Positions 1-32,000 of a stretch of DNA of 32,000 nucleotides are shown piece by piece. Position 1 is the first letter of the stretch. Each line of letters starts with the position of its first letter. The stretch is taken from contig CP075337.1 in the NCBI GenBank assembly GCA_025349965.1, positions 570,001 through 602,000 on the forward strand. The letters run 5' to 3'. Below the pieces are notes generated by a model that saw nothing but the letters and a program-made list of their open reading frames with translations, was not told the origin of the DNA and made no database searches. The stretch is from Candidatus Saccharimonadota bacterium (GTDB taxonomy: Bacteria > Patescibacteriota > Saccharimonadia > Saccharimonadales > Saccharimonadaceae). Position numbers and translations under genes: made by a program.

Positions 1-1475
1 AGCCGGTCACTCAGCTCTTTTACGCTCTCGCCCTGTTGGAAGTACTGCTTCAAATCAGTATCATCAGAAGCCGCCCATGGACGATATGCGTTTGGATACG
101 TTTCGCGCATCTTCGCAATCTTATCAGACCAGCTAGATCCACCCTCGGTTTTCTTCTTTGGGGTAAGTCCCTTTTTCGCATCTTCAGCACGCTTCTCAGC
201 CAGCTCCATTAAATGCGCAAACTGCTCTCGAGCCTCGGCAACTCTCTGCTGCAAATGCGCATCAATCGCCTGCGCCTCATCGCTCACCTTCAGTGCCATT
301 TGGTTAATCCCCGCCAAGTAAAGTGTCTCAAGACTGCGCACACGGCTCAACGCCACATACCCCATTCCCTCAACAAACGCCTTGCGCAAGTCAACCCGCG
401 CCGCGTCAAGCGTCATTCCCTGAGATTTATGCACGGTAATTGCCCATGCCAAACGAAGTGGAATCTGTGTAATTGAAGCACGTTTTTTATCGCCATCACG
501 AAGCTCCCATGTATCCGGCTGCATCGTCACCTCTTTGCCATTTCTAAACTGCACAATTGGGTACTCGGTTGCCGGGTCAAAATCTACCACCACACCGATA
601 CTTCCATTGGCATATTTACGATCAATACTATTCTTCACCGCCATCACCAAAGCGCCTTCCTTAAGACGCAATACCTCAGGCGCCAAAACGGATCGTTGCA
701 AATTCTCAACATAGTTCTGCGCACCAGTCGTCACTTGATGGTAGGATAATTCATCACCCTCAACCTCAGCCAAACGCCGCTCGTTAATCGTATCAACGTC
801 GATATTTACTGTATGGAGTTCCGTCAACTGCGACGGGTCATCTGGCTCAACCTCCGCTCGCTCCAAGAGTTTCTCTGCATGATGGCGACGGATATCCCCC
901 GCCCGCAGTGCATTCAAAATCTCAAGCAAATGCTCATCTTCCTGACGATACTGCTCTTCAAGGTAACAGATTGTTGGGTTGAGCTCATTCCAAACTCGTG
1001 ATGACACCACAAACTGCCCAGCCTGCACATTTGAGCCACGTGTTACCGGAGGAAGCTGGAAAAAGTCACCAGACATAATAATTTGAATGCCGCCAAACGG
1101 AGTGTCTGGCTGCTTTCGGACCACGCGACACACTTCATCCACCATATCTAAACGGTAGCCATGCAACATACTAATCTCATCAATAATCAGCACGTCGGTC
1201 TTCTCAATAATCTCTCGACGCCCCTTCGCCATATGTTCGGCAAAGTTGCCCGGCAAAAAGTCATGAATGCCAATCCCAGACCAGGCGTGAATGGTTGTGC
1301 CGCCAAGATGCGTTGCCGCAAGCCCCGTGGTTGCCGTTACGGAAACATGCTTGCCATCAGCCTTGGCATACTTAATAAACTGATTCAGTACATAGGTCTT
1401 CCCCGACCCCGCTGGACCAGTCAGCAGTACACTTTCCCCCGAAAGCATTATCTCTAACGCAAGCTTTTGATTCAT
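1..1475 (-). CDS. PIF1/RecD-like SF1B DNA helicase (3' end runs off the left window edge)
   Basis: Absent from the ORF track because no stop lies inside the window. My own translation of the minus strand from ATG 1475-1473 stays open to position 1 (at least 491 aa): MNQKLALEIMLSGESVLLTGPAGSGKTYVLNQF... Motifs seen: Walker A GPAGSGKT, Walker B LIIDEISM, Pif1-family signature PFGGIQIIMSGDFFQLPPV, and VHKSQGMT. The C-terminal part (...RPWAASDDTDLKQYFQQGESVKELSDRL) looks like the HTH-type tail of bacterial Pif1-like helicases. A TGTATACT -10-like element lies 8 nt upstream of the ATG. Confidence 0.85.
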   Translation of the reverse strand, partial: MNQKLALEIMLSGESVLLTGPAGSGKTYVLNQFIKYAKADGKHVSVTATTGLAATHLGGTTIHAWSGIGIHDFLPGNFAEHMAKGRREIIEKTDVLIIDEISMLHGYRLDMVDEVCRVVRKQPDTPFGGIQIIMSGDFFQLPPVTRGSNVQAGQFVVSSRVWNELNPTICYLEEQYRQEDEHLLEILNALRAGDIRRHHAEKLLERAEVEPDDPSQLTELHTVNIDVDTINERRLAEVEGDELSYHQVTTGAQNYVENLQRSVLAPEVLRLKEGALVMAVKNSIDRKYANGSIGVVVDFDPATEYPIVQFRNGKEVTMQPDTWELRDGDKKRASITQIPLRLAWAITVHKSQGMTLDAARVDLRKAFVEGMGYVALSRVRSLETLYLAGINQMALKVSDEAQAIDAHLQQRVAEAREQFAHLMELAEKRAEDAKKGLTPKKKTEGGSSWSDKIAKMRETYPNAYRPWAASDDTDLKQYFQQGESVKELSDR

Positions 1476-1508
1476 CTCTTCTTAGTATACATCACCCAGA
1501 TGCAATAC

Positions 1509-2672
1509 TTATCCGCGCGGCGGCTCGCCCTCTGGTTCATCAAGTGGCTTTTTGCTCTTGATTTCATAGCGTTTGCCAGTAATTTCACTCGTAATATAAT
1601 CTTCATTAATAAGATTCACAAACATATCGAGATCATTGCCGTCCATGATGATAATCGCACCCTCGTCATCCGTCATAAGGTCAAGCTGCATCGTGTCAGC
1701 GTATTCGATCGCCTGCTCTTGAGTGACACTGCCAATCTCAAGTTTTTGTAGCTTATTTACAATCTTCTTTTTCTCCATCACCAATGACTGCAGGTTCGCG
1801 CCCTCGGCAAAACTGAGCTTGTACTGTTTTTCAATTTCCGCCACCTTCTTATCCGCAAGAAGCTGCTTCTTATATTCATAGTTAAAAATACGCTCAAACT
1901 TACTTTGGCTAAAGATGAAGATGTCTTTATCAATAATCAACACTTGGTTATCTGCAGGCACCTTCCAACCAAATTCAGGCGTAAAAGCACGGAATGAACC
2001 TTCGTTAAATTCCCATGAAGTCGCACCCTGCAAAGCAGAACTTCCGCTCACCTGCTTCACGACAAAGAATTCCCCAGAACCATCTCGTTTCGTAAAGCGC
2101 GCTACAATTCCCTTAATGCGCTTAAACTCGTGCTCTTGTTCACTGAACTCAACGATATCGTGGCGTTCATGCTTAATAAGATGTATGAGCGTCTCAGCCC
2201 GCCCCACCTTCTCAAGATCAGTGCGAAGCAATGTGTCTGGTCCCTTTTCAGAAAGCTCATAATCACGCACGGAAAGCCCCGTACCTGCGCCGAGATTCAC
2301 GTCATTAATGAGGTCAAACAGGAAAAGCGCCTTGATTTGCGTATCAAGCGCATCATCAATACGAATACTATACGGCGTGTAGTTACGGTTAAAGAGGAAG
2401 AACTCAGCGCGAAGCTCATTCTTCACTGCATCCGTTTGGTTTGCCCACTGGAAGATATCAACTCCGTCACCCGCATCTGCCTTTATTTCAGACTTCAAAT
2501 CATCAGACTTTTCAATTACCTCTGACGGGGCGTTGGCTGCGGTCGTCTCCACAACCACTTCATCATCAGCATCAACCACATCGGTCATGTCGGTTTTTTC
2601 AATAATTTCTTGGTTTTCTTCAATCTCTTCAATAACGTCAGTCGTTTCAGGCGCGTCCTGCATGATACCCAT
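1509..2672 (-). CDS. DUF4868/KwaB-like protein with poly-acidic N-terminal extension (tentative family assignment)
   Basis: 387-aa ORF. The first ~75 aa are low-complexity acidic: 24 D/E, 4 K and 0 R by my count. The remainder (FFLFNRNYTPYSIRIDD, FFVVKQVSGSS, VLIIDKDIFIFSQSKFERIFNYEY, MFVNLINEDYITSEITGKRYEI) recalls the DUF4868 family (Pfam PF16162, KwaB of Kiwa) from memory only. The coding call is solid. The family call needs an HMM search. Confidence 0.45.
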   Translation of the reverse strand: MGIMQDAPETTDVIEEIEENQEIIEKTDMTDVVDADDEVVVETTAANAPSEVIEKSDDLKSEIKADAGDGVDIFQWANQTDAVKNELRAEFFLFNRNYTPYSIRIDDALDTQIKALFLFDLINDVNLGAGTGLSVRDYELSEKGPDTLLRTDLEKVGRAETLIHLIKHERHDIVEFSEQEHEFKRIKGIVARFTKRDGSGEFFVVKQVSGSSALQGATSWEFNEGSFRAFTPEFGWKVPADNQVLIIDKDIFIFSQSKFERIFNYEYKKQLLADKKVAEIEKQYKLSFAEGANLQSLVMEKKKIVNKLQKLEIGSVTQEQAIEYADTMQLDLMTDDEGAIIIMDGNDLDMFVNLINEDYITSEITGKRYEIKSKKPLDEPEGEPPRG

Positions 2673-2691
2673 ATCCTATTTCTTTATTTTT

Positions 2692-2723
2692 ATATAAAAC
2701 AACAGCCTTTATTGTAGGCTGTT
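2692..2723 (-). terminator. rho-independent terminator after the 212-aa orphan gene
   Basis: Perfect 8-bp stem aacagcct / aggctgtt (2701-2708 and 2716-2723) with a 7-nt loop, followed on the minus strand by GTTTTATATA. Confidence 0.7.
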
Positions 2724-2736
2724 ACCCGCAGACAGG

Positions 2737-3375
2737 TCAATACGCGCCGTCAAATGAACCGAACGACCGGGCCATCCGTGCTTCGTTGTTCGCCCCATTC
2801 ACATACGCAACGATCTCGGCAATATCCTTATTGAATAGTTCAACGTCATACTCCGTCATCTCGCGGCAAAGCATCGATCCCTCATCGCCACCATCAAGTG
2901 TCACGTCATTCATCTGAATCGTTGCATGCACCACGCCGCCCTTATACCACTCAAATTCGTAGATCGCAAAAAATGAGTGCTTTGTATTTGGGAGCGTACG
3001 ATGAACAGCAAGGAAATACTCTTCCTCTTTCGGACCCTCTCTGTAGACATGATGCCGCGCAACGATTGACTTTTGTGACATTCTAGAGGCTAAATACTGC
3101 CAGTATGTTATCTCGCCCGTTGCAACATCTGCAGCGATGTAGTCACCTTCACTTATCTCTACCTCGTCAGCCTCAACACTCAACTCTCGCTCAAGAAAAT
3201 CACTATTGGTGCTCACACTAAGCGTTGCACCTTCAGTACGGTCAATACGCTCAAACAAGTCCTCAAGCGAATAACTCGCATCAATAAAGACACCCGCTCG
3301 TCGCTCGTGCGAAAGTGGTGCATACTCGGAGCGTAATTTCATACCATCTCCACCGTAATGCACCGCTTTTTCCAT
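2737..3375 (-). CDS. hypothetical protein (no recognisable domain)
   Basis: 212-aa ORF with no TM segment and no motif I recognise. The first ATG (3375) lies 6 nt after the rnhA stop. An alternative ATG at 3342 is preceded by GGAGA with 4-nt spacing. A terminator hairpin follows at 2701-2723. Confidence 0.7.
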   Translation of the reverse strand: MEKAVHYGGDGMKLRSEYAPLSHERRAGVFIDASYSLEDLFERIDRTEGATLSVSTNSDFLERELSVEADEVEISEGDYIAADVATGEITYWQYLASRMSQKSIVARHHVYREGPKEEEYFLAVHRTLPNTKHSFFAIYEFEWYKGGVVHATIQMNDVTLDGGDEGSMLCREMTEYDVELFNKDIAEIVAYVNGANNEARMARSFGSFDGAY

Positions 3376-3381
3376 TACCGT

Positions 3382-3801
3382 CTACAGCCTCACGCCTTCG
3401 CGCGCTTTATTCGCCCATACATCAGCGAGTTCATTACCCTCATCGCCTTCATGACCACGCACCCACACAAGGGTTGCATTTGCATTCTGATGAAGCGCAT
3501 ACGCCTCCTGGACGATGTCAAGATTCTTAATCTCTCCGCCCTTCTTCTTCCAGCCCTTCGCTTCCCAGCCCGGTGCCCATTTTGTAATCACATTGATCCA
3601 AAACTCGCTGTCGGTAAAAATTTCAGCATGTTCATCGCCCGCATCTTTCATGGCGGCAACGAGCGCCTTCCCTTCCATGCGAATGTTGGTTGTTTCGCCC
3701 TCTTCGCTCCCCAAGATGTGAGGAACACCATTTTTAATCACTGCGAATCCACCCGGACCAGGGTTAGGACTTGCACTCCCATCTGTGTAGTAAACAATCA
3801 T
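3382..3801 (-). CDS. rnhA: ribonuclease HI
   Basis: 139 aa. MIVYYTDGSASPNPGPGGFAVI... carries the DEDD-type RNase H core (YTDGS, ..NIRMEGKAL.., TDSEF, HEGDEGNELAD). TAGACT -10-like box 6 nt before the ATG. Confidence 0.9.
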   Translation of the reverse strand: MIVYYTDGSASPNPGPGGFAVIKNGVPHILGSEEGETTNIRMEGKALVAAMKDAGDEHAEIFTDSEFWINVITKWAPGWEAKGWKKKGGEIKNLDIVQEAYALHQNANATLVWVRGHEGDEGNELADVWANKAREGVRL

Positions 3802-3827
3802 GTATCTAGTCTACCACGGAAGAATAG

Positions 3828-4769
3828 TTATAGAGCCTCCATTTCGGGACGTTTTCGGTTTGGAAAAAGTTTAAGCTCTGAGACAATTACACCCACAAGT
3901 ATAAGGAGGCCACCGATAAGCATTTCGAGCGTCATGCGTTCACCAAGAATAATAATTGGCAAGATAATCGACAGGAATGATTCAAGATACTGAAGCGCAC
4001 CCACTGCAACCGAACCAATATAGCGGTACGAAGCGACGGTAATAGACTTCGCGACCACATATACGAGAATCGCAGAATAAAGCACAGGGAGAAGCAGTAC
4101 GGGGTTGTTCATAAACACCTCAACCGGTGGCGCGATACCTGTCACGAGCGCAACAAAAAGGCTCAAAAGGAAAATGATAGTTGATGAAACACCGAAGCTT
4201 GCACTAATAGGAAGCCCCTCTTCATTAGCCTTTTTCGTCATAATGACAGAAAGCGGAAAGAACGCACAGTTCACAAGCGCAAGAATAGTTGCGAGCGGAT
4301 GGAACGTACTTGTCACCCCACCACTGAATAGGAGCGGTGCTGCGACGACAATAAACGAACCGAGCGCAGCAAAGCTAATACCAAGAAGCGCCCGACGAGA
4401 GACCCGCTCTTTCGTGAAATAAACCGAATAGACCATAAGAAAAATAGGAATACCGAGGTTGATCACCGATACGTAACTCGCCTGACTCAAGCTAATCGCC
4501 TGCGTATACGACAGCACAGCAACCCCATACGCCAACCCCGAGAAAACAGCATACTTGAGGTTCTTCTTCGTGAAGCGACGGCGCGCCATGATAACAAACG
4601 GCAGTACGATTAGTGCCGACACAAAGAAGCGCAGCACATTAAGCCAGACAGCAGACACGTCATCGGTCACAATCTTAACGAACATGCCGTTTGGCGCGGC
4701 AAGTAGGGCTGGAAGGACAGCTAAAAGCTGCCATTTCCACAGGTGTGGCATGGTTTTTGTTTTATTCAT
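3828..4769 (-). CDS. EamA/DMT-superfamily transporter (10 predicted TM helices)
   Basis: 313 aa, hydrophobic throughout. It has the duplicated 5-TM EamA-like organisation with a basic loop (ARRRFTKKN) after TM2/3. Confidence 0.75.
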   Translation of the reverse strand: MNKTKTMPHLWKWQLLAVLPALLAAPNGMFVKIVTDDVSAVWLNVLRFFVSALIVLPFVIMARRRFTKKNLKYAVFSGLAYGVAVLSYTQAISLSQASYVSVINLGIPIFLMVYSVYFTKERVSRRALLGISFAALGSFIVVAAPLLFSGGVTSTFHPLATILALVNCAFFPLSVIMTKKANEEGLPISASFGVSSTIIFLLSLFVALVTGIAPPVEVFMNNPVLLLPVLYSAILVYVVAKSITVASYRYIGSVAVGALQYLESFLSIILPIIILGERMTLEMLIGGLLILVGVIVSELKLFPNRKRPEMEAL

Positions 4770-4802
4770 GTCTTTTTTATATTTGGCTTATTACTTATAT
4801 TA

Positions 4803-4811
4803 AGTATAGCA
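4803..4811 (-). promoter_or_regulatory. extended -10 TGCTATACT upstream of the EamA transporter gene
   Basis: Plus strand agtatagca, 33 nt before ATG 4769. A second TATAAA lies 6 nt before the ATG. Confidence 0.45.
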
Positions 4812-4848
4812 CAAACAGTATAAAAAGTCAAGAGGCGGACGCTCCCCC

Positions 4849-5634
4849 CTAGAGACGTTGTCGTCGCTGCTCAAACAGACACACGGCAGTTGCCGCCGCT
4901 ACATTCAAAGACTCTACGCCATCAGTTTGCGGAATGATAACGGTGTCTTTTTCACAAAGTTTTAATAATTCCTCGGAAACACCAGTACCCTCATTACCAA
5001 AGAGCCATGCGTGTGGAGCGCTCAGATCTTTTTCGTAGAGCGACTGCGTAGCATCAAGACTTGTCGCTACCACCGGAACTGACGTATTCGTTACAAGTTG
5101 TGCCAAATCTACGTTCTCATAAATGCGGAGTGTGAAATGCGCACCCATACCCGCACGCAATACTTTCGGTGACCATACCGCCGCAGAGCCGGTGGAAAGA
5201 TAGACCTCATCTACCCCAGCCGCAGCGGTCGTTCGAAGCATCGCCCCGACATTCCCGGGGTCTTGAACCGTATCGAGAAGGAGTGCATCAGCCTCAAGTC
5301 GAGCGGCAATCCGTTTTTCCGGCAATGCAATCACAAAAAGAAGCGCTACCCCCTGCTCCAAGACACTCAACCGCTCGTACAAAGACGAGGGTACTTCAGC
5401 GACAGGTACACTTTCATCAAGCCGAAAAAGCAGCCCAGAAACTTCAGGATTTCGAAGCGATTCAGTCCCAACAATCACCTGCTCTGGTACGAATCCAGCG
5501 CGTAGATACGCATCACACAGGTGTATGCCGTCAAGTATTGTCTGGTGATTCTTCTGGCGATACTTCGCGCTCGTCGCGAGTTGCTTTATATGCTTAATAA
5601 GAGGATTTTGGGCGGAGGTAATAACATTAGTCAT
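4849..5634 (-). CDS. TrmH/SpoU-family RNA 2'-O-methyltransferase
   Basis: 261 aa. SpoU motifs: LLLDTVQDPGNVGAMLRTTAAAG, WLFGNEGTGVS, IPQTDGVESLNVAAATAVCLFE. Confidence 0.9.
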   Translation of the reverse strand: MTNVITSAQNPLIKHIKQLATSAKYRQKNHQTILDGIHLCDAYLRAGFVPEQVIVGTESLRNPEVSGLLFRLDESVPVAEVPSSLYERLSVLEQGVALLFVIALPEKRIAARLEADALLLDTVQDPGNVGAMLRTTAAAGVDEVYLSTGSAAVWSPKVLRAGMGAHFTLRIYENVDLAQLVTNTSVPVVATSLDATQSLYEKDLSAPHAWLFGNEGTGVSEELLKLCEKDTVIIPQTDGVESLNVAAATAVCLFEQRRQRL

Positions 5635-5642
5635 GTACTTTT

Positions 5643-5651
5643 AGTATAGCA
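5643..5651 (-). promoter_or_regulatory. extended -10 TGCTATACT, 8 nt before the trmH-family start
   Basis: Plus strand agtatagca. It sits in the 24-nt gap between the glyQS stop (5659) and ATG 5634. Confidence 0.6.
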
Positions 5652-5658
5652 TCTCAAA

Positions 5659-7023
5659 TTATCCAAGAAGTTCCGCAATAGAAACGCGTCGCTGTTCCGT
5701 TGTATCGCGCTCGCGCACCGTAACAGTTCCACCGCCTTCAATCGTCTCAAAATCAATCACAACAACGTGGGGCGTTCCAATTTCATCCTGGCGGCGGTAA
5801 CGCTTACCGATATTCCCGTTATCATCCCAGGAAACATTGCCATACTTTTGCTTCAATGCTCGGTATACTTCACGGGCTTTTTCAACAAGCTCTGGTTTAT
5901 TCTTAAGAAGTGGTGAAACTGCATAACGGACTGGCGCAAGATGCTCTGGAAGCGCAAGATAGATACGCTTCTCGCCATTCACTTCATCTTCACGGTACGC
6001 ATTCGAAAGTACCGCCATAAGCGCGCGCTCAACACCAAAAGACGGCTCAATCACGTGTGGCACAAACTTTTCATTCGTCCCCTTTACGGTGTATTCCATA
6101 CTCTTACTACTAACGCGTTGGATGTTGCCAAGGTCAAAATCAGTCCGATACGCAATACCCATCAGCTCTTCCTTGCCAATTGGGAAATCGTATTCAATAT
6201 CAATAGTCTTTTTACTATAGTGCGCGCGGTCAGCTTCCGGCACATCAAGCTCATGAATATGTTCCGGCTTTAGCCCAAGACGCACTAGGAATTCATGTGT
6301 ACTCGCAAGCAATTCCTCGAAGGCTTCTTCCCACTTTTCTGGATGTACAAAGTATTCAATCTCCATCTGTTCAAATTCACGTGAACGGAAGATGAAATCA
6401 CGAGGAGAAATTTCATTACGAAAGGCCTTCCCTTGCTGGGCAATACCAAATGGAAGATCAGGGTAAAAACTGTCCACCACATTCTTAAAGTTCGTAAAGA
6501 TACCTTGAGCAGTTTCTGGGCGAAGATAGCTGATTGACGCATCGTCACTGGTTGGACCAACATGCGTTGTGAACATCATATTAAACGTGCGCGAAGCAGA
6601 CAGCGGATTGCCATCTGGGCTTTTAATGCCATGTTCGGCAATAGCGGCGTCCATTTGCTCCATTGTCATGCCCTCGGCGTCAACACCATTGTCCTTGAGG
6701 ATGTGATCAGTACGGAAGCGTCGGTGATTGACCGTATCTTCACAAAGCGGGTCAACAAACGTGTCAACATGACCGCTCGCCTGCCAAACTTTCTGATTCA
6801 TAAGAATCGCCGCATCAACGCCATACATGTCATCACGGCCATCAACGAAGTGCTGCCACCACAGGTTCATAATATTACGCTTCAACGCCACACCAAGTGG
6901 ACCATAATCCCAAGTTCCACGAAGGCCGCCATACACGTCTGACCCGGGGTAAATAAACCCGCGCCGTTTAGCCAAACTAATAATATCTTCCATATTCACA
7001 CTACTACTCATAATTATGACCAT
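5659..7023 (-). CDS. glyQS: glycine--tRNA ligase (homodimeric class II type)
   Basis: 454 aa. MEDIISLAKRRGFIYPGSDVYGGLRGTWDYGPLG... is a typical GlyQS N-terminus. The first ATG (7023) sits inside a TGtTATAAT element (7022-7030), so the true start is more likely ATG 7011 or ATG 6993. Confidence 0.93.
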   Translation of the reverse strand: MVIIMSSSVNMEDIISLAKRRGFIYPGSDVYGGLRGTWDYGPLGVALKRNIMNLWWQHFVDGRDDMYGVDAAILMNQKVWQASGHVDTFVDPLCEDTVNHRRFRTDHILKDNGVDAEGMTMEQMDAAIAEHGIKSPDGNPLSASRTFNMMFTTHVGPTSDDASISYLRPETAQGIFTNFKNVVDSFYPDLPFGIAQQGKAFRNEISPRDFIFRSREFEQMEIEYFVHPEKWEEAFEELLASTHEFLVRLGLKPEHIHELDVPEADRAHYSKKTIDIEYDFPIGKEELMGIAYRTDFDLGNIQRVSSKSMEYTVKGTNEKFVPHVIEPSFGVERALMAVLSNAYREDEVNGEKRIYLALPEHLAPVRYAVSPLLKNKPELVEKAREVYRALKQKYGNVSWDDNGNIGKRYRRQDEIGTPHVVVIDFETIEGGGTVTVRERDTTEQRRVSIAELLG

Positions 7024-7062
7024 TATAACAGATTGAAGGGTAATTTTGGAGTACAGAGCAAA

Positions 7063-7091
7063 TTGACTTTTCGTCTGTTTTGTGCTATAAT
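7063..7091 (+). promoter_or_regulatory. consensus sigma70-type promoter of the GC-rich orphan gene
   Basis: TTGACT (7063-7068), 17-nt spacer, TATAAT (7086-7091) with an upstream TG (7083-7084). A perfect 8-bp hairpin in the 5' UTR follows at 7123-7142 (tgtctttc-agcc-gaaagaca). Confidence 0.7.
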
Positions 7092-7173
7092 TGAGTCATC
7101 CATTTGTTTGACTTGTAGTGCTTGTCTTTCAGCCGAAAGACATTCCCTTCTCTACCTAAGATTGGAGCAAGAA

Positions 7174-7689
7174 ATGGACGAACCTACCAAAACATCGACT
7201 CCCGCTTCAGCAGAAGCGGAGACGATCGATCTGCTGCTTGAATTGTGCAACGAAGGTATCGATGCACTTCTCACACGGCACAATGTCGCAACGGCGCGGC
7301 AGCGGCTCGGCGAGCTTGACGAAATCATCAGCAAGCTGGCGACAGAGCGCTGGGATGGAACCTCTCTGCTTCACCTCGAGCTTTTCCAGGCTCGCAGGAA
7401 GATGCTCAACGGAATTCTCGCGCTTCGCTACGACGACGATGCAAGCAGGGCTGTCGAGCTCCATCGCGCAGTCGACTTCAGCTACAGCACCCACGGTGTG
7501 AATGAGGCAGACTGGCGGCGCGTACAGAACCGCTACCACTGGCTTCGCGCCATGGCAGCGAACGACACGGGCATCGAAAAGCGGAAGATCGTCAACCACG
7601 ACTTCGAAGCCCTTCGTCCGATCGAGCGTTTCCACGCTTGGGCGCTGACGTACTTCGGTCGAGCATACTACATGCTCATCATGTCCTAG
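7174..7689 (+). CDS. hypothetical protein, GC-rich orphan (171 aa from the ATG with an RBS)
   Basis: The maximal ORF starts at TTG 7033. ATG 7174 is preceded by GGAG (7164-7167) with a 6-nt spacer, lies downstream of a consensus promoter (7063-7091), and is followed by a terminator (7750-7783). The predicted protein looks helical and carries no motif I recognise. Confidence 0.7.
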   Translation: MDEPTKTSTPASAEAETIDLLLELCNEGIDALLTRHNVATARQRLGELDEIISKLATERWDGTSLLHLELFQARRKMLNGILALRYDDDASRAVELHRAVDFSYSTHGVNEADWRRVQNRYHWLRAMAANDTGIEKRKIVNHDFEALRPIERFHAWALTYFGRAYYMLIMS

Positions 7690-7749
7690 CTACTGTCTAA
7701 CGTAGCAAAGACACCACTGGAAGCTCCCCCATTTGGCGAGCCGCAACCT

Positions 7750-7783
7750 GGGACCCCTGCGTTAATGGGTCCCTTTTTCTTTT
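7750..7783. terminator. rho-independent terminator between the convergent orphan gene and recO
   Basis: gggaccc (7750-7756), 10-nt loop, gggtccc (7767-7773), then TTTTTCTTTTC on the plus strand. Confidence 0.75.
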
Positions 7784-8470
7784 CTAGATTATTTGTTCAA
7801 CCGCAGCATGCTGTTCCGCTACCTGCGCGCACGCGCCAATCACCTCACCAATACCGCCAACCTGTACAAGCACTTTCAATGAGCGCGTACTCAAGAGCCG
7901 CAGTAGCTTGATATGATCACTCGCCAGCTCACCCTGCTCTACCATACGCAACCCCTTCTCAGATACATCATAGCGATACTGTGCGTCAGGAGATAATACG
8001 TCACCTCCAATGTCACGATTAACGTTCAGTTCATAGCCAAGGAGCGCGCTATAGTGAAGGTAGAACCACGCACGAATAAGCGCGAGAGGAACTGTTTTAA
8101 TATCAAGTGCCGCCAAAATCTCAGCCAGTAGATCAAACCACTCTGGCTCATCCACCGTCTCGCTCGCTCGTGCCACCAAGGCAATAGCTTGATAGCCAAA
8201 CTGGAGACGGTCGTACTCTTCTAGAATATGACGATAAAAATGAACAAGCTTTGCGGACGTAAGAATCCCTAGCTCACCCCTTCCTTCGCCGAGCACGACA
8301 TCACTCACCGCAAAAAGCTCAATCCCTCCGGCCAGTTTACTCTTCTCTTTGCGAACTCCGCGCGCCATCACTGCGCGTCGTCCCTCTGGAGTTATCAACT
8401 GTAAAATTCTATCCGCTTCACCGTAATTGGTGCGCCGAAGTACTATTGCCCTGGTGCGCTGTGTTTTCAT
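7784..8470 (-). CDS. recO: DNA repair protein RecO
   Basis: 228 aa. MKTQRTRAIVLRRTNYGEADRILQLITPEGRRAVMARGVRKEKSKL... is a canonical RecO OB-fold N-terminus. Its start overlaps the upstream stop as ATGA. Confidence 0.9.
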   Translation of the reverse strand: MKTQRTRAIVLRRTNYGEADRILQLITPEGRRAVMARGVRKEKSKLAGGIELFAVSDVVLGEGRGELGILTSAKLVHFYRHILEEYDRLQFGYQAIALVARASETVDEPEWFDLLAEILAALDIKTVPLALIRAWFYLHYSALLGYELNVNRDIGGDVLSPDAQYRYDVSEKGLRMVEQGELASDHIKLLRLLSTRSLKVLVQVGGIGEVIGACAQVAEQHAAVEQII

Positions 8471-8841
8471 CCTCCCAGTACCGCCTTTACGGCCACGGTA
8501 AGCGCATCGCTTTCCATCGTCGCCTTGTCAATGACGCGCCTTACGCCATATGTTTTAAGCTGCTCAGGTGTAAACTGCTCCGCAATACTGGTGCACAAAA
8601 TAACTGGCACCTCTCCAGTATCGTGATGGGATTGCAGCTCATTTAATAACGTAAATATTGTTGCGCCCGCCAGAAGAACATCAGCAATAATAATATCTGG
8701 CATCTTTGCATCGATAAGAGCAATCGCTTCGTGCGCATGTCGAGCAACCCGAACACTAAAACCCGCTTCGGCAAGTATCTCGCCTTGAAGCTGCGCCATC
8801 CAGTCGTCATCCTCTATAAGAAGTATTTTCTTTTTTATCAT
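8467..8841 (-). CDS. response regulator, receiver domain only
   Basis: 124 aa. ILLIEDDD acidic pocket, phospho-acceptor context PDIIIADVLL, ILCTS and a conserved Lys. No output domain. ATGA overlaps at both ends. Confidence 0.85.
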   Translation of the reverse strand: MIKKKILLIEDDDWMAQLQGEILAEAGFSVRVARHAHEAIALIDAKMPDIIIADVLLAGATIFTLLNELQSHHDTGEVPVILCTSIAEQFTPEQLKTYGVRRVIDKATMESDALTVAVKAVLGG

Positions 8842-9590
8842 GACAAGAAACTAAGCTGCGTCGAAGCCTGAAGGTCGACGTAGAACGTCGCCCCATCCTT
8901 ATGTCGCACCACTCCAATCTCGCCGTTCATTGCCTCAGCAAACTGCTGCGCCAACATTAGACCCAGTCCACTACTTTCAGGCCGGGCATGGACTGGTTGC
9001 GGCGCAAGTTTCATTTTCTTTTGCAGTGTCTTCCATAGATCACTCGAAAGCGCAGGGCCGTAGTCACGCACGCCCACGCGAACAACTCCAGCCTGCTTCA
9101 ATGCAGTAATCTGCATATGAACCGGAGAGCCCGGTTCGCTGTAGTGCAGTGCGTTATCGCTAAATCCGAGCAAAATACGACGGAGGAGGTCTCGGTTGGC
9201 AACGAGTAATAGTGGATGCTTCCGCTGGTGAACCTGAAGCGTTCTTCCGTGTGCCTCAAAAAGTGGCGCTAACTCAGTAGCTATATCGCGACACATCTGT
9301 TCAGGATTAATTGGCTCGAGCGTAAAGAGTGCTCCCTCTTCTATCCGGGCTGCTCGTGTAAGATTACTCGTCAAACGAAGACCGCGCTCAGTAGTCATCA
9401 CCGCCTGCTGGATGAGTCGTTGTTGCGCCGAAGAAACGTCAGACGAATCCAGCCGCAAAAGCTGCTGTCGCACCAACGCAAGCGGTGCTTTGAGCTCATG
9501 CGCCGCCGCAACAATAGCTGGCACGTGTTCGCCGTGTGTCCCCTCCTGATTCATACCTCCAGTGTACCACCCAAAGAGGCCTTCAAGCAA
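8838..9590 (-). CDS. histidine kinase core (HisKA + HATPase_c) without TM or sensor domain
   Basis: 250 aa from TTG 9590 (alternative ATG 9554). H-box AAAHELKAPL, N-box FSDNALHYS, G-boxes VRDYGP and SSGLGL. Only about 20-30 aa precede the H-box. Confidence 0.85.
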   Translation of the reverse strand: MLEGLFGWYTGGMNQEGTHGEHVPAIVAAAHELKAPLALVRQQLLRLDSSDVSSAQQRLIQQAVMTTERGLRLTSNLTRAARIEEGALFTLEPINPEQMCRDIATELAPLFEAHGRTLQVHQRKHPLLLVANRDLLRRILLGFSDNALHYSEPGSPVHMQITALKQAGVVRVGVRDYGPALSSDLWKTLQKKMKLAPQPVHARPESSGLGLMLAQQFAEAMNGEIGVVRHKDGATFYVDLQASTQLSFLS

Positions 9591-9604
9591 AGATAAGCAG
9601 TGTG

Positions 9605-10486
9605 TTACTTATTGAATGTAATGGTCTTAATAAGCGCGTCAAAATCACCCTTGAACACTTCTGCGTCAGTCTGGATTGAAACTGTTTTATCGCGAATCTT
9701 AAAGATAACTGCAGAGCCGCGAATATCTTTAGTAAACTGGCCATCAAGACGGGTACCGTTTTGCTCGTCCGCTTTTACTGCAGAAGATTTGAGGTCGCCC
9801 TTCTTTACTTTTTCTTTGTAAGAGTCAATTACTTTATCGTAATCTTTTTCTTCAATCAGCACACGAAGCGCATACTGCTGACCGTTCGTAGAAACCGGTG
9901 GAACCACAACAGGGTTGAGATACGCTGCGTAGGTGCCACCTTTGAGCGCATCCTTATCAACATATGTACTCCAGGTCTTTGGATAGTTAAACGAAAGACG
10001 TCCATAGTCATCCGGCCCAACAAACAAGCGGTTTGGTTGCTTTTCTTTCTCTAAGAAGTCCGCCGCGTCTTTGTCTGCCTGCTTTTTCACTGCTTCAGTT
10101 ACCGCTGCAGTTACCTTGCTATCAACATTATCTCGCTGATCTATATATTGAAGCATTGACCAAACAAATGCGCCAGCCAGCCCGAGCGCAATCACAATAA
10201 GAATAATTGAGATAATCATCCAAAGCTTTGATGGTTTTGGAGGGACTGTATAGAGAGTGTTTACATTTGGCTGCGCAGCTGGCTGAGGCGCCAAAGGCGC
10301 AGACTGCTGTTGTGGAAATGGCGCAGGTGTAGAGACAGGCATTTGTTGCATACCGGGCGCTGCGTCATAGATAGGACCATTTGGAGCCTGAGGCTGAATA
10401 CTAGGCCGAGCAGGATTTGGTTGAGCACCAAAAGACTGCGGCTGACCGCTCCCCTGTGGCTGCTGAAATGGATCATGAGGATTCAT
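9605..10486 (-). CDS. single-pass membrane protein with Pro/Gln-rich N-terminus
   Basis: 293 aa. About 85 aa of P/Q-rich low complexity is followed by one TM helix (LWMIISIILIVIALGLAGAFVW) and then a roughly 180-aa C-terminal domain of unknown function on the other side of the membrane. Its stop lies 14 nt before the kinase ORF. Confidence 0.75.
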   Translation of the reverse strand: MNPHDPFQQPQGSGQPQSFGAQPNPARPSIQPQAPNGPIYDAAPGMQQMPVSTPAPFPQQQSAPLAPQPAAQPNVNTLYTVPPKPSKLWMIISIILIVIALGLAGAFVWSMLQYIDQRDNVDSKVTAAVTEAVKKQADKDAADFLEKEKQPNRLFVGPDDYGRLSFNYPKTWSTYVDKDALKGGTYAAYLNPVVVPPVSTNGQQYALRVLIEEKDYDKVIDSYKEKVKKGDLKSSAVKADEQNGTRLDGQFTKDIRGSAVIFKIRDKTVSIQTDAEVFKGDFDALIKTITFNK

Positions 10487-10535
10487 ACTGGGGCTTATTA
10501 TACGTGATGCTTATGCTTACTGTAAAGAGACAGTG

Positions 10536-10757
10536 CTATGCGTCGAAGCGCTGTTTAATAACAGTGATTTCATTTTTTAGTTCAGACAGGTCTTTTTCAA
10601 TCTTGCCCGCAAGTGCTTCAGCTTTTTTGTAGGTATCAACCGCCGCTTCAAGTGAAAAATCATCACTCTGAAACCAAGCAATCATCTCTGATAATTGCGT
10701 CATTTCCTGCTGGATTGTTGTGTTGTCATTTTCCTGAACATCTTTTTTACTCATCAT
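10536..10757 (-). CDS. xseB: exodeoxyribonuclease VII small subunit
   Basis: 73 aa. ...LSEMIAWFQSDDFSLEAAVDTYKKAEALAGKIEKDL... is the typical XseB helical hairpin. ATGA overlap with xseA. Confidence 0.88.
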   Translation of the reverse strand: MMSKKDVQENDNTTIQQEMTQLSEMIAWFQSDDFSLEAAVDTYKKAEALAGKIEKDLSELKNEITVIKQRFDA

Positions 10758-11854
10758 GCCGCTCCTTTGTCTTTCGCGCTCGTTATTTCTGCTTCAATAT
10801 ACTTCGTACTGGTCTCAATTTGTATTCGCTCACCCACTTCAGTTTTGCCACGCAGGATCGCATAGCCCTGCCGAAGCACCGCCGCCGGGTTCACTTGTTC
10901 AATTGCGAGCTTGAGTGCGCCAAGCTGACTCGTTGTCCGCTCAAGCTCATGCTCTATACTTCGATACGCATGGCGAAGCGCCTCCCTATTTCGAGCCACT
11001 GCCTCGTCAACGCGTTGCATCATCGTAGCCCCAAGATGCACCACGCGCTGCCGGACATCACGAATCATTTCTTGTTTATCTGGTACGACAATCTTAGCGG
11101 CATCAGTAGGTGTTGCGGCACGTACATCCGCCACCATATCAGCAAGTGTATGATCAATCTCATGCCCCACGCCAACCAGTGTTGGAATACGGCTCGCCGC
11201 TACCGCCCGTGCAAGCAGTTCATCATTAAAGGCCATCAAATCTTCAGCCGCACCACCTCCACGAATAATCACCAGCACTTCGGGCAGGTCTTCCAGTTCA
11301 TTCATGTAGTTAATAGCGCGAATCATTTGGTCTGCCGCCGGGTCGCCCTGCACCTGTGTATGTGCCACGGTTACCTTAAGTCCACCCCAACGTTGATTTA
11401 AAATAGTGCAAAAATCCGCATACGCCGCAGATTCAGTGCTTGTAATCACCCCGATATGTGCCGGTGTCCGCGGCAAGAGGCGCTTTCGCTCTGGCGCAAA
11501 CAATCCCTCTTTTTCTAGCTTTTCCTTTAGTAGCTCAAAACCCTTCTTGATAGACCCTTCACCTACAGGCTTTACTACACGAATATTCAGGTTAAAATAC
11601 CCCTTTGGGTTAAGCCGAGGATTTGCTTGCACCATCACCTTCATGCCATCCTCAAGTGGAATGCGCAGTTGATATACCGACATAAAACAGTTCACCACCG
11701 CGCCAGCATCCTTTAGCTTAAAGCTTACCCACTTTCCCTGGCTCACCTTAAACTCAGCTACCTCACCCACCACTGTCACAACCGGGTAGGCGTACTCAAG
11801 CGACTGGTTGACCAGCGCAACAAAATCACTAACGCTTAACTGTATGTTTTCCAT
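10754..11854 (-). CDS. xseA: exodeoxyribonuclease VII large subunit
   Basis: 366 aa. N-terminal OB fold (SVSDFVALVNQSLEYAYPVVTVVGEVAEFK) and a catalytic region (IGVITSTESAAYADF, IIRGGGAAEDL). Confidence 0.9.
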   Translation of the reverse strand: MENIQLSVSDFVALVNQSLEYAYPVVTVVGEVAEFKVSQGKWVSFKLKDAGAVVNCFMSVYQLRIPLEDGMKVMVQANPRLNPKGYFNLNIRVVKPVGEGSIKKGFELLKEKLEKEGLFAPERKRLLPRTPAHIGVITSTESAAYADFCTILNQRWGGLKVTVAHTQVQGDPAADQMIRAINYMNELEDLPEVLVIIRGGGAAEDLMAFNDELLARAVAASRIPTLVGVGHEIDHTLADMVADVRAATPTDAAKIVVPDKQEMIRDVRQRVVHLGATMMQRVDEAVARNREALRHAYRSIEHELERTTSQLGALKLAIEQVNPAAVLRQGYAILRGKTEVGERIQIETSTKYIEAEITSAKDKGAA

Positions 11855-12875
11855 GCGTTGAAAGAGTTAGCTGGTAGAAGAAATAGCCAAAGACAATTGT
11901 TCCGGCAAGGAGCGTAACACGTGCTAGCAATGTTCCCGCAATCGCCACATCCGGTGTCACACCGCTCGCTGCAAGGAACATAACCATGACTGTTTCGTAC
12001 ACACCGGCACCACCAGGAGTTACAGAGATTGCACTTAGGATAGACGCCACGCCAAAAGCGATAAAGAGCAGTGCTGGATCAAGCGGGAAGCCAAGCGCCC
12101 AAAATGCAATCCAGATCAACGCAACGTCAAGAATATTCGCAATCAATGCCCAGATAAATGGTATGATCAAAATCTTCCTATCCTTCTGAAGTCCGACGTA
12201 ATCATCGTGCAGCCCTTCGAAGAAGTGAACAATTATTTTAGACTTTACGAGGTTTTTCTTCTTACCCGCAGTAAAGAAGCTGATAATACCGTTCACTTTG
12301 CGCGTAAGCCACTTTGAAAAACGTGTTAAACGAGGCCGGCTCCGCACCATCCATATCACTAAAAGTGTCGCACCTACCGCAAGTATCGTTAGTGTAATCG
12401 CAATAAATACCATGGTCTTGTCAGCTTGATGGTTTAGCCCAAGCACTAAAAGTGCAACAAGCAGCAACACTACAAAACTAATAAAGGTTAGCGTAAACCG
12501 AAGAATTTGCGCCATAGTTGAGCGTGCCGGTGACACCCCATAGCGGTTGAGTACCCACGCAAGATACGAAAAGCCCGCCGCTCCCCCACTTGGTAAGATG
12601 TGGTTCACGAAATTAAGCTCGAGCGCCAAACGAGTCGTGCCCCAGTGCGACATCTGCTTAATCTCTCCTTTAGCGCGAAGATACGAGAAAATCATACCAC
12701 CGGTTGCGTAGTAGCTAAAGAATTGCACCGGAATGAGGAGCGCCAGGATCCATAGATCCACTCTCCCCATAAGCCCCCACGCCTTCTGAATTTCAGGCCA
12801 CGCAGCAAAGATAACCACTGTTAAGAGTACGAGTGTAACGAGAGTAAGCCAGCCGCGAAAGGAAAGTTTCTTCAT
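11829..12875 (-). CDS. integral membrane protein, lysyl-phosphatidylglycerol-synthase-TM/flippase-like (UPF0104) family
   Basis: 348 aa, about 8 TM helices. The overall pattern resembles PF03706-type proteins. The family call is from memory. It overlaps the xseA start by 26 nt. Confidence 0.6.
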   Translation of the reverse strand: MKKLSFRGWLTLVTLVLLTVVIFAAWPEIQKAWGLMGRVDLWILALLIPVQFFSYYATGGMIFSYLRAKGEIKQMSHWGTTRLALELNFVNHILPSGGAAGFSYLAWVLNRYGVSPARSTMAQILRFTLTFISFVVLLLVALLVLGLNHQADKTMVFIAITLTILAVGATLLVIWMVRSRPRLTRFSKWLTRKVNGIISFFTAGKKKNLVKSKIIVHFFEGLHDDYVGLQKDRKILIIPFIWALIANILDVALIWIAFWALGFPLDPALLFIAFGVASILSAISVTPGGAGVYETVMVMFLAASGVTPDVAIAGTLLARVTLLAGTIVFGYFFYQLTLSTHGKHTVKR

Positions 12876-12881
12876 GGTTTT

Positions 12882-12911
12882 AGTATAGCACGAGGAAATG
12901 AGTGAAATAGG
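12882..12911 (-). repeat. 30-bp exact repeat, copy 1 (promoter module CCTATTTCACTCATTTCCTCGTGCTATACT)
   Basis: Identical to 18545-18574. It contains the extended -10 TGCTATACT (12882-12890), 6 nt from ATG 12875. It abuts the pilin stop codon at 12912. Confidence 0.9.
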
Positions 12912-14045
12912 TTAATTTAAGAGACAGCGAACCCCAAGCCCGTAGTACCGGAAGTAACCATAAGCCGGGTCGACGTTACTAACATTAAAGTACGCGTAAT
13001 GGGCAAAATTGGCACCAGAGGCATGAGCAGACCTAGACCACAAGAGGCCGTTACTGGACTGGGAGTTAAAGGAGCCGCCGTACCAGAGCCCAGAAAGCAC
13101 CCCCTTAAAAGGGCCGGCGAACTGCCAGTTTTGGTAGAAGCCAGTACCGCCAGAGATAGAGCCGGCCGTAGCACTAGGGTTGTTCATCTTAGCGTTAAGC
13201 ATGGCGAATTCACCAACACCACCCGTACCGCTGGTTGGTAGTCGCCAGTTAACAGGGCAAATTGAATATGGAGTATCCCCGCTGCCGGCCGGTTTGGTCG
13301 TGCGGGTTTCCCCGGCCGTAGCAGCCGACCAGTTGTATAGATAGCCATAGTTAGCAGAACCAGAACCAGTGTCACCTGGGACTGGTCCGTAAGCATATGG
13401 CGTATCGTAGTTGTTGCCAGGGTTGGTTGTTATATCCCAGATAAGACCAGCGCTCTTTACTTGTGGCAGAGTGAAGTTACTAGCTACATTACTATCTGCC
13501 GGAGTAAGTGTAATCGCACCTGTAGTTGAGCCGAGCCTGAGGTTAGTTATCATCCAGCAGTTGTTATCCGCCAGCTTAGCCACTTCGTAGGTTTGAGTTA
13601 CACCTCCGCGACTATCGGTAAGTGTTTTGATTGCTGCTGGGTTAGAGCCGGTGTAGATATCTGCAGCAGCGCAATGAGCTGAAGTAAATTGCTGCATAGT
13701 GGTAGCGACCGGAAGTGCACAACTACCCTCTTGAATTGAACCCACCTCAGTAATACGAAAATCTTTACCATTGGCAGTTCCAAACACACAAAAAGCATTT
13801 CCACCACTCGAATAAGTCAAACCAGCTGGAATAAAATCAGGACTAACTGGAAAAGTACCATCGCCATTTATTTTTGCGATTTGAAGTTTTTTGGCAGTGG
13901 TAGATAAATCGCTTTTTAGAGCAGACGTCTCCGCATCATTAGTAATGCCATTATATGCAACAATCGTAATCGCAGCCAAAATAGCAATCACTACAACAAC
14001 AATCAATAATTCTACTATTGTGAAGCCTTGTTTTGTTGTTTTCAT
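12912..14045 (-). CDS. type IV pilin-like protein fused to a FISUMP (Fibrobacter succinogenes major paralogous) domain
   Basis: 377 aa. Prepilin signal MKTTKQG|FTIVELLIVVVVIAILAAITIVAYNG (Gly-1, Phe+1, Glu+5). The C-terminal half carries FISUMP hallmarks: TYEVAKLADNNCWMITNL, YGYLYNWSAA, ICPVNWRLPTSG, EFAML, LWSRS, GLGVRCLL. GGGGG Shine-Dalgarno 4 nt before the ATG. Confidence 0.85.
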   Translation of the reverse strand: MKTTKQGFTIVELLIVVVVIAILAAITIVAYNGITNDAETSALKSDLSTTAKKLQIAKINGDGTFPVSPDFIPAGLTYSSGGNAFCVFGTANGKDFRITEVGSIQEGSCALPVATTMQQFTSAHCAAADIYTGSNPAAIKTLTDSRGGVTQTYEVAKLADNNCWMITNLRLGSTTGAITLTPADSNVASNFTLPQVKSAGLIWDITTNPGNNYDTPYAYGPVPGDTGSGSANYGYLYNWSAATAGETRTTKPAGSGDTPYSICPVNWRLPTSGTGGVGEFAMLNAKMNNPSATAGSISGGTGFYQNWQFAGPFKGVLSGLWYGGSFNSQSSNGLLWSRSAHASGANFAHYAYFNVSNVDPAYGYFRYYGLGVRCLLN

Positions 14046-14088
14046 ACTACCCCCTAGCTGCTTGTCGGTTTACACCGTCTTTGCCTAG

Positions 14089-14097
14089 ATTATAGCA
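14089..14097 (-). promoter_or_regulatory. extended -10 TGCTATAAT of the pilin-FISUMP gene
   Basis: Plus strand attatagca. A roughly 35-nt leader ends in the GGGGG Shine-Dalgarno (14050-14054). Confidence 0.6.
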
Positions 14098-14125
14098 TAG
14101 GCAGTAAAGCGGATATTCCACCCCA

Positions 14126-14134
14126 TGATATACT
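14126..14134 (+). promoter_or_regulatory. extended -10 TGaTATACT, 6 nt before the methyltransferase start
   Basis: TG at 14126-14127, TATACT at 14129-14134, ATG at 14141. Confidence 0.55.
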
Positions 14135-14140
14135 CAATAT

Positions 14141-15355
14141 ATGTATATTGCCCTTTTAGGCCGCCAGCCAGAACTCTCAATCGCCGAGCTTGAGCGTGTA
14201 TTCTTAAATACTCGCTGGTTCTCGTCACAGGCGGCATTGTTTGACTCACCAACCCCGCCAAATATTCAACGCCTCGGCGGGAGCCAAAAACTTGGGCGTG
14301 TCATTGCTACCGTGCAGAGCGCCGACTGGAAACAGGCAGAAAAGAAGCTCATCACGCATTATAAAAAGGCGTGGGCAAAGCACGATGGTAAGATCACCCT
14401 CGGTCTCAGCGCCTACGGCTTCACTGGGACTCCAAACGCCCGTGATCTTCAAAAAACTGGCCTCATTATTAAATCTTCGTTAAAAAAGAGTGGCGTGAGT
14501 CTGCGTCTCATCCCAAATCAAGAAGTTGCACTCAGTACCGCAACCTCTCACCACAACAAGCTCGGCCTCACAAACAATAAGGTTGAACTCCTTATTGTTA
14601 AAGGCAAGGGAACAATCATCATTGCCGAGAGTCTCGGTGCGCAAAACATCACCGCCCTCGCCGCGCGCGATCAAGGTCGCCCAAAGCGCGACGCCTTCGT
14701 TGGCATGCTTCCACCAAAACTAGCACAAATGCTTATCAACATAGCAGCCGGCAGCAAAGAAACCGAGCCAACGCTCCACAGTGGCAACGGCCTGCAAATC
14801 CTCGACCCCTTCTGCGGCACCGGCGTCCTTCTTCAAGAAGCCTCACTGCTTGGCTACGACGCATACGGTACTGACCTTGCGGATAAAATGATCTCTTACA
14901 CAGAGGCTAACCTCGATTGGCTCGAAAAAACACACCACACCACCACGGCTCGTCACATTCACCAGGGTGATGCCATGGATACTGTGTGGGATTTCTCAAA
15001 ACCAACCGCCATCGCCGCTGAAGGCTACCTCGGCCAACCTTTCAGCGCCCCACCAAGCCCAACAAAACTTAAAGAAGTTCAGGGAAACTGCAACCATATT
15101 ATTGGCAACTTCCTTAAAAACCTCAGCGCGCAAGTGCCCACCGGAACTCCCGTCGCCCTTGCCGTCCCTGCATGGCGCAGCAAAGATCTATCGCCCTACG
15201 GCAACCAAATGTTCACTCACCTTCCACTCGTCGATGAACCAGAACGTTACGGCTTCACGCGAATCGAACTCACCAACGCCACACCAGAGCAACTCCTCTA
15301 CTTCCGTCCAGATCAAGTAGTTGCACGCGAGATACTCCTTCTTCGCAAGGCGTAG
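14141..15355 (+). CDS. SAM-dependent methyltransferase (UPF0020/Trm11-like architecture)
   Basis: 404 aa. Roughly 200-aa N-terminal domain, then motif I ILDPFCGTGVLLQEA, acidic motif II YGTDL, and IHQGDAMD. The position expected for (D/N)PPY reads AAEGYLGQPF. Confidence 0.7.
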   Translation: MYIALLGRQPELSIAELERVFLNTRWFSSQAALFDSPTPPNIQRLGGSQKLGRVIATVQSADWKQAEKKLITHYKKAWAKHDGKITLGLSAYGFTGTPNARDLQKTGLIIKSSLKKSGVSLRLIPNQEVALSTATSHHNKLGLTNNKVELLIVKGKGTIIIAESLGAQNITALAARDQGRPKRDAFVGMLPPKLAQMLINIAAGSKETEPTLHSGNGLQILDPFCGTGVLLQEASLLGYDAYGTDLADKMISYTEANLDWLEKTHHTTTARHIHQGDAMDTVWDFSKPTAIAAEGYLGQPFSAPPSPTKLKEVQGNCNHIIGNFLKNLSAQVPTGTPVALAVPAWRSKDLSPYGNQMFTHLPLVDEPERYGFTRIELTNATPEQLLYFRPDQVVAREILLLRKA

Positions 15356-15365
15356 CCCTCACCCC

Positions 15366-15394
15366 TTGACGCGACCCCTCTTTTCCTGTAAAAT
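15366..15394 (+). promoter_or_regulatory. rpmA promoter
   Basis: TTGACG (15366-15371), 17-nt spacer, TAAAAT (15389-15394), preceded by TG. Confidence 0.65.
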
Positions 15395-15548
15395 AAGGCA
15401 GATTATTGAGCATCGGGTCTGTGGCAACAAGGTCCGCAGGTGCACCAAAGTGAATAGGTCAGATGGCAAGTGAGCCGCCCCCTATTCAGCCAGTCTCAAC
15501 GCTGGTCGCACACCCTAAACGTCGAATTGCTCATGTAAGGAGTCATAC
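15395..15548 (+). promoter_or_regulatory. long structured 5' leader of rpmA (candidate cis-regulatory RNA)
   Basis: About 150 nt lie between the predicted -10 and the ATG, in a genome where most leaders are 0-10 nt. Helices found by eye: tgaatagg/cctattca (15451-15458 with 15481-15488); gggtctgtggc with gctggtcgcaccc-side pairing (15415-15425 with 15505-15515, 10 of 11 positions paired including 2 G-U); and tgagca/tgctca (about 15407-15412 with about 15528-15533), next to the Shine-Dalgarno. Confidence 0.4.
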
Positions 15549-15821
15549 ATGTCAAAAGTTAAAGCAGGTGGATCAAGTAAAAATATCCACAATAATGCCG
15601 GCGCTCGCCTTGGTGTAAAGCGTTTCGGTGGCCAAAAAGTACGCGAAGGCGAAGTACTCGTGCGTCAAACTGGTAGCACAAAGATTGCTGGTCCTGGTAC
15701 ATTTATCAGCCGCAACTACACAATCCACGCCGCAAAAGACGGTGTCGTAGCATTCCAAAAGGTTCGCAAGACACACTTTACAGGCAAGACCGTGCCTCGC
15801 ACACAAGTAAGCGTTATTTAA
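15549..15821 (+). CDS. rpmA: 50S ribosomal protein L27
   Basis: 90 aa. MSKVKAGGSSKNIHNNAGARLGVKRFGGQKVREGEVLVRQTGSTK... AAGGAG Shine-Dalgarno at 15537-15542, 6 nt before the ATG. Confidence 0.95.
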   Translation: MSKVKAGGSSKNIHNNAGARLGVKRFGGQKVREGEVLVRQTGSTKIAGPGTFISRNYTIHAAKDGVVAFQKVRKTHFTGKTVPRTQVSVI

Positions 15822-15839
15822 TTACCCGCTACAAAATAA

Positions 15840-15866
15840 AACCTCCCAGTTATGGGAGGTTTTTTG
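15840..15866. terminator. bidirectional rho-independent terminator (rpmA / convergent hypothetical gene)
   Basis: aacctccca-gtta-tgggaggtt, followed by a T-run on the plus strand and TTTTATTTT on the minus strand. Confidence 0.8.
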
Positions 15867-16721
15867 TTATCGATACCCCTGCATGCGACGGTCAAACCAG
15901 GCGTTGTGGCTATCCCTATAGCGCTGAATAGGGCGACGCATAGCAAGCGATACAGCGCGTGCGCCAAGCTCCCTCTTGGTAAGCTCATCTCGATCGCGAA
16001 TAAACTCAGCTGAACGACGCATCATCTCAGTGTCGATGCCTAGCACGTTCGCAGTGCTTCGTGCTGCATAGAGTTCCTGCGCACGCTTATGAGCTTCTGG
16101 GGTAATACTATCCGCGCTTTGCACGTCCCGAGCTATCTCGCTCGTAGAACGTGACTCCCTGTAGCCGCTGGCAATGTCGTCGATATCAGACATAAAGACA
16201 CCAACCCACTCCTGCGGATCCTGGTACGGGCCGACGTTCTTATTGTCATTACGCTTACCACCCGCTTCGATATAGCCGTCCATCTGTGCGCGAGTTGTTA
16301 ATGTGTAGTATGGAGTGCCATCACTACCCCTCGTAACCCCAAGCTGCTCTGTCATATGACCAAAAAGTTGAGCGGTTCTCGCATCGCCTGCAAGCTGCTT
16401 CACGCTTTCACGAAGTCCATCGGTGCGAGTAATTTCTCGTATAGTATGAAGACCGTTCTCGTCATTTGTGCCGATCTTATCCATGTGCGAGAGAATCTCG
16501 TCAGCATTCATAACGCCGACTTCAGCATTTGAACTCTCGACACCGCCATGGCGCACGAGCGAACCGATGAAGCGATCGACAATTACCCTTCCCTGCTCTG
16601 CCTCGGGAAGCTTTTGAATCTCCTCGTCGGCAAGGAGGGTGGTAACCACCTCGTTGAGTGGGGGTGTTGTATCTTTTTTTACTTCAAATGAGTGTGTGGT
16701 GATTTTTTCTTGAGATGTCAT
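15867..16721 (-). CDS. hypothetical protein
   Basis: The maximal ORF reaches 16760, but its first 13 codons overlie -10-like elements (TGCTAATAT, TATACT). ATG 16721 (MTSQEK...) is the likely start, giving 284 aa. No recognisable domain. Terminators flank it on both sides. Confidence 0.65.
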   Translation of the reverse strand: MTSQEKITTHSFEVKKDTTPPLNEVVTTLLADEEIQKLPEAEQGRVIVDRFIGSLVRHGGVESSNAEVGVMNADEILSHMDKIGTNDENGLHTIREITRTDGLRESVKQLAGDARTAQLFGHMTEQLGVTRGSDGTPYYTLTTRAQMDGYIEAGGKRNDNKNVGPYQDPQEWVGVFMSDIDDIASGYRESRSTSEIARDVQSADSITPEAHKRAQELYAARSTANVLGIDTEMMRRSAEFIRDRDELTKRELGARAVSLAMRRPIQRYRDSHNAWFDRRMQGYR

Positions 16722-16769
16722 ATTTTTTGTTTTAGTAAGTATATAGCCATATATTAGCATAAACTTGAT

Positions 16770-16794
16770 AAAAAAGCAAGCCCCTTGTGGGGCT
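16770..16794 (-). terminator. rho-independent terminator after the orphan receiver gene
   Basis: Minus strand reads agcccc-acaa-ggggct, then TGCTTTTTT. Confidence 0.7.
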
Positions 16795-16819
16795 ATGCTA
16801 TATGTCTTACTGTTGGCGA

Positions 16820-17206
16820 CTAGGCGGCGACAATACCGAGATGGTGGCGAACGCGGTCAATCACATCACCAATTACTACCTGCGACTTTACGAGGTAATC
16901 ATCAACACCGAGCGCTTCGGCGCGCTCTTTGTCTTTTGGTTGGCTAAGCGCAGTGAGCATAATAACGTGAATGTTTGCAGTCTCGGGTGTATTGCGAAGA
17001 ATATCAAGTACATCAAACCCACTAATTTTTGGCATCATCGCATCAAGCAAGATGAGATCTGGTTTAAATTTTACCGCTTCAGAAAGAGCGTCTTCGCCGT
17101 TCGGCGCCCATGCAGTTTCAAAGCCCTCAATTTCAAGGCGTGACTTGTACACACCGGCTAGTGCTTCGTCGTCTTCAACAAGTAGAATTTTCTTTTTGGC
17201 TTCCAT
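16820..17206 (-). CDS. response regulator, receiver domain only (CheY/DivK-like)
   Basis: 128 aa. ILLVEDDE, PDLILLDAMMPKISG, VIMLTA, DDYLVKS. No output domain. Confidence 0.88.
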   Translation of the reverse strand: MEAKKKILLVEDDEALAGVYKSRLEIEGFETAWAPNGEDALSEAVKFKPDLILLDAMMPKISGFDVLDILRNTPETANIHVIMLTALSQPKDKERAEALGVDDYLVKSQVVIGDVIDRVRHHLGIVAA

Positions 17207-17213
17207 ATCTTGT

Positions 17214-17242
17214 ATTGTACTATGGTGTCCCTATAAGCACAA
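17214..17242 (-). promoter_or_regulatory. promoter of the orphan receiver gene (TTGTGC-17-TACAAT), -10 box 7 nt before the ATG
   Basis: Plus strand attgta at 17214-17219 and gcacaa at 17237-17242. ATG at 17206. Confidence 0.5.
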
Positions 17243-17281
17243 GCGGTGCACAGCCCGCCCCACCCTTTATAGGCATCCTGC

Positions 17282-18505
17282 CTAGCGAAGCTTCGAGAGC
17301 GCCGCATCAAGCTGAGGGTCACGACCTGCGTTGGCGTCCTCGGCTGTACGCTTCACGGACACGTCTGGTGTAATGCCCTTTTCAGAAATATTAAGACCGT
17401 TAGGCGTATACCAGCGAGCTACTGTCACCTTGAGCGTTGCATCGTTTGGAAGTTGAATGAGCTGCTGCACGCTTCCCTTCCCAAAAGTTGTTTCACCAAC
17501 AAGGGAGGCCGCCTTGTGATCGCGTAGTGCGCCAGCAACGATTTCACTTGCACTCGCACTACTTTGGTTTACAAGCACTACTGTCTTTACACCCCCCAAG
17601 ATTGCATCACTTCCAGTACGAAGCTCTTCAACAGTTTTACCGCCCTTGCGTTCCGAGACTACTACCTTATCGTTAAGCCAGATACCGGCAACTTCCTTAG
17701 CGGCCGTCACATACCCCCCACCGTTTCCGCGAAGATCAAGTACGACGCCCGTTACACCAGCGTCCTTGAAGTCACGAGCGACTTTGCGAGCAAGCGAGCC
17801 TGTGCTGTCATCAAAGCGAGACACCGTAAGTACGCCTACTCCGTCCTTGATTGTGCCGTACGCACTTGGATTGTTTACCTGCTGACGCGTCACAGACGCC
17901 TCAACACGCTCTCCTCCACGCGCAAGCGTCAACTTCACCGTTGTGCCTGCTTCACCGCGAATCTTGCCCACTACGTCGTTGAGGCTCTTCTTTTCGGTAG
18001 ATTCGCCGTTAACTTCTATAATTGCATCGCCAACCATAACGCCAGCTTTCTCGGCCGGATTATCTTGCAGGAGTCGCTCAACCACAGGGACACCGCTTCG
18101 CATACCAACCTCTACACCAATACCGCCACCAATATTACCCGTCAGGCTATTATTAAATTCTTCCGAGTCTTTGGCGTTAAGAAATACTGTGTACTGATCG
18201 CCAGCGGCTTCAACCAAACCACGGTTTGCACCTTCAACAAGCTCTTGGGTGTCAAGTTTACCATCAAAGCTACCGCGCAACTTGTTATAGGTAGTCTGGA
18301 CAGAGCTTAGGTCGAGCGTATCACCCTGAAAAAGAGGTGAAGTGCTCCCGGGGTAAAGTCGGACTGAGAGCGCCCCTGCAGCAAAAGCGAGCCCCCCAAC
18401 AATGAGACAGGTCATAAAAGTGCCAAGCCCTAGGCCTCGCTTTCTTTGCTCAATCTGTGGTGCACGCCGCGGTGAGACGTACGGCGCATCGTGCTGATTA
18501 CTCAT
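17282..18505 (-). CDS. S41-family carboxyl-terminal processing protease with PDZ domain
   Basis: 407 aa. N-terminal TM anchor, PDZ (PAEKAGVMVGDAIIEVNG), and S41 core (VLDLRGNGGGY, LVNQSSASASEIVAGAL, GETTFGKGSVQ). Confidence 0.9.
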   Translation of the reverse strand: MSNQHDAPYVSPRRAPQIEQRKRGLGLGTFMTCLIVGGLAFAAGALSVRLYPGSTSPLFQGDTLDLSSVQTTYNKLRGSFDGKLDTQELVEGANRGLVEAAGDQYTVFLNAKDSEEFNNSLTGNIGGGIGVEVGMRSGVPVVERLLQDNPAEKAGVMVGDAIIEVNGESTEKKSLNDVVGKIRGEAGTTVKLTLARGGERVEASVTRQQVNNPSAYGTIKDGVGVLTVSRFDDSTGSLARKVARDFKDAGVTGVVLDLRGNGGGYVTAAKEVAGIWLNDKVVVSERKGGKTVEELRTGSDAILGGVKTVVLVNQSSASASEIVAGALRDHKAASLVGETTFGKGSVQQLIQLPNDATLKVTVARWYTPNGLNISEKGITPDVSVKRTAEDANAGRDPQLDAALSKLR

Positions 18506-18544
18506 CTGTTTATTTCACCCTTCCCTATGGTTTCTACTCATTTA

Positions 18545-18574
18545 AGTATAGCACGAGGAAATGAGTGAAATAGG
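18545..18574 (-). repeat. 30-bp exact repeat, copy 2 (promoter module)
   Basis: Identical to 12882-12911. Here the -10 lies 39 nt upstream of the S41 protease ATG (18505). Confidence 0.9.
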
Positions 18575-18606
18575 CACTTGTAGCTATTTCCGAATGGCAA
18601 AAATAA

Positions 18607-18635
18607 GAAAAAGACGCCACTATGGACGCCTTTTT
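18607..18635 (-). terminator. probable rho-independent terminator after the CHAP hydrolase gene
   Basis: Minus-strand RNA AAAAAGGCGUCC-AUAGU-GGCGUCUUUUU. The 6-bp stem includes two G-U pairs and is flanked by an A-run and a U-run. It is not complementary on the plus strand. Confidence 0.5.
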
Positions 18636-18649
18636 ATATAAACCCTGGA

Positions 18650-19825
18650 CTACTTGATCTTCACAAACTTATCAAAAGTTGAAATCGGGAGCCACATGTC
18701 GCTGTACATTCCCCATCCAGCTCCGTAGTTGTAGTTGTACTGAGTAACACGAACTTGAGATCCGCTCACTTCCTCTACCCAGGCAACGTGCCCCGGTGTT
18801 CCAAGCATCACCGCAATTGAACCAGGCTGTGGAGCGCGTCCGAGGTCCCTGTAGCCAGCACGAACAGCGTTTCCGTAAAAGTCACCACCGTTACCCCACT
18901 GGTAGTAGATGCCGGTTTCCTTGGCAATCTTCCATGCAGCGTAGCTTGCACACTGACGGCACCCGTAGCCGCGTCCGTCACCGCCATTTCCATCCGCTCC
19001 ACCAGTTGAGAGATATCCCCACATCGGACAGTTTGCAGAATTCCATGGGTAATCACCAAGACTACCACCATTTACAACCTGACCGCCACCGCCAGCACTA
19101 ATACGTGCCGCGAGTGCTGCCTGTGCTGCGCGTGCATCTGCGATCTGCTTCTGGCGATCTTTTACAAGACCCTGGAAAGCAGCTTCATCATTCTGGGTTT
19201 TAGCAAGGATAGATGCCTGCTCTGCCTGCTTTGCAACAAGTCCGTCACGAGCAACCTTCTGCTCATCAAGCACCTTCGCTACTTCCTTCTTCTGATCTTG
19301 AAGTTGAGCGCGGAGGTCTTTCACCTTCTTGATAGTTGTATTGAGCGTATCCTTAACTGAGCTACGATATTCCTGCTTATCAAGGAAATCGCCGATATTC
19401 TGGCTACTTGCAAGCATTTCAATTGGAGAAACGGTGTCGCCTGCGTACATATCAACAATGGTCGCACCAAGCGCTTCGCGGTTCTTTTCGATTTCTTTTT
19501 CAGTATTGGCGATGTCGGCAGTAAGCTTATCGTGCTTTGCTTGGCTCAAATCAACCTGAGCCTGTAGCGCGTTCTTATCATTGGTGATTTGCGCCAATGT
19601 ATTGCTAAGGTTTACGGCTTCACCATTAAGGCGATCCGCTTCGGCTTGGAAGCGAGACATGTCAGCAGAAAGGTTACGAATTTTTGCATCGTACTCATCC
19701 GCTGAGACAGGACGGTTTGCATAAAGGAATCCGCCCACAGCGACTGCTGCAACTACGGCGAAGATTGCGCCGAACTTGGCTACCCGAGAGATTGAAGCTG
19801 GTGATGTGGTGGATCGCAGTTTCAT
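18650..19825 (-). CDS. secreted coiled-coil + CHAP-domain peptidoglycan hydrolase (PcsB-like architecture)
   Basis: The maximal ORF reaches 19930, but that extension covers a TTGACC-17-TGcTATAGT promoter. ATG 19825 gives MKLRSTTSPASISRVAKFGAIFAVVAAVAVGG (signal or anchor). About 230 aa of heptad-rich coiled coil follows, then a C-terminal CHAP domain (CRQCASYAAWK ... GHVAWVEEV ... QYNYN). Confidence 0.85.
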   Translation of the reverse strand: MKLRSTTSPASISRVAKFGAIFAVVAAVAVGGFLYANRPVSADEYDAKIRNLSADMSRFQAEADRLNGEAVNLSNTLAQITNDKNALQAQVDLSQAKHDKLTADIANTEKEIEKNREALGATIVDMYAGDTVSPIEMLASSQNIGDFLDKQEYRSSVKDTLNTTIKKVKDLRAQLQDQKKEVAKVLDEQKVARDGLVAKQAEQASILAKTQNDEAAFQGLVKDRQKQIADARAAQAALAARISAGGGGQVVNGGSLGDYPWNSANCPMWGYLSTGGADGNGGDGRGYGCRQCASYAAWKIAKETGIYYQWGNGGDFYGNAVRAGYRDLGRAPQPGSIAVMLGTPGHVAWVEEVSGSQVRVTQYNYNYGAGWGMYSDMWLPISTFDKFVKIK

Positions 19826-19835
19826 TACTGTATTT

Positions 19836-19864
19836 ACTATAGCATAAGCATGTTGACGGGTCAA
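19836..19864 (-). promoter_or_regulatory. promoter of the CHAP hydrolase gene (TTGACC-17-TGcTATAGT), -10 box 10 nt before ATG 19825
   Basis: Plus strand actatagca at 19836-19844 and ggtcaa at 19859-19864. Confidence 0.6.
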
Positions 19865-19953
19865 GACTCGGCGGCTGTAATTATGTAGTAATTTTGTACA
19901 CAAAGAAGTGTGCGTTTTTACACCACACACTCCCCTGTTGTCTCAAAATTGTT

Positions 19954-20943
19954 TTATGAATTTGGCTTAAGATAGCGGCGCGTTGCAAGCACTGATGAAA
20001 CGACACCGATAAGCGCACCGACAATAATCATCGCAAGAAGTACAAACCCGATATAATACGTACCGAGTTGCAAGGTTGGTTCTACTGCCACACCAAACTT
20101 ACGAAGCGCAGGCGCCGCAAGATACAGCAAGGTGTACCCAAGCCCTGTTGCAATGAGTGCCGCGAAAACCCCATACACCACCGCCTCCACGATAAACGGC
20201 CCTCTGATGAATGACCTATCAGCGCCAATGAGTTTCATCATCTGAATTTCTTCGCGACGATTAAAGATGGCCATGCGGATGGTATTAAAGATGATAAGCG
20301 TTGAAATCACTACGAAAACAGAGCTGGCGATGATACCAATACGCTGCAGGAACGTTGCCGTGCGCGCAATAGACTCGATTGAAGCACGCCTATCACCAGC
20401 AAACGATGGCGCATGTCCTGGATCGAGGTGTTCTTTAACCGTCTTGCTATTCTCAACAAGGCCTACCAGCTGACTCGTGTCATTAATATCGACAACCTTG
20501 ATGCTAATTGTCCAGAAGAATTGGTTTGAGGCCTCTTTGATGGCGTCAAGTGTATTACTGCTATTTTTATTCGCCTGGATAAACTCTTCGCGGGCTTGAG
20601 CAGGAGTCTTGACTGATGTTTCAATAACAGAATCGAGCTTATTGACCTCAGCAACAACTTTATTTACGTCCTCTTGCTTCGTCTGGTTCTTGAGATAGAT
20701 AGACATACTCACCTTGTCTCGAAAATCCTCAAGCGTACTATTAAGAACGCTCTGCGCAATGACACTCGCAAGGATAACGAGGAGGGTGATGGTCATAACT
20801 GCCGTCGCGGCAATAGTAAGCCATGCGTTACGACTAAAATTGTTCACGCCATAACGGCACATGCGCACGAAGGTAATCCACTGTCGGCGACGCGCCTTCT
20901 GCTGGCTGAGTACTTTTGAATCTACTTTTTTCTTTTTTCCCAT
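19954..20943 (-). CDS. ftsX: cell division protein FtsX (permease-like)
   Basis: 329 aa. Basic N-terminus, TM1, large extracytoplasmic loop, then 3 C-terminal TM helices. GAGGAA Shine-Dalgarno 5 nt before the ATG. Directly downstream of ftsE. Confidence 0.9.
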   Translation of the reverse strand: MGKKKKVDSKVLSQQKARRRQWITFVRMCRYGVNNFSRNAWLTIAATAVMTITLLVILASVIAQSVLNSTLEDFRDKVSMSIYLKNQTKQEDVNKVVAEVNKLDSVIETSVKTPAQAREEFIQANKNSSNTLDAIKEASNQFFWTISIKVVDINDTSQLVGLVENSKTVKEHLDPGHAPSFAGDRRASIESIARTATFLQRIGIIASSVFVVISTLIIFNTIRMAIFNRREEIQMMKLIGADRSFIRGPFIVEAVVYGVFAALIATGLGYTLLYLAAPALRKFGVAVEPTLQLGTYYIGFVLLAMIIVGALIGVVSSVLATRRYLKPNS

Positions 20944-20960
20944 ACTTATTCCTCGGCCGA

Positions 20961-21644
20961 CTACTGGCGATAGCTTCCCTCTGCTTGATCACTTGTCACT
21001 TTTCCATCTTCCATGGTAATGACTCGACGTTTCAGCTTATTAACGATATCCGCGTTATGAGTTGTAAGAAGTACAGTGGTTCCGTACTTATTGATTTTTT
21101 CCAGAAGACGGACAATCTCCCATGTGTTCTTAGGGTCGAGATTTCCCGTTGGCTCGTCGGCAATAAGAATTTTAGGCTGACGCACAATAGCACGGGCGAT
21201 AGCGACGCGCTGGCGTTCACCACCAGAAAGCTGGCGCGGGAAGTTCTTCTCCTTGCCGGTAAGACCCACGAGGTCAATCACCTTCGGAACAGTACTCTTA
21301 ATCTCATGACTGGTCATGCCAGCAATCTCAAGTGCAAAGGCAACGTTTTCAAAAACAGTACGCTGCGGAAGAAGCTTAAAGTCCTGGAAGACAACACCAA
21401 TTTTACGGCGAAGCAGCGGAATCTGAGAATCCTTAAGTGTGTCGTAATCAATACCGCCAACCACAATCTTACCTTTGGTTGGTTTTTCCTCGCGGGTCAG
21501 AAGCTTAAGGAGTGTAGACTTTCCCGCCCCGGAGGAGCCAACAATAATAACGAACTCACGTGGCTCAACGAAAAGGCTGATGCGATTGAGTGCCGGAGCG
21601 AGATCTTTCCCGTATGTTTTTGTTACGCGATCTAGAAGAATCAT
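20961..21644 (-). CDS. ftsE: cell division ATP-binding protein FtsE
   Basis: 227 aa. Walker A GSSGAGKST, signature LSGGERQRVAIARA, Walker B ILIADEPTGNLD. Confidence 0.93.
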   Translation of the reverse strand: MILLDRVTKTYGKDLAPALNRISLFVEPREFVIIVGSSGAGKSTLLKLLTREEKPTKGKIVVGGIDYDTLKDSQIPLLRRKIGVVFQDFKLLPQRTVFENVAFALEIAGMTSHEIKSTVPKVIDLVGLTGKEKNFPRQLSGGERQRVAIARAIVRQPKILIADEPTGNLDPKNTWEIVRLLEKINKYGTTVLLTTHNADIVNKLKRRVITMEDGKVTSDQAEGSYRQ

Positions 21645-21652
21645 TTAATCTT

Positions 21653-21661
21653 ATTGTAGCA
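21653..21661 (-). promoter_or_regulatory. extended -10 TGCTACAAT, 8 nt before the ftsE start
   Basis: Plus strand attgtagca. ATG at 21644. Confidence 0.55.
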
Positions 21662-21720
21662 TAAGCAGGTTTACTATTTCCAGAGGCTCATGACTCGAAA
21701 GATACTTCGCAACTACTCGC

Positions 21721-22794
21721 CTAGCTCATCTCCAAGAATGCTTCCATAAATCCATCGAGATCGCCATCCAATACACCCTGGGCGTTATTGGTTTCATGTT
21801 TTGTACGTACATCCTTTACAAGCGTATATGGATGCAGTACATAGTTGCGGATCTGCGCACCCCAGCTTGCCGACTCCCCCGCTTGCAGTTCTGCAACTGA
21901 CGCGGCGTGTTGTTCAAGCTGCAGTTGCGCAAGCTTTGAGCGAAGTAATTTCATGGCCGTTTCTTTATTTTGCAATTGAGAGCGTTCGTTTTGAATTGCC
22001 ACAACAATATTTGTTGGAATGTGAGTAATGCGGACCGCAGAGTCGGTTGTATTGACCGACTGCCCACCATGGCCACCGGCGCGGTAGACGTCAATTTTAA
22101 GATCTTTTTCATCAACCTGTACCTCTTCAGGCGCATCAATCTTAGGCAGCACTTCAACCAGCGCAAAACTTGTCTGGCGAAGATTATCACTATTAAACGG
22201 GCTGAGGCGTACGAGACGATGAACACCATGCTCTGACTTCAGCTTGCCGTACGCAAATGGTCCGCTTACTTCAATCACGACAGATTTCAGCCCCGCTTCT
22301 TCGCCGGAAGAACGTTCAAGGTTTACCGTGGTCATTTCAGCTTTCTCGGCCCAACGAAGATACATACGCTCAAGCATCTCCGTCCAATCTTGAGCATCAG
22401 TACCGCCAGCACCGGCGCTTAAGCGGAGGATTGCATCATGGTCGTCATACTCACCGTCAAACAAAAGGTCCTTACGGAGTGTTTCGTACTCCTTTTCAAG
22501 TGCCGAAATCTGCCCATCAAACTCCGCGGCGAGCTCATCGTCACCAAGTTCCATAAGTTCAGTAAGGTCGTCTGCTTGCGCCTTAAGCGTGAGCCACGGG
22601 TCAACCGCCTTTTTAAGGGCTGCTAATTGCCGGCTCAAATCTTGAGCGTGTTGCGGATTGTGCCAGATTTCTGATGTTGCAAGTTGCGCTTCAATCTCAT
22701 CAATACGCCCCTGCTTTTCGTCAATTGCGAGTTTTGCAAGCGCCGTGTCAATCTGTGGGCGGAGGTCGTTCAGTCGTTTTTGAAGAGGTTGCAT
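21721..22794 (-). CDS. prfB: peptide chain release factor 2 (single uninterrupted ORF, no +1 frameshift site)
   Basis: 357 aa. SPF tripeptide (RLVRLSPFNS) marks RF2, and the GGQ motif (GGHGGQSVNTTDSAVR) is present. The N-terminal region is contiguous with the body. Confidence 0.93.
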   Translation of the reverse strand: MQPLQKRLNDLRPQIDTALAKLAIDEKQGRIDEIEAQLATSEIWHNPQHAQDLSRQLAALKKAVDPWLTLKAQADDLTELMELGDDELAAEFDGQISALEKEYETLRKDLLFDGEYDDHDAILRLSAGAGGTDAQDWTEMLERMYLRWAEKAEMTTVNLERSSGEEAGLKSVVIEVSGPFAYGKLKSEHGVHRLVRLSPFNSDNLRQTSFALVEVLPKIDAPEEVQVDEKDLKIDVYRAGGHGGQSVNTTDSAVRITHIPTNIVVAIQNERSQLQNKETAMKLLRSKLAQLQLEQHAASVAELQAGESASWGAQIRNYVLHPYTLVKDVRTKHETNNAQGVLDGDLDGFMEAFLEMS

Positions 22795-22802
22795 ATGTAT
22801 CT

Positions 22803-22824
22803 ATTGTACTACGAAAGGTATACT
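22803..22824. promoter_or_regulatory. back-to-back -10 boxes in the 37-bp prfB/murI divergent spacer
   Basis: Minus-strand TACAAT (22803-22808) lies 8 nt before prfB ATG 22794. Plus-strand TATACT (22819-22824) lies 7 nt before murI ATG 22832. Confidence 0.55.
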
Positions 22825-22831
22825 AAGGGAT

Positions 22832-23473
22832 ATGAAGATTGGTGTATTTGACTCTGGACGCGGTGGCGTAGCTGTTGCCAGCAAACTTCGCGCACTCCTC
22901 CCCGATGCGGAGATTGTTAGTATTGACGATAACGAACACGTACCCTATGGCGGTCGCTCGGCCAAGGAGATTTTCACGCTCACTAACACGGCACTTCAAC
23001 CGCTCCTTGACGGCACCTTTGACACAATTGTTATCGCCTGCAATACTGCAACAACAAATGCCATCGAACAGTTGCGAAGTACTTACCCATCACAACACTT
23101 CGTAGGGCTCGAGCCAATGGTTAAACCGGCAGCAGAGGTCACAAAGACCGGGAACATCGCCGTTCTTGCCACACCAGCAACGCTTGCCAGTTCACAGTAT
23201 GCACAGCTCAAAGCAACGTATGCAAATGATGTGACTGTTATTGAACCCGACTGTAGTAGCTGGGCTGCTCTTATTGAGAAAGATCAGATAGGTAGTATTC
23301 CGCTAGAGGAAACTATCGCCTTACTCAAAAATCAAGCCGTAGACGTTATTGTGCTTGCTTGCACGCACTATCACTGGTTTGAAGATGCTATTAAAAAACT
23401 TTCCGGAGAGTCAATAACTGTCCTTGAGCCAACTGACGCAATACGCAATAGAATCTTGGATATTATTCGGTGA
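22832..23473 (+). CDS. murI: glutamate racemase (short form, 213 aa)
   Basis: MKIGVFDSGRGGVAVASKL, VIACNTATT and VLACTHYH provide the two catalytic Cys motifs. Confidence 0.88.
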   Translation: MKIGVFDSGRGGVAVASKLRALLPDAEIVSIDDNEHVPYGGRSAKEIFTLTNTALQPLLDGTFDTIVIACNTATTNAIEQLRSTYPSQHFVGLEPMVKPAAEVTKTGNIAVLATPATLASSQYAQLKATYANDVTVIEPDCSSWAALIEKDQIGSIPLEETIALLKNQAVDVIVLACTHYHWFEDAIKKLSGESITVLEPTDAIRNRILDIIR

Positions 23474-24746
23474 TAGCAGTAACTGCGGCAATAAATTGCT
23501 CGCCCCTATCAATGTAATTCTTAAATTGTCCAAAACTTGCGCAGGCTGGGCTGAGAATAACCGTGTCACCAGCTGAAGCGGTGTCATGCGCATGTGCAAT
23601 AACGTCCGCAAATGGCATTGCCGAGAGAATCTCGTACGCAGCATACCCCGCAGTTTTCAGTGATTCAGCAATACGCGAAGCCTCATCGCCAATTAACAGA
23701 ACTCGCTTTACGTCACCGGTAGCAACCTTCTGGGCTAATTCAGTAAAATCAGCACCCTTATACGAGCCACCAAGAATCATAATCTTCGGGCCCGCAAGTG
23801 CGGTAATAGCGGCAATCGCACTTCCTGGAGTCGTTGCGATACTATCGTCATAATAGCTCACACCACCAACTTCACGCACAAACTTGAGGCGATGCGGCAA
23901 CCCATTAAAACTCCGCAGTCCTTCGGCAATAGTCGCGCCATTTTGCACCCATGACCATACAGCCGTAATGGCCGCACAAGCATTATCTTGGTTGTGCACC
24001 CCTGGAAGCAGTAAGTTTTCAACGTGACAAAGCTCTTGATCACCGTAATAGAAATAATCGCCACGTACATGCGCGCCCCGTTCAGACGGATACGGGAGTC
24101 GCCGCCCAACAGACTGGCCTGCGATTTCTGTCGCCCATTGATTCTGCGCATTATACACAGTGCGGTCGGTCGTGGTTTGATTTTGCGCAATCTTAGCCTT
24201 TGCGCCAATATAATCCTCGAGATCCGTATGGACATCAAGATGCTCCGGCTCAATGTAGAGAACAACTGCAACCTGTGGCGAGCGCTCCGCATCCCATAAT
24301 TGAAAGCTGGAAAGTTCGTACACAACGATATCTTCAGACTTAATTTCTTCAAGCACCTCAAGCGATGGCAAGCCAATATTCCCTACCAGCCACACCTTTT
24401 TTCCGCTCGCACGCAGAATGGCTGTGATGAGACTTGCGGTTGTCCCCTTGCCTTTTGAACCAGTCACACCAATGATTGGCGCAGGGCATTTTTCAAAGAA
24501 TTCGTTCGTTGCCGACCAGACTTTCCCGTCTGTTGTAATTTTATACGGCGCAACACCTGCACTACGAATCACTAAATCAAAACCATTTAAGTTTGCGAAC
24601 GCATCAGCTCCAATGATAGTTTGCACGCCCTCCGGCGCATCAACAGGGTGCTCATCGGCAATAGTGATAACGTGACCAATTTGAGCATTCCAGTATTCAT
24701 AGTTGGCGCGGCCCTCAACACCGTAGCCTGCGATTGCAATATTCAT
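23463..24746 (-). CDS. murD: UDP-N-acetylmuramoyl-L-alanine--D-glutamate ligase
   Basis: 427 aa. VTGSKGKGTTASLI P-loop and Mur ligase middle and C-terminal domains. The 3' end overlaps the murI 3' end by 11 nt (convergent). Confidence 0.9.
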   Translation of the reverse strand: MNIAIAGYGVEGRANYEYWNAQIGHVITIADEHPVDAPEGVQTIIGADAFANLNGFDLVIRSAGVAPYKITTDGKVWSATNEFFEKCPAPIIGVTGSKGKGTTASLITAILRASGKKVWLVGNIGLPSLEVLEEIKSEDIVVYELSSFQLWDAERSPQVAVVLYIEPEHLDVHTDLEDYIGAKAKIAQNQTTTDRTVYNAQNQWATEIAGQSVGRRLPYPSERGAHVRGDYFYYGDQELCHVENLLLPGVHNQDNACAAITAVWSWVQNGATIAEGLRSFNGLPHRLKFVREVGGVSYYDDSIATTPGSAIAAITALAGPKIMILGGSYKGADFTELAQKVATGDVKRVLLIGDEASRIAESLKTAGYAAYEILSAMPFADVIAHAHDTASAGDTVILSPACASFGQFKNYIDRGEQFIAAVTAITE

Positions 24747-24752
24747 ATGTCT

Positions 24753-24761
24753 AGTATAGCA
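24753..24761 (-). promoter_or_regulatory. extended -10 TGCTATACT, 6 nt before the murD start
   Basis: Plus strand agtatagca. ATG at 24746. The M16 peptidase stop is at 24768. Confidence 0.6.
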
Positions 24762-24767
24762 CTGAAG

Positions 24768-26060
24768 CTATTCAGTCTCTGCTGGGAAGAGTGGCGCGAA
24801 CTTCTCGCTCAACTGCAGAAGCTCTTCACGGTCACCACTACTTACCGCAGCAAGCGCCCAGGTGTTTGAGCGCATAAACTCGCAGGCGACTTCCTTGATC
24901 TTCTCGCGAGTAACTCTACGGAGCATATCAGGAATCTTATCGTAATCTTTAATAACATCATCCGCAAAATAACGGTGGGTGTAGAAATTGCTAATCTGAG
25001 AAACAGTTTGCGCACCCATCTGATGACGGCCAAGACCAAATGATTTTGCCGCCTCAATTTCAGCGTCGGTTAACTTTCCATCGAGCACCACTTTCAGCTC
25101 ACGAGCAATAATGTCAAAGAGCTGTGGCGCTGTTTCATGGTTCACCTGACCGGAAATATCCCAGGCGCTGTCATAGTAACTTGCGCCAGCATACGAGCCA
25201 ACGTAATACGCAAGTCCTTTGGCGCGGGCCTTTCCGTAAATGCGTGATGTTGCTGTACCGGTTAAAATGTGCCCAAGCGCACTCATGGCATCAACTTCCG
25301 CATCATCAAGTCGACGCGGAATCGTAAATGTTAATCCAAAGGTGATGTTTGAGGCATCTTTACGGCGAATAACTGCTGGTGGAGCACTCTTTAATTCATC
25401 TTGAGGAATTGGAAGACGCTCACCTTCCGGTAGTTCAAACGACTCAAGTTGGCGAATAATTTCAGATTTGCGACCCCTAAGCTTTCCAGCAATAACAAAA
25501 CGCATGTTCTGCGTAGTATGCGTACGTTTGTGGTGCTCGCGAATATCTGCAAGCGTTACATTCGCAATAGTTGCAAGACTCTGGCGGAATGTTAAGACAT
25601 CTTCACCAAGCAGCTGTTGCACACGCGGCCATAGAAGACGATGGTGATCATTGAGGTAGTTGGTAAGCTCGCTCCGAACATTCCCCTTCTCCGCCTCAAG
25701 TTCTTTTTCGTTGAAGCGAGGCTGGCAGATACTGAGCTTTTGTAGATCAAGAATTCTATCCCATTCAAAATCAGCACAGTCAGACTCGTATACCATCGCG
25801 AAATCAGAAGTATAGGCGTTATGATACGCCCCATTCTTAGTAAATTCCGCTTCAAACGCTTTCTCGCTGCGATACTTTGCATTAGCGCCAAAGGCCATAT
25901 GCTCCATAATATGAGCAACCTGTTCAATATCATTACTCTTCGCGTAACGATTTCCCGCCCTAAAGTGGAACTGCATACTCATAACAGTAGCACCCGGGAC
26001 ATTAATCAAAAGTCCCCGGGCACCGTTTTTAAGCCGTACTTCTTCAACCGTGTGCTTCAT
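24768..26060 (-). CDS. M16 (pitrilysin/insulinase) family zinc peptidase
   Basis: 430 aa. Inverted zinc motif HxxEH (VAHIMEHMAFG) with a downstream Glu region (EKGNVRSE). It starts 6 nt after the secA stop. Confidence 0.85.
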   Translation of the reverse strand: MKHTVEEVRLKNGARGLLINVPGATVMSMQFHFRAGNRYAKSNDIEQVAHIMEHMAFGANAKYRSEKAFEAEFTKNGAYHNAYTSDFAMVYESDCADFEWDRILDLQKLSICQPRFNEKELEAEKGNVRSELTNYLNDHHRLLWPRVQQLLGEDVLTFRQSLATIANVTLADIREHHKRTHTTQNMRFVIAGKLRGRKSEIIRQLESFELPEGERLPIPQDELKSAPPAVIRRKDASNITFGLTFTIPRRLDDAEVDAMSALGHILTGTATSRIYGKARAKGLAYYVGSYAGASYYDSAWDISGQVNHETAPQLFDIIARELKVVLDGKLTDAEIEAAKSFGLGRHQMGAQTVSQISNFYTHRYFADDVIKDYDKIPDMLRRVTREKIKEVACEFMRSNTWALAAVSSGDREELLQLSEKFAPLFPAETE

Positions 26061-26066
26061 AGTCTC

Positions 26067-28691
26067 TTAGCGTCGGCCAGATTTCTTATTTTGGCGTTGT
26101 GCTTTCTTCTTTTTACGCTGAACGTTTTTCTTGCGCTTTACTTCGTTAGCACTTTCGGCTTTCTTGGTATTAAAGTCGCCGTCACGGTTCTTTTCACCGC
26201 CAGTCACCTCGTTCACGCCCTTTTCAACGGCTGTTTCAGCAAGGCGAGTAAGGTCTGTATCGTGGTCTTCGGCTGCGCGGGCAACTGCATCACGTGCAGT
26301 CACGTGCATGATTGCGCGGATTACTTCTTCACGAAGCGTCGCCTGAAGACTATTGAAGAGCTTCTGAGATTCAGCACGATATTCAACCAATGGGTCGCGC
26401 TGACCAATGCTGCGCCAGTGAATACCTTCACGAAGGTGCTGCATATTCTCAAGATGTTGCATCCAAAGTGTATCAAGCACTTGAAGGTAGACTTCACGCT
26501 CAACCTTACGCATGACATCAGCTTCCACTTCATCTTCCTTCGCCTGGTAGAGCTTGCCCACTTCCTTCATTGCGAGTTCAAAACGAGTCTTGTCACGCTT
26601 TTCAGCGCCAATCGCCTTAATTTTCTTCTCGCTCATTGGGAACATTTCGGTAAATTCTACTTCAAAGTTTTTGTTGTTCTTTGCTGGAACAGTGGTAAGC
26701 TCCTGCACCTTTTCCTTCATGAGACGTTCAATTTCAGTGCGGATGTCTTGCCCCTGAAGGATCTTGCGACGAATTGCATACACAACACGGCGATGACGAT
26801 TAATCACATTGTCGTACTGGACAACATTCTTACGATTATCAAAGTTGTAGCCTTCAACACGCTTTTGCGCTGCTTCAAGTGTCTTTGATGCCATCTTGTG
26901 CTGGATTGCGGTTTCATCATCCATACCAACACGGTTCATAAGTGATGCAATACGCTCACCTTGGAAAATACGCATGAGGTCATCTTCGGTTGAAACGTAG
27001 AACTGTGTGATACCAGGGTCACCCTGACGCCCACCACGTCCACGGAGCTGGTTATCAACGCGACGAGATTCGTGACGCTCAGAGCCGATCACTACAAGCC
27101 CACCAAGTTCCTTCACGCCTTCACCAAGCTTAATGTCAGTACCACGACCAGCAATGTTGGTTGCAAGTGTTACGGCACCCTTTTCACCCGCCTTTTCAAT
27201 AATGGCAGCTTCACGCTCGTTATTCTTGGCGTTAAGAATTTCGTAGGGAATCTTCTCTTTTTCAAGGTGCTTCGCAATGAGTTCGTTCTTTGCAATTGAC
27301 GCAGAACCAACAAGTACCGGACGGCCCTCCTTGTGGTGCTCCTTAATAGTGTCAGCAATTGCCTTAAGCTTCGCCTTTTCAGTACGGAAGATAAGATCTT
27401 CCTTATCTTCACGAGCAATTGGACGATTCGGTGGAATCTGCACTACGTCAAGCTTGTAAATCTGCTGGAATTCTTCAGCCTCGGTAAAGGCAGTACCGGT
27501 CATACCAGAGAGTTTCTTGTAAAGACGGAAGTAATTCTGGAAAGAGACAGTCGCAAGTGTCATGCTTTCCTGCAAGATCTCTACGTGCTCCTTGGCCTCA
27601 ATTGCCTGGTGAAGCCCTTCGTTGTAGCGACGGCCTTGCATCAAGCGACCAGTAAACTCGTCGACGATAATAACTTCACCATCACCTGTAACAACGTAAT
27701 CTTTGTCACGCTTGAAAAGTGTTTGTGCGCGGAGGGCTTGGTCAAGATGGTACACAGAACGAACGTACTCTGGACTGTAAAGATTCTTTACGCCAAGCAT
27801 CTTCTGCACCTTTTCTACACCATCTTCGGTCAACGCAACCATCTTGCGCTTTTCGTCCACAACGTAGTCTTCAGCGGTAAGCTTTGAGGTAATCCGAGCA
27901 AATTGCTCATAGTTTTCTGGATTTTCACTGGCAGGCGCACTAATAATAAGCGGGGTACGCGCTTCGTCGATAAGAATTGAGTCAACCTCGTCCACAATCG
28001 CAAAGTGAAGATCACGCTGGCGAAGCAGTTCTACCTCATTCACCATGTTGTCACGAAGATAGTCGAATCCAAATTCGTTATTTGTTCCGTAGGTGATGTC
28101 GGCAGCATAGGCTTCTTTACGAGTGGCAGGGCGAAGCTTCTTCATGCGAGGGTCAGTCATGTCCTCGTTATCAAATTCTGGGTCAAAAATAAACGATGTA
28201 TCGTTGATGATAACGCCAACACTCAGGCCGAGGAAGTGGTACACTTCACCCATCCAGCCTGCATCACGCTGCGCAAGATAATCATTCACAGTAACAACGT
28301 GAACACCCTTGCCTTCAAGCGCGTTAAGATATACCGGAGCGGTAGCAACCAATGTCTTACCTTCACCAGTTTTCATTTCGGCGACGTTCCCTTCGTGAAG
28401 TGCGATACCGCCAATAAGCTGCACATCGAAGTGTCGCATACCAAGCACGCGATCAGCGGCTTCACGAACTACTGCGAATGCCTCAGGCAAGATAGCGTCA
28501 AGCGTCGTACCCTTCTTTGCAAGCTTCTTCTTGAGAACTTCAGTTTGCTTCTTAAGCTCAACTTTTGAAAGCTTTTTGTATTTATCAGAAAGTGCATTAA
28601 TACCAGCGACTTTTTTCTCAAGCCGCTTCAAAATCTTCTTCTGTGGGTCACCAAACACCTTGGTAAGTGCACCCTGCCGTGTAACTGCCAT
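26067..28691 (-). CDS. secA: preprotein translocase ATPase SecA
   Basis: 874 aa. MRHFDVQLIGGIALHEGNVAEMKTGEGKT, DEVDSILIDEARTPLIIS, TNIAGRGTDIKLG. Lys/Arg-rich C-terminal tail. Confidence 0.97.
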   Translation of the reverse strand: MAVTRQGALTKVFGDPQKKILKRLEKKVAGINALSDKYKKLSKVELKKQTEVLKKKLAKKGTTLDAILPEAFAVVREAADRVLGMRHFDVQLIGGIALHEGNVAEMKTGEGKTLVATAPVYLNALEGKGVHVVTVNDYLAQRDAGWMGEVYHFLGLSVGVIINDTSFIFDPEFDNEDMTDPRMKKLRPATRKEAYAADITYGTNNEFGFDYLRDNMVNEVELLRQRDLHFAIVDEVDSILIDEARTPLIISAPASENPENYEQFARITSKLTAEDYVVDEKRKMVALTEDGVEKVQKMLGVKNLYSPEYVRSVYHLDQALRAQTLFKRDKDYVVTGDGEVIIVDEFTGRLMQGRRYNEGLHQAIEAKEHVEILQESMTLATVSFQNYFRLYKKLSGMTGTAFTEAEEFQQIYKLDVVQIPPNRPIAREDKEDLIFRTEKAKLKAIADTIKEHHKEGRPVLVGSASIAKNELIAKHLEKEKIPYEILNAKNNEREAAIIEKAGEKGAVTLATNIAGRGTDIKLGEGVKELGGLVVIGSERHESRRVDNQLRGRGGRQGDPGITQFYVSTEDDLMRIFQGERIASLMNRVGMDDETAIQHKMASKTLEAAQKRVEGYNFDNRKNVVQYDNVINRHRRVVYAIRRKILQGQDIRTEIERLMKEKVQELTTVPAKNNKNFEVEFTEMFPMSEKKIKAIGAEKRDKTRFELAMKEVGKLYQAKEDEVEADVMRKVEREVYLQVLDTLWMQHLENMQHLREGIHWRSIGQRDPLVEYRAESQKLFNSLQATLREEVIRAIMHVTARDAVARAAEDHDTDLTRLAETAVEKGVNEVTGGEKNRDGDFNTKKAESANEVKRKKNVQRKKKKAQRQNKKSGRR

Positions 28692-28739
28692 ATAAATTTA
28701 CCCCGCCTTTCAGGAAATAATCGGTCTTACTTACCCTAT

Positions 28740-28748
28740 AGTATAGCA
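28740..28748 (-). promoter_or_regulatory. extended -10 TGCTATACT upstream of secA (about 40-nt leader)
   Basis: Plus strand agtatagca. secA ATG at 28691. Confidence 0.55.
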
Positions 28749-28798
28749 CCATAGCAGTGGTGGATAAAGGGGTGCGCTAGTAAATTTGTAGAAGAAAG

Positions 28799-29191
28799 TT
28801 AGCGCTGTAGTTCTGCCTGCTCACGCTCATTCAAGTGCTTATTTGCAATATCTATTGCACGCCAGGTAGCCGCAGCGGTTGATGCTACCGCCATAGTAGT
28901 ATTCAAAACTGTTGGCGCTCCATGCGTATTTGCGAACGTATTAAGCCCACTACCCGCAACTCCGAGCGCAACAATTGGATCGGTTGCAATTTTAAGTGCA
29001 AGTTGCCCAAGACGCGTTCGTACAAAGAATGATTCTTTCTCAGCGCTACTATCATACTCACTAGTACTTTGGGCGAGCTGGTCATATTGATCTTGATCAG
29101 CTTCAAAAATTTGGGAATCTTGAACCTGCAGCTCTTCGTCCCGACTCTGAATATCTTGTTCTACTGGAGTGTGTATGTTTTCATGTTCCAT
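28799..29191 (-). CDS. hypothetical protein (acidic N-terminal half, hydrophobic/Ala-rich C-terminal half)
   Basis: 130-aa ORF directly behind a near-perfect promoter (29201-29229). No recognisable domain. Confidence 0.6.
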   Translation of the reverse strand: MEHENIHTPVEQDIQSRDEELQVQDSQIFEADQDQYDQLAQSTSEYDSSAEKESFFVRTRLGQLALKIATDPIVALGVAGSGLNTFANTHGAPTVLNTTMAVASTAAATWRAIDIANKHLNEREQAELQR

Positions 29192-29200
29192 GTTAGAAAC

Positions 29201-29229
29201 ATTTTAGCATAAACTTGTTTAAATGTCAA
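29201..29229 (-). promoter_or_regulatory. near-consensus promoter TTGACA-17-TGcTAAAAT, -10 box 9 nt before ATG 29191
   Basis: Plus strand attttagca at 29201-29209 and tgtcaa at 29224-29229. The -35 box abuts the hpf stop codon (29230). Confidence 0.65.
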
Positions 29230-29565
29230 TTATACCGCTTCGGCTACTTTGCGCTTCTGCACTTCCGTCTTGTATTTGCGGAGTTGCGCGATGAGCTTTG
29301 CTTCAACGATATCTATCGCCGCCATCATATTTAAAGTGGTGTCACTTGCAGTGATAACTTTGCCCGGCACCTGAAGTACTACATCTACTTCGTACTTATT
29401 ACCATGGTCTTTATTTACCTCGCAGAGCTTCACGTCTGCAGCCATAGATTTCCTGGCGTGGAGCGGCGCGTATTTATCCAGCTTTCCTATTTTGTCCAGT
29501 ACATATTTCCGTGTTTTTTCATTCACTGCATATTTGATACCGGTGATGTCAACTGATGAAATCAT
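29230..29565 (-). CDS. hpf: ribosome hibernation promoting factor (short HPF/RaiA type)
   Basis: 111 aa. ITGIKYAVNEKTRKYVLDKIGKLDKY ... YEVDVVLQVPGKVITASDTTLNMMAAIDIVEAKLIAQLRKYK. AGGAGG Shine-Dalgarno 5 nt before the ATG. Confidence 0.85.
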   Translation of the reverse strand: MISSVDITGIKYAVNEKTRKYVLDKIGKLDKYAPLHARKSMAADVKLCEVNKDHGNKYEVDVVLQVPGKVITASDTTLNMMAAIDIVEAKLIAQLRKYKTEVQKRKVAEAV

Positions 29566-29622
29566 AGGGCCCTCCTTGCGTTAGGTGTATGTAACCAGTA
29601 TGGCAGATTTGAAAGTAGGTGT

Positions 29623-30345
29623 CTAGAAGCCCTTAACGTGAAGTGTGCAAATATTGGCGCCGTTAAGTAGGGATTCAAACAGAGGAATGTACTCATCCCT
29701 AATATCGGCAAGTGTTGCACTGGCTCCATACTTAGTATTGAATGCAGCAACCGTCATTCCGCCAGAAACGACAAGTTTCGCGTCGTTTAGTGCTGAACGA
29801 TACTCCGATTCCGTAACGTTTTCCGCCCTACCGCAGCTTGAAAGGTCTGGTGGAACCCATTGAAGAACTGACAAATTACCCGAAGCGCCCGATTTATAAA
29901 AGTAGGCCATCAAAAAAATCCCTCTTGCATTTAGCGTGCCCCACCGCGTTACGGGAAATATACCCATCCTGAAAGCGGGGTTAAGGGAAATGAGGTGATC
30001 CATGCCAGCCGGATCTACTACAGACGATTGTATCTTCGCTCCCGTACCATCACGCTGGAAAAAGCATTCTCCGGCATCAAAACCATCCTTGGCGGGAAAG
30101 TCCTCTAGACGCCCAAGACATGTAGCAATTGTCGTCTTGCCAGCAGGCATGAGTTTGTCTTCGGCCGCCGCCAACCGAGTAAGCTTCTCCAGGTCGTCTA
30201 CCTTCGATGCATATGCCGAGGTCTGAGCCCGTTTTTGTATTCCGTTATATGAAACGATTGTAATTGCCGCCAAAATAGCAATCACAACGATAACAATCAG
30301 AAGTTCTACAATAGTGAAACCGGCCCTACCCTTGAAACGATTCAT
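29623..30345 (-). CDS. type IV pilin-like protein with a unique Cys-containing C-terminal domain
   Basis: 240 aa. Prepilin signal MNRFKGRAG|FTIVELLIVIVVIAILAAITIVSYNG. The globular part has 4 Cys and no domain I recognise. Confidence 0.85.
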   Translation of the reverse strand: MNRFKGRAGFTIVELLIVIVVIAILAAITIVSYNGIQKRAQTSAYASKVDDLEKLTRLAAAEDKLMPAGKTTIATCLGRLEDFPAKDGFDAGECFFQRDGTGAKIQSSVVDPAGMDHLISLNPAFRMGIFPVTRWGTLNARGIFLMAYFYKSGASGNLSVLQWVPPDLSSCGRAENVTESEYRSALNDAKLVVSGGMTVAAFNTKYGASATLADIRDEYIPLFESLLNGANICTLHVKGF

Positions 30346-30354
30346 AGCCTGTCT

Positions 30355-30363
30355 AGTATAGCA
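30355..30363 (-). promoter_or_regulatory. extended -10 TGCTATACT, 9 nt before the second pilin start
   Basis: Plus strand agtatagca. ATG at 30345. Confidence 0.6.
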
Positions 30364-30397
30364 TGGGCGAGAAGATTAATCTTATATGCGCCCCGTG

Positions 30398-31702
30398 CTA
30401 GAGGAGCTCTTTACCACCAAGATACGGACGAAGTACTTCTGGTACCGTCACCGTTCCGTCTTCATGTTGGTTGTTTTCAATAATCGCAATCATGATGCGT
30501 CCAAGCGCAAACGCAGTGGCGTCATTCGTGTGCGCAAGCTCGAGACCTTCACCTGAAGCAAGACGAATGCGTGTCTGGAGGCGACGTGTTTGATAATCTG
30601 TCATGTAGTCCGCGGTGTGCGTTTCACGGTACTTGTTTTGCCCAGGAAGCCACGCTTCCATGTCGATGCCGCGCGCATTCGGCTTGCCAATATCGGCAGT
30701 ACACTTTTGAATTACCTGGTATGGAATCTGTAGCGCGCTAAGGAGATACTCCTGAATCGCAACAAAGAAATGGTGCTCAGCAAGCCCAGCCTCGCCAGTT
30801 GTAAATGACTCAAGCTCAAGCTTGTCAAACTGGTGCATGCGGAGGATACCCTCCATGTCTTTGCCATACGTACCCGCTTCACGGCGGAAGCTGGTTGCAT
30901 AGCCCACGTGACGGATTGGAAGTTCGGCTTCATCAATTACCTCTCCAGCGTACATACTTCCCATAACGTGTTCGGCACTTCCCTGGAGCCAAAGATCATC
31001 ACCTTCAAGCTTGTAGCGGTCATCACGCGGCTCAAGACGATCCATTGCATCGTAAAGATCAGTGCGAATCATGAATGGCGGCAAAGTTGGAATAAATGGC
31101 TTGGTTGAAATAGTTTCAAGCCCTGCATTCTGGGCAATTTCTTTAAGTTTTTCTTCACTTGAGAGTGTTGAGAAGACAAACTGTACAATTGCAAACTGGA
31201 GCTGCACGAGCTCGCCCTTCAGGTAGGCAAAACGACTGCCCGCAACTTTGGCAGCACGCTCTTTATCAATCCAGCCGCGTTGCTCGGCAATTTGGTAGTG
31301 ATTGCGCGCTTCAAAAGTAAACTGCGTTGGCTCGCCCACTACCTTTGCAACAACATTCTCATCTTCGCTTGCACCAAGCGGCACATCGGCAAGCGCCATG
31401 TTTGGGATAGCTTTTTGGAGTGCTAAGACTTCAGCTTCAAGCGTGTTGAGTTCGGCCTCACGCTCGGCAAGCTCAATTTTGATTTGCTTACCTTCATCAA
31501 TAAGTGACTGTTCCGGGCGACCACCCTTCATCTTGGCAGCGTTTTGATTGCGGCGCTCACGAAGGTCATCTACCACCTTTAGTACTTGGCGACGACTATC
31601 GTCACGCGAAATAAGTGCAGCAACATCAACCTCATACCCTTTATTGCGGGCATTTTCTTGGACTTGCTGGGCGTTCTCGCGGATGAATTTTAGGTCTAAC
31701 AT
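30398..31702 (-). CDS. serS: serine--tRNA ligase
   Basis: 434 aa. MLDLKFIRENAQQVQENARNKGY, an N-terminal coiled-coil arm, and class II motifs (FRREAGTYGKDMEGILRMHQFDKLE, GRIMIAIIENNQ). Confidence 0.95.
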   Translation of the reverse strand: MLDLKFIRENAQQVQENARNKGYEVDVAALISRDDSRRQVLKVVDDLRERRNQNAAKMKGGRPEQSLIDEGKQIKIELAEREAELNTLEAEVLALQKAIPNMALADVPLGASEDENVVAKVVGEPTQFTFEARNHYQIAEQRGWIDKERAAKVAGSRFAYLKGELVQLQFAIVQFVFSTLSSEEKLKEIAQNAGLETISTKPFIPTLPPFMIRTDLYDAMDRLEPRDDRYKLEGDDLWLQGSAEHVMGSMYAGEVIDEAELPIRHVGYATSFRREAGTYGKDMEGILRMHQFDKLELESFTTGEAGLAEHHFFVAIQEYLLSALQIPYQVIQKCTADIGKPNARGIDMEAWLPGQNKYRETHTADYMTDYQTRRLQTRIRLASGEGLELAHTNDATAFALGRIMIAIIENNQHEDGTVTVPEVLRPYLGGKELL

Positions 31703-31709
31703 AGTACAT

Positions 31710-31715
31710 AGTATA
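31710..31715 (-). promoter_or_regulatory. -10 box TATACT, 7 nt before the serS start
   Basis: Plus strand agtata. ATG at 31702. It lies immediately downstream of the terminator at 31719-31754. Confidence 0.5.
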
Positions 31716-31718
31716 CCA

Positions 31719-31754
31719 GAAAACCCGCCCAGTTCTGATGACAGCGGGCGGGTT
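31719..31754 (-). terminator. rho-independent terminator after the ABC permease gene
   Basis: Minus strand reads aacccgccc-(15-nt loop)-gggcgggtt, then TTCT. The serS -10 box follows immediately. Confidence 0.7.
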
Positions 31755-31776
31755 CTTGTTCTATACGTAGCGGAGC

Positions 31777-32000
31777 TTACTCTGTACGCAACGCTTCAAT
31801 TGGGTCAAGCTTCGCAGCCTTGCGGCTTGGGAAGTATCCAGAAATGATAGCGATAAGCATGAGACCAACCACGAGAACGGCGCTCATGAGCCAGTCCATC
31901 TGGAGCAACTCGGTGCCGCTTTCAAGGTCGAATGCGCCTGTAATGACCGGGTTGAGCAATGTCACGAGGAACGCGAGTACTACACCAATGACACCGCCAA
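31777..32000 (-). CDS. ABC transporter permease, FtsX/MacB-like (C-terminal fragment; 5' end outside the window)
   Basis: The frame stays open to position 32000 by my translation (...GGVIGVVLAFLVTLLNPVITGAFDLE...). The C-terminus ISGYFPSRKAAKLDPIEALRTE is the hallmark end of MacB/LolC-type permeases. Confidence 0.8.
   Translation of the reverse strand, partial: GGVIGVVLAFLVTLLNPVITGAFDLESGTELLQMDWLMSAVLVVGLMLIAIISGYFPSRKAAKLDPIEALRTE

Follow-up and report, generated by a model that had tools for sequence, protein, structure and literature searches.

The 387-aa protein encoded near the start of the DNA analysed here (the window, a 32,000-nt stretch from a Candidatus Saccharimonadota bacterium) belongs to the KwaB (DUF4868) fold family but is independent of KwaA; we name it KwaBL. 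It is the product of a single, vertically inherited gene of the Saccharibacteria (TM7) backbone that diverges at housekeeping rates, and in phylogenetic terms it falls outside the clade of the Kiwa KwaBs. Most likely it is a DNA recombination or replication factor, an accessory of recombination or repair that binds DNA ends or forks, and not part of a defence island. We give this reading about an even chance; the function is inferred from genomic context and from a homologue, KwaB, that in its solved forms is only 13–15% identical to KwaBL.

The gene lies among four minus-strand ORFs, whose coordinates in the preliminary description were reproduced exactly by an ORF check. The features of the region are as follows.

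1 to 1475, minus strand: Pif1-family SF1B helicase, first 491 of 513 aa (PF05970, 6e-36, plus the Pif1 2B domain).
1476 to 1508, minus strand: 33-nt spacer between KwaBL and the helicase, which begins 33 nt downstream of KwaBL.
1509 to 2672, minus strand: KwaB-like protein (KwaBL), 387 aa (PF16162, PADLOC, PDB profile and Foldseek).
1512 to 1544, minus strand: C-terminal tail of KwaBL, ...LDEPEGEPPRG, with invariant columns E381-G387 (alignment A1).
2463 to 2672, minus strand: variable acidic N-terminal tail of KwaBL, residues 1-70, net charge -19 (alignment A1).
2701 to 2723, minus strand: terminator-like hairpin (8-bp stem, U-rich tail) separating the 212-aa ORF from KwaBL.
2740 to 2711, minus strand: promoter-like site overlapping the hairpin (TTGACC, 18 nt, TACAAT).
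2737 to 3375, minus strand: 212-aa acidic soluble orphan ORF without a family match, a lineage-restricted accessory insert.
3382 to 3801, minus strand: RNase HI (PF00075, 8.7e-31), a housekeeping backbone gene.

The helicase is cut by the window edge and 22 aa are missing, its full length of 513 aa being taken from a 99.3%-identical strain. Its translation shows Walker A (GPAGSGKT) and Walker B (DEIS), and with these motifs, PF05970 and the 2B domain it is a standard member of the bacterial Pif1/RecD2-type SF1B helicases. Since a terminator scan found no terminator-like site in the 33-nt spacer, co-transcription of KwaBL and the helicase is plausible. The terminator proposed upstream of KwaBL is a real hairpin followed by a U-run (-16 kcal/mol, z = -2.0). 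All four genes had been thought plausibly to act on nucleic acids; for the 212-aa ORF nothing shows such action. It has no match in Pfam, PADLOC or NCBIfam and no TM segment was found in it. Weak homologues (28–40% identity) occur in 5 of 83 related loci, a search of 5.8 billion proteins gave three relatives, and it is an accessory insert outside any conserved unit. RNase HI is the next backbone gene, upstream of KwaBL at a distance that varies across related genomes, as judged by synteny and gap statistics. The four genes do not form a unit on this evidence, and RNase HI and the 212-aa ORF appear to be neighbours of KwaBL rather than components.

The assignment of the 387-aa protein to DUF4868/KwaB in the preliminary description was correct: Pfam, PADLOC, PDB profile and Foldseek searches agree that KwaBL is a homologue of the Kiwa anti-phage protein KwaB, with the two-domain KwaB fold. 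It matches PF16162 with 43.7 bits (gathering score 26.3, E = 4e-11), and the PADLOC KwaB models match nearly its full length, residues 84-379 falling on model positions 17-316 of 320. A profile of the KwaBL family matches the solved KwaB chains 9o0i and 9mrx at 1e-8 with both domains covered. When its AlphaFold model (pLDDT 88) was submitted to Foldseek, KwaB structures were the only matches (E ~1e-12), the next match having E = 0.42. The homology to KwaB (PDB 9mrx, 9mtn, 9nyu, 9o0i) extends over the Rossmann-like N-terminal domain and DUF4868, and both proteins have the "DIFxWAN" start and the C-terminal "Y..K" motifs. The inter-domain pose differs, however, with a TM score of 0.45 and an rmsd of ~13 Å.

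KwaBL also carries an acidic N-terminal tail that KwaB lacks. The tail is predicted to be disordered (pLDDT ~30), and across 33 homologues such tails have a median length of 59 aa and a median net charge of -14; it is missing from the majority of the more remote full-length relatives in the alignment, several of which are borne by phages or mobile elements. The C-terminal tail is invariant within the Saccharibacteria clade of the window and is lost in deeper clades, where it is not conserved (alignment A2).

KwaBL stands apart from Kiwa. The absence of a KwaA partner, remarked on in the preliminary description, was borne out: two true KwaA sequences gave no phmmer match up to E = 10 among the window ORFs of at least 60 aa, and a survey of multi-TM ORFs found none of KwaA size in the window. 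Those present are EamA, FtsX and an ORF at 11829-12875, which corresponds in length and position to an LPG_synthase_TM gene of the 99.3%-identical strain. Against the NCBIfam KwaB equivalog KwaBL scores 37.8 bits, far under the 200-bit cutoff, and in the tree the KwaBs of Kiwa systems form a clade separate from KwaBL (98.5% bootstrap). One Saccharibacteria contig, L203, has a true KwaA and KwaB pair alongside the resident KwaBL; because both occur together there, KwaBL and Kiwa KwaB are distinct paralogues. Their inheritance differs as well. The Kiwa paper, analysing only loci with both KwaA and KwaB, describes heavy horizontal transfer, with ~53% of Kiwa loci associated with mobile elements. 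Whereas Kiwa KwaB is mobile and patchy, KwaBL is core and vertically inherited.

Relatives of KwaBL are found in at least 565 species genomes. In Saccharibacteria the fixed backbone reads RecO, GlyRS, RNase HI, KwaB-like, Pif1 and then the cell-division (dcw) cluster, and collinearity across the class extends from ExoVII to MraZ by way of RecO, GlyRS and RNase HI. Relative to the window, the median identities are 71% for KwaBL, 72% for Pif1, 74% for GlyRS and 68% for RecO, and KwaBL co-diverges with Pif1 and with RecO (r = 0.89 in both cases). Gene order in the 99.3%-identical strain is that of the window, and the genes inserted between backbone genes elsewhere (pilin, SAM synthetase, prephenate enzymes, YaaA, CYTH) are metabolic or pilin genes and not defence genes. 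This is not the behaviour of the island-like, variable defence cluster that had been envisaged. The preliminary description had set a universal core gene with unrelated neighbours as grounds for giving up the cluster; KwaBL is indeed a core gene, but its Pif1 neighbour is largely kept.

The reading of the preliminary description, spelled out, would be constitutive, KwaA-independent defence or nucleic-acid surveillance, in which KwaBL would bind invading DNA and Pif1, together with RNase HI, would fill the sensor or partner role of KwaA. We consider this unlikely. The sole characterised relatives of KwaBL are anti-phage effectors (PMC11785009), and real defence genes can occupy the stretch from GlyRS to KwaBL, as in L203, where it contains Kiwa and a zeta toxin. 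On the other hand, vertical inheritance, housekeeping rates and the lack of island behaviour speak against defence, and the coexistence of KwaBL with a complete Kiwa system in L203 argues for a different job. The helicase partially matches helicase components of PADLOC candidate defence systems; however, these matches reflect a generic ATPase domain and cover parts of proteins that are much longer.

The neighbourhood of KwaBL and Pif1 does recur. Among the 78 Saccharibacteria loci where both were found, they are at most 150 nt apart in 28 and within 1 kb in 56, although adjacency within the class is weak evidence alone because Saccharibacteria are highly collinear in this region. The order of the two is swapped, yet they remain adjacent, in locus L085 and in the Southlakia-type arrangement. 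They also occur 2 nt apart on one unrelated mobile element, the only one with the pair, where the Pif1 is 46–58% identical to the chromosomal ones. The pairing is frequent and not obligate. No Pif1 was found within 10 kb of KwaBL in L054 and L062, a Saccharibacteria clade at 50–55% identity keeps KwaBL with no Pif1 within 8 kb, and nearly all phage copies of KwaBL are without an adjacent Pif1. The proposal that Pif1 stands in for KwaA finds no support, given that clade and most of the phage copies, both of which count against the defence reading as a whole. For Pif1/RecD2-type helicases, no DUF4868 protein has been described as a dedicated partner.

The same data bear on the possibility that only synteny is at work, KwaBL being a conserved Saccharibacteria protein that binds DNA or nucleotides and whose role has nothing to do with its neighbours (organising the nucleoid, for example, or regulation close to the division cluster), and its location next to Pif1 and RNase HI merely reflecting the collinearity of reduced genomes. 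The collinear stretch from ExoVII to MraZ, the clade that keeps KwaBL without a nearby Pif1, the frequent insertion between KwaBL and Pif1 of unrelated genes, of which some lie on the opposite strand, and the terminator-like hairpin that parts KwaBL from the upstream genes are all consistent with this. Yet the pair survives a local swap of order and recurs on an unrelated mobile element with a close relative of the chromosomal Pif1, a different helicase (SF2) follows KwaBL in L202, and the consistent recombination-module context in phages points to DNA transactions. We regard synteny alone as an unlikely account.

Outside chromosomes, the nearest relatives of KwaBL reside on uncultivated phages and mobile elements, where a single-strand-annealing recombination module made up of RecT, Sak4 or ERF and an exonuclease, often with SSB, lies immediately upstream. 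In some cases the KwaBL gene is itself followed by a helicase. RecT, ERF or Sak4 is encoded on the same strand no more than 5 kb upstream in 37 of 51 such loci. Of the remaining 14, eight have only a short flank upstream and six have adequate flanks; among the latter, L099 and L130 have a divergent RecT upstream according to a Pfam check, and L091 has RecT only ~5 kb downstream. In the annealing modules (RecT/YqaJ, Sak4/SSB, ERF/exonuclease) the KwaBL relatives are fixed same-strand neighbours that follow the annealase at a distance of 1–3 kb, irrespective of its family. The phage copies sit inside recombination modules and not in moron-like accessory slots, which counts against defence; phage genes that follow recombination modules can also be anti-defence or exclusion genes. 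Unlike these modules, the window has no annealase or phage gene; its nearby DNA-metabolism genes are the host Pif1 helicase and RNase HI, besides RecO ~5 kb away. The literature searched describes no role for a DUF4868 protein in phage annealing modules.

A special case of the recombination reading is that KwaBL is a phage-derived end protector or anti-nuclease that caps DNA ends as Gam does, the chromosomal copy being domesticated. Gam-type proteins cap DNA ends in lambda-Red-like modules. The position of KwaBL directly after exonuclease, annealase and SSB genes corresponds to that of accessory end-protection genes in phage recombination modules. Gam itself, a DNA mimic, binds KwaB according to the Kiwa report (PMC11785009), which suggests a DNA-end-like binding site. 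End binding by KwaBL is putative, however, no similarity of KwaBL to Gam or Ku was found in sequence or fold, and the annotation of the one relative searched, Southlakia epibionticum ML1, lists RecA, RecJ, RecG and RecF and none of RecB, AddA or RecQ, so that no RecBCD or AddAB to protect against is listed there. This variant seems quite improbable to us.

In the favoured role as a recombination or replication factor, KwaBL, like KwaB, would probably form dimers and bind both ssDNA and dsDNA irrespective of sequence. DNA binding is plausible because KwaB binds both through DUF4868 (PMC11785009) and because KwaBL keeps basic residues at or next to three of the four basic DNA-contact positions of KwaB, R142 being aligned with a glutamine. 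The protein body is nevertheless acidic (pI 5.0) and does not advertise DNA binding. KwaBL would work on DNA ends or ss/ds junctions in the cytoplasm, rather than being held by KwaA at the membrane to trap invading DNA, and would plausibly cooperate with the neighbouring 5'-3' Pif1/RecD2-like helicase; RecB, AddA and RecQ are missing from the Southlakia epibionticum ML1 annotation, the one searched. The processes served may be recombination-dependent replication or repair, or the handling of transforming DNA.

Transposon sequencing in Southlakia epibionticum classed the KwaBL orthologue SEML1_0265 and its Pif1 neighbour SEML1_0264 as non-essential at each of the three time points (PMC10633639 Table S1). 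The KwaBL orthologue is dispensable in laboratory co-culture; as this culture is phage-free, its dispensability fits a defence role equally well. The RNase HI orthologue showed a growth defect at the last time point only (PMC10633639 Table S1).

The four consecutive minus-strand ORFs that open the window have exactly the coordinates assigned to them in the preliminary description, and the terminator-like hairpin placed between the 212-aa ORF and the KwaB-like gene is real:

1-1475 (-): predicted Pif1-family SF1B helicase, truncated by the window edge (PF05970 PIF1, 124.6 bits, 6e-36)
1509-2672 (-): KwaBL, the 387-aa KwaB-like protein (PF16162, 43.7 bits, E = 4e-11)
2701-2723: hairpin with a U-rich tail between the 212-aa ORF and the KwaBL gene (-16 kcal/mol, z = -2.0)
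2737-3375 (-): 212-aa ORF, unmatched in Pfam, PADLOC and NCBIfam
3382-3801 (-): RNase HI (PF00075, 107.4 bits, 8.7e-31)

The helicase translation shows a Walker A (GPAGSGKT) and a Walker B motif (DEIS), and its 2B domain is matched by PF21530 at 23.7 bits, just under the cutoff of 23.9. Together with the PIF1 domain, the Walker motifs and the 2B/SH3 region mark it as a Pif1-family SF1B enzyme. The full protein has 513 aa in a strain that is 99.3% identical across 13.4 kb; there, CofD/YvcK lies 4 nt past the helicase and is followed by the mraZ-mraW-PBP-mraY-ftsW division cluster. The spacer between KwaBL and the helicase is 33 nt, and a terminator scan found no terminator-like site in it. The proposal that all four genes form one unit was not supported. 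The 212-aa ORF is an accessory insert: weak counterparts occur in five loci only, and a search of 5.8 billion proteins gave no more than three relatives; with no TM segment and poor conservation, it was also rejected as a KwaA substitute. RNase HI, which scores 99.5 against an NCBIfam equivalog cutoff of 160, was rejected as a system component because it is a class-wide housekeeping gene found at variable distance and in variable order.

The assignment of KwaBL to the KwaB (DUF4868) family was borne out by sequence and by fold. The PF16162 match spans profile positions 4-186 of 186, above the gathering score of 26.3, and the PADLOC KwaB models align almost end to end with KwaBL, with scores down to 1.2e-10. 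When the family profile was compared with the PDB, the solved KwaB chains 9o0i and 9mrx were matched at ~1e-8 with both domains covered. A first AlphaFold model, built with close homologues only, was unusable (pLDDT 51); trimming the N-terminal tail and adding distant relatives gave a second (AF2) model with pLDDT 88 and pTM 0.74. Foldseek of the model against the PDB returned KwaB entries alone (9nyu, 9mrx and 9mtn; E ~1e-12, probability 1.00), the next-best match having E = 0.42. Over the full length, the TM-score between the KwaBL model and KwaB is ~0.45 with an rmsd of 13 Å, which indicates that both domains are shared but are posed differently relative to each other. The KwaB equivalog model (NCBIfam NF041623) gives KwaBL 37.8 bits, far under its cutoff of 200. 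KwaBL is thus a homologue of KwaB and not an orthologue.

We found no KwaA partner, in agreement with the preliminary description. The kwaA criterion was an adjacent gene for a small protein of ~180-200 aa with four TM helices. The Pfam copy used has no KwaA model (PF28043) and a true KwaA scored nothing with it; its negatives were therefore set aside in favour of direct searches with two genuine KwaA sequences and of a TM search. With phmmer, the two KwaAs had no match, even at E = 10, among all 125 window ORFs of at least 60 aa. No KwaA-sized multi-TM ORF is present anywhere in the window, its multi-TM ORFs being EamA, FtsX and a lipid-synthase-like protein. Over 205 compared loci, tblastn placed KwaA only in the three expected (L203, L138 and L139), L203 being the positive control. 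The window locus thus shares with Kiwa the KwaB family and the two-domain fold, but lacks an adjacent kwaA and an equivalog-level score.

Canonical Kiwa was reached at ~24% identity, in a homologue (P0205) that has an overlapping upstream KwaA and, as further neighbours, an HNH nuclease and a methylase. A neighbour-joining tree sets the KwaA-linked proteins apart as a separate clade (98.5% support). The same tree gives no direction between the phage and chromosomal clades, its deep nodes having <50% support. The two kinds of protein can occupy one chromosome. In L203, a Saccharibacteria chromosome fragment, a complete KwaA+KwaB pair lies at 6463-7942 in a variable slot directly after GlyRS, its KwaA and the L138 one sharing 35% identity (E = 2e-35); a resident KwaBL lies ~5 kb beyond, at 13199-14278. 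This resident copy shares 66% identity with P0131, which represents the deep clade, 42% with the window protein and 32% with the KwaB on the same contig (P0146), which is the Kiwa-type protein nearest the KwaBL clade (31-35% identity). KwaBL is not a Kiwa KwaB that lost its KwaA, and since the two paralogues coexist in L203, they presumably have different jobs. A zeta-toxin gene also lies near the KwaA+KwaB pair.

KwaBL is a core gene of Saccharibacteria. Its best 120 homologues are 70-89% identical, those with names coming from Candidatus Saccharibacteria/Saccharimonadota MAGs, and when GTDB was scanned with a single genome for each species, at least 565 genomes had a relative. Nearly all of the 80 best loci, and of the further loci compared, have RecO, GlyRS, RNase HI, KwaBL and Pif1 in this order on a single strand. 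Variable inserts separate these backbone genes; the commonest (a pilin-like gene, SAM synthetase, prephenate dehydratase and dehydrogenase, YaaA, CYTH) include no defence gene. Median identity to the window is 71% for KwaBL, 72% for Pif1, 74% for GlyRS and 68% for RecO, and KwaBL diverges in step with Pif1 (r = 0.89, n = 88) and with RecO (r = 0.89, n = 60). From these neighbour-like identities and this co-divergence it follows that KwaBL is inherited vertically under purifying selection and shows no island behaviour. The marks of a defence island (variation between close strains, defence or mobile genes alongside, a phylogeny at odds with that of the host) are not seen here: the 99.3%-identical strain keeps the gene order, the order is conserved in ~80 species, and the inserts are metabolic or pilin genes.

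These results bear on the suggestion that the locus is a non-canonical defence cluster. The observation behind it, a KwaB-like protein with a Pif1 neighbour and no KwaA, stands; the suggestion itself is supported only in part, and the four-gene unit and the island behaviour are not supported. A constitutive, KwaA-independent defence role could still be considered for a protein that has the fold of the Kiwa effector, but its vertical inheritance among inserts that hold no common defence gene, and its coexistence with a true Kiwa pair, lead us to regard such a role as unlikely.

Two side observations concern the same loci. For GlyRS (window 5659-7023; syntenic gene in L046, L052, L055, L058, L060, L070, L072 and others), identity to the window is bimodal at the same syntenic position, ~47-56% as against 68-93%. 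It correlates poorly with that of RecO, Pif1 and KwaBL (r ~0.3), which suggests that glyS was replaced in place by a divergent copy in some lineages. Four loci titled Parcubacteria, Chloroflexi, Verrucomicrobiia and Taylorbacteria (L015, L027, L047 and L080) carry a KwaBL that is 68-79% identical; three of the four have Saccharibacteria-type Pif1 and/or RNase HI neighbours, and the four are probably mis-binned or mislabelled.

The conserved adjacency of KwaBL and Pif1 was upheld in part. Of 78 loci, 28 have the two genes at most 150 nt apart, 28 have a gap of 150-1000 nt and 21 have one of >1 kb; two further loci have no Pif1 within 10 kb of KwaBL. Several points favour a functional pairing. 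The neighbourhood is kept throughout the class, and the two genes remain adjacent in L085 and Southlakia epibionticum, where their order is swapped (SEML1_0262 RNase HI, 0263, 0264 helicase, 0265 DUF4868 in the latter). It also recurs on a mobile element, L087, where a Pif1 that is 46-58% identical to Saccharibacteria Pif1s begins 2 nt after KwaBL and is followed by a HerA-like ATPase. On the other hand, the genomes are collinear in this region regardless, and opposite-strand genes are often inserted between KwaBL and Pif1. Throughout one clade at 50-55% identity, KwaBL has no Pif1 within 8 kb (for example RelA, RNase HI, CYTH, KwaBL, MraW, or FtsX, CHAP, S41 peptidase, KwaBL, TatD), and nearly all phage copies are likewise without it. 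The collinearity would fit synteny alone, with KwaBL having a role unrelated to its neighbours; given the order swaps and the recurrence on L087, we assign this explanation a low probability. Overall, KwaBL and Pif1 are often found together, and this is probably meaningful, but the pairing is not obligate.

The relatives on phages and mobile elements offer a second context. We collected 51 such loci, whose KwaBL is 30-50% identical, from contigs of IMG/VR, Logan and JGI; terminase and integrase genes confirmed their phage nature. Of the 51 loci, 37 encode a single-strand annealing protein (RecT, ERF or Sak4) on the same strand no more than 5 kb upstream. Among the remaining 14, eight have little sequence upstream and six have enough; in this latter group, Pfam searches of L099 and L130 gave a divergent RecT upstream in both, and L091 has a RecT only ~5 kb downstream of KwaBL. 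The modules seen were: a PD-(D/E)XK exonuclease with Sak4, an exonuclease-like protein and SSB; RecT with YqaJ; ERF with an RNase_T-type exonuclease; and RecT with a PD-(D/E)XK::FtsK/HerA fusion. The modules are mosaic; KwaBL lies directly downstream whatever annealase is used. A helicase is sometimes next after it (Pif1 in L087, an SF2 helicase, ResIII, in L202). The window copy has no annealase nearby and so is not downstream of an annealase or exonuclease.

The protein in which a PD-(D/E)XK nuclease is fused to an FtsK/HerA-type ATPase (L099:2281-4134, L130:6882-8918, L204:4686-6773) adjoins a divergent RecT or RecT-sized ORF in all three loci and looks like an end-resection machine in one polypeptide. 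In the L092-L135 contigs (IMG/VR, ~30 kb), the annealase is swapped (RecT vs Sak4 plus an exonuclease-like gene) between otherwise similar contigs, the PD-(D/E)XK exonuclease, SSB and KwaBL remaining constant. No isolate relatives of these contigs were found; their GC of ~0.46-0.48 resembles that of Saccharibacteria, so they may be Saccharibacteria phages.

Searches by tblastn of GenBank phage isolates and PLSDB plasmids found no KwaBL relative, so the phage-side clade is confined to uncultivated elements. The homologue P0136, as a single query, found nothing in IMG/VR. BFVD gave two unnamed phage proteins with no functional label, and PADLOC gave only generic helicase and HerA domain matches for the mobile-element partners of KwaBL.

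The protein itself is highly conserved. Among 33 homologues at 69-91% identity the body has 104 invariant columns and, with ~70% identity kept across genera, we rejected the possibility that KwaBL is a decaying prophage remnant. The body is acidic overall (pI 5.0). The N-terminal tail, strongly acidic and predicted to be disordered, varies from 1 to 92 aa in these homologues; in the window protein it has 70 aa and a net charge of -19. Speculatively, it could serve as an intramolecular DNA mimic. The C-terminal tail DEPEGEPPRG does not vary in the window's clade; the C-terminal peptide ...EPEGEPPRG (aa 377-387, window 1512-1544) is the same in all 33 homologues, which differ by up to 31% elsewhere, but is missing from deeper clades and phage copies. 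It may, again speculatively, be a partner-docking peptide.

KwaB dimers bind ssDNA and dsDNA non-specifically via DUF4868 and stall replication, and KwaB has no nuclease activity (PMC11785009). That study covered only loci with both KwaA and KwaB (PMC11785009), and a full-text literature search for DUF4868 turned up no publication on a copy lacking KwaA. We examined the KwaB DNA contacts N134, R142, R167, D169, K187 and R233 in an HMM alignment of low identity. In it, R167 corresponds to K237 (at least 90% conserved), K187 lies beside the invariant K258 and R233/K234 beside the invariant K307, while R142 is aligned with a glutamine (Q215) and D169 with P239. By this low-identity alignment, KwaBL has a basic residue at or beside three of the four basic DNA-contact positions of KwaB.

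Published transposon sequencing shows that the KwaBL orthologue is dispensable in co-culture. In S. epibionticum ML1, the DUF4868 gene and the helicase were non-essential at all three time points, with flat reads (2590, 2504 and 2503 for the DUF4868 gene; 6838, 6753 and 6657 for the helicase), and RNase HI, RecA, RecG and RecF were scored as 'growth defect' at the last time point only (Wang et al. 2023, PMC10633639, Table S1). The annotation of this strain names RecA, RecJ, RecG and RecF; the words RecB, AddA and RecQ are absent from it. Saccharibacteria are naturally competent, and several canonical repair helicases and nucleases are missing from them.

We propose that KwaBL would be a cytoplasmic protein that binds DNA ends or junctions and acts as an accessory factor in recombination-dependent replication or repair, often working with a helicase, and we give this proposal about an even chance of being right. 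A specific sub-case, a Gam-like end protector, would suit a gene carried directly downstream of phage annealases; we consider it quite improbable. More broadly, and only tentatively, the DUF4868/KwaB fold might primarily be an unrecognised class of recombination/replication accessory proteins acting at DNA ends or forks, sometimes with a helicase partner, and common to Saccharibacteria and their phages. Kiwa would have exapted this activity and tethered it to the membrane in its effector, and in this bacterial class the protein would be a fixed factor beside Pif1, compensating for missing RecBCD/AddAB/RecQ.

Kiwa ranks with the most abundant of defence systems, and what is new here is a KwaA-less KwaB clade with a genomic lifestyle unlike that of Kiwa. 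Being fixed in the class and present in phage modules, the clade suggests a role of the fold before, or parallel to, its recruitment to defence, and has a bearing on how the Kiwa effector arose and works, including the way in which KwaB stalls replication. KwaBL is also an uncharacterised conserved DNA-metabolism gene of Saccharibacteria, epibionts with reduced genomes, and is directly testable, as transposon mutants in the KwaBL and Pif1 genes already exist in a genetically tractable Saccharibacterium. Annotators should not count a 'KwaB-like' label that stands alone in a CPR genome as a defence system.

Some minor features of the window were also recorded. tRNA and Rfam scans of all 32 kb gave no match. 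A ~760-bp gap between GlyRS and RecO is missing in L001. It carries the sole opposite-strand ORF of the window's first 10 kb (window 7033-7689 (+)), and in the near-identical strain a 171-aa gene with no Pfam match is called in it (L206:5687-6202 (-)). GC skew is below zero across the entire window, and nearly every long ORF lies on the minus strand.
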